Assembly (NCBI GenBank): GCA_963675495.1 | Contig: OY776215.1 | Coordinates: 1,824,001-1,888,000 of the forward strand | Source: an uncultured Methanolobus sp. | GTDB lineage: Archaea; Halobacteriota; Methanosarcinia; Methanosarcinales; Methanosarcinaceae | Direction: 5' to 3' | DNA length: 64,000 nt | Shown here: piece by piece, positions 1-64,000 of the stretch | Numbering within the stretch: the first letter of the stretch is position 1 | How the letters are laid out: the number at the start of each line of letters is the position of its first letter | Notes under the pieces: generated by a model | Database searches by the model: none | The model's input: the letters and a program-made list of their open reading frames with translations, nothing else | Told to the model about the DNA's origin: nothing | Position numbers and translations under genes: made by a program

Positions 1-859
1 GCTCCTCCTGCGTAAGGGGATGCATTGGTTTGTTCTGTATTATCACGGTTTTTGGGTGAACCTGTATAATATCATGGCCGCGTATGTGGTCCTGCTCCTC
101 GTAGACCGTTTTGAATGTTTTTGCGTAGACTTCCTTGTTCTTTGAAACTTCAATATATGGGGCGATCTCTATGCGGCCCTTGAGCAGTTCATCACGGTTT
201 TCTTTCCACGTTTTGATATCCATCTTCCAGACGGTCCCGTCAATATCGTTGATCTCTGATACGGGGACGCCTTTGTTGAGCCTGTCTGCTATCTCAAGTA
301 TCTGGATTTCTCCCATGCCGTAAACAATGAGGTCTGCAGGTGCATCTGCAAGGATGGATTGGCGAACTTTGTCAGACCAGTAGTCATACTGGGCAAAACG
401 ACGAAGAGATGCTTCAATGCCACCGATCACTCTGGGGGTGTCTGGATATGCCTCTTTCAGGCGGTTGGAATAGACGATACTCGCCCTGTTTGGCCGAAGT
501 CCTGCCTGATTTCCCGGAGAGTATGTATCATCATGGCGTAATCTCTTTGAAGGGGTGTAGTTGCTGACCATTGAGTCAGTGTTCCCTGCACTAATGGAAA
601 AGAGCAGGCGTGGTTTTCCAAGTTTCTTGAAATCTTCTACGCTATCCCACTTTGGCTGTGCAATGACTCCTACCCTGTAGCCTGCATCTTCTAGTACTCT
701 GCCTATGATACTTGTTCCAAAACCGGGGTTGTCAACATAGGCATCCCCTGTGATAATGATAATATCAAGTTCATCCCAGCCTTTCTTTTTAGCTTCTTCA
801 AGACTCATGGGCAGAAACTTAGAGGAATCAGCTATTCTGTTTTTCTTATTATGTTTCAT
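1..859 (-). CDS. YgiQ/UPF0313 family radical SAM protein (N-terminal part; runs off window edge)
   Basis: Not in ORF track; my translation from ATG 859 reads MKHNKKNRIADSSKFLPMSLEEAKKKGWDELDIIIITGDAYVDNPGFG..., matching the YgiQ N-terminal GDAYVDHPSFG motif. Confidence 0.85.
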   Translation of the reverse strand, partial: MKHNKKNRIADSSKFLPMSLEEAKKKGWDELDIIIITGDAYVDNPGFGTSIIGRVLEDAGYRVGVIAQPKWDSVEDFKKLGKPRLLFSISAGNTDSMVSNYTPSKRLRHDDTYSPGNQAGLRPNRASIVYSNRLKEAYPDTPRVIGGIEASLRRFAQYDYWSDKVRQSILADAPADLIVYGMGEIQILEIADRLNKGVPVSEINDIDGTVWKMDIKTWKENRDELLKGRIEIAPYIEVSKNKEVYAKTFKTVYEEQDHIRGHDIIQVHPKTVIIQNKPMHPLTQEE

Positions 860-868
860 GATGTATCC

Positions 869-1504
869 TTACAATATACTTTTTGACATGCGGAGGGAAA
901 AACCGATCTGTTTGTTCACGTCATTTGAGGTAACTTCCCCATGCCCCGGGTAAAGTGTCTCGACATCAAGCTTCACAAGCTTGTTGATGGATTCGGTCAG
1001 TTGTGAGCGGTTGCCGCCTTCAAAGTCTGTGCGTCCTATGCTTCCGCTAGGAAACACTGTGTCACCGGAAAAGAGACCCTTTGAATTTGATTCATACAGG
1101 CAGATGCCACCTGGTGTATGCCCTGGGGTGTGAATGACCTCCAGCTCTTCCTCGTTACCTATGGGTATCCTGTCATCTTTGCTGAGCAGTATATCAGGTT
1201 CAATGGACGGAGCTTTATATCCGAATAATGCAGCAGCAGTTACATTGTCATTTTTCAGTAGGGGGGCATCATCCACATGGATTGCTATTTTTGCACCGCT
1301 CAGGCGTGCTATTTCCAGTGCTGATGCTGTATGGTCGTAGTGGCAGTGTGTGAGTATTATCAGTTCAAGGTCCTTTATGTCTATGTTTTTCTCGATCTCT
1401 GCGACCAGCCCTTCTGTGTTCATTCCCGTATCAATCAGGACTTTTCCATTGATCAGATATGAGTTGGCATCGTAAAGGCCCGTATTGAAATGTTTGACCT
1501 GCAT
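869..1504 (-). CDS. MBL-fold metallo-hydrolase (glyoxalase II-like)
   Basis: THCHYDH, HTPGHTPG, SGDT and PGHG motifs. Confidence 0.9.
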   Translation of the reverse strand: MQVKHFNTGLYDANSYLINGKVLIDTGMNTEGLVAEIEKNIDIKDLELIILTHCHYDHTASALEIARLSGAKIAIHVDDAPLLKNDNVTAAALFGYKAPSIEPDILLSKDDRIPIGNEEELEVIHTPGHTPGGICLYESNSKGLFSGDTVFPSGSIGRTDFEGGNRSQLTESINKLVKLDVETLYPGHGEVTSNDVNKQIGFSLRMSKSIL

Positions 1505-1535
1505 GTTTATTCTCCCTTAGAAAAAAGGAATGGAT

Positions 1536-2294
1536 CTAGAGCTCAAATGCCCTTCGGGTATTTCGCATTGTCGCCATGGCTATTTCAGTTTCTTCTATCC
1601 CTTTTAGATGTGCTATTACCGGAACCGAATCAAGGACAAATGCCGGTTCGTTCCTGCCTTTTCTCGGGGAAAGGTAGGGGCTGTCAGTTTCTATAAGCAT
1701 GTTGTCAAGAGGCAGGTTCTGAGCTATTGATTTGTGGTGTTCTGAGAAACATACAAGTGTTGGCACTGATACGTAGTGCCCTGCATCAACTATGTTCTTC
1801 ATGGTTTCAAGTGAGCCACCATAGCAATGAAAGATCACTCTGTCAAGGTCTTTGGTCATTTCAAGTGCAAGGTCTTCGCCATCCCTTCCGTGTATTATCA
1901 GGGTCTTGTTGTACCTGTCTGCAATTTCGATGACCTGTCTGAACACATCTTCCTGTCTTTTCCTTCCGGCGTCGCTCGTGCAATAGTAGAAATCAAGCCC
2001 TGCTTCTCCGACTCCTATGGCCTTGTCTATGTTGCGCTCTATCTGTGATAGTATCTGCTTTATTTTTGCGTCATCTGCATTAGGTACCATCTGCGGGCTG
2101 AGTCCAAGCGTTGCATGAATGAATTCATATTTTTTTGCGAGTTCAAGAGAATTCGAATTCGTTTTGTAGTCTATGCCGGAGTTTATCATCTCAACTACGC
2201 CGCTCTTCCTTGCCCTCTCAATTGTCTCAGGCCTATCCTTATTGAATTTGGGGAAATCAAGATGACAATGGGAATCTATTACTTCATAATTCAT
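1536..2294 (-). CDS. tatD: TatD family deoxyribonuclease
   Basis: DSHCHLD, GEAGLD, HC and ETDSPYL motifs. Confidence 0.92.
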   Translation of the reverse strand: MNYEVIDSHCHLDFPKFNKDRPETIERARKSGVVEMINSGIDYKTNSNSLELAKKYEFIHATLGLSPQMVPNADDAKIKQILSQIERNIDKAIGVGEAGLDFYYCTSDAGRKRQEDVFRQVIEIADRYNKTLIIHGRDGEDLALEMTKDLDRVIFHCYGGSLETMKNIVDAGHYVSVPTLVCFSEHHKSIAQNLPLDNMLIETDSPYLSPRKGRNEPAFVLDSVPVIAHLKGIEETEIAMATMRNTRRAFEL

Positions 2295-2423
2295 ATGTAT
2301 TCAATTCTGGTCTTATTATATAGATATGAACCTGTTCTGAGGATTGGTCCAAAAAAAGATGCTTCGGAAACTAACGAAGATAAAAAAAGTAAAGAACCGT
2401 GATCTTACGGTTCTTGTATTTGT

Positions 2424-3956
2424 TTATTCCATACTCCAGAGTTTCTTCTTTTCAAGAAGTATGTTGATTGCTGTGATGAGTGCGTCCACAGATGCCGTGG
2501 CAATGTCTGCACTTGCTGATTGCGCACTGACCACCCGGCCATCTTCGTCTTCTACAGAGATCGTTACTACTGCCAGAGCATCGCTTCCGCCTGTAATTGC
2601 TTCGAGGCTGAAATCACGTACTTTGACCTTGGTGTATCCCCCGATCATCTGTTCAACTGCATTTAGGGCAGCATCTATTGGTCCCACGCCATAATTAGAG
2701 GCAACAGCTTCCTCATCGCCAATCTTTGCTCTGACTACAGCAGTTGGTGTCGTAAGATTACCTGTCATCACCGAGAATTCTTTTAGGATTATGGTCTCGT
2801 TTCCGAGGTTCCTTCCAAGGACGGCAGATGCAACAGCATGAAGGTCTGCATCGCATATGCGTTTGCCTTTGTTAGCTATGTCCTTGATCCTGATAAGTAT
2901 CTCGTCGAGTTGTTCTTCGGTGGTTTCGACACCCATATCTTCCAGTGACTTCTTGACAGCATGCTTACCTGCATGTTTTCCTATTACTATGCGGCGCTTG
3001 TGACCTACCATTTCAGGGGTCATTATGCCGGGTTCAAAAGTATCGGATTTCTCAAGTACTCCGTGGGTGTGTATGCCGGATTCATGGGCGAATGCATTAT
3101 CACCGACGATCGGGGTATTTGCGGGCATGTGTATGCCAGTGTAATTCTCGACCATCTTGGCGGTTTCAAGCAAGTACTCTGTCTTGATATTTGTCTTTGC
3201 TCCGTATATGGATTGCAGACACATCACTACTTCAGCGAGATTTGCATTGCCTGCACGTTCTCCAAGGCCATTTACGGTTACCTGTATCTGGCTGGCACCG
3301 GCTTCTACTGCCATAAGACTGTTTGCAACGGCAATTCCAAAGTCATTGTGACAATGGACGTCAATTGGTATGTTTACTTCGTTGTTGATGTTTTTCACAA
3401 GCTGGTACATTGAGGAAGGTGCCATTATGCCTACGGTGTCTGGTACGTTTATTATGTCGCATCCTGCTTCTTCTACTGCTTTGTATACTTCTATCAGGTA
3501 ATCAAGGTCGGTTCTGGTAGCATCCATGGCTGAGAACATGCATTTTGTTCCATGGTCCTTGATGTATTCAACGGCATTTACTGCCATTGCGACGACTTCT
3601 TCCTTGCTCTTCTTAATAGTATGTATTCTCTGGATGTCGGAGGTTGATACAAATGTGTGTATCATGTCAACATTACAATCTATGCAGGCGTCCAGATCTT
3701 TTGTAAGGACGCGGGCAAGACCACAGACATCGAGACTCAGGTCTTCGTTAGCTATGGCTCTTACATTTTGCCTTTCGCCATCCGAGGAGACTGGGAAACC
3801 AGCTTCGAGCACATCAACACCAAGTTTGTCCAGTTGCCTGGCAATCTTGAGTTTTTGCTCGTTAGTTAGTGATACGCCGGGTGTTTGTTCACCGTCGCGC
3901 AGTGTCGTGTCAAAAATAGTCTTGTGTGTGTTTATTAGCGGTTTATCGCTGTAAAA
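2424..3956 (-). CDS. leuA: 2-isopropylmalate synthase (LeuA/CimA family); main frame has no ATG/GTG/TTG upstream of the catalytic DTTLRDGEQ motif
   Basis: Frame is open from in-frame TGA (3966-3968) through [40 protein letters not shown] and a C-terminal regulatory domain; the ORF-track start GTG 3812 cuts off the essential DRE motif. Confidence 0.85.
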
Positions 3957-3996
3957 AGCGATCCCTCAGTTGTGCGGTTGAATTCATATTAATCAT
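3943..3996 (-). CDS. Upstream 17-codon ORF overlapping leuA in another frame ([17 protein letters not shown]); candidate frameshift leader
   Basis: ATG 3996 (alt 3987) to TAA 3943-3945, about 20 nt below a TTTTATAA box; contains CGC TTT TTA. Confidence 0.55.
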
Positions 3997-4014
3997 TCCG
4001 GCTTGTAGTCTATG

Positions 4015-4022
4015 TTATAAAA
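4015..4022 (-). promoter_or_regulatory. Putative TATA box for the leuA transcript
   Basis: TTTTATAA on minus strand about 20-25 nt upstream of ATG 3996, consistent with a leaderless mRNA. Confidence 0.45.
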
Positions 4023-4368
4023 GACTTCCGTATAATTCTCACTTCCTATTGTCATGCGTTAAGGTGTAATAACTTACTCCTCCGCAACCTTTTTATATTA
4101 GCCTTGACTTGTAGGGGTGCTCTCACTGAGCCCAATGATGCGGCCAACGCATCAGGAAAATATGCTCTGTGGGAACAGATCGATGAAGTACTAATTTCAT
4201 TTCATCAGGCAGGTGTTACAAAGGTTCCTTCTTTGTCTTCGAATCTCTTGATTCGGAAGGTATATATAGGATGGTGACCTTTGAAGGAGTCCGCGTGAAT
4301 GCGCGAAAACACTTACAATCACCGCCTTTTATTAAGTGGAGGCAAGAGTTCTTTCTTGTCTGACGTTG

Positions 4369-4402
4369 GATTTGGCAGTTCGATTAATTCTGACCGGTAG
4401 TG
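4369..4402 (+). other. 5' arm of 16S pre-rRNA processing stem (bulge-helix-bulge)
   Basis: ggatttggcagttcgattaattctgaccggtagtg pairs with cactaaccggtcagaaatcgaaaaactgtcagatcc at ~6034-6070. Confidence 0.65.
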
Positions 4403-4532
4403 TACAATATACTACCATATAAGGAATTAATCAACTAATGTGCAAAGTAAAGAAATTCTCTAGTGAGAGTTCTTTCCTAAAAATTCCTTAAATGACTTCC
4501 AAAATGCATTAAACTTTTGTGTGAGATCAACA

Positions 4533-6007
<1,475 letters not shown>

Positions 6008-6111
6008 AAGCAAGATGGACACAAAGTCCATCACCACTAACCGGTCAGAAATCGAAAAACTGTCAGATCCGAGAAAAATTACATGGATTCACTGTAAAAG
6101 GGGTCCAAGAG

Positions 6112-6184
6112 GGGCTTGTAGATCAGTTGGAAGATCGCCGCCTTTGCAAGGCGGAGGCCTTGGGTTCGAATCCCAACAAGTCCA
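6112..6184 (+). tRNA. tRNA-Ala(TGC)
   Basis: Acceptor GGGCTTG/CAAGTCC, anticodon arm CCGCC-TTTGCAA-GGCGG, GGTTCGAATCC T-arm; lies in the 16S-23S spacer. Confidence 0.96.
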
Positions 6185-6317
6185 TTATTAGTGCACCTGA
6201 AGAGTAATTTCTTCGGGGAAGGATGAAGTGGCTGAAGCAACGACAGCTGCAATGAGATCGTGTATATGCATGCATATATCAGACGCTCACTGGACAAAGT
6301 GAGATGGACTCTGGTAA

Positions 6318-9226
<2,909 letters not shown>

Positions 9227-9330
9227 GTCCGTCTTGCTTTGTCCAGGCGAAATCTGATATGTGCATGTTTAATATACGCAATCTTATGGTAAAGTATAAA
9301 TTCAATGGATTCAATCATAAATCGCTCATT

Positions 9331-9402
9331 GCCAAGGTGGCGGAGCGGCTACGCAATCGCCTGCAGAGCGATTCCATTCCGGTTCGAATCCGGACCTTGG
9401 CT
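9331..9402 (+). tRNA. tRNA-Cys(GCA)
   Basis: Acceptor GCCAAGG/CCTTGGC, anticodon arm ATCGC-CTGCAGA-GCGAT, GGTTCGAATCC. Confidence 0.95.
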
Positions 9403-9427
9403 TTACCATTTACAATTCATCATGAGA

Positions 9428-9553
9428 GAGATTGGCGGCCATAGCGGCGGGGCAATTCCTGTACCCATCCCGAACACAGAAGATAAGCCTGCCAGCGTTC
9501 CTTACTGTACTGAAGTATGAGAGTCTTCGGGAACTCTGGATCGCTGCCAACTC
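9428..9553 (+). rRNA. rrf: 5S rRNA
   Basis: TTGGCGGCCATAGCGG...CCCATCCCGAACAC...GCTGCCAA closing stem, followed by a T-rich tract. Confidence 0.94.
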
Positions 9554-9719
9554 ACTCAACACTAACTACTAACTTTCTTTTTCTACAATGATTTTAACTT
9601 GAACTAATCTATTTTTTTTCTGGTATTATTGATTCTTACAATCTTTTATTGCTTTTTTGATTGTAAGAAAAGCAATTCTAAAGTAACATGGAACTATCCT
9701 TCATAAAGGAGTGTTAATC

Positions 9720-10091
9720 ATGGGAAAGAGAAAGATTATTTTTGTTTATAATGCCGACAGTGGAATTTTGAATTCGATAGAGGATTATGTTCATAAGATC
9801 GCTTCCCCGTCTACATATGCTTGCAACCTTTGTGGTCTTACATACGGGAACGTTGGGATGAAAAGTGACTGGAAGCAATTTGTTTCAGGACTTAAATTTC
9901 CGGTAGAATTTCTACACAAGGACGAATTCCTTGAAAAATATGACATTGAAAATGTTTCATTTCCATGTGCTTATATTGAATCAGATAATGAAACCGAGCT
10001 TCTGATAAGTTCTGATGAGATGAACTCTCTTGAGACACTTGATGATTTAATGTCACTGGTATCTCTGAAGCTGGCAGATATTCCTGATTGA
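9720..10091 (+). CDS. Conserved hypothetical protein (thioredoxin-like, CxxC)
   Basis: FVYNADSG...CNLCGLTYG...FLHKDEF pattern; GGAG RBS before ATG 9720. Confidence 0.7.
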   Translation: MGKRKIIFVYNADSGILNSIEDYVHKIASPSTYACNLCGLTYGNVGMKSDWKQFVSGLKFPVEFLHKDEFLEKYDIENVSFPCAYIESDNETELLISSDEMNSLETLDDLMSLVSLKLADIPD

Positions 10092-10105
10092 ATTTGCTTA
10101 TTAAT

Positions 10106-10977
10106 ATGAATCCTTTATTTTCAATCAGATCTTTTTTGAGTTTGTTCAGATTTCAAAATTCATTGTTTGGTGCCCTTACTATATTCTTATCAGGAATTCT
10201 ATCATCTGATATCTCTGGATATACTTCTGAATATATTATGGCTTCAATATATGTTGTTTTTCTTGGAATGCGTTCCTTCGCTGTAAACGACTATTTTGAT
10301 TTTGAGATCGATAGGGTAAATGGTAGGACTGACAGGCCTATTGCACAGGGTACAATTAAGAGAAAAACTGCTTTGTATGTGGGTTTGATGAGTCTCATTC
10401 TTTCTTTTTTAATGTCCCTGGGACTTGATCATATTGTTTCTTTACTCCTGATATTCAATGCAGTTGTTTTTTTCGCGTACAGTTATTACTTGAAAAAGAT
10501 ATTCTTAGTCAAAAATATCATAATGGCATATGGTTTCCTTTCCATGATCCTTGTTGGAACGTTAATATCGGATTATGTAATAGAGGCATTGATTTTCTAC
10601 TATGCAATAATGGGCTTCATCGTTGGACTTGCTTTTGAGATTATGATCGAATCAGGGATATGGAAGGCGACAGGCAATTTGGTGTACAAACCCTTGTGTT
10701 GAGGACGTCACCAGGATTTACAGCTTCAGTTTCTATTACTCTGTATGTATTGGTCATGCTACTCGATCCACTTCCATATTTTGTGAATATAGATCCTCTT
10801 CTTTATCACGACTCCCTCTTTATGATATTGATAATGCTTCCTGTGATTCTTTACATCTTTATTTCAAAATCCCTGCTTAGGGACATGTCAAAAAATAATG
10901 TTGGCAGATTAAGAGAAAGAACTATTAATGTAATGCAGCTTGGTTCACTTGCATATTTGCTTGGTTATCTTTTGTAA
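10106..10977 (+). pseudogene. UbiA family prenyltransferase (DGGGP synthase-like), frameshifted near 10650
   Basis: First ORF has NDYFDFEIDRVNGRTDRPI; the second Asp-rich motif (I)RDMEGD continues in another frame after ATGATCGA|ATCAGGGATATGGAAGGCGAC. Confidence 0.75.
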
Positions 10978-11164
10978 TTTTATCCTGCAAGCGATATGAC
11001 ATTTTGGAATATTTAGTATCAGACTACAGTATTGCCATGCAAAAAAGGTAATTGTAAAGCACTTTTCTATTTTTATTCACGCATGTTCTATTAGTTTAAT
11101 AATATACTCAAAAGCACCTATATAACATAAGATCTTAAAACCATTGTTTCTCTCTTGTTCAATA

Positions 11165-11198
11165 AATGAGGCTCAATAGACCTCATTTTATTTTTTTG
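11165..11198. terminator. Hairpin plus T-tract between convergent genes
   Basis: AAATGAGG-ctcaataga-CCTCATTT followed by a T-run. Confidence 0.45.
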
Positions 11199-11212
11199 CT
11201 TTTAATTGTGTT

Positions 11213-12592
11213 TTATTGAAAAAGATTCCCCCATCCCTGAACAAGTATTATCAGAACAACAATAGGCAATATGTATCTTGCATATGGACTGACCCATTCA
11301 GGTATTTTCTTTCCTCTGCCGGTATTTGCCTCTTCTATGAAATTATTCCATCCCCATCCAATTTTCAATGTACAGAACATAACTATTGAGAGAGCTCCGA
11401 TTGGGAGAATATTGTTACTGAATATAAAATCTTCAAGATCCAGTATTCCACTACCAGGTCCAAAGGGTTGTATGCTACTTAGTGGCCCAAAGCTAAGTGC
11501 ACATGGCAGCGAAAGAATAAAGATTCCAATAGCATTAAAAAAGGCTGCTTTTTTGCGCGTCCATCCCCATTCATCAATTGTGAATGCCATTATATTCTCA
11601 AAAATAGCTATAACTGTTGACATTGCAGCAAAAGAAAGGAACACAAAGAAAAGGAAGCCCCAAATTATTCCTCCAGCCATCTGGTTAAATATGTTGGGCA
11701 GGGTCACAAAAATGAGTTCAGGGCCTGAACCTGCATCAATTCCAAAAGCAAAAGCTGCAGGGAATATAATAAGTCCTGCAAGCAGAGCAATAGAAGTGTC
11801 CAGTGCAACCACATTGATCGATTCTCCGACAAGGGAACGCTCCTTTCCAATGTAGCTGCCAAATATTGCCATTCCTCCTGCACCTGCGCTTAATGTAAAG
11901 AAAGCCTGTCCCATGGCCGCATAAACCGCTTCCCTGCCTATCAGACTGAAATCTGGTTTCAGGTAGAAGTCAATTCCTGCAGATGCTCCCGGAAGAGTGA
12001 CAGATTTAAAAACAAGGATCAGTAATATTATAATCATCCCAGTCATGAGATTTTTACTAACCTTTTCAGCACCATTCTGAAGCCCCTTTGAACAAACCCA
12101 GAAACCAATGACAACGACAAGAGCCATCAAGGATACTATTTCTAAAGTGTTACTGAGGAATGTCCCGAAAAAGTTACCGACTTCCTGGGGCGCAAGTCCA
12201 CTGAAACTACCGTTGATCGAGTAATATATGTATGCAAGTCCCCAGCCTGCCACAGTGGTGTAAAACATAACGAGCAGAACATTTCCTATAATGCCCATAT
12301 ATCCGAATATATGCCATTTGCTGCCCGCAGGTTCCAGTTTTCTCATGGCGCCTGCAATGTTCAGTTTCCCTGCCCTTCCAATGGAATATTCCATAAGGAG
12401 AATGGGAAATCCCAGCAGAATGAGAAATGCAAGATAAATAAGGACAAAAGCAGCTCCTCCATATTTTCCTGTAATATAAGGGAAACGCCATATATTGCCA
12501 AGACCGATGGCACATCCTGCTGATATTAGCAGAAATCCTATTCTACTGGCCAGTTGTTCCCTTTCTACGTTGCCTTTTTCTTCTTCTGCCAT
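11213..12592 (-). CDS. Sodium-dependent transporter (NSS/SNF family)
   Basis: AIGLGNIWRFPY, GQAFFTLS and GPELIF motifs; many TM helices. Confidence 0.93.
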   Translation of the reverse strand: MAEEEKGNVEREQLASRIGFLLISAGCAIGLGNIWRFPYITGKYGGAAFVLIYLAFLILLGFPILLMEYSIGRAGKLNIAGAMRKLEPAGSKWHIFGYMGIIGNVLLVMFYTTVAGWGLAYIYYSINGSFSGLAPQEVGNFFGTFLSNTLEIVSLMALVVVIGFWVCSKGLQNGAEKVSKNLMTGMIIILLILVFKSVTLPGASAGIDFYLKPDFSLIGREAVYAAMGQAFFTLSAGAGGMAIFGSYIGKERSLVGESINVVALDTSIALLAGLIIFPAAFAFGIDAGSGPELIFVTLPNIFNQMAGGIIWGFLFFVFLSFAAMSTVIAIFENIMAFTIDEWGWTRKKAAFFNAIGIFILSLPCALSFGPLSSIQPFGPGSGILDLEDFIFSNNILPIGALSIVMFCTLKIGWGWNNFIEEANTGRGKKIPEWVSPYARYILPIVVLIILVQGWGNLFQ

Positions 12593-12773
12593 TGATGTTA
12601 TCTCTCATTTACATATTTATATAATAATATTAATGCATTTTAGTGAAGGTGATTATTACTTATATTTGTTCTTCATACTGTTTCTGTATCACTTAATATG
12701 TTGGAGTTCTAGTGGAAATAATTATACGTATAGCAGCCAATATTCATAGAAATATTATACTGTGGGGAATCAA

Positions 12774-14210
12774 ATGAAAGAATACGATCTTATTGTAATA
12801 GGCACAGGCTCCGGGATGAATTATGTTACTGCAATGATGGATGCAGATATCGAAATGAAAGTTGCTCTAATTGATAAAGATGAACCGGGAGGAATTTGCC
12901 TTACCAGGGGCTGTATCCCATCAAAGATGCTTCTTTACCCCGCAGAGCTTGTAAGGGATATTGGGCAGGCGGGTAATTTCGGTATCAAAGCATCAATTGA
13001 AAGTATTGATTTCAAGTCAGTGATGGACAGGATGCGCAATTCAATATCAGGAGATATCGAAAGTATCAGACATGGCTATACTCATATTCCCCGAATGGAT
13101 TTCTACAACGAGAAAGCTGAGTTCGTTTCTCCCTATACTATGAAGGTTGGAGAGGAGACAATCAGCGCAAAAATGATCTTTTTGTGTACAGGTTCAAAGC
13201 CTGCAATACCTCATGTGAAAGGACTGGATTCGATCGATTTTCTCACAAGTGATGCAGTTCTGGAACTGAATGAACTCCCGGAGAGCCTTGCTATCATTGG
13301 AGGAGGATATATTGCTGCTGAATACGGACACTTTTTTTCAGCCATGGGTTCCAAAGTCACTATAATTGGTAGGAATGCTCAGTTCATTCCGGAAGAGGAA
13401 CCGGAAGTTTCTGTACTTGCAAAGAAGATGATGTCAGAGTACATGGAAATCCTCACCGATTATGAGGTTGTGGAAGCAAAATCTTCATCAGAAGGCAAGA
13501 CTGTGATTGCAAAACATCGCCAGACAGGTGAGGAAAAAGAAATTACAGCTTCTGAGATACTTGTTGCCACCGGCAGGAGTCCTAACACTGATATACTCAA
13601 ACCCGAACTAGGAGGAATTGAAACTGATAAACATGGTTGGATAAAGGTTAATGAACACCTTGAAACTTCCATGAAGAATATCTGGGCATTCGGCGATGCA
13701 AACGGAAAATACCTGTTCAAGCATGTTGCAAACCATGAATCGTCAGTTGTTTACTACAATGCTGCCCTGAAAAACAAGGTAAAAGTGGATTATCATGCAG
13801 TTCCACATGCTGTATTCTCCTATCCTGAGATATCAAGTGTCGGGATGACTGAAAAACAGGCCACTGCTGAATATGGGGATGACATCATGATTGGTTTCTA
13901 TCGTTTCCAGGAAACTGCAAAAGGAGTGGCAATGTCTCTGGGTGATGAGTTCGTGAAAGTCATCTTTGAGGGACAAACACAGAAGATTCTCGGTGCTCAC
14001 ATAATTGGCCCGGAAGCTTCAGTTTTGATTCATCAGATAATCCCACTTATGTATACAGAAGGCCAGGATGCCAGTCCGATAATGTATGCAATGGATATCC
14101 ATCCCTCACTTAGTGAGGTAATTAAAAGAGCATTCTATTCAAGGATGCCTGCTACTGAGTACCATATGATAATGCAGGCTTATGGACTTGAAGATGCAAA
14201 AGAACAGTAA
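12774..14210 (+). CDS. lpdA: Dihydrolipoamide dehydrogenase family flavoprotein
   Basis: GTGSG, GGICLTRGCIPSK redox disulfide, GGGYIAAE, HPSLSE. Confidence 0.85.
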   Translation: MKEYDLIVIGTGSGMNYVTAMMDADIEMKVALIDKDEPGGICLTRGCIPSKMLLYPAELVRDIGQAGNFGIKASIESIDFKSVMDRMRNSISGDIESIRHGYTHIPRMDFYNEKAEFVSPYTMKVGEETISAKMIFLCTGSKPAIPHVKGLDSIDFLTSDAVLELNELPESLAIIGGGYIAAEYGHFFSAMGSKVTIIGRNAQFIPEEEPEVSVLAKKMMSEYMEILTDYEVVEAKSSSEGKTVIAKHRQTGEEKEITASEILVATGRSPNTDILKPELGGIETDKHGWIKVNEHLETSMKNIWAFGDANGKYLFKHVANHESSVVYYNAALKNKVKVDYHAVPHAVFSYPEISSVGMTEKQATAEYGDDIMIGFYRFQETAKGVAMSLGDEFVKVIFEGQTQKILGAHIIGPEASVLIHQIIPLMYTEGQDASPIMYAMDIHPSLSEVIKRAFYSRMPATEYHMIMQAYGLEDAKEQ

Positions 14211-14259
14211 AAATAGTATGAGAGAACAAATGTTCTCTCGAATTCATTTATTTTTATTT

Positions 14260-15150
14260 TTATTCCTGGGTTCCAAGAACTTCACTTATCTTTTCCGGGT
14301 TTTCGGCAAGCCATTCAGCCGCTGCTTCATCCGGTGTCTGACCTCCATCAATAGCGATCATTAGTGATTCTATATCTGCAAGGTCCATCTCAAAGTTCTG
14401 GATCAGCTGGTAGAATTCAGGGTTATCTTCTTCAAATCCTGCTCTGGTAAGAATTACAAGATCGTCAGTTTCTCCGTAGATTCCCTGGGTATCTTCAAGG
14501 AACTTAAGGCCCTCTATACGGGCAAAACTCCAGTGTGGTCTCCAGAGGGTAACAACTACCCATTCTTCGTTGCGAACCTTGCTCTGAAGTTCTGTGACCA
14601 TTCCCACAGTGCTGCTTGAATAAAGTTCAAAACCTTCAAGCTCATAGTCTACAATACAGCTTTCTGTGTTCTGCATTATGCCTGCACCAGGTTCAATACC
14701 ATTGATTGTACCATCAAATTTATCGGCATTTTCCTGAAGCTCTTCGATGGTGTTAATTGGTACGTAATCAGGAACAACAAGTCCGCACTTTGCGCCGCTA
14801 GCTACAACCTGTGCCTTGTTAAGCTCGTCTCCGTACTGCTCCCAGTAAGGTGCCTGGGTTGCCGGCAGCCATGCATAGATAAGGACATCGATATCTCCCT
14901 GTGCAGTAGCTTGGTAAAGACCGCCGAGATCTGCAGTAATGGTTTCGTATTCATATCCTCCTTCGTCAAGGATGTGTGTGAATATGGCTGCACCAGCACG
15001 TGAATCATCCCACTGGATGACTCCAATCGTTACAGTTTCCTGTGTTGTTTCTTCAGTTGCCCCGTCTTCAGCAGGTGAGGTGCATCCTGCACTCAGCAAG
15101 GCGATTGCTACTATAAAGCATCCTAATATTTTCAAAAGATTATATCTCAA
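14260..15150 (-). CDS. Glycine betaine ABC transporter substrate-binding lipoprotein
   Basis: Lipobox-like SAGC; AWLP, GIEPGAG, LWRPHW (OpuAC-type). Confidence 0.9.
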   Translation of the reverse strand: MRYNLLKILGCFIVAIALLSAGCTSPAEDGATEETTQETVTIGVIQWDDSRAGAAIFTHILDEGGYEYETITADLGGLYQATAQGDIDVLIYAWLPATQAPYWEQYGDELNKAQVVASGAKCGLVVPDYVPINTIEELQENADKFDGTINGIEPGAGIMQNTESCIVDYELEGFELYSSSTVGMVTELQSKVRNEEWVVVTLWRPHWSFARIEGLKFLEDTQGIYGETDDLVILTRAGFEEDNPEFYQLIQNFEMDLADIESLMIAIDGGQTPDEAAAEWLAENPEKISEVLGTQE

Positions 15151-15219
15151 GCTATCACTCCTTTTTGTTCACAAATAAATATAGCTGGAAAAAAATAAAA
15201 ATGAATAAGAGTTAGACCC

Positions 15220-16107
15220 TTATTCAGCTCCAATCCATTCATTTACTTTTTCAGGATTTGCATCTACCCATTTCTGAGCAGCTTCTTCTTCTGACATACC
15301 GCTTACAAGGTCTGACATAACAGACTGGATATCGTCATGGGTCCACTGGAACCTTCCAATGATCTCATAGAGTTCAGGGTCATCTTCTAAGAGACCTACT
15401 CTTGCAAGGGTTTCAACATGGTCTGCTTCACCAAAAATTCCATTTGGATCTTCAAGGTATTTCAGGTCAAAGCTGTTGAATGTCCAGTGTGGTGACCATA
15501 ATGTGACAACAGTCCATTCTTCGTCATCTATTGAACTCTTAAGGTCAGCTGCCATACCTGCACTGCTGCTTGCAATAAGCTCGTAATCAAGTCCGTATTC
15601 CTCGATTGCAGTTTCTGTTGTTGACATGATTCCTGCTCCGGGATCGATACCTATGATCTCCCCATTGAACTGTTCTTTGTTTGCATTGAGCTCTTCAATT
15701 GAATCAATGGTAACATATGCTGGAACAACAAGTCCTATGCGGCAGTCTTCAAGGTTCACTGCGACACTATCAATGTCTTCTCCGTATGTTTCCCAGTAGT
15801 TCTTCTGGGTCTGGGGAAGCCATGCAGATGTTGTAAAATCGAACTGGCTGTCTGCAAGTCCCTGGTAGAGTGCACCTGCATCCACAGCGATAATCTCTAC
15901 ATCATAGCCTGCCTCTTCAAGGACAAGTTTCATGACATTGGTACTGGCTATCTCGCCATCCCAGAGAACATAGCCGATAGTTGCTTCCTTTGTAGTAGCT
16001 TCTTCTGTCCCTGTATCTCCGGTTGTATCCTGATCAGCACATCCACTTACCATGACAAGCATGGCAAGCATTATGATTACTGAAAGGATTTTTATTTCTC
16101 TTTTCAC
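15220..16107 (-). CDS. Glycine betaine ABC transporter substrate-binding lipoprotein (paralog)
   Basis: VSGC lipobox; AWLP, GIDPGAG, LWSPHW. Confidence 0.9.
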   Translation of the reverse strand: MKREIKILSVIIMLAMLVMVSGCADQDTTGDTGTEEATTKEATIGYVLWDGEIASTNVMKLVLEEAGYDVEIIAVDAGALYQGLADSQFDFTTSAWLPQTQKNYWETYGEDIDSVAVNLEDCRIGLVVPAYVTIDSIEELNANKEQFNGEIIGIDPGAGIMSTTETAIEEYGLDYELIASSSAGMAADLKSSIDDEEWTVVTLWSPHWTFNSFDLKYLEDPNGIFGEADHVETLARVGLLEDDPELYEIIGRFQWTHDDIQSVMSDLVSGMSEEEAAQKWVDANPEKVNEWIGAE

Positions 16108-16170
16108 TTTATCACAACACTTAGTATATATTATAAAAAGACCACAAAGGTCTGTAAATATTGATGTATG

Positions 16171-17013
16171 TTATTTCTTAGGTGTAAGACCCTGTGTCAG
16201 TCTGTCAAGTACGATTGCAATAATAACAATTGCAAGACCAGCTTCAAATCCTTGGCCGATATCTACTCTCTGGATGCCTACAAGTACCTGATATCCAAGT
16301 CCTCGTGCACCGATCATAGCTGCAATAACAACCATAGAAAGCGAGAGCATAATACACTGGTTTACACCAGCCATGATTGTCGGGAGTGCAACAGGCAATT
16401 CCACTTTGAACAGTTTTTGCAACGGTGTTGTTCCAAACGCATTTGCAACCTCGTTCAATTCAACAGGAACCTGTCGGATGCCGAGGTTGGTAAGGCGGAT
16501 AGCCGGTGGCATTGCAAACACTATTGTTGCAACAAGGCCGGGAACATTACCCAATCCGAAAAATATCACTGCAGGAATAAGATACACAAAAGAAGGCATT
16601 GTCTGCATGAAGTCAAGTATTGGTTTAACTATATGGAACGCAGTTTCATTCTTTGCGCTCAGGATGCCGGTTGGAATACCTACCAACAGAGCCACAAGGG
16701 CAGATGATAACACAAGGGCTATGGTTTCCATGGAAAGTTTCCACAGGTCCATATTCTCTATGAGCAAAAACCCGATCGCGGTTCCGATTGCAAGTCTAAG
16801 GTTCTTTTTTGAAACAAAATAAACAAGGATAGTAACGATAAAAATGAATGCAATAGGTGGTAAGAATAATAGTATGTCCTTGAATCCGGATATGAGAATA
16901 TCTATGAATTCACTGAAGATATCCATCAAAAACCCGAAATTATCATTCAGCCAGTAAACACTTGACTCAACAGTTTCCCCTATTGGAAGTTCAGGTAAGG
17001 CCATTCGAATCAT
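16171..17013 (-). CDS. Glycine betaine/proline ABC transporter permease (ProW/OpuAB)
   Basis: LDFMQTMPSFVYLIP, GVNQCIMLSLSMVVIAAMIGA. Confidence 0.93.
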   Translation of the reverse strand: MIRMALPELPIGETVESSVYWLNDNFGFLMDIFSEFIDILISGFKDILLFLPPIAFIFIVTILVYFVSKKNLRLAIGTAIGFLLIENMDLWKLSMETIALVLSSALVALLVGIPTGILSAKNETAFHIVKPILDFMQTMPSFVYLIPAVIFFGLGNVPGLVATIVFAMPPAIRLTNLGIRQVPVELNEVANAFGTTPLQKLFKVELPVALPTIMAGVNQCIMLSLSMVVIAAMIGARGLGYQVLVGIQRVDIGQGFEAGLAIVIIAIVLDRLTQGLTPKK

Positions 17014-18199
17014 CCTCCTTTATGGCCAGAGCACCAAGGATGCTACCTCTGACAATAACACCTATTATCTTCTGATTATCATTTACAACTGCCAGTGGAA
17101 AATTACTTTCTGTCATCATCGGGATTATGTCCATTATTGGCAGGTCGGGAGCTACGATTTGCACGTCTGTTATTAACACATCATGCAATGTACTCTTGTC
17201 CTTAACAGCCTGGACAGCATCATCAATGAGAAGTATTCCTTTTATTTTCTTTTCAGGATCAACTACAAATATGGATGATATTCCGTGTTTTTTCATCAGC
17301 TGCATTGCAACTTTGAGCCCGGAATTAATAGATACCACAGGTTCAGGTCGTTTCATAATATTCTCTGCTGTGAGAATTTTTGTCCTATCCACACCGGCAA
17401 CGAATTCTGATACATAGTCATCTGCCGGGTTTGTGAGTATTTCCTCTGCAGTTCCTATCTGGGCGATAACTCCATCTTTCATAATTGCAATACGGTCACC
17501 TAGTTTCAAGGCTTCATCCAGGTCGTGTGATACAAAAACAATAGTTTTTTTGAGTTTGTCCTGAAGTGCGATCAATTCATCCTGCATCTCAGATCTTATT
17601 AGCGGGTCAAGCGCACTGAAGGCTTCATCCATCAACAGGATATCGGGGTCAGTAGCAAGAGCCCTCGCAAGTCCTACCCGTTGCTGCATCCCTCCGCTCA
17701 ATTGCGATGTTTTGCTTGATTCGTACCCTTTAAGACCCACTTTGGAAATGGCTTCTTCAGCTTTGACATGTCTTTCTTCTTTTGGCATGCCCTGTATCTC
17801 AAGTCCGAAAGCTACGTTATCAATAACAGTTCTATGAGGCAGAAGGGCAAAACCCTGGAAAACCATGCTCATTTTTTTTCTTCTGGCTTCTCTTAACTCT
17901 TTTTCATTCATTGTGGCAATGTCATCACCATCGATGAGGATATGGCCGTCGCTTGGATCAATAAGACGGTTCAAGCAGCGTAAAAGAGTCGATTTTCCTG
18001 AACCTGACAGTCCCATAAGTACGAAAGTTTCACCTTCGTAAACATCAAAACCTACTTTGTAAAGACCGACTGTTTGCTTTGTCCTTTCAAAAATTTCCTG
18101 TTTTGAGATTCCTTCCTCTATTAAAGAGATTGCTTTATGAGGGCTTTTGCCAAATATCTTAACAAGGTTGCGGACTTCTATTTTCTTTGGTCTATGAAT
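16991..18199 (-). CDS. Glycine betaine ABC transporter ATP-binding protein with CBS domains (ProV/OpuAA); probable ATT start
   Basis: GLSGSGKS, LSGGMQQR, MDEAFSALD; the frame extends upstream of the ORF-track start through KIEVRNLVKIFG to ATT 18199, 6 nt after GAGGT. Confidence 0.88.
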   Translation of the reverse strand: MHRPKKIEVRNLVKIFGKSPHKAISLIEEGISKQEIFERTKQTVGLYKVGFDVYEGETFVLMGLSGSGKSTLLRCLNRLIDPSDGHILIDGDDIATMNEKELREARRKKMSMVFQGFALLPHRTVIDNVAFGLEIQGMPKEERHVKAEEAISKVGLKGYESSKTSQLSGGMQQRVGLARALATDPDILLMDEAFSALDPLIRSEMQDELIALQDKLKKTIVFVSHDLDEALKLGDRIAIMKDGVIAQIGTAEEILTNPADDYVSEFVAGVDRTKILTAENIMKRPEPVVSINSGLKVAMQLMKKHGISSIFVVDPEKKIKGILLIDDAVQAVKDKSTLHDVLITDVQIVAPDLPIMDIIPMMTESNFPLAVVNDNQKIIGVIVRGSILGALAIKEDDSNGLT

Positions 18200-18478
18200 T
18201 GTAATACCTCAATTTGAAAGAAGATTATTTAAAATTATTATCTTTTAGTTTGACTGGACAACCCTATATTAATGTATCGTTTCATTATTGAAAAAAAACG
18301 GTCTATTTTGGTTTATTTTTAAAAATAAACCCTAGTTATATCTTTTATATTATAATTATATATTAGGCATTCAAGACAGATGTAAAGTATCTTTAACTTC
18401 CAGTTATTTTTGAGAAACGATAATAGCTCTAATTTAAACAAAAAGAAAAAGAGGGATATTAATCCCTTAAAATATTAT

Positions 18479-20038
18479 TTAGTCATTCTTTTTACTCCGG
18501 GATTTTGATTTATTGTCTTTAAAAGCATCCACTGCATCCTGTGGGAGATAGAACTTGTCATCTTCGCTTAATTCTTCATTTCCGTCACTCATTGGAGCAG
18601 CCACAACAATACCTTTAAGGTCGTGTTCCTTACCTTCGACCCTGAGTATGTCCTTGTTAATAGGAAGTTCACCTATGATGTCTCCTGTATCGATAACCAG
18701 GACAGGGTTTTCAGGGTCTGTTAGATCAAGTGACCATTCATCTTCCTTAAAAGCATCATTGATCTCTACAAAGAGTTCCTCTCTGACGTCATCAAGTTGG
18801 AAACCGAATACATCTGCGACATATGTTGCAAGTTCTGTGTTGTCAAAAAGGCCTATTGGTCTGTTTGGACCGTATGACCACAGAGGTACGTCTCCACCAG
18901 CGTGTCCACCTGTAGTCCATCCGATTTCGACAGTGCCTTCTTCACCCATAAGTGGATTTAAAAGTTCTTCTACTGTAAGATCTGTGTAGGATGTACCATA
19001 GTTTCCGATTGTCATGCCACCGGTGTTGTGGTCAGGGAAGACAATGACTAATGTATGTCCGTCCTTTTCAGCGAAATCCACAGCAATCTCAACGGCTTCA
19101 TCGAATGCGAGGAAATCAGTGACCATGTACACAGGATCGTTAGCATGTCCTGCCCAATCGACCTGACTGCCTTCTATCATAAGGAAGAATCCGTCTTTAT
19201 CCTGTGAAAGAAGTTCTATTGCTTTGTCGGTCATTTCTGCAATTGAAGGCTCTTCAGTATCATCACGTGTCATATCAGGCTGCATATGCTTGCTTGCGAA
19301 CATTCCCCAGGCTTGTCCTGATTCAAGAGCATCCATTTCAGTTTCTGTGGTAACGAACTGATAACCTTCATCAAGGAGCACTTCTTTGAGGTTTTCACCA
19401 TCGTTTCGGCTGTTGTCAAGGTATCTCTCGCCACCTGCAAATACTACATCAATATCCTGATAGACGATGTGTTCCATGATTTCACTGTCCATTCCTCTGT
19501 CATGGACATGTACTGCATAGGCTGCAGGTGTTGCATGTGTGATGCTGGATGTTGCTACGAGACCTGTTGCCTTTCCTTCAAGTTTTGCACCTTCAAGTAC
19601 AGTTGCAAGTGGTGCATAAGGTTCAGCCATCTCATTTTCGTCATATATTGAAAGCAGGTCTTCTGTCCTTGGTCCGACACCTAGGAATCTGACAGTTGTC
19701 TTTTCACCAGTTGCAAAGGCTGTTGCTGCTGCAGCAGAGCCGGTGATGACTGAGTTTGCCATGTTTGTGGATACCATTCCGCTAACCATGTTGTCAAGCT
19801 GGAGTTCTTCTCCACTGTACCATCGTGCAAGGGTCTGGATGTTCTGATCACATCCGTCAGGTACCATTACAATTACGTTCTTGATTCCTTTATTTGAGTA
19901 TGAGTTACCTGTGTTCCTGTAGTCATCATCATTCCACTTGTTGTCGGTGCTTTTACCAGCCATTGCAGAAGCGGTGCTTCCAAAGACCAGTAATCCTACA
20001 ACAATAAAAACAAACAAAAAATTCTTTCTTTTATCCAT
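18479..20038 (-). CDS. Alkaline phosphatase, secreted
   Basis: Signal peptide; PDGC, TGSAAAATA nucleophile, THATPAA, EGSQVDWAGHAND, DHNTGG, GHAGGDV. Confidence 0.92.
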   Translation of the reverse strand: MDKRKNFLFVFIVVGLLVFGSTASAMAGKSTDNKWNDDDYRNTGNSYSNKGIKNVIVMVPDGCDQNIQTLARWYSGEELQLDNMVSGMVSTNMANSVITGSAAAATAFATGEKTTVRFLGVGPRTEDLLSIYDENEMAEPYAPLATVLEGAKLEGKATGLVATSSITHATPAAYAVHVHDRGMDSEIMEHIVYQDIDVVFAGGERYLDNSRNDGENLKEVLLDEGYQFVTTETEMDALESGQAWGMFASKHMQPDMTRDDTEEPSIAEMTDKAIELLSQDKDGFFLMIEGSQVDWAGHANDPVYMVTDFLAFDEAVEIAVDFAEKDGHTLVIVFPDHNTGGMTIGNYGTSYTDLTVEELLNPLMGEEGTVEIGWTTGGHAGGDVPLWSYGPNRPIGLFDNTELATYVADVFGFQLDDVREELFVEINDAFKEDEWSLDLTDPENPVLVIDTGDIIGELPINKDILRVEGKEHDLKGIVVAAPMSDGNEELSEDDKFYLPQDAVDAFKDNKSKSRSKKND

Positions 20039-20352
20039 AGTATCATCCAACCTTTTTCAAGGCTTAACGGCTGGATTTTGGGTTATGCACATTTATATTT
20101 TGTACCAATAATATATATATGCAAAATTGTAGTTCTATTTATTGGTAGGTCTATATATGTACAAAACAAATGCAGTAACTCTGCACATTTCTATTATTCT
20201 ATATTTGAATAGTAGGCGTAAAAAAAATCAAAATAACTTATGGTTTCCTAATATTGTGTACTACAATACTTACAAGTGTAACAGTAGTACCATATTTAAA
20301 AAACCCGGTTTTGCGAAACTATCAGTTCATCAAAGAAGAATAACTATTGATT

Positions 20353-20850
20353 TTATTTGAGCTCATTAATAAGGTTCACTGCTTTTTGCAGGATAAAAAC
20401 CTTATCTTCATTGTCCACTTTCGAAGTGTAGACTATTACATAATCAAGCTTGATGTCATTTTCTCTATCAATGGTCATTGCATTTCCGTTCGCAGGAATC
20501 TCCGCAAGTATATCATTGTATGTAATCATCAGGACTGGATTATCCGAATTCTTGTTGTCAAGTTCCCACATTCCCGGGAAAGCCTCTTGCACGTCAATAA
20601 ACAATTCTTCATTCACGAACTGTAGATTATCTTCATTGTATAATTGTGTCAGTGTCCAAACACTCTGAGGGCAATCTTCAGGTACGATGACTACAATATT
20701 TCGAACTTCGTCATCTTGCTTTTCACTAATATACTGGTTGATGTCCCATCCCTTTTTTTTGACCTCATCGGCCATGACAGAGGCAGCACTGGCAGTGAAC
20801 AGTATTCCTACAACAACAAAAGCAAACAAATAGTTTAGTCTATCATCCAT
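20353..20850 (-). CDS. Alkaline phosphatase paralog lacking the catalytic core (internal deletion; possible pseudogene)
   Basis: N-terminus aligns to residues ~1-85 and C-terminus to the last ~100 aa of the adjacent phosphatase. Confidence 0.7.
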   Translation of the reverse strand: MDDRLNYLFAFVVVGILFTASAASVMADEVKKKGWDINQYISEKQDDEVRNIVVIVPEDCPQSVWTLTQLYNEDNLQFVNEELFIDVQEAFPGMWELDNKNSDNPVLMITYNDILAEIPANGNAMTIDRENDIKLDYVIVYTSKVDNEDKVFILQKAVNLINELK

Positions 20851-21041
20851 ATTTCCAACCAAGCATTTTTAAGGTTAACTACCTGGATTTTGGACTATGT
20901 GTATTTGTACTTTATACCAATAGAATATGTAGTCAAATTTACTATTATCTTTCTTGACTGTGTATATAGTTCTAATGAGCTTTATTTGTCCTATAGATTT
21001 CTATAGTTACAATGAAACTTAAAAAATAAATATATAAGTGT

Positions 21042-21818
21042 TTATGCTTTTCTTATATTACTGTAATACATACACTCATCACTAGTAAACAGTGGCATTT
21101 CAATGTCATCTTCAACTATCTGAACAGGTGCACCTCTTACAAGTACTGCAGGCACGCTTTCTCCTGCTTCTCCCATTAGTAACTGGGCAGCAGACACAAG
21201 ATTGTCCGCTACTGCTTTGCGGGTAATTGTCATTTCTTTTCCAAAAAGGTCAAGTGTACCTCTGGCATCCTCAACAGGAACCATTCCGGATGTTCCAAGA
21301 GCAATACCAACACATCCAAGTCGCATAGGTTGCGTGCGGCTATCACCAACGACAACTCCTATTTTACACCTGCAACGTTCTTCTATTTCCCTGCGAATCC
21401 TCCCTGCACTCTGCTGTGCATTTTCCGGGAGTAAGACTACATATCCATCCGGTGCATTCGAGGCATCTATTCCTGCATTGGGTGCAAGTGTACCTTTTGT
21501 TATAGTAAGTGCAGCTCCCGGAACACCACCGAATATCTCATCACATTCCTGAAGTATGAGTTCCATTTCCCGTGAGTCAAGCTGGTACTCCTCTGCAAGT
21601 TTCTTTGCTTTATCTCCGGGTTTTACGTCTGCAAGACGAACCAGACGCTTCTCAGACGTTGCCAGCGGTGATTCGGCAATGATAAGAATATCATGATTCT
21701 GGAATTGCATTCCATGTTTCTCCAGGGAATCCATTATAATCTCTGAAATATTGTCTCCTGGCTTAATGAGTGGGGTTTTTATACCAAACATCTGCAATGA
21801 TGGAAAATCAGCTTGCAT
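21042..21818 (-). CDS. cofE: Coenzyme F420-0:L-glutamate ligase family protein (CofE/FolC2-like)
   Basis: PLIKPGD, NAGIDASN, DSRTQPMRLG, GEAGE motifs. Confidence 0.85.
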   Translation of the reverse strand: MQADFPSLQMFGIKTPLIKPGDNISEIIMDSLEKHGMQFQNHDILIIAESPLATSEKRLVRLADVKPGDKAKKLAEEYQLDSREMELILQECDEIFGGVPGAALTITKGTLAPNAGIDASNAPDGYVVLLPENAQQSAGRIRREIEERCRCKIGVVVGDSRTQPMRLGCVGIALGTSGMVPVEDARGTLDLFGKEMTITRKAVADNLVSAAQLLMGEAGESVPAVLVRGAPVQIVEDDIEMPLFTSDECMYYSNIRKA

Positions 21819-21982
21819 TATTTCTCTCCATTATAATCGTTTTTGTGATATTAATTGTGTAGTAATTCATACTTATGGAAGACGGGCATCTGTTACGTGT
21901 CATTATCCCCATGCCGCCGTTGGCAACTTCATGCATTTTTTGTGTGGGGATACCATCTTTTGATCAGTCAATTTGCTTTTAA

Positions 21983-22867
21983 TCATTGGTCGTTCTTCCT
22001 GATTCCGGCCATTTCAAGTATTTTGGGTGTATTGTCATGTTTGCCAATAGGCATAATATGAGTGCCACGACAGAGTTTCCTAAGTTCGGTAATAGTTTCT
22101 GCACAGATGGAAATACCTTCATCGATTGGTTTTTCAGCCAGTTCGATCCTTCCTATTATCTCATCAGGTACATTGATACCGGGGATATTCTGGTTCATAA
22201 AACGTGCCATCTTTGCAGATTTGAGTGGAATTACTCCGGCAATTATAGGGATTTCAATATCACCGATTGATTCCATGAATGTTTCAAATTGTGCTGTATC
22301 ATAAACTGCCTGTGTCTGCATAAAATCGATTCCTGTTCTTGTTTTTTTACGCAGCTTCATCATCTGTGCCATCTTTGAAGAATCAGTGTTAGTAACTGCA
22401 CCTACAACAAAACCCGGTGGATTATCAATTTCGTTCCCAGCAAGATCATATCCTTCCTTCATTTTTTTAATAATGCCAAGAAGTTGTACAGAATCCAGGT
22501 CATATACCGGCTTGGTCTTGGGATGGTCGCCCTTTGTTGTGTGGTCACCTGTCATAATGCAGATATTCTTGATGCCCATCGCATATGCTCCAAGCAGGTC
22601 GGATTGCAGTGCAAGCCTGTTCCTGTCCCTGCATGTGAGTTGCATTATAACTTCATGATCAGCATCCAGCAGTGCTTTGCTAACTGCAAGTGGACTCATA
22701 CGCATGATTGCTTTCTGGTTATCGGTAACATTGAGGGCATCAGTCCAGTCCCTGATAAGTTGTGCATCGGCAAGAGTTTCGCTTAGGTCTGTTCCTTTAG
22801 GGGGGCTGACCTCTGCTGTAATTAGAAAATCGTTTGATGTGAGTTTGTCTTTGAAGGTCCGGGACAT
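21983..22867 (-). CDS. metF: Methylenetetrahydrofolate reductase
   Basis: EVSPPKG, NVTDNQ, QLTCRDRNRLALQSDLLGA, TGDH, QTQ; ATG 22867 preferred, alt 22903. Confidence 0.92.
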   Translation of the reverse strand: MSRTFKDKLTSNDFLITAEVSPPKGTDLSETLADAQLIRDWTDALNVTDNQKAIMRMSPLAVSKALLDADHEVIMQLTCRDRNRLALQSDLLGAYAMGIKNICIMTGDHTTKGDHPKTKPVYDLDSVQLLGIIKKMKEGYDLAGNEIDNPPGFVVGAVTNTDSSKMAQMMKLRKKTRTGIDFMQTQAVYDTAQFETFMESIGDIEIPIIAGVIPLKSAKMARFMNQNIPGINVPDEIIGRIELAEKPIDEGISICAETITELRKLCRGTHIMPIGKHDNTPKILEMAGIRKNDQ

Positions 22868-22899
22868 CGGAGAATTATATGTGTGTCTGGGTTTTAAAA

Positions 22900-23571
22900 T
22901 CATCGCAGCAGGGAATCAAGTTTGTCTTTTAGGAGGATGTATTTCTGCTCGTTTTGAGGGTAGAGTTTTATCTCTCCGGGGTTGATGTCTATCTTGATGA
23001 TTTTTGGATAATGAGACATTTGATATGTACTGTAAAAAAGTATTGTAAACAGCAGAGTGGGAAATATTGACATTGCGATATTTGTTGCGTTTTCTATTCC
23101 GTATGATTCTATCATCCTGTAGTTCTCACCCACAATCATCATTGTCAATATCAGTATCATGAAACTCATTATTATCAAATATGCTTTCCTGTATTTGTAT
23201 ATGATATTGTTGAAATTTGAGATGCTGATTATTTTCTCCACAGGTATTTTTGCTTCCCTGAAAAATGGTTTTTTAACTGTCAGTGCATCATTGTGAATCG
23301 ATATTTCATAACGTGTCAGCACATAAAAAACAGTTAACATCATAACAATAGTCAAAATAACACTAAGGTATGTCCAGATGCTTCGGTATAAATGATCGAT
23401 AAAAGAAGTGATAATGAACACTACCATCATAGCTATAATAGTGGCCATGAATTGAAAATCAACCATATGGAGGGGGACTTTCATTTTGATAGTATCTTCT
23501 GATTTATTCTGCTTCATTGTTTTTTGAGGAGTTTTGGATTTTGCTAAATAGGCTTCATTTTCTGGAATCAT
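22900..23571 (-). CDS. Hypothetical membrane protein (4 TM, possible PH-like loop)
   Basis: Two pairs of hydrophobic helices separated by a beta-rich segment. Confidence 0.6.
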   Translation of the reverse strand: MIPENEAYLAKSKTPQKTMKQNKSEDTIKMKVPLHMVDFQFMATIIAMMVVFIITSFIDHLYRSIWTYLSVILTIVMMLTVFYVLTRYEISIHNDALTVKKPFFREAKIPVEKIISISNFNNIIYKYRKAYLIIMSFMILILTMMIVGENYRMIESYGIENATNIAMSIFPTLLFTILFYSTYQMSHYPKIIKIDINPGEIKLYPQNEQKYILLKDKLDSLLR

Positions 23572-23640
23572 TGAATTTGCCTACACATTTTTTCAATCAT
23601 CGTTCTGAATTCTTCGCATTTCTCTGATTTTGATTAGACT

Positions 23641-24123
23641 TTAGTAATTAAGATCCATCTTCCCAAACTTGATCTGCCTATTCACTTCCTGAACCGGCAG
23701 AAGATAGCCATCAACTAAGTCCAGTTTAGGATTGTCAGGGTCAACTCCATATTTTGAGATATAATCGTTTCTTGCATCTTCTATTATATCGATCATTTCC
23801 TGCTCACTGATTATTATGTCGTAGTCCATTCCTTCCACCATGCCTGAATTTGGGACTCCTTTTTCAGTGACTACGACTATTTTATCTCCGCTAAGAATTG
23901 TTCCATTGAGGTAATTTGGTAGTTCTCCCCTTGCAAATTTCAGGTCATTCTCTGTGATATCGTATTTATCGTAAAGAGCCTGGAGCTCTTGGTCTGAATA
24001 GTGCAATTCTTTTTTTGTTGACTGGCCGGAAATGACTACCAAGCTTAGAAGGAGTACGATGGCAACAAAAGCGATTATTTTGTGTGTTGTGTTCATGCCG
24101 ATTTTCCTTGCTTGTTTATCCAT
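23641..24123 (-). CDS. Hypothetical exported protein
   Basis: N-terminal hydrophobic helix followed by an acidic soluble domain. Confidence 0.65.
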   Translation of the reverse strand: MDKQARKIGMNTTHKIIAFVAIVLLLSLVVISGQSTKKELHYSDQELQALYDKYDITENDLKFARGELPNYLNGTILSGDKIVVVTEKGVPNSGMVEGMDYDIIISEQEMIDIIEDARNDYISKYGVDPDNPKLDLVDGYLLPVQEVNRQIKFGKMDLNY

Positions 24124-24347
24124 ATCTTAGATCAGGATACAAGATCATGTGAACTTCGTTATGGCAAAGTTTATCCGTACCTTAGCTTTGGTACATTGCT
24201 TTTCCATATATCTTATAATATTTATGTGCGTTTAACTAACAATTGTTTATTGCACTATTAAAATTTTATGGCCAAATAGTCCAACTGAAATCTACAGTTT
24301 TAATTTTCAAGAAAGAGTAAGTTTTGAAAACTTTGAACTACTAACTA

Positions 24348-24551
24348 CTAGTTATTGAGTAAATATACAAGCAAGCTACCTATCACCCATCCAAGTGGGT
24401 AGAGTATAGCTCTTTTAGGTGTTTGATTTAATTCCCCTAGTGTTTCCCACAAACCTCTGTACTTGTGTGCTTTATACTTTTTAAGATAAAAAGGATATAG
24501 TGCTACAAATGTCATGATAGTGGTGCTAACTATTACTGTTCCTGTATTCAT
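24348..24551 (-). CDS. Small membrane protein, paralog of 25944..26147 (candidate immunity)
   Basis: Shares LYPFYLKKYKxHKYRGLWETxGE..TPK.AI..PL.W with the paralog. Confidence 0.7.
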   Translation of the reverse strand: MNTGTVIVSTTIMTFVALYPFYLKKYKAHKYRGLWETLGELNQTPKRAILYPLGWVIGSLLVYLLNN

Positions 24552-24769
24552 GATTTTGCCTTTCTTTTCCCTATTAGTACCATCCCTATGACAAACCCAA
24601 TTCCAACAAGAATTCCAGTACGTATTCCATTCATTAGATTATGAGACAGGTATCCTAATAATATGCATACAATAAGGATTGTAATGAAATACAAAAATCG
24701 TTCTTTTATCAGAGTTTTTTCCATCTTAATCATCTTTCTCATTTCCATTAATCTTAAAGCTGGATTCAT
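24548..24769 (-). CDS. Small 2-TM membrane protein
   Basis: Two hydrophobic helices and a basic tail; ATGA overlap with the next gene. Confidence 0.6.
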   Translation of the reverse strand: MNPALRLMEMRKMIKMEKTLIKERFLYFITILIVCILLGYLSHNLMNGIRTGILVGIGFVIGMVLIGKRKAKS

Positions 24770-24784
24770 TGTATCACGTATCTT

Positions 24785-25837
24785 CTAGATCAATATCCAC
24801 AATCCAAGTAAAATTAGAACAATTCCGCTAACCAGTTTTACATGCTTCCGATAATCACGTATGCTTTTTGACAAGGTGTATCCTCCTATCAATCCAACTC
24901 CAACAAAAGGTGTCAATACACCTAAACTAAAAACAAGTAGTAAAGACAAATCACCTATTGTTCCCTGACTAACTGTTTTATTTAATAGAACTAAAAGCAT
25001 GGGTAAAGTACATGGCACTTTTACTAAAGAAAATAGTACTCCTAATAAAAATAATCCTCCTACTGTGCTAGCATGCTTTCTAGCAGTGTTATGAAAAAAG
25101 TCCTCCAGTGACAATGGTGCTTTTAAAAGCCCTACCAAATACAATCCAATAACGATAACTATGATTCCTGTAATTGAAGAAAAAACTTCGATGTTTGGCA
25201 TTGATTTTTTGAACACGATTAATCCAATACCTATCAAAAGATACGAAGTAACTAATCCAATACCAAATATAGTTGCCCTTGTTATTCCATTGCGGACAGA
25301 TTCACTGGTACCCGCGGTAAAACTTAAAAGAAATCCAAGTATTGCCATTAAACAGGGGGATAAGCCTGCAAAAAGACCCAATGAGTATGCAAATGGAATA
25401 TTCAAATTTGCACTAATGAATTCATCATCATGTTCGTTTTCTTTTATGTTTTTGATTGTGGACTCTGAAATATTTTCCTTATTATTTAGGTACTCATTTA
25501 TTGATTTTTTTATTCTATCTTCATTAATTTCGTCTTTGGGGATTTTTGTTTCATTATTTATGACAATAGCTGGCACTTCACGAAAATCATATTGTTCCCA
25601 TCGGTTAAATCCTTCAACAGTCATTACATCAGTTCTTATGATATGTATTTTTTCGTATTTTGCATCTATTTGATTAATTACAACGTCAATTTTTTGACAA
25701 TCATTGCACCCAGTTTGATAGAAGTATTCAATATCAACTGATTTTGCAAATGCAGGGGAAATTCCAGATATAAGCACTAATAAGATTAAAAAAATTAAAC
25801 CAAATTTATTCACCTCTATCATTTTTTTTATCTCCAT
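24785..25837 (-). CDS. Thioredoxin-like domain fused to CcdA/DsbD-type membrane domain
   Basis: Signal peptide, FYQTGCNDC (CxxC), then GLSPCL and KVPCTLP transmembrane cysteines. Confidence 0.85.
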   Translation of the reverse strand: MEIKKMIEVNKFGLIFLILLVLISGISPAFAKSVDIEYFYQTGCNDCQKIDVVINQIDAKYEKIHIIRTDVMTVEGFNRWEQYDFREVPAIVINNETKIPKDEINEDRIKKSINEYLNNKENISESTIKNIKENEHDDEFISANLNIPFAYSLGLFAGLSPCLMAILGFLLSFTAGTSESVRNGITRATIFGIGLVTSYLLIGIGLIVFKKSMPNIEVFSSITGIIVIVIGLYLVGLLKAPLSLEDFFHNTARKHASTVGGLFLLGVLFSLVKVPCTLPMLLVLLNKTVSQGTIGDLSLLLVFSLGVLTPFVGVGLIGGYTLSKSIRDYRKHVKLVSGIVLILLGLWILI

Positions 25838-25943
25838 GTACTAATATCGCATTAACAAGCTAGCAAAGCTACTGCTATTTTGCTTTAATATCTTTCTGAT
25901 AGCAGCTTAACAATAAAAATATTAATCCACTATGTGTGTAAAT

Positions 25944-26147
25944 TTATTTATAATATGCACTAAGTAAGGTACATATAAACCACACAAGTGGAAAGATAAT
26001 AGCATTTTTAGGTGTCTTGTACATTTCTCCTATAGTTTCCCACAAGCCTCTATATTTATGTCTCTTATATTTTTTGAGATAAAAGGGATATAGTGACAAG
26101 AATGTCAAAATAATAGTACTAACAATCCCTGTTCCTATGTTCGTCAT
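25944..26147 (-). CDS. Small membrane protein, paralog of 24348..24551 (candidate immunity)
   Basis: Clear paralogy; AGGAG RBS upstream. Confidence 0.7.
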   Translation of the reverse strand: MTNIGTGIVSTIILTFLSLYPFYLKKYKRHKYRGLWETIGEMYKTPKNAIIFPLVWFICTLLSAYYK

Positions 26148-26184
26148 TTAAACGCTCCTTGAATTACAATCATCGAGGAAAAAG

Positions 26185-26232
26185 TGCTTCATACATGTTT
26201 GGGGTTTATTTTCTCCCTACATGTAAGAAGCA
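26185..26232. other. Intergenic hairpin directly after the halocin-like precursor gene
   Basis: TGCTTC-a-TACATGT..GGGG / TCCC-t-ACATGTA-a-GAAGCA inverted repeat. Confidence 0.55.
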
Positions 26233-26239
26233 TAAGGCC

Positions 26240-27016
26240 TTAATCACAGAATTCCGAACAAATATATTCAACTGAGTTACTGCTTCCAGATTCACAGAAT
26301 ACATAAAAAACTACTGCGCAAACAGCTCCGCATACAGCTACTGCGGGTCCGGTAGTCATTAAGCAAAACATACCACATGTTGCAAAAGCTGTCAAAGTAC
26401 ACCCACTCCCGTATATGAAATCGTATGCCTCATAACAAGTATCACATTCAATGTAACTGTCAGAGGAACTAGATTTTATGACTCCATCGCCTATGACTTC
26501 ACCGTCTATACTGAGTATGCCTGCGTTATTCTCAATCACACTATTTTTATCCATTCCATTAGTAGTTTCAAAGACTTCGGTTTTGATATAATCTTCACCA
26601 TACTCTGTAATAGTATTACCTACAGTTGTTTTATTCCCGCGAGAAATAAATACGAATTTACCTACTGTATCACTATTTTCAGTATTTGCTGGTATTTCAA
26701 TGATTACTATCTCATCATGTTTATTTTCCTTTGGACTAATTTTTTGAACATTTATTTGATTATACTGTAAATTATATTCCTTATCTCGTAAATCTTTGAT
26801 TGCTCGCCTAGCATCTTCATTTAATGTAACTTGCAGCAATCCACTCAATTGTCCCAATCCTTCTTCTGTTTCGATGTTAAACTCATCTAACAAATTACTT
26901 CCATCAATTGTTGATGTGCCTGTTCTAATAGGTACGCATGCTGTCGCAGGCATTACCATTGCAATCATTATAATCATTGCTACTAGTATTGCGCTACATC
27001 CTGATTTTAAAATCAT
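26240..27016 (-). CDS. Secreted precursor with C-terminal halocin C8-like cysteine-rich domain
   Basis: Signal peptide (..MPATA-C), acidic pro-region, ~70-aa hydrophobic C-terminus with 10 Cys (CDTC...GC...C...C...C...C...C...CSEFC). Confidence 0.7.
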   Translation of the reverse strand: MILKSGCSAILVAMIIMIAMVMPATACVPIRTGTSTIDGSNLLDEFNIETEEGLGQLSGLLQVTLNEDARRAIKDLRDKEYNLQYNQINVQKISPKENKHDEIVIIEIPANTENSDTVGKFVFISRGNKTTVGNTITEYGEDYIKTEVFETTNGMDKNSVIENNAGILSIDGEVIGDGVIKSSSSDSYIECDTCYEAYDFIYGSGCTLTAFATCGMFCLMTTGPAVAVCGAVCAVVFYVFCESGSSNSVEYICSEFCD

Positions 27017-27280
27017 TTATTTCTTACCTCATTTCAGTTTATTTCAAATAAATCCAGAGGCAAGATCACGCAAACTTTAAACAGTATCAAAGCCAACATT
27101 ACTATGCCTCCGGGCGTAAGTGTGGGGTTCAAGTCGATTCTGCAAATTCAGTTTGGACCCCACTCCATAAACATCTATTACTCTCATCATATACATTTAT
27201 TACTACGATGAATATTCATCGATCCGATTAATATTAATCAGTCCGATTAATATTCGCCTTTCTGATTAATGTCAGAAACA
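27017..27280 (-). promoter_or_regulatory. Duplicated control module, copy 1: four 19-bp-spaced palindromic boxes, TATA-like box, two-hairpin leader, RBS
   Basis: Aligns by eye with 30032..30283; boxes start at 27207, 27226, 27245, 27264. Confidence 0.75.
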
Positions 27281-27571
27281 AGGCAATCCGTAAATCTGAT
27301 GGTTCCGGGAGTTGCACTATATGCAACACCGAAGCATAAATTTAATATTTGTTGCACATACTATGATTTTTATTGTTAGTTCACTCCTATACTTTATATT
27401 ATCAATATATTTTTCTAGTAAGGAACTTACTTAAAACAGTACTCCATATTTCAAGCAAGGGCGAAGTTAGGGATTTAACTGAACTTTACTTCAGGCAAGC
27501 AAAATACGTAGAATGTTGATTAATCTTCATGAGTAGTTCATCTGCATGAATCTTCAGAATGGTACAAGAAC

Positions 27572-28383
27572 ATGGACTTCCTTGAGATTTACAGAAAAGA
27601 CGGAGATGATGTTCGGGCTATATACAGGTCCAGGCTCATAATTGAGATACTGCTATCATTAAATGAAGGTAGCAAAACGCTTTCTCAACTGCGCGAAATT
27701 ACCGGGAGTTCATCCCAGTCAATAATACCAAATATCAGGAAACTGGAGTCCTGTCACTTGCTAGAGGCAAAGGAAGATGGATATTGCCTGACCCGGCTGG
27801 GAAAGATTGTAGCATTCAGGACCGCAGATTCCTTCAGTACAATTGGAACGATCAATAAGCACAAACTTTTCTGGTCAGACCATTGCCTCGAAGACATCCC
27901 TGCATCATCATTAAATGAGATCGGTGCCTTTACAATTCTGAAATTGTCAATGATACCAATATAGAACTTTTTAATGTATACAACACCAATCTGAAAATCA
28001 TAAAAGAGGCTGAGCGTGTATTCGGTGTATCATCCGTCGTAACCAAGGAATATGCGGATTCTATATCAGAAAAAATATGTGAAGGAATACCTGTCGAACT
28101 TATAGTTCCTATAGATGTTGCAGAACAATTGAAGCAGGAGCCTTATGTGGAAAAGATCAATGCACTAAAAGATTATGAAAACTTCAAATTAATGGTCATG
28201 GATGAACAAATTAGAGTGGGGCTTATTGTCACCGATAAATCTCTCTCATTGGGCCTGTACAAAAAAGACGGTGTGACCTATGACATCGCAAGTGGCATAT
28301 TCAGCTTTGATCCCACGGCGCTTGAGTGGGGAGGGAGGCTCTTTGAGTATTATAGGGCTCGATCAAGGCTTATAATTATGTGA
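27572..28383 (+). pseudogene. Winged-helix transcriptional regulator (DUF1724/FilR1-like), frameshifted near 27925
   Basis: N-terminal HTH (TLSQLREITGSSSQSIIPNIRKLE); frame switches at GGT|GC CTT TAC AAT and continues to ALEWGGRLFEYYR. Confidence 0.75.
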
Positions 28384-28544
28384 ATGTCACGGCGTTGGTG
28401 GCAAACAATAATAATCGGTATATTGCTCAGTCATGGAAATCATTTACTTTTTCTTTCGTCTTTTGTTTCTTACTAATAAGGATTTCTACAGAGTTCAAAT
28501 TCAAAGAGAACTAACTATCCCGACATTTTGCCTCCGTTCTGACG

Positions 28545-29015
28545 TTAATCAATCAAAAGCAGAATGGAAAGCAATAATATGCCTAAGCAGACTCCAACTA
28601 AAAGCGATGTTTTCGTTCTTATTGATGCAAAGTAGCCAATCAAACCACAAATAAGTGTGAAAGGTGCAAAATCAATTATGGTTTTCCAGCGCAACCAATA
28701 ATTAAGACCTGCCATTACAAATTCTGGGTCAAACAGCTCAAAAAGGATTTCAGCATAAATGGAACTAAGAGGAAATAACAGCACTCCGCATAACGTGGCA
28801 ACAACTTTGTTTCCTGTTGTATACCCATAATAGATTAGGAGTACTGATGGAACGCCGAAAATTAATGTTCTAGACAATTGCTGCAGTTCCATGGATATAG
28901 GCATCATAGTTGGTACTAAAAATAACTTATAACCCACTTCCATCAACGCAGATATAAGTGGAATTAACATTATAATTGCTACTGAGCGAATCAATCTTTT
29001 TTGGTTATCCGTCAT
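28545..29015 (-). CDS. Hypothetical multi-pass membrane protein (candidate immunity partner of 29081..30031)
   Basis: About 5 hydrophobic segments; AGGAGG RBS. Confidence 0.65.
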   Translation of the reverse strand: MTDNQKRLIRSVAIIMLIPLISALMEVGYKLFLVPTMMPISMELQQLSRTLIFGVPSVLLIYYGYTTGNKVVATLCGVLLFPLSSIYAEILFELFDPEFVMAGLNYWLRWKTIIDFAPFTLICGLIGYFASIRTKTSLLVGVCLGILLLSILLLID

Positions 29016-29080
29016 CTATCCTCCTGAAAAAAGAAAGGTAGCTTGACCACCTTCCAGATTCTATAAGACAGTTCTATTTT

Positions 29081-30031
29081 TTAACTGCCGACTTTATAGA
29101 TACAGGTTGCATCCTCATCATTGAGAGGACTTGCTACGTAGTTATCAAGGTCACGATTATCATATAATACCCACCAATTCGATAGATCGTTATCAAAAAA
29201 GCCAGCAACCAAATCTTCCGCAGGTTCATATTCATCTGCCACATGTGGGAATGAACTGTCATGATGCACATTTGCAACGACGTCACCGTTACTCATCTCC
29301 CATAACCTTGCATGATATCCACCATTTATTCGATATCTATCATCAGCTACGCCGTCATCCAATATCCAATCATCTTCTGGGTCAGACACATACTGGTCAT
29401 ATTCATATGGATTATCAATCCAATCTTGATCAAGTATCCTTGATTTCACTGCACTTTTATCGGTAGATTCCCACGCTAGGTTTATTGGGTCTTCCCTGCC
29501 ATAGTAACCATTATCTTCTGACCATGTCCACTGTGGATACGCATAACCATAATTCCACCAAGTAAAAGGATCAGTTTGACTTGTTATTACTACAGTTTCC
29601 TGAGTTACAATAACCCTTTCATTACCTTCTTTTAAATCGAAAGATTCTTCGTTCAAGACGATGGATTTTCTTTCTTTAGTATCTATAGGAATTTCACTCA
29701 CTTTCGTGAATTGGTTAATCCCAACTTTATTTGCCAAGTTTTCTCCTGTGTATATTTCTTTAATTTGAAGCTGCTCATTTTCATACTTATAAATTTTAGT
29801 TGATGTAATGTTTACAGTATGGTTTTGCATCCACTTTTCAGTCTGTGCTTGTCTCCATAGCTTTGTTTCCTCATCTACAGTAGTTTCTTCAAGCCACTGC
29901 TTGACTTCTTCTGGCATTTGTTGATCCCTTGATGTCTTTTGGACAGCACCCATTGCCGGTGCAATCGCCATGCTCATAAGCAACATTGTCGCAATCAGTG
30001 TGCTCGTCAGAAATTTTACATTTGTTTTCAT
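29081..30031 (-). CDS. Secreted protein with possible LssY C-terminal-like domain
   Basis: Signal peptide (..IAPAMG-A); C-terminal EDPINLAW...GYHARLW...NVHHD pattern. Confidence 0.6.
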   Translation of the reverse strand: MKTNVKFLTSTLIATMLLMSMAIAPAMGAVQKTSRDQQMPEEVKQWLEETTVDEETKLWRQAQTEKWMQNHTVNITSTKIYKYENEQLQIKEIYTGENLANKVGINQFTKVSEIPIDTKERKSIVLNEESFDLKEGNERVIVTQETVVITSQTDPFTWWNYGYAYPQWTWSEDNGYYGREDPINLAWESTDKSAVKSRILDQDWIDNPYEYDQYVSDPEDDWILDDGVADDRYRINGGYHARLWEMSNGDVVANVHHDSSFPHVADEYEPAEDLVAGFFDNDLSNWWVLYDNRDLDNYVASPLNDEDATCIYKVGS

Positions 30032-30283
30032 TTTATCTTACCTCATTTCTAATTCCCTCAAGAGGCAAGATTACGGAAACCTTAAAACACATCAAAGCCA
30101 ACCATAACCTTGCCTTAGGGCGTTCCGGGGTTCAAGCCGACTCTGCAAATTCAGTTTGGACCATACTCCCGAAATATCTATCACTTTCACCATATACATT
30201 TCTTACTGTGACGAATATTCGTCGATCCGATTAACATTAATCAGCCCGATTAATATTCGTCTTTCTGATTAATATCAGAAGCA
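30032..30283 (-). promoter_or_regulatory. Duplicated control module, copy 2
   Basis: Boxes start at 30210, 30229, 30248, 30267; same leader hairpins and GAAATGAGGTAAGA RBS as copy 1. Confidence 0.75.
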
Positions 30284-30321
30284 AAATAATCCGGGATATT
30301 TTTCATGAATTGTAAAATCAG

Positions 30322-30540
30322 GTGTTTGGATCTCAATTTCAAAATTTAGCAACTGGAAATCACAGACAGGTATCTGTCTTCAAAACGGATGTTGGTAAAA
30401 GTGCTATTCACTGGCATATCAACAAATTAAAAGAAGAAAAAGCAATTCGCTGTGAAAAATATGGCAGGTTCAAAAGGTACTATCCTAAAAGCAATTTTAC
30501 AGTAATTGAGGAAAATAAGATTCCGATATTCTCAGAATGA
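30322..30540 (+). pseudogene. C-terminal remnant of a winged-helix regulator
   Basis: KTDVGKSAIHWHINKLKEEKAIRCEKYGRFKRYY is a recognition helix plus wing; no N-terminal part. Confidence 0.6.
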
Positions 30541-31152
30541 TCACTCTGTATCCTCTTCTGCATCCCATACTTTTTCCAGCAGGTCAAGCCTGCCAGCTTT
30601 TTCCAGTTTCTTATATATGAGTTCCCATGCACAATCCTTTTCAGGGTCTACTTCGCACTTCCCGTCAACTGAGCCACCACATGGGCCGTTAAGTAGCTGT
30701 TTTGGACATTGTCCTTTGGGGCAGATGCCACCAAAATAATACACAGTACAATCACCGCACATTGCACATAATTCGGGGATGACTTCTCCCTGCGAACGTC
30801 CTCCAAGGGAATCTGTGTTGTTTGAAGAGTAAACTGGTACTTCTGTCATTCTGGAAACAATAGAAACCCCGCTTCCGCATGCCATCACAATGATCGCTTT
30901 TGCATCCCTGATGACAGGGTTCTTTTCAATGAGTGAATCAAAGGATGTAACACTGCAGGCAGCAGTTGGGAGTACCCAGCCGATAACATGCTTTCCTGCT
31001 TCTTCCAGGCGTTGTTGCATCTCGATGACCTCTGGCTCACCGCCAACATGCTGTTTTGCAGCACAGGTATTGCAGCCGATGATAAAGATATCATCTTCAT
31101 CCTCTAACAGTTTCAATATCTCTTCAAAGGGTTTTGCAGATGAGATTATCAT
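30541..31152 (-). CDS. Methylenetetrahydrofolate reductase C-terminal-like (MetV-type) Cys-rich subunit
   Basis: GCNTCA, ACGSG, CAMCGDC, CPKGQCPKQLLNGPCGG, CAW. Confidence 0.88.
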   Translation of the reverse strand: MIISSAKPFEEILKLLEDEDDIFIIGCNTCAAKQHVGGEPEVIEMQQRLEEAGKHVIGWVLPTAACSVTSFDSLIEKNPVIRDAKAIIVMACGSGVSIVSRMTEVPVYSSNNTDSLGGRSQGEVIPELCAMCGDCTVYYFGGICPKGQCPKQLLNGPCGGSVDGKCEVDPEKDCAWELIYKKLEKAGRLDLLEKVWDAEEDTE

Positions 31153-32384
31153 AGTTCCCTCAGGTATCGATGCTCAACATCCATATCATTTTCAAGTGCT
31201 TCTGCTACCATCTCTGCAATAAGTGGCAGATTACGTGCCTGGAACGAGAGCTTGTGGACCAGTTTTTCCAGTTGAAGGACCGTACCTATGATGAGTACAT
31301 CTGTCCTTTCGGTTTCATGAGACACAGCATTACGCTCAAGGGCAGCATCTCCACCTCTGGCAAGTATTTCCTGTTTGATGATCAGAGCCTCGGTGGTGGT
31401 GATGTTGTTCACACGTATCACCTTGCTCACGGTCTTGTTCTTCATGACCTTTGCACCGGTGCCTGTTACTCCAATATTTTTCATAATGTATTCGGCATCA
31501 TCAGGGTGAACGATGTCCATAATGGAGACTTCAAAATCTTTTGATCTAACAGTTTGCTCTTTTTTTCTCATTGCACTTGCAACTTCAACAACGTCCTTTG
31601 TTTCAGTGATGTCATGTGTCCTTATGATGTGAGCACCTTTGTGAACCACGATTGCAGTAGCAGCCAGGCTTCCATATAACCTTTCACTTGCAGGCTTGTG
31701 AAGCACAGCATCGATGCATGATTTCCTCGATATAGCTGCAAGCAGTGGTCTCTGGAATACCTTAAGGCTCTCGAATTGGTCGATGGTCTCAAAATCGAAT
31801 ATCGGATCCTTTTCAGCGATCCATTTTCCTATGGCAGGGTCCAGTATGAGTTTTTCCGTGTCCACTCCTTTGGAAGCAGCCCTGTCAATTATCGTTGCAA
31901 GGCAATTCATGATGGCATCCATACCAATGGGGTCACCGGGTATTTTTTCAGATGCCATAACAACAGCCGGACAATCATATTGAGCCACGACATCGATCAT
32001 TTTCGGGTTGATGGTGAATCCTGACACATCATTGACAATATTTGCACCGTGTTTCAGGGATTCTTCTGCAACGCTGGCATATACTGTATCTACGGAAATG
32101 AGAGCATCTACATTATCCTTCAGGATATCCAGTGCAGGGATCATGCGGTCCAGTTCCTCATCCTCTCCGATAACAGGACTTGCAAGTGGCCATGTTGATC
32201 GGGCGCCAATATCTATTATAGCTGCTCCGCTGTCAACCATTTTATGTGCTACATCAAGAAGAGAATCAGTACTAACAACCGAACCCTTATAGAAGGATTC
32301 CTTGCTCAGGTTGATAACTCCCATTAATCTCACGGGGTGTTCATCGCCAACCTTCAAGCCGCATATGTCAACATCAACAACCAT
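31149..32384 (-). CDS. folP: Dihydropteroate synthase with C-terminal extension
   Basis: MGVINLSKESF, DIGARST, SVDT, NDVSG, DPAIG, SRKS, IRTHD. Confidence 0.9.
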   Translation of the reverse strand: MVVDVDICGLKVGDEHPVRLMGVINLSKESFYKGSVVSTDSLLDVAHKMVDSGAAIIDIGARSTWPLASPVIGEDEELDRMIPALDILKDNVDALISVDTVYASVAEESLKHGANIVNDVSGFTINPKMIDVVAQYDCPAVVMASEKIPGDPIGMDAIMNCLATIIDRAASKGVDTEKLILDPAIGKWIAEKDPIFDFETIDQFESLKVFQRPLLAAISRKSCIDAVLHKPASERLYGSLAATAIVVHKGAHIIRTHDITETKDVVEVASAMRKKEQTVRSKDFEVSIMDIVHPDDAEYIMKNIGVTGTGAKVMKNKTVSKVIRVNNITTTEALIIKQEILARGGDAALERNAVSHETERTDVLIIGTVLQLEKLVHKLSFQARNLPLIAEMVAEALENDMDVEHRYLREL

Positions 32385-32473
32385 TATTCAACCAATTAGT
32401 ATTAATTCGGGGTAAGATTCGTAAAGTAAATCAATCAAAATAGTATTCTGCTAATAAAATATAAATGTGCTTA

Positions 32474-33334
32474 TCAGGCATTATTTGCTGCCGTAAGCAC
32501 GTGTTCCATAAGGATTGCGATGGTCATTGGTCCAACGCCTCCGGGAACCGGAGTTATGAGTGAAGCCTTCTTCACCACATTATCAAAATCAACATCACCG
32601 TAAACCTTGCCGTTCTCTTCAGTGATTCCCACATCAAAAATTACTGCGCCTTCCTTTACCATATCTGCTTTGATAAGGTGCTTGACTCCTGTACCAACAA
32701 CAAGGATATCGGCATCAAGGGTGAATTTCTTCAGGTCATCTGTGAAAACATGGCACACAGAAACTGTTGCATTCCTGTTCACAAGCATTGCTGCCATGGG
32801 TTTTCCCACGACGTTACTGTGTCCTACAATAACTGCATGTTTGCCCTGTATTGGCACATTGTATTCTTCAAGCGCTCTTATGACACCTTTCGGAGTGCAG
32901 GGTACAAGACCCTCCTCACCTATCAGGAGTTTGCCCATGTTATATGCGTGGAATCCATCTGCATCCTTTGCAGGATCGATGGCAAGCATTGCAGATTTAT
33001 CATCAAGGTGTTTTGGAAGAGGTAACTGAAGGAGAATCCCATGTATATCTTTCCGTGAGTTCAATTCACGGATACGTTCCATGAGTTCTTCCTGGGTGGT
33101 AGATTGCGGCATGTTGTGATCCTCTGCATGTATGCCGACCCTTTCACATGCCTTGTGCTTAAGGCGCACATACATTTTGGATGCCGGATCCTCACCTACA
33201 AGTATTGTTGCAAGTCCGGGAATTATTCCCTTCTCTGCACTAAGCTGGTCAACTCCCTGCTTTACCTGTTCTTCCACTTTCTTTGACAGGCTTCTCCCAT
33301 CTATCTTCCTGGAATCGTAGTTCTCTTCTGACAT
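32474..33334 (-). CDS. folD: Bifunctional methylenetetrahydrofolate dehydrogenase/cyclohydrolase
   Basis: [36 protein letters not shown]; ATG 33334 preferred. Confidence 0.95.
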
Positions 33335-33384
33335 TATGCAAACACCTGTGATATTTTCCTTATACAGGATTGCTTTTTGATTAT

Positions 33385-34623
33385 TTATTGTTTGTATATC
33401 GGGAATCTGCTGCAAAGCTGCTCAACATCAGAGCTGATTCCATGGAGGACTGAGTCATCATTGAGGTTGTTGATAACTTCTGTTATGAATCCTGCAATTT
33501 CCTTCATGTCGTCTTCTTTCATTCCTCTGGTTGTTGAAGCAGGTGTGCCGATCCTGACTCCGCTTGTGATGAACGGACTTCTTGTCTCAAATGGAATAGT
33601 ATTCTTATTGAGCACAATGCCTGCTTTGCTTAGAGCAGCTTCTGCTTCCTTTCCTGTGATGTCGAACTTGTTAAGGTTCAAGAGCATTACGTGGTTGTCA
33701 GTTCCACCTGAAACAATATCAAAACCATTGTTCTGCAGTTCAGTTGCCAGGACACTTGCGTTCTTTACGGTTTGGAACTGGTCTGTCTTGAAGTCCTCTC
33801 CCAGTGCTTCCTTAAATGCAACAGCCTTTGCTGCGATGATGTGCATGAGCGGACCGCCCTGGATTCCAGGGAAAACTGCCTTGTTAAGTCCCTTTGCATA
33901 TTCTTCTTTACACATGACCATTCCACCCCTTGGACCCCTGAGTGTCTTGTGGGTTGTGGTTGTGACAAAGTCTGCGTAAGGTACGGGGCTTGGGTGCGCG
34001 CCGGCAGCAACAAGTCCTGCAATATGTGCGATATCTGCAAGCAGGTATGCTCCTACTTCATCAGCTATCTCTTTGAACGCCTTGAAATCAATTGTTTTTG
34101 AATATGCTGAAGCGCCACAAACTATCATCTGTGGTTTGTTCTCTTTTGCCATTTCCATAAGCGCATCATAATCAAGGGCTTCTGTTTCCTTGTCAACACC
34201 ATATGGTACTACATTATAGAGCTGTCCTGCAAAGTTAACAGGGCTTCCATGCGAAAGATGACCACCATGTGTAAGGTCCATGGACATTATGGTGTCACCG
34301 GGTTTTATAACTGAGAAATAGCATGCCATATTGGCACCGGATCCAGAGTGTGGCTGGACATTCACATGCTCTGCACCGAAGATCGCCTTTGCTCTCTCAA
34401 TGGCAAGGTCTTCTGCAATATCAACGAATTCGCATCCGCCGTAGTAGCGCTTTCCTGAATAGCCTTCAGCATATTTGTTTGTCATTACAGAGCCCTGGGC
34501 CTGCATTACTGCGCGGCTTGCATAGTTCTCTGATGCGATCAGGTTCAACTTGTAATCCTGGCGGTTTGCTTCCAGCCTGAGGGCCTCTGCAATATCCGGG
34601 TCAACTTCTGAGATATGAGACAT
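33385..34623 (-). CDS. glyA: Serine hydroxymethyltransferase
   Basis: [33 protein letters not shown]. Confidence 0.97.
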
Positions 34624-34699
34624 TGTTACCAACCGTTAGATTCGATAGTGATATATTTGAAATATTTTCTGGCCTTGCCAGAAATAGATGAGTGTTGAT

Positions 34700-35308
34700 T
34701 TATGAATGTACTACAATTCTACCTTCCACTTTAAGTTTACCCTCAACGAATAGTTTGACAGCTTCCGGGTAGACTTTGTGCTCCTGTTCAAGTATGCGTG
34801 CTGAGAGGTCATCAGCAGTATCTGTATCAAGGACAGGTACACATTTCTGGATGATTATAGGACCTGTATCCATTCCTTCATCAACAAAATGTACTGTGCA
34901 GCCGCTAACCTTCACGCCATACTCAAAAGCCTGTTGCTGTGCATGTAGTCCTTTGAAAGAAGGGAGCAATGCAGGGTGGATGTTTATTATTTTGTTTTTA
35001 TATGCTGCAATTAGGTTTTTTCCTACTATGCGCATGTATCCTGCAAGAAGTATAAGGTCAACATCGTTGTCTTTCAGGACTTCTAATATGTCTTTTTCGT
35101 AATCCTGCTTATTTGGGTAATCAGAGGGATCGATGAAAACATCAGCTATCCCATGATTTTGGGCACGCTCAAGCGCATAGGCATCTCCAACATCGCTAAT
35201 GACGACAGATATCCTTGCGTTTTTGATGTAGCCCGTTTCGATATTGTCGATAATTGATTGAAGATTCGATCCTCTTCCTGAAACAAGTACTGCGATGTTG
35301 GTGGTCAT
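34700..35308 (-). CDS. purN: Phosphoribosylglycinamide formyltransferase
   Basis: SGRGSNL, LAGYMRI, NIHPALLP, GCTVHFV, DTGPII. Confidence 0.96.
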   Translation of the reverse strand: MTTNIAVLVSGRGSNLQSIIDNIETGYIKNARISVVISDVGDAYALERAQNHGIADVFIDPSDYPNKQDYEKDILEVLKDNDVDLILLAGYMRIVGKNLIAAYKNKIINIHPALLPSFKGLHAQQQAFEYGVKVSGCTVHFVDEGMDTGPIIIQKCVPVLDTDTADDLSARILEQEHKVYPEAVKLFVEGKLKVEGRIVVHS

Positions 35309-35411
35309 TGTTAGTCCTAAAAGAGATTTCTATATATTAGCGTTTTGGATTTGCTCAAAACAACTGAAAACTATGCAATAAACGATTTAAGGTGAACACT
35401 GGATTAGAACA

Positions 35412-36380
35412 TCAAATATTGATATTGTGCTTTTTAGTCCTTTCATCGATCAGTTCTGCCAGTTCCTCAGTGCCGGACAGCTTGTCAAGCTCACATTTCT
35501 CAATAAGAATTGTGTTCTCAACTGTTTCTGATTTCATCTGGCCGTTAATTATAAAGACTGATTTTGTCCTTGTTACGCAGGATATACTACTCATAAGGTC
35601 AGCCCGCTTTATCATTGCGCTGCTATAAGTGCTGACACCTGTCAATAGTGTGTCAGACGTATCTTTTGATATTGCTTTGAAAGGCGCCTGGCTTGTTGAC
35701 ATGACCTGGTAGCCAAGAGCATAGAGCATACCCAGGATACCATCATCCGGTTGTGTCTCAGGTACTTTTTCCTGTTTAGCCTCAACATTTACCTTTTTCT
35801 CAAAACCACGGAGAATATCTATTGATTTTGCAAGGGCAACATCCAGTAGTTCCTCAAGATGAAGGACTATATCAATAGATGCATCCATACCGCCTTCTTC
35901 GTATTTGCTTATGGTCCTTCTGGAAACCCCAAGCTCGGTGGCAAGGGCTCCGAGTGACATTTCGGTCCGTTTACGGGCTTCTTTAAGTACATCACCATCT
36001 ATCGAAACATAAAGTCCGCCAGGGGCTGCTGATACAAGGGGAGGTATCTCCTCCACAAAATAATCATAAAGTGTTTGCACACTGAGGGCCGGAATCTCAT
36101 AACGCATATACACTACGCTATCCTCAAGCATCTGGTCACGGGTCTTTGCACCAATAAGTACTGCAGTCCCTCCAAGATAGCGCGCAAGGCTTTTCATTTC
36201 TCTTGCAGTTTCCTCATTTAGTCCGTCAATATTGTATAGTACTTTATAAAAAATGAGTGTTTCATCTTTCCTTGCTGCAAGGTCAAAGCTTCGTGGTCTA
36301 ATATTGCATCTTTTTGATACAATGAAGCCTGCTTGCTGTAATACATCAATGATTTGATGTATCAGGATTTCTTTCGTCAT
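35412..36380 (-). CDS. Archaeal conserved HTH (cro/C1-type) transcriptional regulator
   Basis: RPRSFDLAAR, APGGLYV, SLGALATELGVSRRTISKYEEG. Confidence 0.85.
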   Translation of the reverse strand: MTKEILIHQIIDVLQQAGFIVSKRCNIRPRSFDLAARKDETLIFYKVLYNIDGLNEETAREMKSLARYLGGTAVLIGAKTRDQMLEDSVVYMRYEIPALSVQTLYDYFVEEIPPLVSAAPGGLYVSIDGDVLKEARKRTEMSLGALATELGVSRRTISKYEEGGMDASIDIVLHLEELLDVALAKSIDILRGFEKKVNVEAKQEKVPETQPDDGILGMLYALGYQVMSTSQAPFKAISKDTSDTLLTGVSTYSSAMIKRADLMSSISCVTRTKSVFIINGQMKSETVENTILIEKCELDKLSGTEELAELIDERTKKHNINI

Positions 36381-36639
36381 GACAGAATAGGCTTTGTTTG
36401 CACATCTATATAGCTTTATCGTAAAAATTATAGTTATAACATTTGTTTAGCTTTTTTGGAGTCATCTCTAATCCTCTTTACCTAGTAAATTATTTATTAG
36501 ATGTGTTGAAATACAATTGTATATACAATAATTGCCTTTTTTCTAATAATAGTTAAGAATTGCCATGATGTTAGTATGAATATGAAGGTTTAGGATACGA
36601 ACAAAGGGGATGCAAAAAAATTATTAGGAGAAATCCTTT

Positions 36640-38709
36640 ATGCCTATATCCAATAGAACAGAAATCAATCATCTGGTAAGTGAAAATAAAAAATCCAGTG
36701 AAAAAATGGATATAATGCCAATGGTAATTCTTTTTCTGGATACGAAAGGTAGTGTTTCATTTGTTAACAAAAGAATTCTTGAATTGACCGGCCATAAAGA
36801 AAAAGATATTTCAGGGACTCAATGGTTTGACGTACTAGTACCACATGAATTTAAATCTGAATCTCGTTCTATATGGAATAAATTCATTTCTGATAAAATA
36901 ACTTCTGTTGAGAATCTTGAGATTCCCCTTCTGAAAGCAGATGGCACAAAAATTTCCGTTCTTTGGAATGCCGTTTCATTCACAGATGATGGTCTTTTTA
37001 AAGGTATCATTATTTCAGGTGAAGAAATTACCCGACAAAAGATCTCTCAAAAAGAACTTCAAGAAAGTGAGCTGCTTTTCAAGAGAGTGGTAGAGTTCTC
37101 TCCTGTATCTGTTGCTTTGTTGGATTCCAGTTTTAGCCCTATTTATTTTAACAGGAAATTCACGGAAACTTTCGGTTACACTCTTGAAGATGTATCGGAA
37201 ATGGATCAATGGTGGGAGTTTGTACATCCCAACCAGGAACGTAGGAAAACAATTTTTGAATCATGGTGTTCAAGCCAATCTTCATCATGGGATGAAATAA
37301 ACAATGTTTATACCAAAGAATGTGGAATATTGTGCAAAAATGGTTCTGTAATAGATGTTTTGTTTAGTTTTGCAAAAATAACAGATGATGCATCTATCCT
37401 TGTTTTTAAAAATATAACTGAAGTGAAAGCTGCAAAGAAAGCTTTTTTCTTAGATGAACTGAGGTTAGAGGCCCTTGTTGAACTTAATCAGTTTATTGGT
37501 TCAACAACAGACAATGTCATAAATTTCTCGCTTGAAAAAGCTGTTGAGCTCACAGAAAGCCAGGTTGGATATATTGCTTTTATAAATGAGGATGAGGCCA
37601 CTGCAAATGTGTATGGCCTATCAAAAAAAGCAAGGGAACTTTGTGTAATTGATAGCATAAGTACTATCTTCAGTTTTGAAGAAATGGGACTTTGGGGTGA
37701 ACCCATACGACAGCGTAAACCAGTAGTAACGAATGATTATGCACGGGATGTTTCCTTTAAAAAAGGACTGCCTAAAGGTCATATGGATCTCCGAAACCAT
37801 CTTGGGATTCCTGTGTTCGATAATGACCGGATTGTTATGCTTGCAGGTGTGGGAAATAAAGACAGTGATTATAACAGTTCTGATATCAGGCAAATGACGC
37901 TTCTTGTGCAAGGAACGTGGAAGTTTATACAAAGGAAACAGAGTGAGGATAAAATAAAAGCATATTCAGATGAGCTGGCTAAAAACTACAAGGAACTTGA
38001 ATCGCTGGATCGAATGAAAGATGAATTCATGGCAAATATAACCCATGAACTAAAGACCCCCCTTATTCCTATCAAAGGGTACAGTGAACTTCTTTTCGAT
38101 GGACACCTTGGAACCATGGAGGAAGATCAAAGGAAAGGTGTAGGAATTATTTTGCAAAATGCTAAAAGATTGCATAAATTGATAGATTCCCTGCTGTATA
38201 TGCAAAATATTCGTTCAGGGAATATTCAGTATCATCTTGATTCTATTGATATTGTCAATTTACTTGACAAAGTAATTGGTGATCAGTTATCTATGCGAAG
38301 TGAAAAAAGTCCGGTTTTGAATAAAGGATATGTTTCACCTCTTCCTTTTGTTTGTGGGAATGTAACTTATTTGGAGCAGGTATTTTCCCATATACTTGAA
38401 AATGCATTTAAATTTACATCTTCTGAAGGTTCGGTAACTATGGATGCATTTCAAGAAAAGGGCAATGTACATGTTGTTGTAAAAGATACTGGAATAGGCA
38501 TTCCCAAAGATGAAATAAAACATATTTTCAAAAGATTCTATCAGATGGACGGTTCTCTTACACGTCGATATGGTGGTAATGGTCTTGGATTATATCTTTG
38601 TAAGAGTATAGTAGAGGAACACGCCGGTTCTATCTGGGCAACAAGTGAAGAAGGCAAAGGAACTGAGATACATGTGCTCCTCCCAAAAATCAATGACGAA
38701 AAATCCTGA
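36640..38709 (+). CDS. PAS-PAS-GAF sensor histidine kinase
   Basis: Two PAS repeats, GAF, H-box THELKTPL, ENAFKF, DTGIGI, GNGLGL. Confidence 0.93.
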   Translation: MPISNRTEINHLVSENKKSSEKMDIMPMVILFLDTKGSVSFVNKRILELTGHKEKDISGTQWFDVLVPHEFKSESRSIWNKFISDKITSVENLEIPLLKADGTKISVLWNAVSFTDDGLFKGIIISGEEITRQKISQKELQESELLFKRVVEFSPVSVALLDSSFSPIYFNRKFTETFGYTLEDVSEMDQWWEFVHPNQERRKTIFESWCSSQSSSWDEINNVYTKECGILCKNGSVIDVLFSFAKITDDASILVFKNITEVKAAKKAFFLDELRLEALVELNQFIGSTTDNVINFSLEKAVELTESQVGYIAFINEDEATANVYGLSKKARELCVIDSISTIFSFEEMGLWGEPIRQRKPVVTNDYARDVSFKKGLPKGHMDLRNHLGIPVFDNDRIVMLAGVGNKDSDYNSSDIRQMTLLVQGTWKFIQRKQSEDKIKAYSDELAKNYKELESLDRMKDEFMANITHELKTPLIPIKGYSELLFDGHLGTMEEDQRKGVGIILQNAKRLHKLIDSLLYMQNIRSGNIQYHLDSIDIVNLLDKVIGDQLSMRSEKSPVLNKGYVSPLPFVCGNVTYLEQVFSHILENAFKFTSSEGSVTMDAFQEKGNVHVVVKDTGIGIPKDEIKHIFKRFYQMDGSLTRRYGGNGLGLYLCKSIVEEHAGSIWATSEEGKGTEIHVLLPKINDEKS

Positions 38710-38758
38710 GCATCAGAGAATCATTTAACACTGATCAGTCATATTTGCTATTGGTTCA

Positions 38759-40063
38759 ATGAATACTGAATACACTAAAATGGTTATAGGTATTGATGAT
38801 ACGGATTCCAGGGATGGTATGTGTACTACCTACCTCTGCGCTCTTTTAAGGGATGAGCTCTCATCTTTTGCAAATATCATAGCAGAACCTATACTTGTCC
38901 GCCTTAATCCTACTATTCCATACAAGACCCGTGGGAATGCATCTGTAGCATTGTTTGTCCAGTGCAAAGAACCGGGGAAAGTAATGGAACATGTTACGCA
39001 AAGGGTTACTTCCATGGCATGCATGGACAATGAGAACACCAACCCGGGTATCGTTTTCATCACGGATGACCGGTTTGACAAAGTTAGGGAGGAACTGAGT
39101 GATTTTTTCAGGCGTGCTGTGAAAGAAGTCATCACAATAGATGAAGCGAAAGAACTGTCTTCAAGGCTCGGACTTGATTTTAAAGCGTTCAAGAATGGCC
39201 GTGGACTTATCGGTGCTCTTTCTGCATGTGGTGCAATTCTAAGTCCTGATTGGGATCATACATATGAGTATCTTGCATACAGAAAAACGGATGTATGGGG
39301 TACCCAGCGCTGCGTTGATGAAGATTCTTTCTTTGAAGCTGATTCACAGACATATCCCGATACATGGGACACCGTCGACATAAAAAATAACATGGTAGTT
39401 TGCGTACCTCACTCTGGTGATCCTGTGCTTTACGGAATAAGAGGACGCAGTGCATCTTATGTGGAAAAGGCCGCATCCTTTGTTAGTTCCGAGTCGGTAG
39501 AACGTATATGCACATATAAGACAAATCAGGGCACTGACATGCATCTTATCCCGGTATCAACAATCAGTGATATTCAGGAAATGCATTCCTATATTTTGGA
39601 AGGAGTTGTCTTTTGTGAACCAAAGACAATCAGGGGAGGCCATACCATATTCTCTCTTAAGGATGCTGTTGGGGAAATAATTGACTGTGCTGCCTTTGAG
39701 CCTACAAAGAACTTCAGGGAACTTATACGTAAATTGATACTAGGTGACAGGGTCGTTGTCTATGGTAGTGTTACTGAAAAAACCGTGAACATTGAAAAAA
39801 TAAAGATAACGGGGCTTTCTCCAAAATATGAACTTAGAAATCCGCTATGCACATCCTGCGGAAAGAGAATGAAATCCGCTGGCTCAGGTCAGGGCTACAG
39901 ATGCAAAAAATGTGGCACAAAGTCTGATGTTACAGAACGACTGGAAGTGAAAAGAGAAATAGAAGTTGGATTCTATGAGGTTCCACCATGTGCTAGAAGG
40001 CATCTTGCAAAGCAGCTTCTGAGATTTGAGGAAGGGAGTGTTCCTGTTTTCCCGGGCAGATGA
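38759..40063 (+). CDS. tiaS: tRNA(Ile2) 2-agmatinylcytidine synthetase
   Basis: GIDDTDS..GMCTTY, RLNPTIPYKTRGN, NQGTD, C-terminal Zn ribbon, RRHLAK. Confidence 0.95.
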   Translation: MNTEYTKMVIGIDDTDSRDGMCTTYLCALLRDELSSFANIIAEPILVRLNPTIPYKTRGNASVALFVQCKEPGKVMEHVTQRVTSMACMDNENTNPGIVFITDDRFDKVREELSDFFRRAVKEVITIDEAKELSSRLGLDFKAFKNGRGLIGALSACGAILSPDWDHTYEYLAYRKTDVWGTQRCVDEDSFFEADSQTYPDTWDTVDIKNNMVVCVPHSGDPVLYGIRGRSASYVEKAASFVSSESVERICTYKTNQGTDMHLIPVSTISDIQEMHSYILEGVVFCEPKTIRGGHTIFSLKDAVGEIIDCAAFEPTKNFRELIRKLILGDRVVVYGSVTEKTVNIEKIKITGLSPKYELRNPLCTSCGKRMKSAGSGQGYRCKKCGTKSDVTERLEVKREIEVGFYEVPPCARRHLAKQLLRFEEGSVPVFPGR

Positions 40064-40076
40064 TCTTTAGCATTGT

Positions 40077-40856
40077 TTATCTGAGGGAGTTCAGCTCTGC
40101 TATTGCAGGAGCTTTTTGTTTGTGCAGGTTCACATTGATGCGCTTTACCACTGAATCTCTCTGGATACTTGTGATGCCAAGTGTATTCTGTGCAACCTGT
40201 GGGCTTTCTCCTTCCAGTAAAAGAGCAAGGAACCTGTCGACCAGTTCATATGTGATTCCGAGTTCTTCCTCGTCGGTCTGGTCTGCCCACAATCTTGCCG
40301 AAGGAGCCTTTGTGATTATCTCTTCCGGAACTCCCACGAGTGCTGACATCTCTTTGACCTCCGTTTTATAGAGGTCACCAATTGGTTCAATGTCAACTCC
40401 TCCATCCCCGTATTTGGTGAAATAGCCTAAAAGTATCTCTGTTTTGTTGCCCGTTCCCATAACCATCCTTGACATCATGTTCGCGTAATAATAAAGGACA
40501 GACATACGTATTCTCGCCTTGAGGTTTCCATTGGAATGTGAATTGGAAGCTGAACTCTCTGGAATTGAGCCCAGATATGTAGAAAGGATCTCTGATATAT
40601 CAACGGTTTTAAATTCAATTCCCAGTCTACTTGCCACTTCAGTGGCATCGAGTACGTCTTCTGCAGGTGTAAGGTTAAGCTCCGGCATGTGTATGCCAAG
40701 GACATTCTCTTTACCAAGGGCTTCAACTGTAAGGTAAGCTGTCAGAGCGGAATCTATACCCCCGCTGAGGCCTATTACTGCACCTTTAACACCTGCTTCA
40801 GTTGTTTTTTCCCTGATGAATTCAACGATGATATCTTTAGCTTTTAAGATGTCCAT
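40077..40856 (-). CDS. nadE: NH3-dependent NAD+ synthetase
   Basis: GLSGGIDSA, NLKARIRM, GYFTKYGDG, KAPSA. Confidence 0.95.
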   Translation of the reverse strand: MDILKAKDIIVEFIREKTTEAGVKGAVIGLSGGIDSALTAYLTVEALGKENVLGIHMPELNLTPAEDVLDATEVASRLGIEFKTVDISEILSTYLGSIPESSASNSHSNGNLKARIRMSVLYYYANMMSRMVMGTGNKTEILLGYFTKYGDGGVDIEPIGDLYKTEVKEMSALVGVPEEIITKAPSARLWADQTDEEELGITYELVDRFLALLLEGESPQVAQNTLGITSIQRDSVVKRINVNLHKQKAPAIAELNSLR

Positions 40857-40902
40857 TTTATCAAGCCTGCCAATCTTTAATTGTGAATGCTCACAATTAT
40901 AC

Positions 40903-41610
40903 TTATTTGTTGGCTTTAGGAGGGAATAACTTGATACCTTCTTCGGTTATGTCATAGTTGATAATGTCCAGTGAGATCTTTGTCCCTCTCATTTTGGGTA
41001 TGTACATGAACCGCTCCATTTTTCCTGTATACGGATTTTCTTTTGTCATCAGCCTGATAGTTCCATAAGTGGAATATTCAGCTATGCGGTGTGTGAGTTC
41101 ATGTGCAGTTGCATCCATTACCATTAAAGATGTCCTTTTTTGATTTGAAAGCACATATGCTAATTTTTCAATTTTGTCTTTGAATGTCTTTAAGTCCATA
41201 CCTATTGAAAAAGTACCCATGTTATCAAAGACAACAACCTCAATATCTTCCTGAATGATGTGTCCAAGGTTGTTTAGGTCATCTATATACATGCTGACAT
41301 TGTTATATCCATCAGCTACATTTTTAGCTCTCATTTCAAGGAAGTGTATCATAGAAAGCTGTTTGTTCTCCACGAAAGGTTCAAGATCAAACCCTAGCGC
41401 TTTACCATGAGCGATTATTTTTTCCGGAACCTCTTCGGTTGCTATCATTGCACATTTTTTACCCTGTTTGCAGGCATTGTAAAGGAATTGGATACATAAA
41501 ATAGTTTTACCAGTTCCCGGCTCACCTGTTATAAGAACACATTCCCCTTCGGGAAACCCACCCTGTAATCTTTTGTCCAGGTCAATATTTCCACTTGATA
41601 TTCTTGTCAT
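40903..41610 (-). CDS. RAD55/KaiC-like RecA-superfamily ATPase
   Basis: GEPGTGKT Walker A; KMRGT. Confidence 0.88.
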   Translation of the reverse strand: MTRISSGNIDLDKRLQGGFPEGECVLITGEPGTGKTILCIQFLYNACKQGKKCAMIATEEVPEKIIAHGKALGFDLEPFVENKQLSMIHFLEMRAKNVADGYNNVSMYIDDLNNLGHIIQEDIEVVVFDNMGTFSIGMDLKTFKDKIEKLAYVLSNQKRTSLMVMDATAHELTHRIAEYSTYGTIRLMTKENPYTGKMERFMYIPKMRGTKISLDIINYDITEEGIKLFPPKANK

Positions 41611-41746
41611 GACTTATCATTTCCTTTTCTCTTTATACAACCTATAATTATATATTTTTATTTGTATAATCTATGGGAGTGTGAAGTATGTTCATTTTTG
41701 AAACTGACAAAGAATTAATCTATGTTCAGACGGTATTTGCTATTAC

Positions 41747-42226
41747 ATGGAATATTACATTGCAGATTCTGCGGTCTTCATAATGGGGGCCGGAGTTGAA
41801 CCACACAGGATGATAACTATACCATCGGTTGTCAATGAACTCAAAAGTAATGAAGCATCCATGCGTTTTGAGCTCGCTCGTGAAAGCGGGGCACGTGTGG
41901 AAATGCCGGAGGATGGTTTTCGAAAGACTGTCCTGGACATAGCAAACAAGACAAGGGACTGTGAAGAATTATCGGCAACTGATATTGATATCCTTGCCAA
42001 GGCCCTTGAATATAAGGAGAATTCAGTCCTCTTAACAGATGACTATGCAGTCCAGAACGTTGCCAGGGTTTTGGGTATAGGGGTAAAGCCGGTAGCCCAG
42101 AAAAAGATAAAGGATGTGCTGGTGTGGCAAAAGGAATGTGTAGGTTGTCGCAGACGTTTTGATAGTGGTGAAGTATGTCCGGTTTGTGGTTCTGCACTTA
42201 AGAAAAAGCGTAAAAGAAAAATATAA
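41747..42226 (+). CDS. NOB1 family PIN endonuclease with Zn ribbon
   Basis: DSAVFI, LSATD, TDDYAVQNVA, CVGC..CPVCG. Confidence 0.9.
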   Translation: MEYYIADSAVFIMGAGVEPHRMITIPSVVNELKSNEASMRFELARESGARVEMPEDGFRKTVLDIANKTRDCEELSATDIDILAKALEYKENSVLLTDDYAVQNVARVLGIGVKPVAQKKIKDVLVWQKECVGCRRRFDSGEVCPVCGSALKKKRKRKI

Positions 42227-42281
42227 CATCTCTGTTGTTATATAACAAATTATAGGTTAAACATGAACATGCGGGATTCAT

Positions 42282-42893
42282 ATGAAGAATATTGATAAAT
42301 TGATCCAAAAAGCCCTTGAATTGCAGGCAAATGGTCTTGTCACAAGGCAAATTGCAGATGAACTAAACGTTTCCCGGGAGACTGTCACTTGGCTCCTGAC
42401 CCGTGCAAAGAAGGAAGAAGTATCTCCCGCTCCCAAGGACATATCAGTCAACTGGAGCAGCATAGGAAAGAGTGCATACAGGATGCGCCATATTGGAATT
42501 GCAATGTGTGACATGGTGCTGGACACTGTAGAAGAAACAGGTAATGATATTGATATGGTGGTCGGTATTGGTCTTAGCGGTGTTCCTCTTGCAAGTCTTA
42601 TGGCAGAAGAACTGGATACTGAGATATCAGTGTACCATGCCTACAACGACCAGGATGATGATTCCAAGTTAAAGGGTGCATTCAGCAGGAACTTTGCAGG
42701 AATCAAAGGAAAGAAATGTGTCATAGTGGATGATGTCATAACTACAGGTACAACTATGAATGATGTTGTTACCCATCTAAGGAGCTCAGGTGCAAAACCA
42801 ATTGCAATTGCAGTGCTTGTAGACAAGAGCGGCTCTGAATCTGTTTCAGAGGTTCCGATACATGCCCTTGTAAGCATTGTACGCGTGGATTGA
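42282..42893 (+). CDS. Orotate phosphoribosyltransferase-like protein with N-terminal HTH (GfcR-type)
   Basis: [18 protein letters not shown]; [16 protein letters not shown] loop. Confidence 0.88.
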
Positions 42894-42934
42894 ATATAAA
42901 AAAGAATTTAAGTTTAATAGATATTAGGTAGGAG

Positions 42935-45058
42935 TTATTCAACTCCTACGGAACCTATTTTTTCTACTAGTTTTGAGAGCACTTCTGTGCGCATACCTTC
43001 TACGAATTTTATACTTCCGACGACAAGGTGTCCTCCACCGTTGACTCCTCCGCCTTTTACCTCTTCGTAGAGTTCCCTTACCATCTGTGGTATGTTCATC
43101 ATGACTCCTTTTGAGCGGATAACAGCAAAGTCAGGTCCGTATCCTATAGTTACGACAGGTTTGTCTCCGTATCTCTGACACAATTTGTCGTGAACTTCTC
43201 CTGAAGTTTTTCCGGGAGGTGGGAACGTGAACTTGTGAGCATGGTTCTCAACATCGAGAACATTCAGGACAGCTCCGTTTGGAAGGTCCTGTGCTTTCAC
43301 GTGTAACATACATACATCTATCTGTTCGGCTATCATTTCGTTTGCCTGTTCGCAAAACACGTTGACAAGGTTCTTGTGTATCAGGTGGTCGCCAAAGTCC
43401 AGGATATCGTCAACGATGCCTTTTCCGCTGTTGAACTTAAGCCAGTACGCCGCAAAGTCAAGGGCAAGTGCCATATCTTTGAGGTTCTGCAGGGTATACT
43501 TGTCAGATACCAGTTCTATGTATCTTTTTGCCTCTTCTGCTTCTGAGCGGTCACCAAGAGCAGCTACTGCAGGGAGGTGCTTGATATCATCTTCCACGTT
43601 GACATTTATCATGCGTGCTACTTCGGTACAGAGCATACCTGCTGTCATACCGAAATCTCCTCCGACATGTGCCGGGTTAACATGGGTTAGTAGGTATTTG
43701 TCAACCTCATCATCGGGCTGGTGGTGGTCCATGACTATCATCTGGATGCCGTATACCTGTGCCTGCCTCATTGCAGTCACGTTCTCTATGGAGGATCCAT
43801 TGTCCACACTTATGACGAGTGGCATCTTTTGTCCATGTCTTGCCACATCTTCAAGGGCAAAGTTGATATCACGGACGACATCCGTCATTTCGTAGAATGG
43901 TGCCTTTGAAGGTGCACGTTTGTAGAAGTAATATTCTCCGTCCTGTCCGTTCACTTCTCTTATGAGTGGAATAATGGCCTTCTCAATGGCCAGAGCCGCG
44001 GTCATTCCGTCAGCATCTGCATGGTGACGCAATAGGATAGGGGTAGATTTGATAATTGCCTTCCTTATTTCCTTTGCAGCTTTCTTCATGGTTGGCCTGA
44101 GTTTCTCAAGGACCTCACTCTCAACCATATATTCTATCTCATATGGTTCTGCCCTGCTGTCAATGGCAGCTTCTATGCGCTGGAGTATCTCAGTTTCCTG
44201 TGGTCCGGTTAGTCTTTTAAGGCTCTGGATCTCAAGCTGGACACTACCTCCACGGGAAGATATGTCTCCTGTGGCTGCAACTATCATGTCAGAGTCTATT
44301 TGAGGGTATGCTCTTTCACCGGCACTCTCAAAAGCAGCACCTGAGACCTGCCCTGTTTCGTCAGCAATAGTAAAGATAGTTGGTCCTGCTGTTTGCTTGA
44401 CCTGAATGACCTCTCCCTGGATCTTTACCTTTTTGCCCACCAATTGGGTGACTTCGCTTGCAAGTTTTATTGGGAGGTCCTTTTCAAGTTCCACGGTCTC
44501 GTATTCTTTGAGCTTACGCGGTACCAGATCCATTTTACCTCTTGGTTTTATTTCCTTGAGGCCTACAATTACAGCTTCTCCTACTTCCAGTGGTCCACTC
44601 ATATTGCTTGAATGTATAAGTCCCCTGAGATTGGAATTGAGGTCAACGAAAACTCCGAATTCCGCAATGTTCCTGACGACTGAATGATACATCTTACCAA
44701 CTTCAAGTTCATCCAGGGTGCATGAGTTGTCAAGCTTGTACACGATCTGTTTCTTTGTACATGAGGAACAAACTTCATTCCCTTCGTAAAGCCTGTCCAT
44801 AGGTGTTCCACATATCTTACACTTGTAAAAAATACCTTTACCGGAGCATGCAACGCATGTCTCCCTGTCCTCTATCTCTCCGCTTCCTCCACAGTTATTA
44901 CAGGAAGAGCCATTCTTCAAAAAACTGGCCATATCCTTTTCTGAAAGCTTCATAAAGTCTACTGACTTTGATTTCCCAGTACCTTTGCATTCCGGACATT
45001 TGGTAGTGCCAGTGACACTATAGCCTTTTCCGTTGCAATCCTTACATTTCTCGCTCAT
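42935..45058 (-). CDS. RecJ-like DHH phosphoesterase with DnaJ-type Zn finger, S1 and OB domains
   Basis: CxxCxGxG repeats, RHHADADG, DNGS, DHH, GGGH. Confidence 0.9.
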   Translation of the reverse strand: MSEKCKDCNGKGYSVTGTTKCPECKGTGKSKSVDFMKLSEKDMASFLKNGSSCNNCGGSGEIEDRETCVACSGKGIFYKCKICGTPMDRLYEGNEVCSSCTKKQIVYKLDNSCTLDELEVGKMYHSVVRNIAEFGVFVDLNSNLRGLIHSSNMSGPLEVGEAVIVGLKEIKPRGKMDLVPRKLKEYETVELEKDLPIKLASEVTQLVGKKVKIQGEVIQVKQTAGPTIFTIADETGQVSGAAFESAGERAYPQIDSDMIVAATGDISSRGGSVQLEIQSLKRLTGPQETEILQRIEAAIDSRAEPYEIEYMVESEVLEKLRPTMKKAAKEIRKAIIKSTPILLRHHADADGMTAALAIEKAIIPLIREVNGQDGEYYFYKRAPSKAPFYEMTDVVRDINFALEDVARHGQKMPLVISVDNGSSIENVTAMRQAQVYGIQMIVMDHHQPDDEVDKYLLTHVNPAHVGGDFGMTAGMLCTEVARMINVNVEDDIKHLPAVAALGDRSEAEEAKRYIELVSDKYTLQNLKDMALALDFAAYWLKFNSGKGIVDDILDFGDHLIHKNLVNVFCEQANEMIAEQIDVCMLHVKAQDLPNGAVLNVLDVENHAHKFTFPPPGKTSGEVHDKLCQRYGDKPVVTIGYGPDFAVIRSKGVMMNIPQMVRELYEEVKGGGVNGGGHLVVGSIKFVEGMRTEVLSKLVEKIGSVGVE

Positions 45059-45468
45059 TGTATCTAGTGTTAGATAGTATATGTTGGATTTATGTGTTTG
45101 CTTGTGCTTAAGAGACAAAACGGACCGACAATTATATATTGCATTTGTATATTAGCCGCATGTACTTGTTTTTGAAATCTAGTTTGAAATTATTAACATC
45201 AAAATCAATCACATTAATAAACGATAAACGAGTTCTATAATTTGTTGGGTCTGAACTGTTATTTCAATAATAACAATAGCTTTCATGCTTTCGTGTACAT
45301 CCCCTCAAACAAGAATTCAGACCCAGCCTTCTATAAAAACTCAATCTCCTGTTTTTGTCTTCCTCTTCTTGTATTATTCTAAATTCTTTCCTTATAGTCA
45401 CCGATATATTCTTAAGAAACAGGTTCTTTATATATACTATACTTAAAATTATTCAGGAGAGTGGTTAC

Positions 45469-46233
45469 ATGCCTTTAGTTGATTTTATTTTACCTTTAGC
45501 TATCGTGGCAGTTTTTATACTGTCCAAAGCGATCAAGATCGTAAATGAATATGAACGTGTTGTTATCTTCCGTCTGGGAAGATTAAGCGGGATAAAAGGT
45601 CCCGGTCTGTTCCTGATCATCCCTATAATCGATACGGTTGTGAAGATAGACCTGCGTGTTGTCACTATTGATGTACCCAAACAGGCGGTCATAACCAAGG
45701 ATAACGTAACAGTAGCTGTTGATGCTGTAGTCTATTATCAGGTAATTGACCCTTCAAAGGCTGTCAATGAGGTCGAGAACTTCAAGTATGCTACTGCTAT
45801 GCTTTCACAAACGACACTGCGTGATGTTATCGGCCAGATAGACCTTGATGATGTTCTTTCAAAAAGAGATGATATCAACAAGAGTATTCAGGAATCACTG
45901 GACATTTCCACTGACCCGTGGGGTATCAAGGTTACTAGTGTTACTTTAAGAGATGTCAGTATAGACGATACCATGCTGCGTGCAATTGCAAAGCAGGCGG
46001 AAGCAGAGCGTGAGAAGCGATCCCGTATCATACTTGCAGACGGTGAGTTCATTGCCGCTACAAAGATGAAAGATGCTGCACGCCTTTACGAGGAAGTGCC
46101 GGTTGCCATCAAACTCAGGGAACTGCAGACATATGCCGAAATAGCAAGGGAAAAGAATATGATCGTCGTGGCCAACTCAGCAAATGTTGGGGAAGTTGCA
46201 GCCCTTTCAAAGGCCTTTACTAAGAAAGATTGA
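45469..46233 (+). CDS. SPFH/stomatin (slipin) family protein
   Basis: EYERVVIFRLGR, TKDNV, QTTLR, AKQAEAEREKR; AGGAG RBS. Confidence 0.92.
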   Translation: MPLVDFILPLAIVAVFILSKAIKIVNEYERVVIFRLGRLSGIKGPGLFLIIPIIDTVVKIDLRVVTIDVPKQAVITKDNVTVAVDAVVYYQVIDPSKAVNEVENFKYATAMLSQTTLRDVIGQIDLDDVLSKRDDINKSIQESLDISTDPWGIKVTSVTLRDVSIDDTMLRAIAKQAEAEREKRSRIILADGEFIAATKMKDAARLYEEVPVAIKLRELQTYAEIAREKNMIVVANSANVGEVAALSKAFTKKD

Positions 46234-46244
46234 ATGGAGGAAAT

Positions 46245-47573
46245 ATGAGACACAAGTGCCGGTTGTTCCTGAGCACTTTTCTTTTTTTGACATTGGCCTT
46301 GTCCCTGTTATCAGGTCTGGCATGCGCTGCCGGGCAGGAGAAAGTACTGGTTCTTGATATCTCAGATTCTATCACTCCGGTTTCAGATGACATTGTAGCT
46401 GATGCCATAGCATTTGCAGAGAACGATGACTATGAAGCTCTTGTGATCACTCTTAATACTCCTGGTGGAGGACTGGATGAAACTCTTGATATCATTGAAC
46501 AGATCGCTGCAACCGATGTCCCTGTTATAGGATTTGTCTATCCCGAAGGGACAAAAGCATGGTCTGCAGGCACTCTTATTTTGATAAGTACGGACATCGC
46601 CGCAATGGCGCCATACACTATCATAGGTTCTGCACAGCCTGTCACTGTAACAGCCAGCGGTTCTGAACCTGTTGAAGAGGCCAAGATAATCAATGCCCTT
46701 GTGAAAAGGGCCACAGAAAATGCGAAAAAGCACGACCGCAACCAGACGGCCGCAGAGGAGTTCATTACCGAGAACCTCAATCTTGATGCGGATACTGCTC
46801 TTGAGTATGATGTTATTGAGTATGTTGCCCCTTCAATAGATGATCTTATGTCACAGGTCGACGGGGTAGAGGTCAAAGAAAGGGTGCTGAATACAGAGGG
46901 TGCGGATATAACGTATTATGAACCATCCCTGCGCCTTGCATTCATGAACATCATCTCTAATCCCATAGTGTCCTCGTTGCTTCTGCTCCTTGGAGTCTAT
47001 GCAATAATACTGGGAATTTCAAATCCAGGATTTGGCGCGGAACTTTTCGGTATAGTTGCCATTGCTCTGGGACTGATTGGTACCGGATTTGATGTGAATA
47101 TCGGTGCTCTGTTCCTCATAATCGTTGGTGTGATATTGCTTGTGCTGGAATTCCAGGCTCCGGGTTTCGGGGTTTTCGGAATAGCGGGGTTTGTATGCAT
47201 AATTGCTGGCAGTGTACTGCTGGCTCCTACGGATTTCCCACGCAACTATACGCCTGCGGAATTCCAGAGGACGCTGATAATTTCGGTCTCAGCCCCGACT
47301 ATTGTCCTCGGGCTTTTCCTTGTTTTTGTCATTTACAAGGTGGTTGAGGTAAGAAAGAGACGACCGTTGTTCGGTGAACTGGTCGGTGACAGTGCGCAGG
47401 CTCTTGACCCTATCGGTAATGGTCAGGAAGGGTACGTTCTCCACCATGGGCAATACTGGAAAGCACGCTCATCGGACATAATTGAAAAAGACGATAAAGT
47501 GACAATAATTGAAAAAGATGGTGTGGTGCTTGTGGTTGAGAAATTAGAGAAAGAGGGTGAATTAGATACGTAA
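46245..47573 (+). CDS. NfeD family membrane-bound serine protease
   Basis: LNTPGG, AWSAG, IGSAQP, TM bundle, C-terminal OB (GQYWKA); stomatin partner. Confidence 0.9.
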   Translation: MRHKCRLFLSTFLFLTLALSLLSGLACAAGQEKVLVLDISDSITPVSDDIVADAIAFAENDDYEALVITLNTPGGGLDETLDIIEQIAATDVPVIGFVYPEGTKAWSAGTLILISTDIAAMAPYTIIGSAQPVTVTASGSEPVEEAKIINALVKRATENAKKHDRNQTAAEEFITENLNLDADTALEYDVIEYVAPSIDDLMSQVDGVEVKERVLNTEGADITYYEPSLRLAFMNIISNPIVSSLLLLLGVYAIILGISNPGFGAELFGIVAIALGLIGTGFDVNIGALFLIIVGVILLVLEFQAPGFGVFGIAGFVCIIAGSVLLAPTDFPRNYTPAEFQRTLIISVSAPTIVLGLFLVFVIYKVVEVRKRRPLFGELVGDSAQALDPIGNGQEGYVLHHGQYWKARSSDIIEKDDKVTIIEKDGVVLVVEKLEKEGELDT

Positions 47574-47602
47574 TATAAAGAAATAAGAAAGGCAAAACCT
47601 TT

Positions 47603-48922
47603 CTATTTTCTTTTTACCATTTCTATTACACGTTTCTTTTTTTCGATGGCATTGAGTGCTGCTGTATCAATTGCTTTTTTCATCTCATCGTAGTCACGTG
47701 GGTTCTTGTCACCTATCATTTTCTTGATGGGGGTGTATGCTGATTCCCTAAAGCGTGGCGTGAAATCCCTGACCTCTCCGTCAATTGTTATTTCAGAACC
47801 TGTGCCTTCCACTACTTTTCCGATAACTGCAATGTCTACATCTGCACTTCGTATGGTCTTCATTATATCTTCAGCGTATTCTTCAGGTGCAATTATAAGC
47901 AAAGCATCAAGAGATACTCCAAGATAATCAATTTCCAAAGACTCAAGCATCTCAAGGACTACTGGATTGACGAGTTTTCTCATCTTCTTCTCTTCGAATG
48001 TGAGTTTGACACCTGCTGTTCTGGATATTTCCTTTGCATCTCCGCGGATACCGCCGTTTGTGACATCTGTCATTGCATGGATGTGTTTCACAAGGCCGGA
48101 TTCCAGCAGTTTATCACATGCTTCCAGGAATTTTATATTGATGGTTTCATCCACAATATCATGCATTTCATAATAGAGCGCTGTTGTGGATATGGTTCCA
48201 CCTCCTGCCCCCTCTGTCATGAGTATAACGTCTCCTACCTGTGTCTGCTCACGTGATGTCAGGTCTGCTGAAACTCCCACGGCACCGACTGCACCGGTCA
48301 TGCGTTCACCTATGACCATGTCACCACCGATTCTAAGGGTGCTGCCTGTTATGAGTGGGATGCCTGATAGCTCGGCAACTGCGGTTATACCTGCTATGTG
48401 GTCAAAGATCTTGCCGACATCACCATCATCGGCCACGTGGATATCTGATAACATTGCAATGGGTCTTGAACCCATGACGTATACGTCACGCAGTGCTGCT
48501 CTTGCAACGTGGAATCCTGCAAGGAATGAGTAATCGCTAAGTCTGGAATGCATTCCATCAACAGTGAGGATTACATATTCTCCACCGTCTGCTTTGACAA
48601 CTCCTGAGTCATCAAGGTGGGTGGTGTCAACGACCGCTTCGGTCTTTCCGATTACCTCAGCTATCTTTTCATGAGTGTAGAAATCGCCAAGACCTCTGGA
48701 ACCAACGCCAAACTCTCCCATTGTAACACCGGAAACCGTGGGTTCAAGTACGTCTCCTTTCAGATCAAGGGTAGCTCTGGCTTCAGTGATCGTTGCCTGT
48801 GCGAGTTTACGTGCATGTTCGGGACTTGTCTTTTTTACTTCAAGTATCCTGGCAGTGAGTTTATCTTCGATGTCAGACTCGTTGTTTTTAAGCCCTCGTT
48901 TTGCGTAGCCTTCGATATCCAT
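47603..48922 (-). CDS. AIR synthase-related protein (methanogen conserved)
   Basis: GVGSRG.GDF, DGMHSRLS, AMTDVTNGGIRGD. Confidence 0.85.
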   Translation of the reverse strand: MDIEGYAKRGLKNNESDIEDKLTARILEVKKTSPEHARKLAQATITEARATLDLKGDVLEPTVSGVTMGEFGVGSRGLGDFYTHEKIAEVIGKTEAVVDTTHLDDSGVVKADGGEYVILTVDGMHSRLSDYSFLAGFHVARAALRDVYVMGSRPIAMLSDIHVADDGDVGKIFDHIAGITAVAELSGIPLITGSTLRIGGDMVIGERMTGAVGAVGVSADLTSREQTQVGDVILMTEGAGGGTISTTALYYEMHDIVDETINIKFLEACDKLLESGLVKHIHAMTDVTNGGIRGDAKEISRTAGVKLTFEEKKMRKLVNPVVLEMLESLEIDYLGVSLDALLIIAPEEYAEDIMKTIRSADVDIAVIGKVVEGTGSEITIDGEVRDFTPRFRESAYTPIKKMIGDKNPRDYDEMKKAIDTAALNAIEKKKRVIEMVKRK

Positions 48923-48934
48923 GTTATCATCTCT

Positions 48935-49543
48935 TTAGCACATATTAACAAAGTTCTTCAACATCTTAAGGCCCACATCACCGCTTTTCTCTGGGTGGAA
49001 TTGAGTGCCAATGACATTACCTGCATCATTGACCACGGCGGCTGCAAAGTCTGTGCCATAATCACATGATATGAGCGTGTTCTTCTCTCCGGTGTCCACA
49101 AAATATGAGTGAACAAAGTAAACAAAGGACCCATCAGGGATGTCTTCAAAAAGAGGGTGCCTTTGTGTTATTTTTATTGAGTTCCAACCCATGTGCGGAA
49201 CTTTAAGCTCAGAATGTGGGAATCTGAGTACCTTACCCTTTACAAGGTCAAGACCTTCTGTGACACCGCCTTCCTCTGATGTGCTCATCATCATCTGCTG
49301 TCCCAGGCAGATACCAAGCATTGGTTTGCCCGAGGCAACATACTCATCGATAGTGTTTCGCACTTTCTCTACGTTCTTCATTGCGTCCCTGAATGCCCCG
49401 ACACCGGGAAGGATTACACCGTCTGCACTTTTAATCTCTGCAGGGTCGCTTGATATGAGTACGTTGGCACCTGCGTGTTCCAGTCCTTTTTGAACACTCC
49501 TTAGGTTGCCAAGTCCGTAATCGATGATGACTATCTTCTTCAT
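48935..49543 (-). CDS. hisH: Imidazole glycerol phosphate synthase glutaminase subunit
   Basis: DYGLGNL, LPGVG, GICLG, PHMGWN, YFVHSY, QFHPEKS. Confidence 0.96.
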   Translation of the reverse strand: MKKIVIIDYGLGNLRSVQKGLEHAGANVLISSDPAEIKSADGVILPGVGAFRDAMKNVEKVRNTIDEYVASGKPMLGICLGQQMMMSTSEEGGVTEGLDLVKGKVLRFPHSELKVPHMGWNSIKITQRHPLFEDIPDGSFVYFVHSYFVDTGEKNTLISCDYGTDFAAAVVNDAGNVIGTQFHPEKSGDVGLKMLKNFVNMC

Positions 49544-49680
49544 GTGTGAATTAAAGAATGGTTTTGGTACATGAATGTAACGATAATTAGTTGGTAAGGA
49601 ATAATTATTTACGTTTTGTTGGCAAGTATCAAAAGGATATCATTTGATTCTAACATGCACTCTTAAAAAGGAGCTACAAT

Positions 49681-50370
49681 ATGCCAGAGGAAGATATTAC
49701 AAAAAATTTGAAAGACATGGTTTTTGGATTAGGTACTGATTTTGTTGGTATTGCCGATTCAAGGGCATTTGAAAGTCCGGATTATGTGGGAAACAAGCCC
49801 CAGGACGTGATGCCTGATCTGAAATCCGTTGTGATACTTGGTGTTTCCGTGCCCAATGGAGCTTTTGATACATTGCCCAAAGGAAGGGCTGAGTATACCA
49901 ATACACTCATGGCGGCTACAGCTACACTCAGGATTATTGCATTTCAGATAGCTAAATTCATAGAGAAGAGCGGATACAAGGCAACAATAGCTCCAAGTGA
50001 AGGAAGTGAATTCGGATATTGGTATGCTGACCGTGAGACACTGAAAGGAGATTTTTCCTTTAAATATGCTGCATATAATGCAGGACTTGGAAACTTTGGT
50101 ATGAACCATCTTCTTATTACAAAAGATTTCGGACCAAGAATACGAATGACTGCCATACTTACCGATGCACCTTTTGCTCAGGCGAAAACACCTCAGATGC
50201 CTTTGGTCAATGATTCATGCAGGGATTGTCTGAAGTGTATAGAGATATGTCCTGTAGGTGCTCTGACGGAAGAAGGTGTGATTTACAGGGAAAAGTGTGC
50301 GGATTATATGTTCAATGTCCTCGGAGGACTAAGATGTGGGTTGTGTTTGAAAGTGTGTCCACTCTATTGA
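49681..50370 (+). CDS. Epoxyqueuosine reductase/reductive dehalogenase-like 4Fe-4S protein
   Basis: AGLG.FG.N.L, FGPRIR, CRDCLKCIEICP, CGLCLKVCP. Confidence 0.8.
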   Translation: MPEEDITKNLKDMVFGLGTDFVGIADSRAFESPDYVGNKPQDVMPDLKSVVILGVSVPNGAFDTLPKGRAEYTNTLMAATATLRIIAFQIAKFIEKSGYKATIAPSEGSEFGYWYADRETLKGDFSFKYAAYNAGLGNFGMNHLLITKDFGPRIRMTAILTDAPFAQAKTPQMPLVNDSCRDCLKCIEICPVGALTEEGVIYREKCADYMFNVLGGLRCGLCLKVCPLY

Positions 50371-50741
50371 TTCGGAAGGATTTTAGTTCTAAGAACCCTC
50401 TATTTTTTACTCTCAATAAGCAGATGGTACAAATACTGTCTTCTCTCAGTACTTTTTAGTTTTTTCTGATCATGAATGAAAAACACATTTTCCAGCTCAT
50501 GTGGCCTTAAGGCTGTTTTTTAGGTCAGTATTTGTAAATTTATGATCTTACTGGTATGTTGATGCATTCTACTTGTTAGGGAAAAGTCATCGTTTGGTAC
50601 TTTTTACTCCCAGTCTTTTCCAGTTTCTCAAAATCTTCGTTCTAATCCTTGGATACTAAATTATTCAGCACACTATATAAAAATCAGGAACAAAACAATA
50701 AATTTATATCTAATGTACATTTCATTGCATTCGGTGATTTT

Positions 50742-51230
50742 TTGACCATTCTTGAAAAACTGTTTAATGACGATAGGGCAATTGAGCTTCCTATCAATAT
50801 CGTTGTAATGCTGGTGGTTGGTATGGTTGCTCTTGCGGCACTTGTAGCGATAATCCCTCCTCCAACTAAGAATATGTCCGTGAATATTATTGAATCAGGC
50901 GAGCAAAGTGCAGGCTCAACTCCTGGTAATACTATTATCGTGGATTCAACAGTAGCAAATTCTCCATTTGACGTCGATGTTGATATATCTGTGTCCGATC
51001 CAGATGGTTATCCTGTGAGGGATGCAAATGTTATCTTACGTGGACTTGGTGGAGTGGCAACAGGTATTACAGATAACGATGGTAATTGCTCTCTCAGCAC
51101 AACAAGCAGTAGCTCACCTGTAAGCCTTGGTTCCAACCAGAACGAAGGAACTCTGGATTTAACAATCTCAGCTAACGGTTTCTATGATTTTGAAAAGACA
51201 GATGCTGTAATGGTTGTCAGGACTTCATGA
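50742..51230 (+). CDS. Pilin-like protein (class III signal peptide) with Ig/carboxypeptidase-regulatory-like domain
   Basis: TTG start after GGTGA; DDRA|IELPINIVVMLVVG hydrophobic helix; PVRDANV...GITD..G. Confidence 0.65.
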   Translation: MTILEKLFNDDRAIELPINIVVMLVVGMVALAALVAIIPPPTKNMSVNIIESGEQSAGSTPGNTIIVDSTVANSPFDVDVDISVSDPDGYPVRDANVILRGLGGVATGITDNDGNCSLSTTSSSSPVSLGSNQNEGTLDLTISANGFYDFEKTDAVMVVRTS

Positions 51231-51260
51231 TCCTGACATCTATTTTCTTTTAAGATTATC

Positions 51261-51692
51261 ATGTTCTCTGATGAATCTGCATCCGTAGGCCTTCCCATAA
51301 GGATCGTGGTGCTCACGATAATCGGGATGATCGGCATCTATGTGATAGTCGCTTCTATCATGAGCACTCCCTTTGTTCCGGGTTCTATGTTCGCGTCTTC
51401 AAATTGCAGCAGCTTCAACATGAATGGAACTGTTTGTGATTCTCCTGATCTGGTAGTCAGTGTCTTTGACAATGACAGAAGGCCTATTGGCGGTGCTAAT
51501 GTCATAGTCTGGGGACCGTGTAAGGAAAAAGCTGTAGGCGGTGTCACTGATGGCAATGGTGACTTCCATTACAAACTGCTGAACATTTCCCTGCCGCAGG
51601 GAAAAACGGAAGGCTATCTTTCTGTCAAGGTAATGCAGGAAGGCTATCTGGATTATACCAATGATTTCCTCTTGAAAGTTAAAAAAGTATGA
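51261..51692 (+). CDS. Second pilin-like protein, paralogous architecture
   Basis: DESA|SVGLPIRIVVLTIIG; PIGGANV...GVTDGNG. Confidence 0.6.
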   Translation: MFSDESASVGLPIRIVVLTIIGMIGIYVIVASIMSTPFVPGSMFASSNCSSFNMNGTVCDSPDLVVSVFDNDRRPIGGANVIVWGPCKEKAVGGVTDGNGDFHYKLLNISLPQGKTEGYLSVKVMQEGYLDYTNDFLLKVKKV

Positions 51693-51761
51693 GATTCCGG
51701 TTGTGGAATTCTCCTGCGTGTTTTTTTAGATACTTATTTTATGGGTGGTTTTTGTTTTGCT

Positions 51762-52451
51762 TCATGCACTCTTGCTGTTTGCCATATAGAATTTCAAGAG
51801 CACCGCCATTGCAAATACAAAGGCAACAGCAAATGAGAAATAGGCAGATCGTATGACATCCCAGCGTCCGGCCGTGATGAGTACTCCGGTGAGTATCAGT
51901 ATGGCGGCTCCCACAATGCCTGAAAGCTCCACAGGAACCTTTACTGAACCTATATTGATGCGGTTGTGATTCTCAGCTTTCTCAAGGCGCATGTTAAGTT
52001 GCGATATCTCGTTTTTGATCTCAAGCGTGAATGCTTCAGCATTTTCATTTTTATCCTGGCCAAGTTGTTCCGAGAGCTTCAGATTTTCTTCCCGAAGCTC
52101 TGTTATCTGTGAGTTAAGAACGGCAAGTTCTGAGCCAAATTCCTGTATCCTTGTCTCAAAATCCGGGTTCTGGAGATTGCCATGTTTTAGTTCATCAATC
52201 TCAGAACGAACGGAGTTAATCTCTTCTTTCGTACTCTCGATAGCTTCCTCAAAAACAACGTTAGTCTCATATTCCGGGATAGCATCTTCCAGGGGAACGT
52301 CCACTGAGAGCCTGCGTTCCACTGCACGTAATCGTTTTTCCACGCTTCGAACGGTCTGGTCAAGAGAGTGTAACCTGCCGTTGATGTCTTCTTTTATCTG
52401 ATTCTCGTTTTTCAAGGTCTGTCCACCAACAAACCTGTCATTTTTTATCAA
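51762..52451 (-). CDS. Hypothetical coiled-coil protein with two C-terminal TM helices
   Basis: Heptad-rich middle, hydrophobic C-terminus. Confidence 0.7.
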   Translation of the reverse strand: MIKNDRFVGGQTLKNENQIKEDINGRLHSLDQTVRSVEKRLRAVERRLSVDVPLEDAIPEYETNVVFEEAIESTKEEINSVRSEIDELKHGNLQNPDFETRIQEFGSELAVLNSQITELREENLKLSEQLGQDKNENAEAFTLEIKNEISQLNMRLEKAENHNRINIGSVKVPVELSGIVGAAILILTGVLITAGRWDVIRSAYFSFAVAFVFAMAVLLKFYMANSKSA

Positions 52452-52477
52452 AGGTATTAAAATCCTTCGATTCTATC

Positions 52478-52741
52478 TCAAGTTTCAGATAATTGAAGCG
52501 TTATATTCTCAGGAGTGACATTAAGGACGTAGTACTTTTGTTTGTCCAGCCTGATGTAGGTGGAATTTTTAGGATAGAAAAGGTTCAGCCCATTCCCATG
52601 ATAACTTTTTGATAAAAGGAGCTCGATAGAAAATGAATTATCACCGGACATCCCATCGTACATTATATCTAAGGAGGTTCCGAAAAAGCTGCTTTTTATC
52701 TTTCTCCTTCCTCCGGTTGCAATGGTAAATGCTTCTGCCAT
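52478..52741 (-). CDS. Hypothetical protein
   Basis: 87-aa ORF with GGAGG RBS, co-oriented with neighbours. Confidence 0.55.
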   Translation of the reverse strand: MAEAFTIATGGRRKIKSSFFGTSLDIMYDGMSGDNSFSIELLLSKSYHGNGLNLFYPKNSTYIRLDKQKYYVLNVTPENITLQLSET

Positions 52742-52786
52742 GGCTTCCTCCTTTGATAATAATACTGTTCTGTGTTACTGGCTCGC

Positions 52787-54082
52787 TTACCAGCAAATCC
52801 CTTCATAATCGATTTCGACACTGAGTTTTTCAGGCTTTATCAGATGCCTGCCGTCTATGACGATCCTGTTTGCCATGAGCTCGAACTCTTTGTCCAGTTT
52901 CCTGAACTCGTCCCACTCTGTCATTATAAGGCATCCATCGGCCTCTTGCAGGGCCTCGGATGAGTTCTTGCAATATGTGATATTGTGGAATATCTTCTTC
53001 ATACTCTCCTCTGCCATGGGGTCGTATGCAGCAACATCAGCTTCAAGTCGCAGCAGTTCAGCTATTACAGGGATGGAGCGTGATTCTCTGATATCATCGG
53101 TGTCGTTCTTGAAGGCCAGACCAAGCACGGCGATTCTCTTGTTCTTGAGATTCTCGAGTTTCTTTTGGAGCAGTTCCACCATCTTCAGGGGCTGCTTGTC
53201 ATTCACACCCACCACGGACTTGAGTAGCTGTGGTTCGTATCCGATGTCCTTTGCTTTACCAATTATAGCCTTGACGTCCTTGGGGAAACATGAACCGCCA
53301 AAACCGGCACCGCAGTTGAGGAATTGGCGTTCTATTCTGAAGTCTGTGCCCACGGCATCCATGACCTCGTAGGTGTCGATACCAAGCTGCTTGCAGATGT
53401 TTCCAATTTCGTTCGCGAAGGATATCTTTGTTGCCAGAAATGAGTTGTTGACGTATTTGATCATCTCGGCTGTCCTGGGATTGGTATGCGTGACCTCGCA
53501 GTCCAGCTTGCGGTAGAGTTCGGACACTACAAAGAATGACCTCTCATCTATGGCACCCACCACGATCTTGTCAGGGTGCATGAAATCATAGACAGCCTTG
53601 CCTTCTCTCAAAAACTCCGGGTTCATGGCAACTCCGAAATCCTTTCCTGCCTTTTTGCCGGAGTACTCTTCAACGGTAGTCAGCACAACCTTCTCAGTTG
53701 TCTCAGGCACCACGGTACTCTTGACAACAATAACATGATAGTGATCCTTCTTCGCAATAGCTTTTCCAAGGCTGGCACTTGCAGCCTTCACAATGGAGAG
53801 GTCGATGCTCCCGTCCTCTCCAGATGGCGTCCCCACACAGATAAATGAAGCATCGGAATTCTGCACCGCATAATCATAATCCGATGTTGCAATGAGTGTT
53901 TTCTGTGTATGCTTTTCCATGAGCTCATCCAGCCCCTCCTCCCAGATAGGTGCAATCCCTGCATTGATCTGTTTTACCTTCTCTTCGTCAATGTCAATAC
54001 AGATAACTTCGTGACCAAGTTCTGCAAAGCATGCGGCTGAGACCGACCCGACATAGCCTGAACCTATAATTGATACTTTCAT
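52787..54082 (-). CDS. UDP-glucose/GDP-mannose dehydrogenase
   Basis: GSGYVG, CVGTP, KSTV, NPEFLREG, GFGGSCFPKD. Confidence 0.95.
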   Translation of the reverse strand: MKVSIIGSGYVGSVSAACFAELGHEVICIDIDEEKVKQINAGIAPIWEEGLDELMEKHTQKTLIATSDYDYAVQNSDASFICVGTPSGEDGSIDLSIVKAASASLGKAIAKKDHYHVIVVKSTVVPETTEKVVLTTVEEYSGKKAGKDFGVAMNPEFLREGKAVYDFMHPDKIVVGAIDERSFFVVSELYRKLDCEVTHTNPRTAEMIKYVNNSFLATKISFANEIGNICKQLGIDTYEVMDAVGTDFRIERQFLNCGAGFGGSCFPKDVKAIIGKAKDIGYEPQLLKSVVGVNDKQPLKMVELLQKKLENLKNKRIAVLGLAFKNDTDDIRESRSIPVIAELLRLEADVAAYDPMAEESMKKIFHNITYCKNSSEALQEADGCLIMTEWDEFRKLDKEFELMANRIVIDGRHLIKPEKLSVEIDYEGICW

Positions 54083-54177
54083 GATGAGATTCTCCTTGTG
54101 CTAGAAGATTGTTGGGGAGTGTATATTAGGTTAATGACTCTTTTTATTTATGAAACATTTAGCCCAGTTTAACCATA

Positions 54178-57102
54178 TTAACTGCTTGGTGCTGTAATAT
54201 ACTCATAAATTGAGTCTTCAACAGGATGATTCATCCGATATTTTACTTTCACAACTGACACATTTTTATTATCTTCATCAACCAAAGTAGCTTCTTCGAA
54301 GCTTTCATCAATAGGAGTTATATCTCCCATATAGTAGAAATCGTTACTTTCCCCATTACTTTTTTTGATGAATAAAAGTAATCGAAGTCCGTTTCTGTAA
54401 TTTCTGATGGTAGTAACATCTTTGCTATCTAATTTTCTTCTAGATTTAGACATCCATTCAAATTCAGAATTATTGACAAAACCTTCTTCATATTTCGTAG
54501 TACTCGAAATATGCTCTTCTTTGTGATAGTTTACAAATATTGGACAATTTGTTTTTTGAGGACTGATGAGATAGCCTCCAACATTTTGTGCTAAAGGATT
54601 TTGCTTCCAATTTAGAATTCTAAAAACATCTTTTCGAGAATATTTTTGATACAATAGGAAACCATCAACATACTTATCTTTGTCAAAGTTTCGATCATAA
54701 ATTGTTTCGGAATAGTCTAGCATATCATTTAGAAAACGCAAGAAAGTTTCATTTTTGAGTGTATCAACAAATTGATCACTAAATGAGAGAGTTCCGTTTT
54801 GATAAGAAACGATGCTTAAATCGTATATTTCACTAACACTAATTAGATTCCCATTATGCCTTTCAGTTACAAAGTCAAAATTGATGTTTTTGACACATGA
54901 TTCTATTGTTTCATCAGGAATCGAAATATCATATTTATCAAAAATAATTGCTTTAAAATCTTCCTTTAGCAGACTATTTTTAGCAATCAAGTTCTTAAGT
55001 ATAATAACTTCCTCAACTCTCTTAGTGTTTGCAATTTCATTGGAGAACAATTCAAGGAGCTTGATTTCTTTATCAGATAGTTTGTTTTGGAAATTTTCCT
55101 CTTGATTTGATACAAAATTAAAATAGGATTTTGAATAGTTTACATACAATTGTGGATCTCGAGAACCATGTTCCACAAAGTCCATCATCATAGGAATTTT
55201 ACCAATCTTGAACTTGAGGAGTTCGTAATCTTTGACAAGGTCTTTTTTGAGCTGTAAATTCGCTTTGTCGATTGATGCAAAAATCCTATCATGTGTAATT
55301 TTATCAAAATTAATAGTTGAAGCACCAGGAATTAAACTACTTCCACTTAACATTAATTTACGCAATGTATCCTTGTTGTAACTAGTATCTCCATACAATG
55401 CAATTGGAACTAAGTAGTTATTATTGTAATTACCTATGAAATCAATTACAGTTAGGTATTCTTTATCGTTAGCTTTACGCAAACCTCTTCCTAACTGTTG
55501 GACAAAAATAATGGCTGATGCTGTTGGTCTCAACATAATTATTTGATTCACTTTTGGAATATCTACTCCTTCATTGAAGATATCAACAGTAAATATATAA
55601 TCTAATTTTTCCGATGGATCGAAACTTTCCAATCTGTTAATTGCATCAATTCTCTCTTCTTCGGTATTTTTTCCAGATAATGAAACAGTTCTGTAACCTA
55701 TTGAATTAAATTCATCAGAAAGACCCTGACTTTCAGCTACACAACTGCAAAATATTAATCCTCTAATACAACCATTGTCACATCCATAAAATTCCGCTTT
55801 TTCAATTATTCTATTTACACGTTCTTTTGCAGTTAATAAAGAAAAAGTTGCACTTTCATCTAAAGGTTTGCCATCTACTATAATATCAGTAACTCCAAAA
55901 TAATGAAAATTTGATAACATCTTTTCTTCTAAAGCTCTATGCAAGCGAATTTCGTACGCAATAGTGTGTTCAAATTGAGAAAAGATATCAAAACCATCTG
56001 TTCTTTCAGGAGTAGCAGTCATGCCCAACAAAAATTTTGGTCTAAAATGATTGAGGATTTTTTGATAAGTTTCTGCACCTGCTCGATGAGTTTCATCTAT
56101 AACTATGTAGTCAAAATGATTTTCATCAAATTGATTTAGGTGATCATCTCTGGAAATAGTTTGAATGGTAGAAAATATGAAATCGGCATCAATTTCTCTT
56201 TTATTACCTGAGTAAATGCCCATTCTTCGGCTGTCGCCAAAGATATGTTTGAAGCTTTTCATAGCTGCTTCAGCAATATTTCTTCGATGTACTACAAATA
56301 AAAACTTATTAGGATTGTATGCTTTCACATCAAATGCAGAGAGATATGTTTTTCCTGTTCCAGTTGCAGAAATTAACAGAGCCTTATCTTTATTCTTTGA
56401 TCTTAAATCTCTCAGATTTGACAATGCTTCTTTTTGCATTTCATTAGGATTTATTGAATCAGTGTGATGAGCACCGATGCTTTTTATTGAACTTGAAATG
56501 AATTTCTTTTTTAAATTATAATCCGATGCATATGAATCAATGAATTCATCATTCACCAATACAGCATTTTCAAACTCATTTCTAAATTCATTAATTGAGT
56601 CAATTATTAATTTTGATTCAGGAGTAGCTGAAATTTTTAAGTTCCATTCTTTATTTGAACATAATGCATTCGCTGTAAGATTACTACTGCCAATAATCAA
56701 GTTATAGCTATTGTTTTTTTTGAATAGATACCCTTTTGCATGAAAATCACAATTTACAGCGATTTTTAAATCGATATTTTTAAACTTTAATAGAGACTTC
56801 AATGCTTCTGGCTGAGTGAAATATTGATATTGGGAAACCAACACTTTTCCATTAATTCCAGCATTTTGAAGTTCTTCAAATGAATTAATCAGACTAGTTA
56901 CACCACTTTTCGTTGCAAAAGCTATTGAAAACCAAAATTCATCACAATTTTTTAGCTCTCGAGATATAGTATGTAGTACTTTTTTCCCATTGGTACTATC
57001 ATTTACTAGCAACTCTGGAAGATACTCTTTTTTTGAAGCTAATGACTGGTCAATGAAACCAGTTTTCAAGCTATCTAATAAATGTACAGGAAAGTGATCC
57101 AT
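54178..57102 (-). CDS. SauUSI-like type IV restriction endonuclease (PLD nuclease - SF2 helicase - DUF3427/SRA-like)
   Basis: FHAKGY...IGSSNLT PLD motif, ATGTGKT, DETH, TATPER, QQLGRGLR, C-terminal YSRKDV..YED/EG..F.W.S region. Confidence 0.82.
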   Translation of the reverse strand: MDHFPVHLLDSLKTGFIDQSLASKKEYLPELLVNDSTNGKKVLHTISRELKNCDEFWFSIAFATKSGVTSLINSFEELQNAGINGKVLVSQYQYFTQPEALKSLLKFKNIDLKIAVNCDFHAKGYLFKKNNSYNLIIGSSNLTANALCSNKEWNLKISATPESKLIIDSINEFRNEFENAVLVNDEFIDSYASDYNLKKKFISSSIKSIGAHHTDSINPNEMQKEALSNLRDLRSKNKDKALLISATGTGKTYLSAFDVKAYNPNKFLFVVHRRNIAEAAMKSFKHIFGDSRRMGIYSGNKREIDADFIFSTIQTISRDDHLNQFDENHFDYIVIDETHRAGAETYQKILNHFRPKFLLGMTATPERTDGFDIFSQFEHTIAYEIRLHRALEEKMLSNFHYFGVTDIIVDGKPLDESATFSLLTAKERVNRIIEKAEFYGCDNGCIRGLIFCSCVAESQGLSDEFNSIGYRTVSLSGKNTEEERIDAINRLESFDPSEKLDYIFTVDIFNEGVDIPKVNQIIMLRPTASAIIFVQQLGRGLRKANDKEYLTVIDFIGNYNNNYLVPIALYGDTSYNKDTLRKLMLSGSSLIPGASTINFDKITHDRIFASIDKANLQLKKDLVKDYELLKFKIGKIPMMMDFVEHGSRDPQLYVNYSKSYFNFVSNQEENFQNKLSDKEIKLLELFSNEIANTKRVEEVIILKNLIAKNSLLKEDFKAIIFDKYDISIPDETIESCVKNINFDFVTERHNGNLISVSEIYDLSIVSYQNGTLSFSDQFVDTLKNETFLRFLNDMLDYSETIYDRNFDKDKYVDGFLLYQKYSRKDVFRILNWKQNPLAQNVGGYLISPQKTNCPIFVNYHKEEHISSTTKYEEGFVNNSEFEWMSKSRRKLDSKDVTTIRNYRNGLRLLLFIKKSNGESNDFYYMGDITPIDESFEEATLVDEDNKNVSVVKVKYRMNHPVEDSIYEYITAPSS

Positions 57103-57103
57103 T

Positions 57104-57499
57104 TTAATATTCCTTCATTAATTTTGAAACAATTGGAAGATCTGCTTCAGCCCAATCCAAAGTCGATAATTTTTCTGGATTTAACCACTTGAAAGCAATG
57201 TGTTCTTTAAGATTTAAATCTAAATTTAATGCATTGCAAATGAAACTGTGCATAGTGATGCTAAAATCGGGATACTGATGATTTACAGTTAAGAACTCTC
57301 TCTCTATTTCTACATTTATATCAAGTTCTTCCAATAATTCGCGTTCTAATGCTTGCTCTTTAGTTTCATCTGATTCTATTTTCCCACCCGGAAATTCATA
57401 TTTTAAAGAAATATAATCGTACTCTCCATGATTTCTTTGAACACATAGGACTTTTTCATCATCCATGATTATTGCTGCAACTACTTCATAGTGTTTCAT
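57104..57499 (-). CDS. Nudix (MutT-like) hydrolase
   Basis: EFPGGKIESDETKEQALERELLEEL Nudix box; WAEAD. Confidence 0.92.
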   Translation of the reverse strand: MKHYEVVAAIIMDDEKVLCVQRNHGEYDYISLKYEFPGGKIESDETKEQALERELLEELDINVEIEREFLTVNHQYPDFSITMHSFICNALNLDLNLKEHIAFKWLNPEKLSTLDWAEADLPIVSKLMKEY

Positions 57500-57683
57500 T
57501 TTTTTAGCAACCCTGAAAATATAATATCTAAAATAACTGATAAATCTTTTTATATTTTTATGTAAACATTAAATAAAAAAATATACATGAGCTATTTAAT
57601 CTCACAAAACCAGTTTTTACATAACAATAACACACAGGGTAAAACCAAATACTCTACTTTAAAGCAGTGCTATTGAAAAATGA

Positions 57684-57869
57684 TTAAAAGCAACACAATG
57701 GACTGCTTGCCTGTTCCCCAGTGACCTCAAGCACCAGTTCAATAGCCTCCTTGATATTTTCAAGGGCTTCTTCTCTGGTATCACCCTCACTGATCGCTGC
57801 CGGAAGTTCAAGGCAACGCACAGTGTATCCGCCCTCTTCTGCTATTTCAAGAACGATTGTGTACTCCAT
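57684..57869 (-). CDS. HicB-family antitoxin (short, orphan)
   Basis: EEGGYTV.C.ELPAAISEGDTREEALENIKEAIEL. Confidence 0.8.
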   Translation of the reverse strand: MEYTIVLEIAEEGGYTVRCLELPAAISEGDTREEALENIKEAIELVLEVTGEQASSPLCCF

Positions 57870-58104
57870 AAATATCCATCAGTGGTTCTGGTATATTAAA
57901 TTGATTTGCGATGTGAGTCAGTAATTAACTGATTCTTTGATTGCTTCCGAGTACTTACGTCTCTTTTTTTATCGTTAACTCTCTCACAGGTGTCCACATT
58001 CTGGTAGCACTGTTGTGGTCACCTTCTGAAAAAGCACCAATCACTCAACCTTTATTACTTATAAACACATACAAAAATTTAGAACATTATCCTCTCAGAT
58101 ATCC

Positions 58105-58551
58105 ATGAACACAAGCACACAACACCTCGAAAAAGAACAATTGCTTCCTCTGCTCAAAGACTTCTTTCAGAAAGAGGAATACGTTGAGCTTGCCTACCTT
58201 TTTGGTTCCGTAGCAGAGGGGAAAGCCGGTGTTCTGAGTGACATCGATATAGGTGTCTATTTGTCAGAATCGCTGACAAAAGCACAGAGGAACCATAAAC
58301 GCATTGAACTTATCGGCAGTCTAGTAACTTTACTCAAAAGAGACAGCATTGACCTTCTGATAATCAACGATACACCACCAGTGCTTAGTTTTGAAATAAT
58401 ACGACCAAACGTCCTTATCCATGCGAGGGACCGCAGCCTGAAGGTGGATGTGGAGCAACGCATCATGTCAATGTATCTGGACTGGAAATACTATGAGGAC
58501 CGCCTGAATCAAAACCTTCTCAAAAGGATTATGGAAAGGGGGCTGGCTTGA
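58105..58551 (+). CDS. mntA: MntA-type minimal nucleotidyltransferase antitoxin
   Basis: AYLFGSVAEG....SDIDIGV; IDL. Confidence 0.85.
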   Translation: MNTSTQHLEKEQLLPLLKDFFQKEEYVELAYLFGSVAEGKAGVLSDIDIGVYLSESLTKAQRNHKRIELIGSLVTLLKRDSIDLLIINDTPPVLSFEIIRPNVLIHARDRSLKVDVEQRIMSMYLDWKYYEDRLNQNLLKRIMERGLA

Positions 58552-58974
58552 ATGCGTGATGATGATAAGATACTTCGGAAATTGAATTTCATGCAGAGAT
58601 GTGTCAGTTATCTGAAGTCCGTAGATGCCGGAAGCACCGAGCTGGAGAGTAATTACCAACTGCGCAGCGCAGTTGAGCGTAATTTTCAGCTTGCAATTGA
58701 AAGTGCAATAGACATCGGTGAAATAATAATATCCAGAGAAGGATTTGAAAGACCTGAGATGTACAGAAGTGTGTTCCTCATACTTGGTAAAAATGGGATA
58801 GTACCCGGTGCATTTGCAAAAGAATTTGCTCAGGCAGCCGGTTTTAGAAATATCCTTGTTCACATGTATGAAGAAGTGGACCTCGATATTCTGTATACGT
58901 TCCTGACCGAAAAGCTGGATGATTTTGATGATTTTGCCCGATATGTCGCAGAATATCTAAGCACACGTTACTAA
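58552..58974 (+). CDS. hepT: HepT-type HEPN (DUF86) RNase toxin
   Basis: GFRNILVHMY (Rx4H-Y) motif; directly follows mntA. Confidence 0.85.
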   Translation: MRDDDKILRKLNFMQRCVSYLKSVDAGSTELESNYQLRSAVERNFQLAIESAIDIGEIIISREGFERPEMYRSVFLILGKNGIVPGAFAKEFAQAAGFRNILVHMYEEVDLDILYTFLTEKLDDFDDFARYVAEYLSTRY

Positions 58975-59040
58975 CTCTTCCTGTACTTTCTCACGAATTA
59001 CTGAATAAGATCCAAATTGAAGAGCCTGCTTACAAGCTCT

Positions 59041-60912
59041 TCAGACTTCCTTCACCCACAGTACTTCGCCCTCTTGCATAGCATACAAGATCTCCTGGGC
59101 GACCTCGGAATTCGTTCTCATCTTGATATCACCATGTCTGCCCACAGTAGCGGAGAACATGAAGCCTTCACCTGCATAGACTTCCACATCACGACCTGAT
59201 GCTTCGGGGACATTGAGTATCACATGCTTTTTTGTACGTTCGATGATTGGGTGGTGTTCTTTACTTGAACGTGGTTTACGCTCCTCGTTCTCCTGGGACC
59301 TACGCTCCTCTCCAGGCTCGAACTTACGTACATCGATATGAATGCCAAGCACTCTCTCAATATCATCGATGGTTTTGCCGCTCTTACCAATCACTCTGGG
59401 CATGTCCTTGTCCCTCACACGCACCATAGCGCGGTTATCTGAGACCATTTCCACCTCTATCGGGCCATTTGCATAGTTGCTGATGACTTCCTTCACCTCT
59501 TCTTCTGCAAACTTCCAGGATGGGTTTCTCTTCTGCTCACCGCCAAGGGGCATAACAACTACCTGCTCTCCGTAGGTGTATATCTCAAACTCGTTCTTGC
59601 CGGTCTCAAGATCAGATATGAGGATTACAGGTCTTGCAAGGTCGGCTTCCATCATGCCTGCCGGAACCTTCACAGTGAACTCCAGCACCTGCACCTTTGC
59701 GATCTCTCCCTTATCGATGAAGATCACTGTATCCACAACCTGTGGGATCACACCAAGCTCCACCCTGCCGATAAGCCTCTGGATAGCATCAACCGCGCGG
59801 TTGGCATGCACAACCCCGATCATACCTACACCGGCAAGTCGCATATCTGCAAAGGTCTCAAAGTCCCGTGTCTTACGTACCTCGTCATATATGGTATAAT
59901 CCGGGCGCACAAGCAACAGCACATCTGCCGTATTCTCAAGGCTGCCATCAAGTGGTGCGTACTGTGTGATCTCTGGTGGTACCTGAAGGTCACGAGGCGA
60001 TTCCATTGTCTTGACCACAAATCCCCTGTCATTAAGATATATCGCGACACTTGCTGCGAAAGTTGATTTTCCAGCACCAGGTGGTCCTGCTATCAGAATA
60101 CCCCTTTGAGTGTTTATCCTCTCTTTCAGCATATCGCTCAAACGGTATTCTTCCAGTGACACCGATGCCACAGGACGCACAATGGTTATCTCTACATCAT
60201 CGGAAAATGGAGGATTGGATATGGCAATCCTCATATTCCTTATCTGAAGCACCGTTGCACCGCTAAAGGACATTTCCATAAAAGATTCCTGATCAGAGCG
60301 TGTCCTGTCCAACAGCTCTCTTGATATTATTTTCAATTCCTGGTATGTGCAAGGCTCGTTCCTTATTTTCACATATTTCACATTCCCTATTGATCCTCTC
60401 TTTGCCATAGGGGAAACCTTGTGCTTCAGGTGGACTGACATCGTGTCAGGTGTGAAGAAGTCATCAACAAGTAATGGCCCGAACTCTTCAAATGGAGGTT
60501 TTACAAAATCAACTTCAAGTCCCTTTGCCTTTGCAACAAGGGATTGCACCCTGTCACCGGTGACAAAATTTGCATCCAGCTCCTCTGCTGTTTCTCTTAT
60601 TAATGCGTCTATCTCGCCACCCTTGGCAAGCTTGACCTGCTCAAGGTTTGGTCTTGGTCCGGTGAAAAATATTCTGATATCGCCTTTCTCTGCGTATCTC
60701 TGGAGGTCCTGTATCTCCTCAAGACCTTTGTATCCTATCTCAAGTCCTCTATTGGCCTGGGCTTCCAGTTCAGCCACCACAGCTTCAGGGACATGGATAT
60801 CAACATCCCTTAGTCCACCATCACGTATCCTTCCTGAAAGGATACCATCGATGACCGCACTTGTATCAGGGACTATTTTTTGCCTGTTTTCTGCACTTTC
60901 TTCCATAGTCAT
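59041..60912 (-). CDS. PINA: PIN domain - ATPase - KH protein
   Basis: VPDTSAVIDG PIN, GPPGAGKST, DEVR, KH VIGKSG. Confidence 0.92.
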   Translation of the reverse strand: MTMEESAENRQKIVPDTSAVIDGILSGRIRDGGLRDVDIHVPEAVVAELEAQANRGLEIGYKGLEEIQDLQRYAEKGDIRIFFTGPRPNLEQVKLAKGGEIDALIRETAEELDANFVTGDRVQSLVAKAKGLEVDFVKPPFEEFGPLLVDDFFTPDTMSVHLKHKVSPMAKRGSIGNVKYVKIRNEPCTYQELKIISRELLDRTRSDQESFMEMSFSGATVLQIRNMRIAISNPPFSDDVEITIVRPVASVSLEEYRLSDMLKERINTQRGILIAGPPGAGKSTFAASVAIYLNDRGFVVKTMESPRDLQVPPEITQYAPLDGSLENTADVLLLVRPDYTIYDEVRKTRDFETFADMRLAGVGMIGVVHANRAVDAIQRLIGRVELGVIPQVVDTVIFIDKGEIAKVQVLEFTVKVPAGMMEADLARPVILISDLETGKNEFEIYTYGEQVVVMPLGGEQKRNPSWKFAEEEVKEVISNYANGPIEVEMVSDNRAMVRVRDKDMPRVIGKSGKTIDDIERVLGIHIDVRKFEPGEERRSQENEERKPRSSKEHHPIIERTKKHVILNVPEASGRDVEVYAGEGFMFSATVGRHGDIKMRTNSEVAQEILYAMQEGEVLWVKEV

Positions 60913-61027
60913 GAATAGGGATGCTGACTATTTAATTAAGTCGCCACACCTTTAAATCAGGTGTAAAAAAGAATAGAAGGGTAAATGGGAGGATTCTTGA
61001 TGTTTAGTAATATTATGAGACGGACGG

Positions 61028-61390
61028 TCAATACACATCTTCGGGGTTGAATACCTTTTCTCCGACCTCTTCACCATCTATTGTCCTGTAAAAGCATGAA
61101 CGGAAACCTTTATGGCATGCTCCTCCTTCCTGTTGTACCAATAACAGGACCGCATCCATATCGCAGTCTATCCTTATTTCCACAACTTTCTGCATGTGTC
61201 CGGAGCTCTCTCCCTTTTTCCACAGGCGTTGTCTACTGCGGCTCCAGTAGTGGACTATACCGGTCTCAATAGTCTTTTCAATTGCTTCTTTGTTCATAAA
61301 GGCGCACATGAGTACTTCTTTTGTTTCACTGTCCTGAGCAATGGCCTGTATGAGACCGTTATCATACTTCATATCATCAGGTTTTATCAT
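61028..61390 (-). CDS. hisI: Phosphoribosyl-AMP cyclohydrolase
   Basis: [30 protein letters not shown]. Confidence 0.96.
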
Positions 61391-61483
61391 GGCATCACTA
61401 ATTACTATATACTATAAAATACTATTATACTTCATTATTAATATAATTGATAAAGAAATAATTGCGTTATATGGGGTCTAATT

Positions 61484-62248
61484 ATGGATTATAGTTTTGA
61501 TGGTACAGGTGGATATAGAATCTCAACAGGGATAGCCGGATTGGATGTGCAGCTTGGGGGAGGAGTACCTCCCGGAACAACTATTCTGATTCTTGCGGAG
61601 CCAGGTGCCAATTCCGATATTTTTGCCCAGCAATTTGTTTATGGCGGTCTTCTGAATGACGAGGAAGTATTCTACTTCACGTCCGAACATCCCGGACAGG
61701 ATATAGTTCATGAGATGGAGAACATGAAATGGGATGTCGAAAAGTATCTTGAGGATGGACGTCTTGATTTCGTTGATGCTTATGGGCCACGTTTTTACAA
61801 TGTGCTTCCAAAAGAGCTAAAAAGTAATCTTTCTGCAAAGGATTTCCTTAAGAAAGGTACGGATTCGATGAATCTCCTGAAAGCTACGGTAGCGCAAAAA
61901 AGAGATACAAAGTACCGTGGTGTTGTAGACTCTATTTCATATTTCCTGCGTGGCTACAGTCTTAATACAGTAGTCGATACCATTGAACTGATATCTTCCG
62001 TTGGCAGGGCAACAGGCGCCATTCACTTAGTATTGATGACAAGTGGTATGCATGATTCAATTACGGAGAACACCCTTCGCCACATATGTGACGGTGTCAT
62101 TGAGTTCAGACTCAAGGAACGTGGAAGCGAGATAGAGCGTACTATAATGATAAGGAAGATGCGTGGAATGCTTGTTCCTAACCGGACAATTTCCTATATG
62201 GTAACACAGAAGGGAATCGAACTGGAAACCACTACACGTGTTCTTTAA
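61484..62248 (+). CDS. RAD55/KaiC-like ATPase-fold protein with degenerate Walker A
   Basis: STGIAGLD..LGGG.P.G, AEPGANSD, DSIS, KMRG. Confidence 0.85.
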   Translation: MDYSFDGTGGYRISTGIAGLDVQLGGGVPPGTTILILAEPGANSDIFAQQFVYGGLLNDEEVFYFTSEHPGQDIVHEMENMKWDVEKYLEDGRLDFVDAYGPRFYNVLPKELKSNLSAKDFLKKGTDSMNLLKATVAQKRDTKYRGVVDSISYFLRGYSLNTVVDTIELISSVGRATGAIHLVLMTSGMHDSITENTLRHICDGVIEFRLKERGSEIERTIMIRKMRGMLVPNRTISYMVTQKGIELETTTRVL

Positions 62249-62342
62249 TACTTTTCACCTTTCCAGTTAAGGAATCATTATTTCTAGTTCCTTATACTTT
62301 TTATTCATAGAAAGCTATTTTACTTAATCGATAAAATGGGTA

Positions 62343-63590
62343 ATGATCATAATGAAACAGGACTTAGTGCGAATTTTGAGGGATATTTTCACATCATCAG
62401 GTTATAATGTTACGGATTCTTTCCGGCATGACCTAATTGCTGAGAGGAACGGCTTGAAGACGTTCATTAAACTTTCATATGGCCCGGACCTTACAGAGAT
62501 AAGGGAATTTGTAAGCCAGATAACAGATGGGGAAGGTCTCTATGTGATTGCCGGGGAGGCAAACAATGAAGTCCTTCGTCAGGCAGAGGCATCTGGTCTT
62601 AAAGTCTGGAGTCGTGATGACATGGCTCTGAAAATAGGCAGGGCAGTACTCGCTGACATGGAAGGATCAACAGCAGAACTTGACCTGCTTGAGACGAGCA
62701 GGAAAAAACCGGTTAACAGGTCGGATGAGATCGCTAAAGAAGCTATAAATGCTATATTTGGTACGGGTTCTTCTCCCCATGTAGAAAAATCAGCGTTAGA
62801 GGAACCGTTGGTTTCGCGTTTCTCCAGGCCATCCGCACCAGTGGTGGAACGAGTTACAGAAGTACAATATTATCGTCCAAGTGCTACCTCTTCCGAATCA
62901 GAGGGTGTTGAAATATTAGAGACTCCTGATATATCAGAAACATCTGGCTTATCAGAGGTGCAAGATGTTCCGGAGGAACCTCGTGTTGAAGCTCCTGTAT
63001 CTCCTGTTCAGAAAGTACCAATGGACTCAGTTATCATGAGCCTGCATTCACCACCTATCAATGTATCAAGGGACCGTGCAGTTTCAATAGCAATGCCCCA
63101 TGTAAGAGGTGCTAATACAGCAATATTGAAATTCGTACCTTTCTGGCAGTACCATTATTCGCTTGGTGTGGAACATCGCTACAAATCCAAAATAATCGAC
63201 ATATCCGGTGATGGTTCCGGTTGTCTTAATGCACTCAATGGAAACTTAGAGGAAATGCGTTTGACCGATGTACGTGAGAGCGTTGTCGTTCCTGATGTGG
63301 AGTATGATGTAAAAATGCCTGTTACCACCAATGAAGAAGCTCAAAATCAACTTCTTGGTATGATAGTAGATGAATACACACGTGACCTGCGTTTTGATGA
63401 TTCCCAGGGTGAAGCTATCATTTCCGAGCACAAAAAGTTTAAACCAAACCCATCAGATATTAATTTGCAGGTGGATCTTGTCTATGTGCCCGTATGGGAA
63501 ATAAAGGGTCAGAGGAATTCTTTAGAGATAAATGCTTATAGCGGTGAGGTCTTGCAGAACCCTGTAGATGATGATGTTGAGTTCGTATGA
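62343..63590 (+). CDS. Conserved hypothetical protein (N-terminal restriction-endonuclease-like fold, low-complexity linker)
   Basis: GYNV...HDLIAER; C-terminal VPFW and VYVPVW..INAYSG repeats. Confidence 0.7.
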   Translation: MIIMKQDLVRILRDIFTSSGYNVTDSFRHDLIAERNGLKTFIKLSYGPDLTEIREFVSQITDGEGLYVIAGEANNEVLRQAEASGLKVWSRDDMALKIGRAVLADMEGSTAELDLLETSRKKPVNRSDEIAKEAINAIFGTGSSPHVEKSALEEPLVSRFSRPSAPVVERVTEVQYYRPSATSSESEGVEILETPDISETSGLSEVQDVPEEPRVEAPVSPVQKVPMDSVIMSLHSPPINVSRDRAVSIAMPHVRGANTAILKFVPFWQYHYSLGVEHRYKSKIIDISGDGSGCLNALNGNLEEMRLTDVRESVVVPDVEYDVKMPVTTNEEAQNQLLGMIVDEYTRDLRFDDSQGEAIISEHKKFKPNPSDINLQVDLVYVPVWEIKGQRNSLEINAYSGEVLQNPVDDDVEFV

Positions 63591-63716
63591 GGCTTGTTGT
63601 AGGAACAAACAAACAAGTTCGTAACTATACGAATAGTTTATATACCAAAAACACATATAAGGGATTACCCGGTAGTCACCTAGTAGTAATTTCAAATAAA
63701 TAACGAGGAATCAATC

Positions 63717-64000
63717 ATGGTAGAAGTAACTGATAATGCAGCAGTCGAATTAAAATCACTGCTTGAAGAACAGGATAAGAAGGATGTAGCTCTCAGAGTT
63801 TTCGTTGCAGGCATGAGCTGCTGCGGTGTGCAGTATGGAATGTCACTCGAAGAAGAGATCAATGAAGAGAACGATCTTGTAGTTGAAGTAAAAGGTCTTA
63901 AGATCGTAATGAACAAGGATGATGCAGATGGTCTTGCAGGTGCAAACATCGACTACGTAGATGGTCCATCAGGAAAGGGCTTTGTCATTGACAATCAGTC
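63717..64000 (+). CDS. HesB/IscA family Fe-S cluster assembly accessory protein (truncated by window edge)
   Basis: Not in ORF track; MVEVTDNAAVELKSLL...LRVFVAGMSCCGVQYGMSL...IDYVDG..GKGF. Confidence 0.88.
   Translation, partial: MVEVTDNAAVELKSLLEEQDKKDVALRVFVAGMSCCGVQYGMSLEEEINEENDLVVEVKGLKIVMNKDDADGLAGANIDYVDGPSGKGFVIDNQ

Follow-up and report, generated by a model that had tools for sequence, protein, structure and literature searches.

We found that leuA of an uncultured Methanolobus sp., located in a window of 64,000 nucleotides (the whole stretch of DNA analysed here), lies in a reading frame with no start codon at its 5' end, and is overlapped by a short leader ORF which is one base out of frame and carries a leucine codon at a fixed place. 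This two-frame anatomy is conserved in most distinct leuA loci of Methanosarcinia, and the same cassette, with an isoleucine codon at that place, is found in the paralogous gene cimA. From these features we infer a shift of frame, its site and its response to the amino acid, and we lean, with a little better than even confidence, towards the interpretation that leuA is expressed via a programmed +1 ribosomal frameshift which would report the supply of charged tRNA-Leu. The broader proposal, that Halobacteriota possess a family of such switches in which a single hungry codon is read and a +1 shift carries the ribosome into the gene that encodes the pathway's first enzyme (leuA for Leu, cimA for Ile), seems to us an even bet.

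When the window was read again, all the sequence statements of an earlier, sequence-only reading were found to hold on the minus strand. As that reading had stated, the leuA frame is closed by a TGA, opens after it (3968-3966), and has no ATG, GTG or TTG until GTG 3812. Its product is a 2-isopropylmalate synthase, which matches NF002085 with 738.5 bits (cut-off 517) over residues 12-507 and contains the DTTLRDGEQ motif. The 17-codon out-of-frame ORF is also present, running from ATG 3996-3994 to the stop TAA 3945-3943. Although the ATG 3996 from which the leader had been proposed to start exists, it occurs in some species only, whereas the second ATG, 3987-3985 (MNST..), is conserved as the leader start. 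The leader frame sits one base behind the leuA frame and reads ..CTG AGG GAT CGC TTT TTA CAG CGA TAA; if TTT+T is taken as one step, both frames are joined into a protein of 520 aa with nothing else altered. TTA makes up 10% of the Leu codons in the genome and is read by one tRNA-Leu(UAA) gene. A TTTATA-type box is found at the same distance (~30 nt before ATG 3987) in the inspected loci of the genus, and, given this spacing from the leader ATG, the leuA mRNA would be leaderless or nearly so if the putative TATA box is true. In several families, a normal SD (GGTGAT or GAGGT) is located 5-9 nt before the leader ATG. The coordinates of these features are collected in the table.

Table. Features of the leuA 5' region and of the 16S rRNA 3' end, in positions of the window
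Feature	Positions	Strand	Basis or remark
Putative TATA box TTTTATAA	4015..4022	-	By-eye reading; ~30 nt 5' of conserved leader ATG
Conserved part of leader ORF	3943..3987	-	ATG AAT TCA ACC GCA CAA CTG AGG GAT CGC TTT TTA CAG CGA TAA
TGA closing the leuA enzyme frame, directly before GGG	3966..3968	-	Same TGA in 25/25 genus loci
leuA enzyme frame, 513 codons open, stop 2426-2424	2424..3965	-	Window reading frames
SD-like element GAGGGATC	3960..3967	-	2 nt 5' of slip codon; complements 16S 3' tail with one bulged A
Small hairpin ATCGCT / AGCGAT, hexaloop TTTTAC with slip and sensor bases	3945..3962	-	Pairing/covariation test
Proposed P-site slip codon TTT	3955..3957	-	Could re-pair on overlapping TTT 3956-3954
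Proposed sensor (zero-frame A-site) codon TTA, Leu	3952..3954	-	Leu at this position in 101/101 leuA cassettes
16S rRNA 3' end GGATCACCTCCT, proposed partner of SD-like element	5996..6007	+	rRNA annotation of window

The T5 run at 3957-3953 (A5 on the plus strand) is a typical place for indel errors, and a one-base assembly error in this homopolymer, or decay of the gene to a pseudogene, would give the same broken frame. Such an explanation is hardly credible and was ruled out. The run is spanned without indel by the contigs of all four sequencing runs compared (one from a different sample and one a metagenome, all four being contigs), and the run of only four A that had been named as evidence against the frameshift was not seen. 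Furthermore, the source genome is a single complete contig, the same T5 run is kept in all 25 loci of the genus, the frame break occurs in 101 of 105 distinct loci including homopolymer-free forms (CTT CTA; cimA ATT ATT), and the 513-codon frame remains open and conserved. Transcriptional slippage was likewise rejected, by reasoning, because the site lacks a homopolymer in many lineages (CGT CTT CTA; cimA ATT ATT). A spliced mini-intron of the bulge-helix-bulge type was considered by eye only and set aside; the hairpin around the site is a plain 6-bp stem with no bulges. In one of the runs, X4, there is a contig break and a depth step at 3960-3963, which we do not interpret.

The cassette RGG-GAT-CGN-YTT-(Leu codon) is present in 101 of the 105 distinct leuA loci of Methanosarcinia. 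One locus (L069, with no DTT motif) was left out of all counts, and five loci (rows such as CCGTGGAGAAGA) entered the core and cassette counts after re-anchoring. Among the 101 cassette-bearing loci, an upstream leader ATG is found in 99, and the slip codon is TTT in 59, CTT in 39, ATT in 2 and GTT in 1, with YTT followed by Y, on which the tRNA can re-pair one base on, in 98. The sensor codon is TTA in 79, CTA in 21 and CTG in 1, all Leu, and the leader stop follows 0-10 codons after it in all 101. The conserved pattern proposed from the sequence alone (an out-of-frame ATG, a slip codon followed by a Leu codon, and a near stop) exists in the class. An in-frame ATG in orthologs, which had been proposed as evidence against the frameshift, is missing from 82/101 and present in only 19/101, and 71/101 have no enzyme-frame ATG, GTG or TTG whatever; in the genus itself, TGA-GGG is present and an in-frame start absent in 25/25 loci. 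None of the computable outcomes that had been named as refuting the frameshift did refute it. The sensor is also Leu in six further leuA cassettes, and is CTT and TTG in two outgroups, so that this position draws on all the Leu codons but one (TTA, CTA, CTG, CTT and TTG), while the overlapping enzyme-frame residue changes between Y, C, F and W.

Outside Methanosarcinia, both leuA and cimA cassettes were found in two further families, and the leuA cassette alone in one Methanomicrobiaceae MAG and in Halorutilales. A search for related loci returned the further loci L204, L206 and L267 and otherwise mostly unrelated bacteria, and a phylum-wide pattern scan matched 159/401 genomes, a figure which is not a cassette count since 17 of 20 inspected matches outside the class lie in unrelated frames. 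Some lineages do have an enzyme-frame ATG, namely 7/8 Methanosarcina-type leuA loci (9 codons before DTT), 6/30 loci of family f4 (MRGIVFY) and 7/8 cimA loci of family f7, and in these the shift may not be needed. Two leuA loci, L042 and L043, have the cassette and lack the leader ATG; L045 also lacks the leader ATG, and no cassette can be recognised in it. Variants with a direct in-frame start begin at or beside the slip codon and lack G-I, as in MSMNY.. (L038, L041), ATC TAC (L045) and MYITE.. (P0105).

The paralog cimA is named (R)-citramalate synthase by NCBI and UniRef, and (R)-citramalate synthase is the first step of the isoleucine route. The same cassette is present in 49/55 cimA loci, its leader stop lies 0-13 codons after the sensor, and the sensor codon is Ile (ATT/ATC) in 49/49 cassettes as well as in 4/4 from two outgroup families. 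The leader holds one or two codons cognate to the pathway: in leuA CTT/TTA or TTT/TTA, in cimA ATT-ATT or TTT-ATT. The earlier leucine-sensing interpretation is supported at this level, and the cimA cassette, with Ile at the sensor position, strengthens it. Judged from codon variation, selection acts on the leader frame at the cimA sensor codon: position 12 is A in 42/42 distinct sequences though it is the third position of an enzyme-frame Leu codon, position 14 varies between T and C, which is synonymous for Ile in the leader and changes F to S in the enzyme frame, and the periodicity of the enzyme frame starts only at position 15. Two points count against the frameshift in cimA: the slip would re-pair poorly, keeping 2/3 pairs from UUU to UUA and 1/3 from AUU to UUA (TTT_A, ATT_A), and AUU is not a rare Ile codon (34% in genome codon usage). 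In the cimA locus L138, a 1-nt deletion merges both frames, and the paralog L003 has an ordinary ATG start. The source genome contains 60 matches to the motif, and a long ORF opens exactly at the motif in leuA and cimA only; a third 'up 0' match, at 1981005, is antisense to another gene and was rejected.

In the mechanism we propose, ribosomes would start at the leader AUG 3987 of a probably leaderless mRNA, and would arrive with peptidyl-tRNA-Phe in the P site on UUU 3957-3955 and the rare Leu codon UUA in the A site. If Leu-tRNA(UAA) comes promptly, L-Q-R would be read and translation would stop at UAA with no enzyme made. If it is scarce, the stalled ribosome would slip +1, from UUU to UUU (in other lineages from CUU or UUU to UUY), and reading would resume from TAC 3953-3951 (UAC AGC GAU..) to give full-length LeuA. 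In cimA, the same cassette would work with an Ile codon in the A site. The slip may be aided by GAGGGAUC, 2 nt upstream, pairing with the 16S 3' tail, as in prfB.

The 16S rRNA of the window terminates GGATCACCTCC(T) at 5996-6007. The one-bulge SD-like pairing described in the earlier reading is the same duplex that ViennaRNA predicts, with 8 bp, a bulge and -11.5 kcal/mol, within the top 0.24% of 20,000 random 12-mers of the genome. Pairing of this class is predicted in the window and in most families, and the core GG.AT.G shows no change across 51 distinct leuA sequences. Family f7 reaches only -7.4 to -5.5 kcal/mol (top 4-13%), and this weak pairing counts against the proposal. In family f7, leuA and cimA have both changed A to U in parallel; a co-varying change of the 16S tail was ruled out, the tails being identical in all five genomes compared, from three families. 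Where the leader ATG is absent, a near-cognate start codon, ATT, takes the P-site position 6 nt downstream of GAGG (2/2 leuA loci of family f6 and 26 cimA loci of family f1), and thus the SD-like element appears able to set the P site exactly at the slip codon. As for the hairpin, 74.3% of cells pair in 24 distinct sequences as compared to 67.6% after shuffling, and the covariation score of 0.312, as compared to 0.177 for shuffled alignments, was reached by 0/500 shuffles. Slid controls gave 18.8-53.5% pairing, and the hairpin is missing from some lineages. Rfam at gathering thresholds reported no family besides rRNA and tRNA in window positions 1-12000.

The codon variation of leuA bears on where a shift would take place. 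The variable positions of the leuA core are 0, 3, 6, 9, 12 and 15, the third positions of the enzyme frame, and the leader-frame third positions 2, 5, 11 and 14 are nearly invariant; the changes of GGG to GGA and of ATC to ATT or ATA are synonymous in the enzyme frame only. Because the variability falls on enzyme-frame third positions, G-I-x-F-Y in leuA has the look of a stretch that is translated as part of the enzyme; a shift at position 9-11 would leave it out of the protein, and this counts against the proposed slip site. The third-position pattern and the conserved I-x-F-Y would be accounted for by a +1 shift three codons earlier on A_GGG, where peptidyl-tRNA-Arg(CCU) would slip from AGG to GGG with good re-pairing (G.U, G-C, G-C) and the enzyme would read ..L-R-I-A-F-Y; the GGG of cimA, invariant in 42/42 distinct sequences, would be explained as well. 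Despite these merits we regard the earlier site as unlikely, since it leaves without a role the cognate Leu/Ile codon and, in cimA, both the invariant A12 and the T/C variation at position 14, and offers no slow A-site codon, GAU being common. It is also impossible in L043, whose leader frame has no start and is open for just one codon ahead of AGG, and in L206, where there is GCG G but no NGG_G, while UGG_G of family f7 would re-pair with a G.A mismatch and the natural direct-start variants have no I-x. With a slip on A_GGG, the leader Leu/Ile codon downstream would be read only by ribosomes that did not shift.

It is also conceivable, but quite unlikely, that no frameshift takes place and that LeuA synthesis is initiated in frame at a non-AUG codon, which would be AUC 3962-3960 by GAGGG or the NCBI-annotated ATA 3935-3933, the leader being a separate regulatory small ORF. 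The codon at the AUC place is always AUC, AUU or AUA (GUC/GUA in one cimA genus), that is, a third-position variant of AUG or GUG, and database gene calls begin at such codons (MNTHK.. at ATA, MVFY.. at ATC, MWGIVFY.. at CTG and a cimA of 492 aa at ATT). Moreover, in family f6 leuA lacks both a leader ATG and a canonical start, and must therefore be started at some non-AUG codon. However, AUG, GUG or UUG never occurs at this codon in 143 distinct cassette sequences (101 leuA, 42 cimA), GUC and GUA would be expected to start very poorly, L138 has no in-frame AUH codon, and ATA 3935 is unconserved even inside the genus (GTA and CTA variants). GAGG lies just 1 nt before AUC, whereas the real SDs of these loci lie 5-9 nt before ATG, and stalling at the hungry codon would hide AUC beneath the ribosome and give less enzyme under starvation, which is the wrong direction. 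Termination-reinitiation, in which ribosomes would terminate at the leader stop and initiate again close by in the enzyme frame, would suit the 7/8 Methanosarcina-type loci where the leader stop TAA overlaps the region just 3' of the enzyme-frame ATG, but is very unlikely in general: there is no enzyme-frame ATG after the cassette in 92/101 leuA and 49/49 cimA loci, the distance of the leader stop varies over the ranges given above, and the regulation would run the wrong way, with more enzyme made at high leucine. The enzyme-frame ATG of Methanosarcina is placed 2 codons upstream of the leader stop.

The proposed +1 shift into leuA and cimA resembles several known systems without being identical to any. 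The bacterial release factor 2 gene prfB is controlled by an autoregulatory +1 frameshift with a CUU_U slip and a stop codon in the A site. As in prfB, a short zero-frame ORF stands before a +1-frame enzyme without its own start, a slippery YUU_Y codon would sit in the P site in leuA, an SD-like element predicted in most families to pair with the 16S tail is found 2-3 nt upstream, and the decoding rate at the A site would report the supply of the gene's own product. Unlike prfB, the A site holds a sense codon (Leu in 101/101 leuA, Ile in 49/49 cimA), the sensed quantity would be charged tRNA and not release factor, the SD pairing is bulged and weak in one family, the host is archaeal, and the system is known here from sequence alone. 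In the leu, ilv, his and trp operons of bacteria, leader-peptide attenuation raises expression when ribosomes stall at cognate codons, and there too a short leader ORF holds codons for the amino acid made by the downstream gene. Actinobacterial examples of attenuation are also reported (PMC1262725). In contrast to attenuation, however, just one or two cognate codons are present in the archaeal leader, whose overlap with the enzyme ORF leaves no room for terminator and antiterminator hairpins, and the output would be a change of frame rather than transcription read-through. There is no spacer between leader and leuA, and the 6-bp hairpin around the slip site is the sole structure found. Hungry-codon frameshifting in amino-acid-starved E. 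coli and at the +1 sites of yeast Ty1/Ty3 likewise involves slippage of the P-site tRNA, or out-of-frame occupancy of the A site, while the A-site codon awaits a scarce aminoacyl-tRNA, although those cases are laboratory errors or retroelement sites.

A 2016 review, in which prfB is discussed too, states of useful trans-frame proteins made by hungry-codon shifting that 'no examples are known' (PMC5009743). In Archaea, the sole case of programmed -1 frameshifting reported so far, according to another review, is fucA1 of Saccharolobus solfataricus, with a shift on an A-AAA-AAT heptamer in one species (PMC8211752). Like leuA and cimA, it is an archaeal cellular gene split over two frames, and it is recoded as we propose for them, but its shift is -1, occurs in a single species and is without metabolic sensing. 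In HIV-1 gag-pol, frameshift efficiency is reported to follow the availability of the UUA-reading Leu-tRNA at the slip site (PMC6547452); unlike the shift proposed for leuA, this is a viral -1 shift with no feedback on leucine synthesis. The main text of a Ribo-seq paper on M. mazei (PMC11456600) does not contain isopropylmalate, citramalate, frameshift or leuA.

In a literature search we found no paper linking archaeal leuA or cimA to frameshifting, leader peptides or start-codon anomalies. To our knowledge, the ways in which archaea adjust the expression of amino-acid synthesis genes to demand are poorly understood, and we know of no leader-peptide or T-box-like systems described for archaea. 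If our interpretation is true, a 15-base cassette makes the ribosome itself the sensor of charged tRNA, a sensor that is turned from Leu to Ile specificity by exchanging a single codon. Hungry-codon frameshifting would then have its first natural use, archaeal cellular genes their first case of +1 recoding and Archaea their first control of amino-acid synthesis of the leader-peptide type, and an open question of the recoding field, whether starvation-induced frameshifting is put to use, would be answered. At present, leuA and cimA of Methanolobus, Methanosarcina, Methanothrix, Methanoperedens and their relatives are annotated either from ad hoc start codons (ATA, ATT, ATC or CTG) or as proteins truncated at the N-terminus, and these start annotations are probably wrong.

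The minus strand of the window carries leuA, which encodes a 2-isopropylmalate synthase (it scores 738.5 bits with NF002085, cut-off 517), and we found no usable conventional start in its frame. As the sequence-only reading had stated, direct reading of the strand finds no ATG, GTG or TTG in this frame until GTG 3812, which itself lies past the catalytic motif DTTLRDGEQ. The leader described in that reading is also present one base behind the leuA frame, as ATG(3996) ATT AAT ATG(3987) AAT TCA ACC GCA CAA CTG AGG GAT CGC TTT TTA CAG CGA TAA, and once TTT+T is taken as one step, both frames do read as a single protein of 520 residues, the rest of the gene being unaltered. A TATA-like box noticed by eye ~30 nt upstream of ATG 3987 suggests that the leuA mRNA is leaderless in the window.

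Features of the leuA region in the window
Feature	Position	Strand	Remark
leuA enzyme frame	3965-2424	minus	513 codons open
TGA closing the leuA frame upstream	3968-3966	minus	
SD-like element	3967-3960		GAGGGATC
Hairpin ATCGCT/AGCGAT	3945-3962	minus	6 bp; hexaloop TTTTAC with the proposed slip and sensor bases
16S rRNA 3' end	5996-6007		GGATCACCTCCT
rRNA operon (16S, tRNA, 23S, tRNA, 5S)	4533-9552	plus	complete

Sequence error is ruled out as the source of the frame break. The source genome is one complete contig, and the homopolymer at 3953-3957, singled out earlier as a possible assembly insertion, has no indel in the contigs of four out of four runs (a pair sharing one sample, a third run from a different sample, and a metagenome that is 95-99% alike). 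More tellingly, TGA-GGG ATC GCT TTT TAC without an in-frame start recurs in all 25 loci of the genus, which the names of the nearest database proteins identify as Methanolobus. In sequencing run X4, short high-depth contigs end exactly within the cassette described below (3960-3963), where depth goes from ~2990 to 1190; contigs cannot reveal RNA ends.

The arrangement is conserved well beyond the genus. Among leuA 5' regions sampled from relatives, from the class and from an additional family, 101 of 105 distinct loci have the cassette [A/T/G]GG-[G/A]AT-NNN-YTT-(Leu codon) (L069 was excluded because it has no DTT motif). The Leu codon is TTA in 79, CTA in 21 and CTG in one, and is preceded by TTT (59), CTT (39), ATT (2) or GTT (1). 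The out-of-frame leader ATG is retained in 99/101, and the leader stops 0-10 codons past the Leu codon (2 codons past in 71 loci), both as anticipated. From the upstream stop to DTT, any enzyme-frame ATG occurs in only 19/101, and 71/101 are devoid of ATG, GTG and TTG alike. In mRNAs with an evident 5' UTR, an ordinary SD (GAGGT, GGTGAT) lies 5-9 nt before the leader ATG. Of the cassette-less loci, L038 and L041 start in frame in the ordinary way (MSMNYRNEEL..), L061 is arranged wholly differently, and L045 (family f6) has GAGGAG and, six bases on, ATC TAC in the enzyme frame, with neither a leader ATG nor a canonical enzyme-frame start. Outside the class, the cassette is present in leuA of families f16 (L187, L188; GGTGAT..ATG GAA ATG AGG GAT CGT TTT TTA) and f36 (L202). 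A Methanomicrobiaceae MAG reads ..GCG GAT CGT TTT CTT CGT TGA (L206), and Halorutilales ..GGG AAT CGT TTT TTG (L267). Public gene calls of leuA and cimA (P0003-P0122, P0124-P0243) are a patchwork of ATA, ATT, ATC, CTG and internal ATG or TTG starts, and N-termini in the database therefore differ between genera.

The genome contains a second LeuA-like gene outside the window (G000:C1:698640-700118; L002 / L116), 42% identical and named (R)-citramalate synthase or CimA by NCBI and UniRef. Its frame also lacks an in-frame start, reading TGA and then GGG ATT GTA TTA TTC GAA.. (GIVLFENVRFLDTT), and NCBI annotates an ATT start giving 492 aa. One base behind is GTG AGG GAT TGT ATT ATT CGA.., in which ATT ATT (Ile Ile) takes the place of the TTT TTA of leuA. 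The cassette occurs in 49/55 distinct cimA loci: as SD(GGTGAT)-ATG-N-N-[A/T]GG GAT CGN TTT ATT/ATC with a stop 0-2 codons on in families f2, f4, f6 and f7, which gives the leader peptide M-x-x-[R/W]-D-R-F-I, and as NTG AGG GAT YRY ATT ATT in f1. The codon at the place of the leuA Leu codon is Ile in 49/49 (ATT 46, ATC 3). Outside the class, cimA of f16 (3/3 genomes) and f36 (1/1) has ..AGG AAT CGT TTT ATT or ..TGG GAT CGC TTT ATT. In methanogens, CimA is the entry enzyme of the pyruvate route to isoleucine, and leuA and cimA thus each contain a codon for the amino acid at the end of their own pathway. The third paralog, L003, lacks the regulatory domain; it starts at a normal ATG and is cassette-free, and a whole-genome motif scan revealed no third cassette gene. 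The genus cimA loci (L116-L132) share a hairpin of 8-9 bp (GCTGCTACT..AGTAGCAGA type), which is conserved ~20-45 nt upstream of the cassette in the presumed 5' UTR.

We somewhat favor a +1 frameshift that senses aminoacyl-tRNA supply, and we infer every step of it beyond the anatomy. The leader would be the loading place of ribosomes; with the P site on YUU and the A site awaiting its cognate aminoacyl-tRNA, the peptidyl-tRNA would slip +1 and the enzyme would be made, whereas with ample aminoacyl-tRNA the ribosome would continue in the leader and halt a few codons later. In the genome no other Leu codon is as rare as UUA (10%) or CUA (7%), each of which is served by a single tRNA gene. Only this hungry-codon reading gives a sensible direction of control. 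An earlier +1 slip at A_GGG is unlikely, as is initiation without any frameshift at a non-AUG codon (AUC, or ATA as annotated), and reinitiation after termination is very improbable; each accounts for some lineages, but all leave the cognate-codon rule unexplained. In Methanosarcina leuA, some f4 loci and f7 cimA, the enzyme may be made from an in-frame ATG.

The frame under selection bears on where the shift would occur. In all 42 distinct cimA sequences position 12 is A; this base begins the Ile codon and, in the enzyme frame, ends a Leu codon, and TTA makes up only 10% of Leu codons in the genome. Position 14 is T or C, a change that is silent for Ile but turns enzyme-frame F into S, and regular enzyme-frame third-position variation begins at position 15. 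These patterns are clean evidence for selection on the leader frame through the Ile codon and on the enzyme frame after it. The evidence from leuA is weaker: five of the six Leu codons are used and the overlapping enzyme-frame residue is Y, C, F or W, of which all but C are aromatic. Furthermore, the leuA core varies at 0, 3, 6, 9, 12 and 15, the enzyme-frame third positions, and only in the enzyme frame does a change of GGG to GGA, or of ATC to ATT/ATA, stay silent, a pattern that counts against the proposed slip site. However, in the predicted SD duplex these positions also coincide with the bulge-adjacent, terminal and wobble-tolerant places, and G at -1 stays conserved even in loci whose enzyme frame has a stop there; the cause may thus lie at the RNA level.

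Further features point to a P site on codon 9-11. Cassette loci without a leader ATG all have ATT, a near-cognate start, at codon 9-11, six bases past GAGG (2/2 in f6 leuA; 26 loci in f1 cimA), and no TTT- or CTT-type locus counted lacks the leader ATG. The two f6 leuA loci (L042, L043), which also lack a canonical enzyme-frame start, carry ATT TTA six bases past a stronger SD, AAGGAGGG. In natural variants whose start is ordinary, the protein begins at or beside codon 9-11 and G-I is missing, and cimA L138, which has lost one base within the cassette, reads continuously GTG AGG GGC TTA TTA TTG GAA.

The pairing proposed earlier between the SD-like element and the 16S tail is reproduced as a predicted duplex of eight base pairs with one bulged A (-11.5 kcal/mol, top 0.24% among 20,000 random 12-mers from the same genome). 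Lying 2 nt upstream of the proposed slip codon, it may assist the shift, as in prfB. The hairpin has a covariation score of 0.312 against 0.177 when shuffled, matched by 0/500 shuffles; pair 8:17 is seen as C-G, A-U, U-A and U-G, and two inner pairs show compensatory changes across genera, although the hairpin is not universal.

A 2016 review on frameshifting (PMC5009743) gives as probable cases in archaea the tail genes of viruses and Mg-chelatase, and states of hungry-codon frameshifting used for making proteins that 'no examples are known'. Full-text literature searches returned no matching report on archaeal leuA/cimA.

In family f7, AGGGATCG has changed to TGGGATCG in parallel in leuA (e.g. 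L059, L063, L070) and cimA (L156-L165), and the 16S 3' tails of f7 are nevertheless identical to those of other families. The rRNA operon is the divergent neighbor of leuA, ~540 bases from the leader.

Follow-up and report, generated by a model that had tools for sequence, protein, structure and literature searches.

A probable archaeocin gene cluster distantly related to halocin C8, with a thioredoxin–CcdA fusion, in an uncultured Methanolobus sp.

Gene layout and genomic setting

The window (the whole 64,000-nucleotide stretch of DNA analysed here, from an uncultured Methanolobus sp.) contains a compact cluster of five co-oriented genes on the reverse strand, with a divergent regulator and a second operon beyond it (Table 1). 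ORF and folding analyses place all five genes, a C-terminal precursor tail with ten cysteines (CxxC...CxxxC) and a hairpin where the original prediction had put them. The cluster sits on a low-GC island of the Methanolobus-like genome, with a GC content of 0.28–0.40 over 23–30.5 kb versus 0.41–0.48 in the flanks. Two runs (X1 and X2) have contigs that match the window exactly and may be where it came from. In a further run of unrecorded kind (X4), depth is very uneven and peaks over the precursor gene, and contig depth of this sort cannot rank genes. Pfam PF27906 is precomputed for P0001, a 92%-identical protein.

Table 1 Features of the cluster and the adjoining region, in window coordinates
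Feature	Coordinates	Strand	Basis
small67b, second 67-aa copy, candidate orphan or variant immunity gene; overlaps 2TM73 stop codon	24348..24551	-	similarity to small67a
2TM73, 73-aa 2-TM protein, candidate orphan immunity gene	24548..24769	-	family context in other loci
Trx-DsbD fusion, 350 aa	24785..25837	-	Pfam DsbD_2 and Thioredoxin
small67a, 67-aa 2-TM protein, candidate cognate immunity protein	25944..26147	-	pairing with precursor type
Stem-loop (26185-26232) and U-tract, terminator-like or attenuator-like, just 3′ of precursor stop	26179..26232	-	folding
Precursor gene, 258 aa	26240..27016	-	ORF, profile and alignment evidence
5′ regulatory region and leader of precursor operon	27017..27330	-	repeats D1, I1
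FilR1-like HTH regulator, divergent, frameshifted	27572..28383	+	Pfam HVO_A0261_N and FilR1_middle
Second operon, possibly co-regulated	28545..30330	-	ORFs and duplicated 5′ region
4-TM protein, 156 aa, second operon	28545-29015	-	
Secreted protein, 316 aa, second operon	29081-30031	-	
Duplicated 5′ region of second operon	30032-30330	-	

Of 200 shuffled sequences, 1 folds as well as the stem-loop, which runs into CUUUUU and has a minimum free energy of −24.7 kcal/mol (z −2.7). All seven folded loci of the window precursor type, two of them near-identical, have a stem-loop and U-run in the same position; their sequences differ, and z ranges from −0.5 to −4.8. The 5′ region of the precursor gene contains direct repeats spaced by 19 nt and an inverted repeat at 27193–27272. 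Positions 27124–27281 are 87% identical to 30127–30284, upstream of the 316-aa secreted-protein gene, and on this likeness the second operon is possibly co-regulated with the precursor operon. The 316-aa family occurs in 7 of the 61 relatives searched, all of one genus. A three-frame reading finds the FilR1-like regulator broken by a frameshift into ORFs of 130 and 84 aa, where contigs of three runs have no indel; intact counterparts of 268–278 aa adjoin related loci.

A Pfam scan of 11 proteins, from the cluster and its flanks, detected no ABC transporter, and within the cluster no protease or exporter gene; a LolA-like lipoprotein common in related loci was not found at this one. It is therefore doubtful that the system is self-contained, as had been proposed. 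One related locus (L005) has a MacB/FtsX-type ABC set nearby.

The precursor and its relation to halocin C8

Residues 1–26 of the precursor form a hydrophobic N-terminal signal ending P-A-T-A|C27. The RR motif of a Tat signal was not found in it; Tat-bearing relatives exist. The P-A-x-A-C motif may be a lipobox; its Pro in position −4 and A-x-A in −3 to −1 would suit cleavage by signal peptidase I no less well, and several relatives lack that cysteine. An acidic pro-region follows (residues 28–187; 28 D+E versus 15 K+R), and the 71-residue tail (residues 188–258, nt 26243–26455) has ten cysteines, eight acidic residues and no basic ones, starting C191-x-x-C194 and ending C253-x-x-x-C257.

Cysteine density was rejected as a test against chance: 60 of the genome's 3867 raw ORFs of at least 100 aa reach ten cysteines per 71-aa window, many of them, judged by first residues only, looking out-of-frame or Fe-S. 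The tail stands out from chance because its cysteines are conserved. An alignment of 34 relatives, Tat-signal forms included, keeps C191, C194, C253 and C257 without exception and shows at least 90% conservation at C206, C214, C233 and C241; eight of the ten tail cysteines occupy family-wide conserved columns and the remaining two are relocated. HalC8 likewise holds ten cysteines.

Structure prediction gave a model, and fold searches with it returned nothing usable. The AF2 model (pLDDT 77.2) has a confident alpha+beta domain at 42–177, a low-confidence linker at 182–184 and a helical tail (186–204, 208–220, 225–243 and 249–253). The Ser-rich, low-confidence stretch at about 178–187 of this model hints at a possible cleavage site. 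Foldseek of the model against the PDB gave no match at E ≤ 0.001, and a wide VIA-align search peaked at Z 6.1 for Bcl-2-like helical bundles, BOK among them, and at 5.3 for parts of beta-barrels, where the noise mark is about 8. Complex prediction of tail residues 186–258 with small67 scored 0.00 against a mark of 0.32 and says nothing either way.

The proposed profile similarity to halocin C8 proved real but marginal when scored directly, and clear via relatives. Against a cut-off of 24 bits, TIGR04449 scores 20.9 bits on the precursor protein (hmmscan, E 5.3e-4) and 24.6 bits in a six-frame genome search, the match spanning residues 191–255 and profile positions 1–65 of 69. On this model the three nearest relatives with that tail type reach 11.6 bits, 14.6 bits and no match at all, and TIGR04450 (Gram-positive C8-like immunity/bacteriocin fusion) gives a same-type relative 23.3 bits against a cut-off of 27. 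A profile built from five precursor relatives finds full-length homology to accepted family members. It retrieves 106 proteins at E ≤ 1e-3, and a scan of 48 of them put 23 above the TIGR04449 cut-off and found 4 others matching below it. A search for the HalI domain (Pfam PF22862, Hac8_like_N) found it neither in the precursor (E ≤ 1) nor in the whole genome (E ≤ 10). Since none of 49 precursor relatives matches it at E ≤ 0.01, this model may be a narrow one. Judged by profiles and alignment, the precursor is a divergent subtype within the halocin C8-like precursor superfamily. Within the class, 13 of 392 genomes carry a TIGR04449 match.

Classical-type relatives from Methanosarcina sp. WWM596 and from Methanolobus vulcani are already named halocin C8-like, so such proteins are not new in methanogens at the annotation level. 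As to characterisation, the accessible literature on halocin C8, methanogens, thioredoxin, DsbD and CcdA yielded no characterised antimicrobial peptide of a methanogen, with the proviso that a family-expansion study may already list methanogen members together with their neighbouring genes. The halocin C8 family was reportedly expanded substantially, to diverse archaea and some bacteria, by Makarova et al. in 2019. The window system is new as a variant, not as a kind. Relatives of its subtype are annotated "hypothetical protein". The curated models miss this subtype and several other tail types, and censuses based on the TIGR04449 gathering threshold consequently undercount such systems.

Partner genes and rival readings

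Related loci were gathered with a Trx-DsbD alignment and metagenome loci with an 8-sequence alignment of same-type precursors; a search with the single precursor as query gave no match. The precursors have a common leader and about eight different Cys-rich tail types, clustered by composition-corrected BLAST under strict limits. Between tail types the leader (~35 residues) is up to 89% identical; pro-region and tail, at about 25%, diverge together. Types T4–T8 share mainly the leader with the window precursor and have no halocin profile match.

The two small67 proteins, 64–68% identical, are the only copies in the genome. The family's loop YPFY(L/I/V)(K/R)KY...G.W is conserved, with the I and V variants coming from metagenome loci. 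Pairing between tails and small membrane proteins was counted, with the reservation that the counts overstate independence because the compared genomes are kin and several loci are near-identical: small67 follows the window tail type in 4 of 4 genomes and lies directly downstream in 6 of 6 window-type metagenome loci (5 distinct, one with two copies), T4 is paired with S3 (4/4), T5 with S4 (3/3), T6 with S6 (3/3), T2 with S5 (3/5), the classical halocin C8 type with 2TM73 (4/8), and S7 with a four-member sub-type whose tails start C-Y-x-x-C, which BLAST had merged into T1 and which was split by eye (3/4). Most tail types, five besides that of the window, thus have a small membrane family of their own. 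Orphan small67 genes stand beside Trx-DsbD fragments in two further loci, and small67 is kept beside tail-less precursor remnants. Profile scans and the protein atlas matched the small membrane proteins to no known immunity family, and the atlas assigned small67 and the 316-aa protein to unnamed clusters only. By these associations, small67a behaves like the cognate immunity gene of the window tail type. The 2TM73 family accompanies classical halocin C8-type precursors elsewhere, which makes 2TM73 here a candidate orphan; it and small67b both look like orphan immunity genes.

A precursor with a cognate small membrane partner would suit a signal as well as a toxin. The released Cys-rich peptide could serve kin recognition, quorum sensing or development, with the small membrane proteins as receptors or modulators, and a transcription regulator adjoining the cluster and a 5′ region common to a second secreted-protein operon would fit such a role. 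We nonetheless hold a signalling function to be very improbable. The adjoining regulator is frameshifted here, the 67-aa 2-TM proteins carry no signalling domain, and partner genes without a precursor typify immunity and not receptors. Moreover, the characterised member of the halocin C8 family lyses cells (10.64898/2026.07.27.741052).

The fusion scores 43.7 bits for Pfam DsbD_2 (cut-off 24.9) and 23.5 bits for Thioredoxin, exactly the cut-off of 23.5. It consists of a signal or anchor, a Trx domain with C44-x-x-C47 and a 6-TM CcdA/DsbD_2 core with C162 and C276, a layout that would place the Trx domain outside the cytoplasm, after the N-terminal signal or anchor. These four relay cysteines are invariant in 18 orthologs. 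Identity is 51–66% inside the ortholog group and about 30% to a fusion paralog common to most genomes; the genome itself also holds a plain CcdA and a second fusion. The group is patchy, occurring in 29 of 392 genomes of the class.

The predicted recurring linkage of Trx-CcdA with Cys-rich precursors is borne out. In the Methanosarcinaceae loci that were fetched, a Cys-rich precursor (at least 6 Cys within the last 75 residues) is encoded on the same strand and no more than 5 kb away for 26 of 31 near-full-length orthologs; the other 5 have none nearby. In 10 of the 13 TIGR04449-positive genomes an ortholog adjoins the match. The assemblies of the other three (G103, G086 and G233) contain no ortholog, their best matches of E 1e-12 to 1e-17 being at paralog level, so the enzyme is not obligatory. 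Outside the class, 17 halocin C8 loci were checked, those of the sampled high-GC genomes (0.55–0.66, presumably haloarchaeal) among them, and none has a Trx or DsbD match within about 7 kb; as a control, the same HMM detects the plain CcdA of the genome at 51 bits.

CcdA/DsbD-type proteins are reductases that move reducing power outward. The fusion may therefore reduce, isomerise or inactivate the peptide rather than form its disulfides. In Methanosarcina acetivorans, ccdA and ccmG proved dispensable under reducing laboratory conditions (PMC9084895). This dispensability and the outward-reducing activity of CcdA leave disulfide formation in the anoxic habitat without an evident oxidant.

The same toxin could be accompanied by a Trx-CcdA that acts as a resistance device and not as a maturation enzyme, inactivating the cell's own or an incoming peptide by reducing its disulfides at the producer's surface; the small membrane proteins would then aid export, insertion or processing instead of conferring immunity. 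One conserved enzyme serving many unrelated tails suits generic reduction over specific folding; the family's outward reductase activity, the invariance of all four relay cysteines and the lack of the enzyme at the sampled high-GC loci point the same way. We judge this arrangement unlikely, since the small TM families change along with the type of tail and survive as orphans, as specific immunity would and generic helpers would not, and three halocin-positive genomes lack the enzyme.

A reductase-type partner in an anaerobic habitat would also suit no weapon at all: a surface-retained redox or metal protein, its tail kept reduced by Trx-CcdA, that confers aerotolerance by taking up oxidants or copper, much as in CcdA- or ScsB-fed periplasmic reductase systems. 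The cluster's lack of a protease or exporter agrees with this, and variable surface chemistry is suggested by members that lack the conserved cysteine behind the signal peptide. We consider such a role decidedly improbable. The precursor is homologous to a proven bacteriocin family, and its tails are strongly diversified and paired one-to-one with small membrane proteins. The spread is patchy and island-like for both the halocin domain (13/392) and the enzyme ortholog (29/392), and tail-less precursor remnants retain small67.

Interpretation and comparison with known systems

On balance, and with somewhat better than even confidence, we read the locus as a bacteriocin-type (archaeocin) production and immunity cluster for a secreted Cys-rich peptide distantly related to halocin C8. 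This bears out the original prediction in part, in family likeness and Trx-CcdA linkage. The Tat signal, HalI domain and ABC transporter genes of the characterised HalC8 system are missing here. We infer secretion, cleavage, disulfides, toxicity and immunity from sequence. The precursor would cross the membrane through Sec and have its signal cleaved off behind A-x-A, and the acidic alpha+beta pro-domain would shield the hydrophobic helical tail. A protease from outside the cluster would then cut the Ser-rich linker at about 178–187, freeing an anionic, membrane-active, ten-Cys peptide of about 70 residues. The extracytoplasmic Trx domain, fed from the cytoplasm via the CcdA core, would control the redox state of the tail cysteines, with reduction or isomerisation towards the right pairs as the likeliest route. 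That the relay might instead run towards oxidation in an anoxic cell, using a disulfide from the cytoplasm (CoM-S-S-CoB, for example), is pure speculation. Small67a would guard the producer's membrane, 2TM73 and small67b would guard against related peptides from neighbours, and the hairpin would keep precursor mRNA above the level of the downstream genes.

Across the loci compared, this set of genes recurs among relatives in many variants. More tentatively, these may represent a wider Methanosarcinaceae toxin platform: one leader and one Trx-CcdA serving at least eight unrelated membrane-active warheads of 8–14 Cys, each with one immunity protein, orphan immunity genes accumulating in islands and the halocin C8 type as one cargo. 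If true, methylotrophic and aceticlastic methanogens would wage peptide warfare mainly through this platform. The cluster and its relatives offer a concrete, genetically tractable hypothesis for antagonism between methanogens, which could affect which of them dominate sediments, digesters and guts. They also raise a chemical question, namely the role of a CcdA-type relay for a 10–14-Cys peptide without oxygen.

Among the closest known systems is halocin C8 of Natrinema sp. AS7092, in which the precursor ProC8 yields HalI and HalC8 (10.64898/2026.07.27.741052). Both systems have a secreted precursor of about 260–280 aa with a hydrophobic C-terminal stretch of about 70–76 residues, eight cysteine columns in common, a similar-sized N-terminal region that aligns across the family, and a divergent regulator gene upstream. 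TIGR04449 matches the window tail at near full length, with TIGR04449 and TIGR04450 scores at or below the curated cut-offs. Unlike halocin C8, which uses Tat and neighbours halT ABC transporter genes, the window precursor has a Sec-type A-x-A signal and no Hac8_like_N (HalI) match, and its cluster has no ABC transporter genes. Further differences are the anaerobic host, the dedicated Trx-CcdA fusion, absent from 17 of 17 non-Methanosarcinia loci checked, and the separately encoded small membrane proteins, which vary in step with the tail and suggest outsourced immunity.

Disulfide bacteriocin operons such as those of sublancin 168 (bdbA/bdbB) and the pediocin type (PedC) also carry dedicated thiol-disulfide oxidoreductases. 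These enzymes belong to aerobic or facultative bacteria and are either oxidases of the DsbA/DsbB kind or Trx-like accessory proteins. The window cluster would resemble such operons in combining a structural gene, an immunity gene and an accessory redox enzyme for the peptide's cysteines, and differs in that its relay is of the CcdA type, which normally reduces, and its host a strict anaerobe. With the CcdA–CcmG/ResA and ScsB relays, the fusion has in common a DsbD_2 core with two membrane-embedded P-C cysteines and an extracytoplasmic CxxC Trx domain; unlike them, it is tied to Cys-rich precursor genes and not to cytochrome c maturation. Finally, where polymorphic toxins swap tips on a conserved delivery domain, here the leader alone is conserved between tail types; as in polymorphic toxin and orphan-immunity arrays, variable C-terminal warheads each have their own downstream small membrane protein, and extra partner genes occur without a toxin.

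Cluster layout and relationship to halocin C8

Gene calls, a domain scan, and folding bear out every item of the gene and feature description in the original prediction (see table below). Beyond its hydrophobic N-terminus, the precursor consists of an acidic pro-region (residues 28-187; 15 K+R versus 28 D+E) and a 71-residue tail that lacks basic residues, contains 8 acidic ones along with 10 Cys, and is patterned CxxC at the start and CxxxC at the end. Directly 3′ of the stop codon lies a 48-nt stem-loop followed by CUUUUU (hairpin element at 26179-26232; MFE -24.7 kcal/mol, z -2.7). The downstream genes encode, in order, a 67-aa 2-TM protein (small67), a 350-aa thioredoxin and DsbD_2/CcdA fusion (Trx-CcdA or Trx-DsbD; DsbD_2 43.7 bits, cut-off 24.9; Thioredoxin 23.5 bits, cut-off 23.5), a 73-aa 2-TM protein (2TM73), and a second small67 copy with 64-68% identity to the first. 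A stem-loop and U-run also follow the precursor stop in all seven loci of the window's tail type that were folded; the sequences differ, two of the seven being near-identical, and z ranges from -0.5 to -4.8. GC is 0.28-0.40 between positions of about 23 and 30.5 kb, where the cluster lies, and 0.41-0.48 in the flanks.

Features of the cluster and its surroundings in the window
Feature	Position	Strand	Details or basis
Five head-to-tail genes	24348-27016	minus	gene calls
Precursor, 258 aa	26240-27016	minus	hydrophobic N-terminus, ending P-A-T-A before C27
Duplicated 5′ region, precursor gene	27017-27330		alignment, BLAST
FilR1-like HTH regulator	27572-28383	plus	frameshift near 27920-27960, giving 130-aa and 84-aa ORFs
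316-aa secreted-protein gene	29081-30031		followed by a 156-aa 4-TM gene
Duplicated 5′ region, 316-aa gene	30032-30330		alignment, BLAST

Direct similarity of the precursor to the halocin C8 domain is only just detectable. The halocin C8-like profile TIGR04449 (cut-off 24 bits) aligns positions 1-65 of 69 with precursor residues 191-255, scoring 20.9 bits against the protein and 24.6 bits in a six-frame genome search. The indirect case, through relatives, is a good one. A word-indexed homology search returned two proteins only, one 92% identical and one of 189 aa without the Cys tail. When these were combined with the window precursor and two same-genus precursors, the resulting five-sequence profile had 106 hits at E<=1e-3 among 1.84 billion representatives, mostly proteins of 250-290 aa aligned over their whole length. 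Scanning 48 of them with TIGR04449 put 23 over the cut-off and gave a further 4 hits at E<=0.01. In a 34-member alignment that includes twin-arginine-signal forms, C191, C194, C253, and C257 are invariant and C206, C214, C233, and C241 at least 90% conserved; the N-terminal region is also alignable across the family. The predicted halocin C8 similarity is, in short, borderline when sought directly and clear by way of relatives. The Pfam model Hac8_like_N (HalI) matched nothing in the window precursor, the host genome, or 49 relatives.

An AlphaFold2 model of the precursor (pLDDT 77.2, pTM 0.74) comprises a confident alpha+beta domain (residues 42-177), a low-confidence linker (182-184), and a tail of four helices; a structure search gave no convincing match among solved structures. 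One profile-retrieved, precursor-like protein of 361 aa (P0028) has an extra N-terminal region weakly matching DCC1-like thiol-disulfide oxidoreductases (22 bits, cut-off 27.8), which may be a second, independent tie of the family to thiol chemistry. Separately, a weak TIGR04449-like stretch (G000:C1:1511910-1512089, locus L002) scores 13.8 bits (E 0.3) and is interrupted by three stop codons; it would be either a chance match or a decayed second halocin gene.

Column identity between the duplicated 5′ regions is 86% as far as the ribosome-binding site, and BLAST gives 87% across 158 nt. This similarity suggests common regulation of the precursor and 316-aa operons. Members of the 316-aa family were found in the window's genus only (7/61 genomes), and no known domain was found in it. 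FilR1-type regulators accompany the module in the window and three other loci; in L018 and L059, the versions next to the related clusters are intact (268-278 aa). In three runs (X1, X2, X4), the contigs show no indel at the window's regulator frameshift and do not contradict it. Other loci pair the module with Yip1 membrane proteins (two loci) or LolA-like lipoproteins (LolA_like above cut-off in four of the scanned accessory proteins); the window has no LolA-like lipoprotein with the module.

The thioredoxin-CcdA partner

A class-wide search with the fusion protein gave bimodal scores. Orthologs (>340 bits, 51-66% identity) occur in 29 genomes, and as a split gene in one more, all within the window's family; the remaining full-length matches are a paralog of ~30% identity (<=129 bits). 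The window's genome also encodes this paralog and a plain CcdA. Four cysteines never vary across 18 orthologs: the C44-x-x-C47 pair of the thioredoxin domain and the membrane-core residues C162 and C276.

The recurring linkage that had been predicted was found: 26 of 31 near-full-length orthologs in fetched loci have a same-strand precursor (at least 6 Cys within the last 75 residues) no more than 5 kb away, and 10 of the 13 TIGR04449-positive genomes of the class have an ortholog a few kb or less from the precursor. The other three (G103, G086, and G233) have no Trx-DsbD ortholog anywhere in the assembly. Many of the Cys-rich precursors beside the fusion are invisible to TIGR04449. Outside the class, 17 halocin C8 loci were checked, of which 11 have GC 0.60-0.66 and are presumably haloarchaeal. 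The Trx-DsbD HMM matches none of the ORFs up to about 7 kb from them, while it picks up the distant CcdA encoded in the window's genome. Adjoining one ortholog is a 415-aa protein (L064:4107-5354) with the same conserved leader and only 4 tail Cys; Cys-rich peptides may not be the leader's sole cargo.

Tail types, small membrane proteins, and a proposed mechanism

Precursors adjoining the fusion can be sorted into about eight types by their tails, which hold 8-14 Cys. Between types within one genus, the first 35 residues are up to 89% identical, and pro-region and tail both fall to ~25%. Six of the eight tail groups, counting a sub-type merged into T1, have their own small membrane protein family downstream. 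Within 1.7 kb of T7 (3 loci) and T8 (1 locus), no small family recurs.

Pairing of tail types (T) with small membrane protein families; counts are not independent samples, because the genomes are related and some nearly identical
Tail type	Small family	Loci paired
Window type	small67	4/4
T4	S3	4/4
T5	S4	3/3
T6	S6	3/3
T2	S5	3/5
Classical halocin C8 type	2TM73 family	4/8 within 1.7 kb
Four-member sub-type (clustered with classical type, split by eye)	S7	3/4

A metagenome scan with the window-type alignment yielded six loci, five of them distinct. In all six small67 lies directly downstream of the precursor, in two copies at one locus, and one of the six precursors has no tail. Orphan small67 genes adjoin Trx-DsbD fragments in two Methanohalophilus-titled loci (L071:10521-10724; L073:10668-10871). 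The tail-less precursor remnants are 189-190 aa long (P0002; L159:1325-2108), that of L159 at least being still followed by small67. Immunity-like genes seem to persist after the toxin gene is lost. The window's 73-aa gene belongs to the family that accompanies classical-type precursors elsewhere, and no classical-type precursor was found in the window's genome; we read this gene and the second small67 as candidate orphan immunity genes.

On balance, we lean towards a bacteriocin-type system. The precursor would be exported by Sec with its tail shielded by the pro-domain, and cleavage in the linker by a protease encoded outside the cluster would release an anionic, membrane-active peptide with 10 Cys. 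Trx-CcdA would manage its thiol-disulfide state, small67 would confer cognate immunity, and a leaky terminator would set the ratio of precursor to downstream products. All of these steps are inferred; the analysis itself shows homology, cysteine conservation, linkage of the genes, and co-variation.

The enzyme's role is the least secure part of this scheme. CcdA relays are reductive. For this reason, and because ccdA and ccmG of M. acetivorans were dispensable under reducing laboratory conditions (PMC9084895), isomerisation or keeping cysteines reduced is more likely than disulfide formation. A serious rival to a maturation role is that Trx-CcdA would act as a resistance device.

Distribution and comparison with known systems

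TIGR04449 matches occur in 3/61 close relatives, in 13/392 genomes and 6/49 genera of the class, and in 20/401 genomes sampled phylum-wide. Genera with relatives are Methanolobus, Methanococcoides, Methanohalophilus, and Methanosarcina. A 4.7-kb contig titled as a candidate division WOR-3 bacterium MAG (L149, GC 0.41) carries a halocin C8-like precursor, its tail almost the same as that of the archaeal genome G086, and a frameshifted Trx-DsbD ortholog. The contig appears to be archaeal and to have been placed in a bacterial MAG by binning, which bears on the WOR-3 halocin C8 transfer suggested in a 2026 census preprint (10.64898/2026.07.27.741052). Similarly, a Methanosarcina-like cluster is present on a contig titled Proteiniphilum (L146, GC 0.33).

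The preprint tallies homologs of halocin C8 by the TIGR04449 gathering threshold (82 archaeal, 26 bacterial), states that none of the neighbouring proteins has been characterised, and contains no occurrence of thioredoxin or DsbD. Among the literature matches listed, no paper joins halocin with DsbD or CcdA; Makarova et al. 2019 may pre-empt part of this. Halocin C8-like proteins in Methanosarcina and Methanolobus are already known at annotation level. What we rate as new is a divergent subtype of the halocin C8-like kind that has a dedicated CcdA-type partner and would have its immunity outsourced. It is part of a larger family of Cys-rich precursors that share a leader.

Compared with the 17 halocin C8 loci checked outside the class, where no Trx-DsbD partner was found, the present cluster has one. 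In public annotation, the classical-type proteins of Methanosarcina sp. WWM596 and Methanolobus vulcani are named 'halocin C8-like (bacteriocin) domain-containing protein', whereas Methanolobus sp. WCC5 and M. psychrotolerans, which have relatives of the window type, show these under the label 'hypothetical protein'.
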